From: a virus
Lineage: Duplodnaviria > Heunggongvirae > Uroviricota > Caudoviricetes
IMG/VR virus record: IMGVR_UViG_2657245050_000010
Length of the DNA stretch: 10,326 nt
Strand: one strand, 5' to 3'
The position numbers and the translations under genes are program-made. The first letter of the stretch is position 1; every line of letters starts with the position of its first letter. This document shows positions 1-10,326 of this stretch, one piece after another. Below the pieces are notes generated by a model, which made no database searches, had not been told where the DNA came from, and saw only the letters and a program-made list of their open reading frames with translations.

Positions 1-1317
1 CAGGACGCCACCACAGCGCGAAAAGGTCTTGTCCAGCTCAGTAGCGTCACCAACAGTGATTCTGAAACCCTCGCGGCAACGCCAAAAGCAGTGAAGTCTG
101 CCTATGACAATGCTGAAAAACGTCTTCAGAAAGATCAGAACGGTGCGGATATTCCGGGAAAGGATACCTTCACGAAAAATATCGGTGCCTGTCGTGCTTA
201 TAGCGGCGCTTTGAGCACTGAAGCCGGAAACTGGACAACCGCGCAGTTTATTGACTGGCTAGAGTCTCAGGGAGCCTTTAATCATCCTTACTGGATGTGC
301 AAGTGTTCCTGGTCATATGGTAATAACAAAATTATTACCGATACTGACTGTGGGACTATTCATCTTGCAGGTTGCGTGATTGAGGTTATGGGCGTTAAAG
401 CAGCAATGACCATTCGTGTGACCACTCCGAGTACATCAAGCAGTGGTGGTACCACCAGTGCGCAATTCACGTATATCAATCACGGAGCTGATTATGCGCC
501 GGGCTGGCGACGCGACTACAATACGAAAAATAAGCAACCGGCTTTTGCATTAGGGAAAACAGGAAATACGGTTGCAAATAATAAAGCAGTAGGATGGAAC
601 TGGGACAGTGGTGCTTATTGTGCACAGGATGGCGGAGCATCAAAAATGGTGCTGCATTTTTACACGGGTGAGGGAAGTTGTCCGGCAATGCAGTTTCTTG
701 TGGATTATAAAAACAGGGGGATTTTTTACAGGTCGGCACGTGATGGGTATGGATTTGAGGCTGACTGGTCAGAGTTTTATACCACATCACGAAAGCCAAC
801 ACCTGCGGATATTCTTGCTCTGGCATTATCAGGCGGAAGCATGTCAGGCAGCATAAAATTTATCAATGATGCCTTCCTGATTTGGGAAAGAAACACTGAC
901 TGGGCGAAAATTGGATTTAAAAATGATTCAGATGCTGATTCTGACTCATACATGTGGTTTGAAACTGGTGATAATGGCAATGAATATTTTAAATGGCGCA
1001 TCAGGTCTGGCAGCACAACAAAATATCTGATGACGCTTAAGTCTGATGCACTACGGGTTACCGGGCAGGTGATACCATCAAATTTCAGCAATTTTGACTC
1101 CCGCTATGTCAGGGATCTCCGGCTTGGTGGTGCCGCCACATACAAACCTGCGAACAATGGCATGACATGGACACATCAGGCACCGTCCGGGTGTGTATAT
1201 ACCGGCATTATTGTTCAGGATACAGGCTCAAACTCTGCCGATAACATTGGTGGCGTATATTACAGACCGGTTCAGAAATACATTAACGGGACGTGGTACA
1301 ACGTGGCGCAGGTATAA
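1..1317 (+). CDS. H: Tail fibre protein, P2 gpH-like, C-terminal ~438 codons; 5' end lies outside the window (frame 1 is open from base 1, first ATG at 91 is internal)
   Basis: Translation from base 1 reads QDATTARKGLVQLSSVTNSDSETLAATPKAVKSAYDNAEKRLQK, the conserved fibre motif shared by P2 H and other tail fibres, recognised from memory. Followed 3 nt later by a Tfa-like gene. Gly/Ser/Thr/Asn-rich distal part typical of receptor-binding tips. Confidence 0.88.
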   Translation, partial: QDATTARKGLVQLSSVTNSDSETLAATPKAVKSAYDNAEKRLQKDQNGADIPGKDTFTKNIGACRAYSGALSTEAGNWTTAQFIDWLESQGAFNHPYWMCKCSWSYGNNKIITDTDCGTIHLAGCVIEVMGVKAAMTIRVTTPSTSSSGGTTSAQFTYINHGADYAPGWRRDYNTKNKQPAFALGKTGNTVANNKAVGWNWDSGAYCAQDGGASKMVLHFYTGEGSCPAMQFLVDYKNRGIFYRSARDGYGFEADWSEFYTTSRKPTPADILALALSGGSMSGSIKFINDAFLIWERNTDWAKIGFKNDSDADSDSYMWFETGDNGNEYFKWRIRSGSTTKYLMTLKSDALRVTGQVIPSNFSNFDSRYVRDLRLGGAATYKPANNGMTWTHQAPSGCVYTGIIVQDTGSNSADNIGGVYYRPVQKYINGTWYNVAQV

Positions 1318-1320
1318 TTT

Positions 1321-1848
1321 ATGCAGCATTTGATAAATATAACGGCAGGTAATCCAAAAACGGTTGAACAATATCAATTGACAAAGGACTTTGATGTTGT
1401 CTGGTTTTTTTCAGAAGATGGTAAGAACTGGTACGAAGAACAAAAGTATTTTGCTGATGACACGATAAAAATAGCGTACGACAAAGATAATATTATCCGC
1501 TATGTGGAAAAGGATGTGACAGCTATCAGACCAGATGGATTAAGTGTTGTTGAAGTGCCGGATATTACTGCTAATCGACGGGCGGACATTTCAGGGAACT
1601 GGATGTTTAAGGATGGTACAGTGATTAAACGAATTTATACGGCAGAGGAATTGCAGCAGCAGGCAGAAAATCGGAAAGCCAGACTTCTTGCAGATGCTGA
1701 ATCCGTGATTTTGCCGCTGGAGCGCGCGGTCAGACTGAACATGGCAACAGATGAGGAGCGTAGCCGACTGGAAGCATGGGAACGCTACAGCGTTCTGGTC
1801 AGTCGTGTGGATCCTGCAAATCCTGAATGGCCGGAAATGCCGCAATAA
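1321..1848 (+). CDS. G: Tail fibre assembly chaperone (P2 gpG / Tfa family)
   Basis: 175-aa ORF starting 3 nt after the H stop. C-terminal [31 protein letters not shown] resembles Tfa C-termini. Position between H and the sheath gene matches P2. Confidence 0.88.
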
Positions 1849-1966
1849 GTTGTATGATCTCTGGAGTGAGCAAACGTATCTATGGCACAGAGTAAAGCCT
1901 AATCTGACAGGCCGCTCTGTGTCTGGAGTAGATTTTAGTAAAGCATTATTTTATTAGTGCAAATTC

Positions 1967-1995
1967 TAATCAATACATTTTATGTATATGATATC
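1967..1995 (+). promoter_or_regulatory. Candidate sigma70 promoter for the cargo gene (-35 TTCTAA at 1967-1972, 17-nt spacer, -10 TATGAT at 1990-1995)
   Basis: Read by eye in the AT-rich spacer upstream of the 2070 ORF. The -35 is poor (3/6), the -10 is 5/6. Purely sequence-based. Confidence 0.2.
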
Positions 1996-2069
1996 CTGCA
2001 GACTTTAATGACTTGGTTTAGGCTAACCAGATAACACTGAAGGAATATTTTTGATAATTAAGGTACGGT

Positions 2070-2663
2070 ATGTTTACTAAGCGACGATTAAAAAATATTA
2101 ACTGGGAGGCAAGTTCAGTGATTCTTGCTATGGTTCTCTTTGTTGGAAATATATTTTATACAAATCATCGTGATGATATAAGCATGGAGGCTGAGAGGGA
2201 CAGTATCAGAACAATGTTTGCATATGAAATCGCTAATAACCATCGCGCTCTCACTTTTCTTGATAAAACGAGACATATTGGCTTTGACGAAAATTCGGAG
2301 CATTTTGTTGGCGAGCCTTTTGCCATTAATGTCAAATCATTAGGGGGGCCTCGCTTACAGATTGCATTAAACCAGACTGATAAAGTGTTTAAATCCTACT
2401 TCAGCGAATTAAGTAAGCTTGATAAAGAGGATGTTACTCTTCTTATGGACTATTACCATGAGCAAAGCATCCTGCTGGAGCGTGTAAAATCTACGTTACA
2501 GAAGATGAAAAGTGGTAATGATATTAAAGTTGATATTGATGGTTACTTATTAGAAGAACACTTCATGAATGAGCTTAATCTTTCTAATATTTTGCTTAAA
2601 CGCTATAGCCATTTGTTGTCACAATACGCTAAAGAACATAAAACAAAAGATTTACACAATTGA
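2070..2663 (+). CDS. Hypothetical membrane-anchored protein, 197 aa; cargo (moron) gene at the G/FI junction, no recognisable family
   Basis: Long ORF in otherwise non-coding space between Tfa and sheath genes. N-terminus MFTKRRLKNINWEASSVILAMVLFVGNIFY is a basic stretch followed by one hydrophobic helix (signal-anchor-like). Composition is markedly AT-rich (about one-third G+C by eye) against a clearly GC-richer tail module. An alternative in-frame GTG start at 2118 is preceded by GGGAGG at 2104-2109. Confidence 0.7.
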   Translation: MFTKRRLKNINWEASSVILAMVLFVGNIFYTNHRDDISMEAERDSIRTMFAYEIANNHRALTFLDKTRHIGFDENSEHFVGEPFAINVKSLGGPRLQIALNQTDKVFKSYFSELSKLDKEDVTLLMDYYHEQSILLERVKSTLQKMKSGNDIKVDIDGYLLEEHFMNELNLSNILLKRYSHLLSQYAKEHKTKDLHN

Positions 2664-2869
2664 TAATCTGCTAATGGTTATTCATGGGGTAACTATGTTT
2701 TATATGTAATCCAACTCAGATGAATTATTGATTCTGGATAATAACCGCAGAGCGGCATATACCCTGACAGGCAAATGTCCGCTCCTCGCTCAAAGCAGAC
2801 TGTCAGATTTGATAGCTTTTGGGCTAAGTAAATTGTCAGTCGGAAAATGAGTGAGTACAAATCAGGACT

Positions 2870-2896
2870 GGCGGGTGAATTGCCCGCCTTTTCTTT
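2870..2896 (+). terminator. Rho-independent terminator: stem GGCGGG (2870-2875) / CCCGCC (2883-2888), 7-nt loop, T-tract TTTTCTTT (2889-2896)
   Basis: Perfect 6-bp all-GC stem followed directly by a T-run. Lies between the cargo locus and the FI gene, so it would insulate the late FI operon from upstream read-through. Confidence 0.6.
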
Positions 2897-2914
2897 ATCT
2901 GTTGTTTCATCCAC

Positions 2915-2929
2915 TGACCAGCCAGGTCA
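2915..2929. promoter_or_regulatory. Dyad TGACC-N5-GGTCA about 70 nt upstream of the FI start; candidate activator site of the late FI promoter
   Basis: Perfect 5-bp inverted repeat seen in sequence. Its position is roughly where P2 late promoters carry the Ogr-responsive dyad (remembered as TGT-N12-ACA, centred near -55). The sequence here does not match that consensus exactly, so the assignment is tentative. Confidence 0.25.
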
Positions 2930-2992
2930 AATAGCGTCTCATGCTCTGCCCAACGGAAAATAGTTGCACCCATTAACCACGGAGTTAAACGG

Positions 2993-4183
2993 ATGAGTGA
3001 CTATCATCACGGCGTGCAGGTGCTGGAGATTAACGACGGCACCCGCGTCATTTCCACCGTATCCACTGCCATTGTCGGCATGGTCTGCACGGCCAGCGAT
3101 GCGGATGCGGAAACCTTCCCCCTCAATAAACCTGTGCTGATTACCAATGTGCAGAGCGCAATTGCAAAGGCCGGTAAAAAAGGCACGCTGGCGGCATCGT
3201 TGCAGGCCATCGCTGACCAGTCAAAACCGGTCACCGTTGTCGTGCGCGTGGAAGACGGCACCGGCGACGACGAAGAAACGAAACTCGCGCAGACTGTTTC
3301 CAATATCATCGGCACCACCGACGAAAACGGTCAGTACACCGGACTGAAAGCCCTGCTGGCGGCGGAGTCGGTAACCGGTGTTAAACCGCGTATTCTCGGT
3401 GTGCCGGGACTGGATACCAAAGAGGTGGCTGTTGCACTGGCATCCGTCTGTCAGAAGCTGCGTGCTTTCGGATATATCAGCGCATGGGGCTGTAAGACCA
3501 TTTCCGAGGTGAAAGCCTACCGCCAGAATTTCAGCCAGCGTGAGCTGATGGTCATCTGGCCGGATTTCCTCGCATGGGATACGGTCAGCAGTACCACCGC
3601 CACCGCGTATGCCACCGCCCATGCGCTGGGTCTGCGCGCTAAAATCGACCAGGAGCAGGGCTGGCATAAAACGCTGTCCAATGTCGGGGTAAACGGTGTT
3701 ACCGGCATCAGCGCCTCTGTATTCTGGGATTTGCAGGAGTCCGGCACCGATGCTGACCTGTTGAACGAGTCAGGTGTCACAACGCTGATTCGCCGTGACG
3801 GTTTCCGCTTCTGGGGTAACCGTACCTGCTCTGATGACCCGCTGTTCCTCTTTGAAAACTACACCCGCACCGCGCAGGTGCTGGCCGACACGATGGCTGA
3901 GGCGCACATGTGGGCGGTGGACAAGCCCATCACTGCAACGCTGATTCGCGACATCGTTGACGGCATCAATGCCAAATTCCGTGAGCTGAAAACAAACGGC
4001 TATATCGTGGATGCGACCTGCTGGTTCAGCGAAGAATCCAACGATGCGGAAACCCTCAAGGCCGGAAAATTGTATATCGACTACGACTATACACCGGTGC
4101 CTCCTCTCGAAAACCTGACCCTGCGCCAGCGTATTACCGATAAATACCTGGCAAATCTGGTCACCTCGGTTAACAGCAATTAA
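2993..4183 (+). CDS. FI: Contractile tail sheath protein (P2 gpFI)
   Basis: 396 aa. Size, position and sequence character (MSDYHHGVQVLEINDGTRVISTVSTAIVGMVCTA...) match P2 FI from memory. GGAG RBS 9 nt upstream. Immediately followed by the tube gene. Confidence 0.93.
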   Translation: MSDYHHGVQVLEINDGTRVISTVSTAIVGMVCTASDADAETFPLNKPVLITNVQSAIAKAGKKGTLAASLQAIADQSKPVTVVVRVEDGTGDDEETKLAQTVSNIIGTTDENGQYTGLKALLAAESVTGVKPRILGVPGLDTKEVAVALASVCQKLRAFGYISAWGCKTISEVKAYRQNFSQRELMVIWPDFLAWDTVSSTTATAYATAHALGLRAKIDQEQGWHKTLSNVGVNGVTGISASVFWDLQESGTDADLLNESGVTTLIRRDGFRFWGNRTCSDDPLFLFENYTRTAQVLADTMAEAHMWAVDKPITATLIRDIVDGINAKFRELKTNGYIVDATCWFSEESNDAETLKAGKLYIDYDYTPVPPLENLTLRQRITDKYLANLVTSVNSN

Positions 4184-4195
4184 GGAGCCTGACCG

Positions 4196-4714
4196 ATGGC
4201 AATGCCGCGCAAACTCAAGTTAATGAACGTCTTTCTGAACGGCTACAGCTATCAGGGCGTTGCAAAGTCCGTCACGCTGCCAAAACTGACCCGTAAGCTC
4301 GAAAACTATCGCGGTGCGGGGATGAACGGCAGCGCACCGGTAGACCTCGGCCTTGATGACGATGCGCTGTCAATGGAGTGGTCGCTCGGGGGCTTCCCGG
4401 ATTCGGTTATCTGGGAGCTTTACGCCGCAATCGGTGTGGATGCTGTGCCGATTCGTTTTGCAGGCTCTTACCAGCGCGACGATACCGGCGAAACTGTGGC
4501 CGTCGAGGTGGTCATGCGTGGACGTCAGAAAGAAATCGACACCGGCGAGGGGAAACAGGGAGAAGACACCGAGTCGAAAATCTCCGTGGTCTGCACCTAT
4601 TTCCGGCTGACGATGGACGGTAAGGAACTGGTCGAAATCGACACCATCAACATGATTGAGAAGGTGAACGGCGTCGACCGGCTGGAACAACACCGCCGCA
4701 ATATCGGCCTGTAA
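4196..4714 (+). CDS. FII: Tail tube protein (P2 gpFII)
   Basis: 172 aa, N-terminus MAMPRKLKLMNVFLNGYSYQG. AAGGAG RBS at 4182-4187. Sheath-tube gene pair order. Confidence 0.93.
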   Translation: MAMPRKLKLMNVFLNGYSYQGVAKSVTLPKLTRKLENYRGAGMNGSAPVDLGLDDDALSMEWSLGGFPDSVIWELYAAIGVDAVPIRFAGSYQRDDTGETVAVEVVMRGRQKEIDTGEGKQGEDTESKISVVCTYFRLTMDGKELVEIDTINMIEKVNGVDRLEQHRRNIGL

Positions 4715-4721
4715 TTTTCAT

Positions 4722-4742
4722 CCGGTCAGCCTGGCTGACCGG
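4722..4742 (+). other. GC-rich hairpin between FII and E (CCGGTCAG / CTGACCGG stem, 5-nt loop), no T-tract
   Basis: Near-perfect palindrome CCGGTCAGCCTGGCTGACCGG starting 8 nt after the FII stop. No following U-run, so more likely an mRNA-stability or attenuation element than a full terminator. Confidence 0.4.
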
Positions 4743-4770
4743 TTAACCCCGATTCAGAAGTGAGAAAACC

Positions 4771-5046
4771 ATGAACAAAGAAAATGTGATTACCCTGGAC
4801 AATCCGGTCAAGCGTGGTGAGCAGGTTATCGAACAGGTCACGCTGATGAAACCCAGTGCGGGGACGCTGCGCGGTGTCAGTCTGGCTGCGGTCGCAAACT
4901 CAGAAGTCGATGCACTGATTAAGGTGCTGCCGCGCATGACGGCACCGATGCTGACCGAGCAGGAAGTCGCCGCGTTGGAACTGCCTGACCTTGTGGCGCT
5001 GGCCGGTAAGGTGGTCGGTTTTTTGTCGCCGAACTCGGTGCAGTGA
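4771..5046 (+). CDS. E: Tail assembly chaperone gpE (zero-frame product, 91 aa)
   Basis: 91-aa ORF between tube and tape-measure genes. Carries a T6G slippery run near its 3' end. Confidence 0.9.
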   Translation: MNKENVITLDNPVKRGEQVIEQVTLMKPSAGTLRGVSLAAVANSEVDALIKVLPRMTAPMLTEQEVAALELPDLVALAGKVVGFLSPNSVQ

Positions 5047-5198
5047 CGTTCCCGAAAAATCTGTCGGTCGATGACCTGATGGCGGATGTGGCAGTGATAT
5101 TTCACTGGCCGCCATCAGAACTGTATCCCATGAGCCTGACCGAACTCATCACATGGCGCGAAAAGGCGCTCCGGCGAAGCGGAAACACGAATGAGTAA
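4771..5198 (+). CDS. E+E': gpE+E' fusion made by programmed -1 ribosomal frameshift at 5019-5025; predicted 142 aa, overlapping the T start
   Basis: After a -1 slip on T_TTT_TTG the -1 frame stays open to TAA at 5196-5198, reading ...KVVGFFVAELGAVTFPKNLSVDDLMADVAVIFHWPPSELYPMSLTELITWREKALRRSGNTNE. Total length of 142 aa equals the P2 E+E' size as I remember it. Confidence 0.8.
5019..5025 (+). other. Slippery heptamer T_TTT_TTG for the E/E' -1 frameshift
   Basis: Run of six T then G, in the correct register relative to the E frame (codons TTT 5020-5022, TTG 5023-5025). Confidence 0.8.
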
Positions 5199-7620
5199 CA
5201 ATGTAAAATTACAGGTATTGCTCAGGGCTGTTGACCAGGCATCCCGCCCGTTTAAATCCATCCGCACAGCGAGCAAATCGCTGTCGGGGGATATCCGGGA
5301 AACACAAAAATCACTGCGCGAGCTGAACGGTCAGGCATCCCGTATTGAGGGATTTCGCAAGACCAGTGCACAGCTCGCCGTGACTGGTCATGCACTTGAA
5401 AAGGCACGGCAGGAGGCCGAAGCCCTTGCCACACAGTTTAAAAACACCGAACGTCCGACACGTGCTCAGGCGAAAGTGCTGGAATCCGCAAAGCGTGCGG
5501 CGGAGGACTTACAGGCGAAATATAACCGCCTGACGGATTCCGTTAAACGCCAGCAGCGGGAACTGGCCGTTGTGGGAATTAATACCCGCAATCTTGCACA
5601 TGATGAGCAGGGACTGAAAAACCGTATCAGTGAAACCACCGCACAACTTAACCGTCAGCGTGACGCGCTGGCGCGTGTCAGTGCGCAACAGGCAAAACTT
5701 AACGCAGTAAAACAGCGTTATCAGACAGGCAAGGAACTGGCCGGAAATATGGCCTCAGTGGGCGCTGCCGGTGTGGGGATTGCGGCGGCGGGAACGATGG
5801 CCGGAGTTAAGTTGCTGATGCCAGGTTATGAGTTTGCGCAGAAAAACTCAGAATTGCAGGCCGTGCTCGGTGTGGCAAAAGATTCCGCCGAAATGGCCGC
5901 GCTCCGCAAACAGGCGCGCCAGCTCGGCGACAATACCGCCGCCTCAGCGGATGATGCGGCCGGTGCACAGATAATCATCGCGAAAGCGGGTGGGGATGTT
6001 GATGCCATTCAGGCGGCAACGCCGGTCACGCTGAATATGGCGCTGGCGAACCGCCGCACGATGGAAGAAAACGCCGCCCTGCTGATGGGGATGAAATCCG
6101 CCTTTCAGCTTTCAAACGATAAGGTCGCTCATATCGGGGATGTTCTCTCCATGACGATGAACAAAACCGCCGCCGATTTTGACGGCATGAGCGATGCGCT
6201 GACCTATGCCGCACCTGTGGCAAAAAATGCCGGTGTCAGCATTGAAGAAACCGCCGCAATGGTCGGGGCGCTGCATGATGCAAAAATCACAGGCTCAATG
6301 GCGGGGACGGGAAGCCGTGCCGTGTTAAGCCGCCTGCAGGCACCGACGGGAAAAGCGTGGGATGCACTGAAAGAGCTTGGTGTGAAAACCTCAGACAGCA
6401 AGGGAAACACCCGACCAGTATTTACCATTCTGAAAGAAATGCAGGCCAGTTTTGAGAAAAACCGGCTCGGTACTGCCCAGCAGGCCGAATACATGAAAAC
6501 CATTTTCGGGGAGGAGGCCAGCTCAGCCGCCGCTGTGCTGATGACTGCCGCGTCAACCGGAAAGCTGGACAAACTGACCGCTGCGTTTAAAGCCTCAGAC
6601 GGAAAGACCGCAGAACTGGTAAATATCATGCAGGACAACCTCGGCGGTGACTTTAAGGAGTTTCAGTCCGCTTATGAGGCGGTGGGGACTGACCTGTTTG
6701 ACCAGCAGGAAGGCGCACTGCGTAAGCTCACTCAGACGGCCACAAAGTATGTGTTAAAACTCGACGGCTGGATCCAGAAAAACAAATCACTGGCGTCAAC
6801 CATCGGCCTCATTGTCGGTGGCGCGCTGGCGCTTACTGGCATCATCGGTGCCATTGGTCTTGTAGCCTGGCCGGTTATCACCGGCATCAATGCCATTATC
6901 GCGGCAGCAGGCGCAATGGGGGCAATCTTCACGACGGTTGGTAGTGCTGTTATGACGGCCATCGGGGCGATTAGCTGGCCGGTTGTGGCCGTGGTGGCCG
7001 CCATTGTCGCCGGGGCGTTGCTTATCCGTAAATACTGGGAGCCTGTCAGCGCATTCTTTGCCGGTGTGGTCGAGGGGCTCATGAGTGCCTTTGCGCCGGT
7101 CGGGGAAATGTTCGCCCCGCTGGCACCCATTTTCGACGGTCTCGGCGAAAAACTTCGCGGCGTCTGGCAGTGGTTTAAAGACCTGATAGCGCCGGTGAAA
7201 GCGACTCAGGACACGCTCAACAGTTGTCGTGATGTTGGGGTTATGTTCGGTCAGACGCTGGCCGATGCGCTGCTGATGCCGCTTAACGCCTTTAACAAGC
7301 TGCGAAGCGGGATTGACTGGGTGCTCGAAAAACTCGGCATTATCAACAAAGAATCCAGCTCACTTGACCAGACAGCGGCGAAAGCCAATGCAGCGACGCA
7401 GAACGGTTACAGCCCGGCAATCAGCGCATACAACAGCTATCAGCCGGTCACGGCACCCGCCGGTAAAACCTACATCGACCAGAGTCGGCCAATCTATCAA
7501 ATCACCGTGCCGGGCAATGGTATGCCGGGAGATCGGTTGGGTAATGATTTGCAGGATGCATTAGAAAAGTATGAGCGCGAGAAGCGCGCCAAAGCCCGCG
7601 CAAGCATGATGCATGACTAA
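5191..7620 (+). CDS. T: Tail tape measure protein (P2 gpT)
   Basis: 809 aa. Ala/Gln-rich coiled-coil-like N-terminal half, then a long Gly/Ala/Ile-rich hydrophobic segment (residues ~530-610) typical of tape measure proteins. Start overlaps the E' end. Position after the chaperone pair. Confidence 0.93.
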   Translation: MSNNVKLQVLLRAVDQASRPFKSIRTASKSLSGDIRETQKSLRELNGQASRIEGFRKTSAQLAVTGHALEKARQEAEALATQFKNTERPTRAQAKVLESAKRAAEDLQAKYNRLTDSVKRQQRELAVVGINTRNLAHDEQGLKNRISETTAQLNRQRDALARVSAQQAKLNAVKQRYQTGKELAGNMASVGAAGVGIAAAGTMAGVKLLMPGYEFAQKNSELQAVLGVAKDSAEMAALRKQARQLGDNTAASADDAAGAQIIIAKAGGDVDAIQAATPVTLNMALANRRTMEENAALLMGMKSAFQLSNDKVAHIGDVLSMTMNKTAADFDGMSDALTYAAPVAKNAGVSIEETAAMVGALHDAKITGSMAGTGSRAVLSRLQAPTGKAWDALKELGVKTSDSKGNTRPVFTILKEMQASFEKNRLGTAQQAEYMKTIFGEEASSAAAVLMTAASTGKLDKLTAAFKASDGKTAELVNIMQDNLGGDFKEFQSAYEAVGTDLFDQQEGALRKLTQTATKYVLKLDGWIQKNKSLASTIGLIVGGALALTGIIGAIGLVAWPVITGINAIIAAAGAMGAIFTTVGSAVMTAIGAISWPVVAVVAAIVAGALLIRKYWEPVSAFFAGVVEGLMSAFAPVGEMFAPLAPIFDGLGEKLRGVWQWFKDLIAPVKATQDTLNSCRDVGVMFGQTLADALLMPLNAFNKLRSGIDWVLEKLGIINKESSSLDQTAAKANAATQNGYSPAISAYNSYQPVTAPAGKTYIDQSRPIYQITVPGNGMPGDRLGNDLQDALEKYEREKRAKARASMMHD

Positions 7621-7631
7621 GGAGACTGATT

Positions 7632-8096
7632 ATGATGCTGGCATTAGGTATGTTTGTTTTTATGCGTCAGACGCTGCCCTACCAGAGCATGCAGCGCAGC
7701 GCGGATTATAGCTGGGCGTCAAACTCTCGCATCGGGAAGCGTGACGCTTTTCAGTATCTCGGCGAGGGGGAAGATAAAATCACCCTGAGCGGTGACCTGT
7801 ATCCTGAGCTGACCGGCGGTAAGCTCACGATGCTGGCGCTTTATGCAATGGCTGAACAGGGGCGCGCATGGCCGCTTATCTCTGGCTCAGGCTGGATTTA
7901 CGGGATGTTTGTTGTCAGTAATGTCTCGGAGACCGGCACGGTATTTTTTGAGGATGGGACGCCACGAAAAATCAGCTTCACCCTGTCACTGACCCGTGTC
8001 GATGAGTCGCTCGCCGCGGTGTATGGCGATATTGGAAAACAGGCCGAAAGTCTGGTCGGGAAAGCTGGCGATCTGCTGTCGATGGTGGGGGCGTAA
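7632..8096 (+). CDS. U: Tail protein gpU
   Basis: 154-aa ORF directly after T, GGAG RBS at 7621-7624. Order and size match P2 U. Confidence 0.88.
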   Translation: MMLALGMFVFMRQTLPYQSMQRSADYSWASNSRIGKRDAFQYLGEGEDKITLSGDLYPELTGGKLTMLALYAMAEQGRAWPLISGSGWIYGMFVVSNVSETGTVFFEDGTPRKISFTLSLTRVDESLAAVYGDIGKQAESLVGKAGDLLSMVGA

Positions 8097-8098
8097 TC

Positions 8099-9271
8099 AT
8101 GCTGGATATTATCACCGGCGCGGGTGCCACGCTGACGCCCGACTTTATGCTGACACTGGAAAGCAAAGATATCACCGGCAATATCAGTGACCGGCTGATT
8201 AACCTCTCGATGACGGACAATCGGGGTTTTGAGGCCGACCAGCTCGACATCGAGCTCGACGATACTGACGGTCTGGTCGCATTGCCGATTCGCGGTGCGG
8301 TGCTGTCGCTGTATCTCGGGTGGAAAGGTTTCTCTCTGGTCAGCAAGGGGCGATTTACCGTCGATGAGGTAGAGCACCGGGGGGCGCCGGATACGGTAAC
8401 CATTCGCGCCCGGGGTGCGGATTTTCGCGGGACGCTTAATTCCCGTCGTGAGGAGTCATGGCATGACACCACGCTCGGCGCAATCGTCAGCTCGATAGCT
8501 GAGCGGAACAAGTTAACGGCCAGCGTCACTGATTCTCTTGCGGGGATCCAGATTCCGCATATCGACCAGTCTCAGGAATCCGACGCCGTTTTCCTGACTC
8601 GCCTCGCAGAACGCAACGGCGGTGCGGTCTCAGTGAAAGCGGGTAGATTGCTGATGCTCAAAGCGGGAAGCGGTACCACTGCCAGTGGAAAAGCTATTCC
8701 TCAAATTACCATCCAGCGCGGTGACGGTGACCGGCATCAGTTTGCCATTGCCGACCGTGGCGCTTACACCGGCGTAACCGCTAAGTGGCTGCACACTAAA
8801 GACCCGAAACCGGCGAAACAAAAGCAGACAGTGAAGCTGAAACGTAAGCCCAAAGAGCAACACCTCCGGGCGCTACAGCACCCGAAAGCAAAACCAGTGA
8901 GCAGTAAAGTCACGGCCAAAAAGCAAAAAGAGCAGGAAGCCCGCGAGGGTGAATACATGGCCGGTGAGGCTGACAACGTTTTCGCGCTGACGACCATTTA
9001 CGCGACAAAGGCGCAAGCGATGCGTGCAGCTCAGGCGAAGTGGGATAAATTGCAGCGTGGGGTTGCGGAGTTCTCCATTATGTTAGCGACCGGCCGCGAG
9101 GATATTTACCCCGAAACGCCGGTCAGGGTCTCAGGCTTTAAGAGCGTTATAGACGAGCAAGCATGGATAATCAGCAGGGTGACCCATAATCTCGGTGGGA
9201 ATGGCTTCACAACGGCTGTAGAGCTTGAGGTGATGCTTTCGGATGTAGAATATGACACCGACGAATCTTGA
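8099..9271 (+). CDS. D: Tail protein gpD (phage late control D family)
   Basis: 390-aa ORF starting 2 nt after the U stop. Size and position match P2 D. Contains an internal Lys-rich low-complexity stretch. Confidence 0.88.
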   Translation: MLDIITGAGATLTPDFMLTLESKDITGNISDRLINLSMTDNRGFEADQLDIELDDTDGLVALPIRGAVLSLYLGWKGFSLVSKGRFTVDEVEHRGAPDTVTIRARGADFRGTLNSRREESWHDTTLGAIVSSIAERNKLTASVTDSLAGIQIPHIDQSQESDAVFLTRLAERNGGAVSVKAGRLLMLKAGSGTTASGKAIPQITIQRGDGDRHQFAIADRGAYTGVTAKWLHTKDPKPAKQKQTVKLKRKPKEQHLRALQHPKAKPVSSKVTAKKQKEQEAREGEYMAGEADNVFALTTIYATKAQAMRAAQAKWDKLQRGVAEFSIMLATGREDIYPETPVRVSGFKSVIDEQAWIISRVTHNLGGNGFTTAVELEVMLSDVEYDTDES

Positions 9272-9286
9272 TTATACAAACAAAAC

Positions 9287-9314
9287 TTGCAAATGTAAGA
9301 TTCAAGTTTATTAT
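9287..9314 (+). promoter_or_regulatory. Candidate sigma70 promoter for ogr (-35 TTGCAA at 9287-9292, 16-nt spacer, -10 TATTAT at 9309-9314)
   Basis: Hexamers read by eye in the 76-nt D-ogr spacer. Consistent with ogr having its own promoter in P2 (remembered). RBS AGGAGAGGGA at 9331-9340. Confidence 0.35.
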
Positions 9315-9347
9315 CCCCCTCAAGTCAGCAAGGAGAGGGAAGAAATT

Positions 9348-9566
9348 ATGATGCACTGTCCGCTATGTCAGGATGCAGCACACGCACGATCAAGCCGGTA
9401 CCTGAGCACTGAAACGAAAGAGCGCTACCACCAGTGCCAGAACATCAACTGCGGTTGCACTTTCGTCACCCACGAGAGCCTTGCTCGTTTTATCGTGAAG
9501 CCAGGAGAAATTGAACCCGCCCCACCCCACCCGTCTAAATACCAACAACATCAGCTCTGGCTTTAA
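9348..9566 (+). CDS. ogr: Ogr, zinc-finger late-gene transcription activator (72 aa)
   Basis: MMHCPLCQDAAHARSSRYLSTETKERYHQCQNINC has the Cys-X2-Cys-X22-Cys-X4-Cys spacing and strong resemblance to P2 Ogr (remembered as MFHCPLCQHAAHAR...KERYHQCQNVNC). The track ORF begins at 9252, but the internal ATG at 9348 is the one with an RBS and gives 72 aa. Confidence 0.9.
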   Translation: MMHCPLCQDAAHARSSRYLSTETKERYHQCQNINCGCTFVTHESLARFIVKPGEIEPAPPHPSKYQQHQLWL

Positions 9567-9571
9567 ATCAA

Positions 9572-9590
9572 AGGCCTGCTTTGCAGGCCT
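9572..9590. terminator. Bidirectional intrinsic terminator: stem AGGCCTGC / GCAGGCCT, loop TTT, flanked by an A-rich run upstream and a T-rich run downstream
   Basis: Perfect 8-bp GC-rich hairpin in the 37-nt gap between the convergent ogr stop (9566) and the minus-strand gene stop (9604). U-rich flank in both orientations. Confidence 0.6.
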
Positions 9591-9603
9591 TCTTGTATCA
9601 AAC

Positions 9604-10326
9604 TTAGATTGGTAATGAAAAAGCTATCGCCTTGCAGATATGTTGCTTTGTTAACGCAGGATGTGTTGAAGCAAAAAGCGATAAAAAGCTTTTAGCTTCA
9701 ACCGAATCATCATTAAGCGAAATATTATCTTTGATGAATGGATGAAGTGCGATTCCAGCGCTCATAGATAACGGCACATAGTTGATGAATATATCTTCTT
9801 TTGTGAGACCTAGCTGGTTTGCTTGTGCTTCAAATGAATTAGCATCTAAATAATCACGTATACGTTCTTTGGCCTCTGGTCGGAGTCTCGATTCTTGACG
9901 CGGCAGAGAAAGCATCTTATCAATATCTCCCCATGAGATAGGAACCTCAAAATAGCCACCACCTTCTTCCTCTGGAGGTGCCGGGAAATTCACATAAAAA
10001 TAGTTTTTTTGCTGTGTAGGGTCGTTCATGGACTGACGATGATAGTTATAAATACTTCTAATACGGTTGGCCTTGTTATGATGCCGAGCATTTCGAATAA
10101 CAAGCATCATTAATAATTCAGGTTTCAAATACCAGTCAGGCTCTAATCCATTGCTTTGCATGTTGTCATACAAATTATGAAAAGCATTAAGTTGTGTATT
10201 CAGGCCCGATTCTAAATTGCCAATTGCTTCAGCACGATCAATAGCCAACAAACGCTGTAGTGACCAGTTAGACTCTAATAAAACCCGAAAGGCCTGTGCA
10301 AGATCTTCAAAAGAGTGGGAAAGCAT
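9604..10326 (-). CDS. Hypothetical protein, at least 240 aa, with a HEPN-like RNxxxH motif (VIRNARHHNK); candidate Abi-type or HEPN RNase. Start codon coincides with the window edge, so the N-terminus may be incomplete
   Basis: Uninterrupted 723-nt minus-strand ORF, convergent with ogr. AT-rich (roughly 38-40% G+C by eye) against the GC-richer tail genes. The RNARHH hexapeptide fits the R-[N]-x3-H form of the HEPN Rx4-6H catalytic motif. No other family signature recognised. Confidence 0.6.
   Translation of the reverse strand: MLSHSFEDLAQAFRVLLESNWSLQRLLAIDRAEAIGNLESGLNTQLNAFHNLYDNMQSNGLEPDWYLKPELLMMLVIRNARHHNKANRIRSIYNYHRQSMNDPTQQKNYFYVNFPAPPEEEGGGYFEVPISWGDIDKMLSLPRQESRLRPEAKERIRDYLDANSFEAQANQLGLTKEDIFINYVPLSMSAGIALHPFIKDNISLNDDSVEAKSFLSLFASTHPALTKQHICKAIAFSLPI

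Follow-up and report, generated by a model that had tools for sequence, protein, structure and literature searches.

A palindrome-bounded single-gene cassette at the P2 G/FI junction encodes a membrane-anchored helical protein, a candidate phage-exclusion factor

Introduction

What does a small AT-rich gene, ORF197, contribute to a P2-like prophage in which it separates the tail-fibre assembly gene G from the tail sheath gene FI, and how might it have come to lie there? In P2 itself this junction holds fun(Z), which blocks phage T5. The initial annotation of the 10,326-nt stretch of viral DNA analyzed here (the window) proposed a horizontally acquired, independently transcribed and possibly undescribed single-gene system. 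Its premise that the G/FI site carries anti-phage genes agrees with published work (Vassallo 2022; iLund4u preprint; Moura de Sousa 2026), and the hotspot itself is already published and well known. Besides P2 fun, it houses three PD systems that have been validated (Vassallo 2022, PMC9519451), with PD-T4-5, PD-T4-9/CmdTAC, PD-T4-10 and PD-lambda-5 as validated defence cargo (Vassallo 2022; iLund4u preprint), and how P2 swaps defences with unrelated mobile elements is a stated open question (Moura de Sousa 2026).

Results

Layout of the G/FI junction

Comparison with P2 and homologous prophages confirmed that gene order in the H-G and FI-D blocks matches that of P2. The features of the junction and its flanks are:

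91-1317, plus strand: C-terminal part of tail-fibre gene H, which runs off the window start (Pfam gp37_C and Gp34_trimer; tail fiber protein in homologous prophages)
1321-1848, plus strand: tail-fibre assembly gene G (Pfam Caudo_TAP, E 1e-34; annotated in relatives)
1922-2776, plus strand: variable cargo cassette, 34% G+C (0.343); homology to P2-like phages with other cargo ends at 1921 and restarts at 2771-2778
2070-2663, plus strand: ORF197, 197 aa, predicted bitopic membrane protein with a four-helix-bundle domain; matches PHROG 3829
2870-2896, plus strand: intrinsic terminator of the late V-W-J-I-H-G operon, conserved backbone, with ORF197 upstream in the same transcription unit
2900-2925, plus strand: Ogr/activator binding site of the late promoter P_F (alignment to the annotated P2 record)
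2993-4183, plus strand: tail sheath gene FI (ORF listing; comparison with homologous prophages and the P2 record)

The cargo gene had been annotated in the gap 1849-2992; the variable segment extends over 1922-2776 only, with 1849-1921 and 2777-2992 being backbone common to other P2-like phages. By alignment to the annotated P2 record, the P_F start site maps to about 2967-2969. A sliding G+C profile dips to 0.32-0.39 across approximately 1800-2850, and the compositional contrast of ORF197 with the flanking tail genes was reproduced, with a G+C of 0.352 (GC3 0.338) for ORF197 against 0.562 (GC3 0.678) for FI and 0.44-0.46 for G and H.

Elsewhere the junction is occupied by fun(Z) (P2), orf44 (Wphi), NUDIX and HAD genes (P24C9) or a SMEK-domain gene (12474III), and it is empty in Yersinia phage P37. 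The expected presence/absence polymorphism thus exists among relatives and, together with the deviant G+C, supports horizontal acquisition of this AT-rich cargo at the site of P2 Z/fun. As in the moron definition of Hendrix and Juhala, ORF197 is present or absent between adjacent genes and deviates in composition (G+C 0.35 vs 0.56). It was found between G and FI in 29 of the 29 P2-like IMG/VR contigs that carry it, and about one in five of the related P2 G/FI junctions is occupied by it. In a tblastn search of ORF197 against 50,697 phage records, 13 records matched, reference P2 not among them; homology to Z/fun, already doubted at first reading, was rejected on the grounds that fun(Z) gave no match, measures 528 aa and is encoded on the minus strand.

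Palindromes at the cassette boundaries

Conserved 24-nt palindromes bound the ORF197 cassette. Repeats at the G/FI site may already have been described by Nilsson et al. (2004, Mol Biol Evol 21:1).

1901-1933, unstranded: inverted repeat, left arm, with the left palindrome (consensus GTCCGCTCTGTGCCAGAAGCGGAC; alignment with P2, Wphi, P24C9 and 12474III)
2777-2809, unstranded: inverted repeat, right arm, with the right palindrome GTCCGCTCCTCGCTCAAAGCAGAC at 2777-2800, then TGTCAGATT

In the ORF197 cassette the 3' half of the left palindrome is replaced, with the breakpoint at about 1921/1922 in a four-way junction alignment. The palindromes also flank homologous and further defence cassettes carried on plasmids, on islands and by a conjugative element, and are found as inverted doublets with an 18-nt spacer in intergenic gaps (loci L091, L044, L079 and L085). 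A genome-wide scan covered 596 Gb, in which approximately 280 matches are expected by chance for 16 fixed bases; chance-level and unrelated matches outside Enterobacterales dominated the result, and only enterobacterial loci were interpreted. Copy number per genome appears low, with one locus per enterobacterial species among the matches listed (8-kb loci). One palindrome array, in Phytobacter, is adjoined by a small tyrosine recombinase.

No RAYT or IntI gene was identified near the palindromes within the 8-kb loci. An integron gene cassette was rejected, given that GTTRRRY cores are missing from the palindromes and an integrase from the window.

These boundary palindromes may matter more than ORF197 itself, as they mark the exact junctions of cargo exchange in P2-like phages, and their recurrence around defence cassettes elsewhere gives a testable handle on the movement of defence genes between unrelated elements. 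The most far-reaching proposal, that ORF197 founds a new envelope-exclusion family and that the 24-nt palindromes serve as recombination sites in a mechanism of cassette exchange not recognised before, is in our estimate unlikely. If true, palindrome-based exchange would shuttle defence genes among P2 G/FI junctions, plasmids, conjugative elements and islands of Enterobacterales, and would answer the question of Moura de Sousa et al. (2026) on defence exchange by P2.

Transcription of the cassette

The hairpin at 2870-2888 and its T-tract form a credible terminator (-16.8 kcal/mol, z -2.8), as initially annotated; the element does not, however, belong to the cassette. It is kept in P2, Wphi, P24C9, 12474III and the cargo-less P37, whatever the cargo, which assigns it to the backbone as terminator of the V/H/G operon. 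No other strong terminator was found, so that ORF197 lacks the terminator of its own that the moron criterion includes; none lies between G and ORF197, and 2870-2896 is the first downstream of the gene. For the upstream promoter that had been suggested, a sole consensus match was found at 2031-2058, in a scan performing at chance (2 found, 3.4 expected). It was rejected, as its start site would fall after the Shine-Dalgarno sequence, with which it is thus incompatible. Two other elements precede the ORF197 start codon, an ATG with AAGG 6 nt upstream:

1964-1998, plus strand: AT-rich block conserved with the Pantoea cassette (upstream alignment)
2060-2063, plus strand: Shine-Dalgarno AAGG, with TTTTTGATAATTAAGG kept upstream of the start in the E. 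coli, Pantoea and Enterobacter copies

In the upstream alignment, CTCTAAT(C/T)AATA(C/T)ATTTTA..TATATGATAT is retained, with the ORFs only about 74% identical and synonymous sites saturated. The block at 1964-1998 travels with ORF197 and is a candidate native promoter or operator.

The argument for transcription independent of the late operons accordingly fails: with a backbone terminator, no terminator between G and ORF197 and a promoter scan at chance level, read-through of late V-operon transcription and lysogenic expression are equally likely, and expression of ORF197 in the lysogen can be put forward only as a supposition. A role late in the lytic cycle, in which ORF197 would be co-expressed with the tail-fibre genes and either keep progeny from losing their DNA to cells already infected or lysing or tune lysis, draws on its shared strand with H-G and on the position of the first terminator beyond it. 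The exclusion genes llp of T5 and cor of phi80, which sit beside receptor-binding genes, are precedents. We nevertheless consider such a role quite improbable: the gene occupies only that fifth or so of related junctions, with some phages having an empty one, it shows no linkage to H/G alleles, and its homologues reside in plasmids, islands and a conjugative element without a phage late operon. ORFs sharing 94-100% identity are combined with varied H tips and with no fewer than three classes of G allele. On this basis we rejected a role in masking the receptor of the phage itself, tied to tail-fibre type, and the absence of a link to G/H alleles argues for a portable, generally useful function.

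Conservation and distribution of ORF197

The gene was detected in 201 of 5426 complete E. coli genomes (about 4%) and in 13 phage records, in a family that is tiny overall, with 29 representatives among 1.84 billion proteins. Family members are always single-gene cargo in mobile elements, including a Pantoea island, a prophage-adjacent Salmonella locus, an IncFII plasmid, the tra region of a conjugative element and the tail region of a Pectobacterium siphophage. Immediate defence neighbours were found at three loci, namely a type II R-M system directly downstream (L009), SIR2-HerA (L012), and the TIR candidate PDC-S66 of PADLOC, which lies 39 nt upstream in the same orientation (L016).

Against the Pantoea, Salmonella and plasmid homologues, dN/dS was about 0.06-0.15 with dS >1.2, values that indicate purifying selection. 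Long ORFs arise easily in AT-rich DNA, and a Pfam domain search of ORF197 came up empty; a spurious or decaying ORF in junk DNA is all the same a vanishingly small prospect. At saturated dS, the dN/dS estimates effectively refute it, and full-length homologues with conserved motifs in at least six genera, a confident structural model and the conserved Shine-Dalgarno sequence speak against it as well. ORF197 is established as a genuine, conserved gene, carried as mobile cargo, whose product is membrane-anchored and helical.

Protein architecture and homology searches

2109-2162, plus strand: codons of the predicted transmembrane helix (residues 14-31; Kyte-Doolittle maximum, within model helix 12-66)

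The hydrophobic peak (Kyte-Doolittle) covers residues 14-30. The N-terminal flank contains 4 K/R and 1 D/E, the 15 residues past the helix 2 K/R and 5 D/E, in agreement with the annotated positive-inside N-terminus and single transmembrane helix; one N-terminal transmembrane helix with a basic N-flank recurs across the family, and distant members carry CxxxxC pairs in the C-terminal domain. Residues R47, E53 and N57 are conserved. We infer the topology from charge bias alone. An AlphaFold2 model computed on close homologues alone was unusable (pLDDT 48); after distant members from the representative search were added, pLDDT rose to 82.8 (pTM 0.71), with a helix spanning residues 12-66 and a four-helix bundle.

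Fold searches of this membrane-anchored four-helix-bundle model against PDB and BFVD yielded neither an enzyme fold nor a specific structural relative. The best matches, among them periplasmic ligand-binding domains of chemoreceptors and OspC, were to generic bundles, and the four-helix bundle is itself a generic fold. A HEPN domain was rejected, the conserved Rx4-6H motif being absent.

That the protein has no recognisable motif held up, as no Pfam or NCBIfam family could be assigned and ORF197 plus 19 family members gave nothing above the curated cut-offs. ORF197 had no match in PADLOC-DB v2.0.0 at E<=1, a scan of 19 family members against PADLOC-DB returned only scattered single-member noise, and a PDB sequence profile search returned only noise (E>=0.13). 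Homology to characterised Sie families was not found by PHROGs scan, PDB sequence and fold search or BFVD fold search, and an Rfam scan of 1800-3050 gave only a sub-threshold snoRNA chance match. The full-length HMM match to PHROG 3829 (E 7e-137, residues 1-197 of 197), annotated 'unknown function', and the NCBI name 'lysogenic conversion protein', probably given because the insertion site is shared with P2 Z/fun, show that the gene is already catalogued. That it forms an undescribed single-gene system, as was proposed, is still a hypothesis, and the PADLOC scans gave no defence homology.

Discussion

Function of ORF197

ORF197 is a single-gene accessory cassette in a known hotspot, and we tentatively favour an envelope-level phage-exclusion protein as its most likely product. 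It would present a 13-residue basic cytoplasmic tail and one transmembrane helix (about 14-31), running on as a long helix into a compact C-terminal four-helix bundle of about 150 residues, which by the positive-inside rule should face the periplasm. As the protein has no enzymatic fold or cytoplasmic output domain, binding at the envelope in the style of superinfection exclusion would be its most likely mode of action; it may interfere with the entry of the genome, or with some component of the inner membrane or periplasm needed by incoming phages or other DNA. This putative anti-phage activity is in line with purifying selection, the known hotspot, single-gene mobile cargo, defence neighbours, the transmembrane architecture and the helical model, and ORF197 is, by prediction, a small membrane-anchored protein from a prophage accessory gene, as Sie proteins are. 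Against it stand the lack of sequence or specific structural likeness to any characterised exclusion or defence protein, and the position inside the late V-operon transcription unit with a consensus promoter scan at chance; guilt by association is also weaker for a gene in general cargo sites.

Phages AC1 and SIDE7 carry the gene. In the only published lysogen tests of phages with this gene, Rousset 2022 lysogenised E. coli C with four P2-like phages, these two included, and challenged the lysogens with lambda, T4, P1, 186, CLB_P2, LF82_P8, AL505_P2 and T7, and found protection only for AC1, which was reproduced by the cloned TIR system of the other hotspot. Hence no protection attributable to ORF197 is reported from these lysogens, for a panel without T5-like phages.

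These lysogen data weigh equally on the proposal that ORF197 is an abortive-infection membrane effector, or sensor and effector in one, which would oligomerise and damage the inner membrane upon infection, by itself or when set off by an adjacent sensor, for example a TIR protein. The distant homologue co-oriented with the PDC-S66 TIR protein points this way, as do the homologues beside SIR2-HerA and R-M systems, and TIR-plus-TM cassettes are a known design, one of which AC1 carries at its other hotspot (Rousset 2022). The TIR partner occurs, however, in only one of about ten contexts, the homologue standing alone elsewhere, PDC-S66 is classed as a single-gene candidate, and ORF197 has a single transmembrane helix and no nucleotide-sensing domain; we regard abortive infection as unlikely.

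A lysogenic-conversion or fitness factor outside antiviral defence, such as an orphan immunity protein that counters a membrane-acting bacteriocin or a CDI or T6SS toxin, or an envelope-stress or colonisation factor, seems to us a doubtful alternative. Small bitopic proteins with periplasmic domains are typical immunity proteins, the G/FI site also hosts cargo outside defence, for example NUDIX/HAD, an Rhs toxin/immunity array is found about 4 kb from the Pantoea copy, the palindrome-separated genes of Phytobacter include a CdiI_3 immunity protein, and AC1 and SIDE7 lysogens have no reported anti-phage phenotype beyond the TIR system. ORF197 itself, however, resembles no known immunity family, no cognate toxin gene is consistently adjacent, and three contexts have immediate defence neighbours.

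ORF197 is best described as a reasonable candidate phage-exclusion gene, not a demonstrated new defence system. Present in about 4% of complete E. coli genomes, yet without assigned function, domain or structural relative, it would, if it excludes phages, constitute a common, compact, single-gene envelope-level barrier, relevant to host-range prediction and phage therapy.

Comparison with known systems

HK97 gp15, T4 Sp and lactococcal Sie2009 are small bitopic superinfection-exclusion moron proteins. Like them, ORF197 is phage-encoded by a single gene and has an N-terminal anchor and a predicted extracytoplasmic domain, and the HK97 gp15 gene likewise sits among tail genes; unlike them, it has PHROG 3829 as its sole real PHROG match and no sequence similarity to them, and it is larger than HK97 gp15 or T4 Sp. 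Its scores against the chemoreceptor 4HB ligand-binding domains (Tar, Tsr, PcaY, PilJ) are those of generic helical bundles, with de novo designed bundles scoring higher. In contrast to chemoreceptors it has no second transmembrane helix, HAMP, signalling domain or Pfam 4HB_MCP match, and membership in that group was rejected on the single helix and the end of the protein after the bundle.

P2 Z/fun (NP_046777) shares the site between G and FI and the nature of AT-rich non-essential cargo, and differs in size, strand and sequence. The validated defence cargo of the P2 hotspot are alternative occupants of the same palindrome-bounded slot; in contrast to them, neither ORF197 nor 18 members of its family give a meaningful PADLOC-DB v2 match.

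The boundary palindromes differ from the E. coli REP consensus and, unlike integron attC sites, contain no R'/R'' GTTRRRY cores. As with REP/REPIN elements, they are short, intergenic and arranged in inverted doublets, and occur in other Enterobacterales too; as with both REP/REPIN and attC, they are short imperfect palindromes placed exactly between context-specific flanks and a swappable cassette.

Gene order and the cargo gene

The window comprises the late tail region of a P2-like prophage, in the order 3' part of H, G, gap, FI, FII, E/E', T, U, D and ogr. The features of the G/FI gap are as follows.

2070-2663 (+), ORF197, 197 aa, with an AAGG Shine-Dalgarno sequence 6 nt upstream
2777-2800, right palindrome, GTCCGCTCCTCGCTCAAAGCAGAC
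2900-2925, P_F activator site, by alignment to the annotated P2 record
about 2967, P_F start site, on the same basis

As the initial annotation had it, an AT-rich, membrane-anchored ORF occupies this gap: ORF197 has a G+C content of 0.352 (GC3 0.338) versus 0.562 (GC3 0.678) for FI, and the G+C profile falls to 0.32-0.39 over about 1800-2850. The protein contains a single hydrophobic segment (residues 14-30/31); ahead of it stands MFTKRRLKNINWE, with four basic residues and one acidic, and the stretch behind it is acidic. It was also rightly set apart from P2 Z/fun, as fun(Z) is found at the same position but has 528 aa, lies on the opposite strand and shows no similarity to ORF197.

Full-length homologues of 53-94% identity were found in Escherichia, Pantoea, Pluralibacter, Salmonella, Kosakonia and Enterobacter, and the exact protein on 386 contigs. 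Comparison with the Pantoea, Salmonella and Enterobacter-plasmid copies yielded dN/dS values of 0.06-0.15 at a dS of 1.2-3. ORF197 is a real gene by this conservation; that it is junk is scarcely credible. Because the N-terminal NWEA motif is invariant among the homologues, the ATG at 2070 was favoured over the shorter start of some phage records.

Further along the window, two overlapping ORFs (4771-5046 and 5043-5198, +) match P2 E and its E' extension, which is produced via a -1 frameshift annotated in the P2 record; the tail-chaperone frameshift appears to be conserved. The mechanical call for ogr (9252-9566, +, 104 aa) begins within D. As its Ogr_Delta zinc-finger match covers residues 35-81, translation probably begins at the ATGATG at 9348, giving 72 aa as in P2. 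Just downstream lies a complete, AT-rich 240-aa ORF (9604-10326, -, G+C 0.39) without Pfam, PADLOC, NCBIfam or meaningful PHROG match; tblastn against 50,697 phage records also gave none. The iLund4u preprint puts a third P2 hotspot at this location, with the tail genes on one side and the immunity/integration region on the other, so that the ORF is probably another uncharacterised cargo gene.

Cassette limits and transcription

Cassette limits come from comparing the window with P2, Wphi, P24C9 (NUDIX+HAD cargo) and 12474III (SMEK cargo) by BLAST and alignment. Homology to these phages ends at 1921 and restarts at 2771-2778, and the cassette is therefore 1922-2776; the cargo originally delimited as 1849-2992 does include a variable segment of the gap, within these narrower bounds.

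A good intrinsic terminator (hairpin and T-tract, 2870-2896) is kept in all four phages, and in Yersinia phage P37, where the G/FI junction is empty, it directly follows the G stop codon. By this comparison it terminates the late V-H-G operon, and cargo inserts between it and G. It had been read as a sign of independent ORF197 transcription, a reading that falls with its presence alongside other cargo or none. Between G and ORF197 there is no terminator, so that late read-through into ORF197 is expected; a late role in the lytic cycle is rated quite improbable. The upstream promoter previously proposed could not be upheld either: the consensus match at 2031-2058 is no better than chance predicts, and a transcript from it would lack the Shine-Dalgarno sequence. 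An AT-rich block at 1964-1998 is kept in the Pantoea cassette despite saturated synonymous sites of the ORFs, and we infer that it may be the better promoter candidate. A minus-strand 38-aa 'FIG00643520 hypothetical protein' (about 2857-2973) of some phage records is probably a spurious call, as it runs across both the backbone terminator and the activator site of P_F.

Distribution and possible function

Of 5426 complete E. coli genomes, 1036 match the conserved flanks, and 201 of these carry at least 80% of 1849-2992. The gene is present in 13 phage records and in 29 P2-like IMG/VR contigs, in the latter always at G/FI (29/29). One contig, L142 (IMGVR_UViG_2675903614_000005, 5017 bp), encodes H, G, ORF197 and FI proteins 100% identical to those of the window and is probably of the same or a clonal source.

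Vassallo et al. (2022) described the G/FI locus as a second defence-enriched site, with three of their systems plus fun, and the hotspot also appears in the iLund4u preprint and in Moura de Sousa et al. (2026). Neither the hotspot nor the gene is new, and the protein belongs to PHROG 3829 ('unknown function'). NCBI names it 'lysogenic conversion protein', a label for which we found no experimental support.

Outside P2-like phages, the family gene is stand-alone cargo in every context examined.

L008, Pantoea island with AlpA
L009, Salmonella locus adjoining lambdoid tail-fibre genes, homologue immediately upstream of a type II R-M pair
L011, Enterobacter IncFII plasmid, homologue adjoining IS91 and VapC
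L012, Dickeya locus, homologue adjoining SIR2-HerA and IS110
L013, Salmonella conjugative element, tra region
L014, Pectobacterium siphophage tail region, homologue on the opposite strand
L016, island, distant member (29% identity) at 6001-6657, 39 nt downstream of a TIR gene (5090-5962)

The L016 TIR protein, a match to PADLOC candidate PDC-S66, is encoded right after an integrase and co-oriented with the family member, and the two may form a two-gene unit of TIR and membrane protein. The neighbourhoods fit a defence or exclusion gene without proving one.

ORF197 copies 94-100% identical are combined with three or more G allele classes (about 96-100%, 77% and 72%) and with H tips unrelated to one another, which excludes a device masking the receptor of the phage itself. 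Rousset et al. (2022) made lysogens of four P2-like phages and challenged them; ORF197 is encoded by two of the four, AC1 (95% amino-acid identity) and SIDE7 (OU784746, 98.5%). Protection is reported there for the AC1 lysogen only, against lambda and LF82_P8, a cloned TIR system of the other hotspot gave the same protection, and the challenge panel (lambda, T4, P1, 186, CLB_P2, LF82_P8, AL505_P2, T7) lists no T5-like phage. These lysogen data argue, indirectly, against broad defence by ORF197 in E. coli C. An Abi membrane effector and a non-antiviral conversion or immunity factor are equally doubtful candidates; the best-supported reading, tentatively preferred, is an envelope-level exclusion protein. 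ORF197 is described as uncharacterised prophage hotspot cargo and a candidate exclusion or defence gene. Alone it is ordinary for the field; what stands out is how common it is, that it lacks relatives altogether and that palindromes bound its cassette.

Boundary palindromes

In P2-like phages a 33-nt inverted repeat lies on either side of the cargo slot (1901-1933 and 2777-2809 in the window), the inner 24 nt of each arm being a conserved imperfect palindrome of the type GTCCGCT-N10-AGCGGAC. The left palindrome has the consensus GTCCGCTCTGTGCCAGAAGCGGAC, and the window copy is broken in the loop at the 1921/1922 junction. Palindromes at other loci are listed below.

L011, 4784-4807 and 5606-5629, bounding the homologue on the Enterobacter plasmid
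L008, 4785-4808 and 5709-5732, bounding the homologue in the Pantoea island
L041, 1420/5047, bounding a block of a SIR2 (PDC-S25) and an ApeA-HEPN protein
L070, 1356/5176, bounding a PDC-M28-like ATPase block
L091, 5638/5680, after PD-Lambda-4_A
L085, 81-146 and 1016-1081

L011 and L008 have the same two palindromes as the P2-like slot, with nothing else of P2 in either place. Close to the distant homologues in L013 (5769-5792/10676-10699) and L012 there are related palindromes; about 2e-3 such matches are expected by chance per 10-kb locus. In four-way alignments the palindrome alone is shared, with a context-specific outer flank and a cassette-specific interior, the classical junction signature. 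The right palindrome is identical at 23/24 positions between the window and the L011 plasmid, against an ORF dS of about 1.4. One genome per species was scanned for the exact pattern. Matches outside Enterobacterales are mostly due to chance; within the order, at least 12 loci that lack P2 tail genes were listed, L041, L070 and L091 among them. In these loci the palindromes fall between genes, often as inverted doublets with an 18-nt spacing.

The palindromes may be recombination sites for cassette exchange, or they may be REP-like passive substrates or transcript insulators. According to Moura de Sousa et al. (2026), who do not mention palindromes, it is not known by what mechanism P2/P4 exchange with other mobile elements takes place; Nilsson et al. 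(2004) may already describe repeats at the G/FI site.

In L085, from Phytobacter ursingii, palindromes separate the genes of an array (Sel1, DUF2946+PepSY_TM, CdiI_3) from one another. A small tyrosine-recombinase-family gene (4420-5094, -, 224-aa ORF call) directly adjoins this array. The layout is loosely similar to that of an integron.
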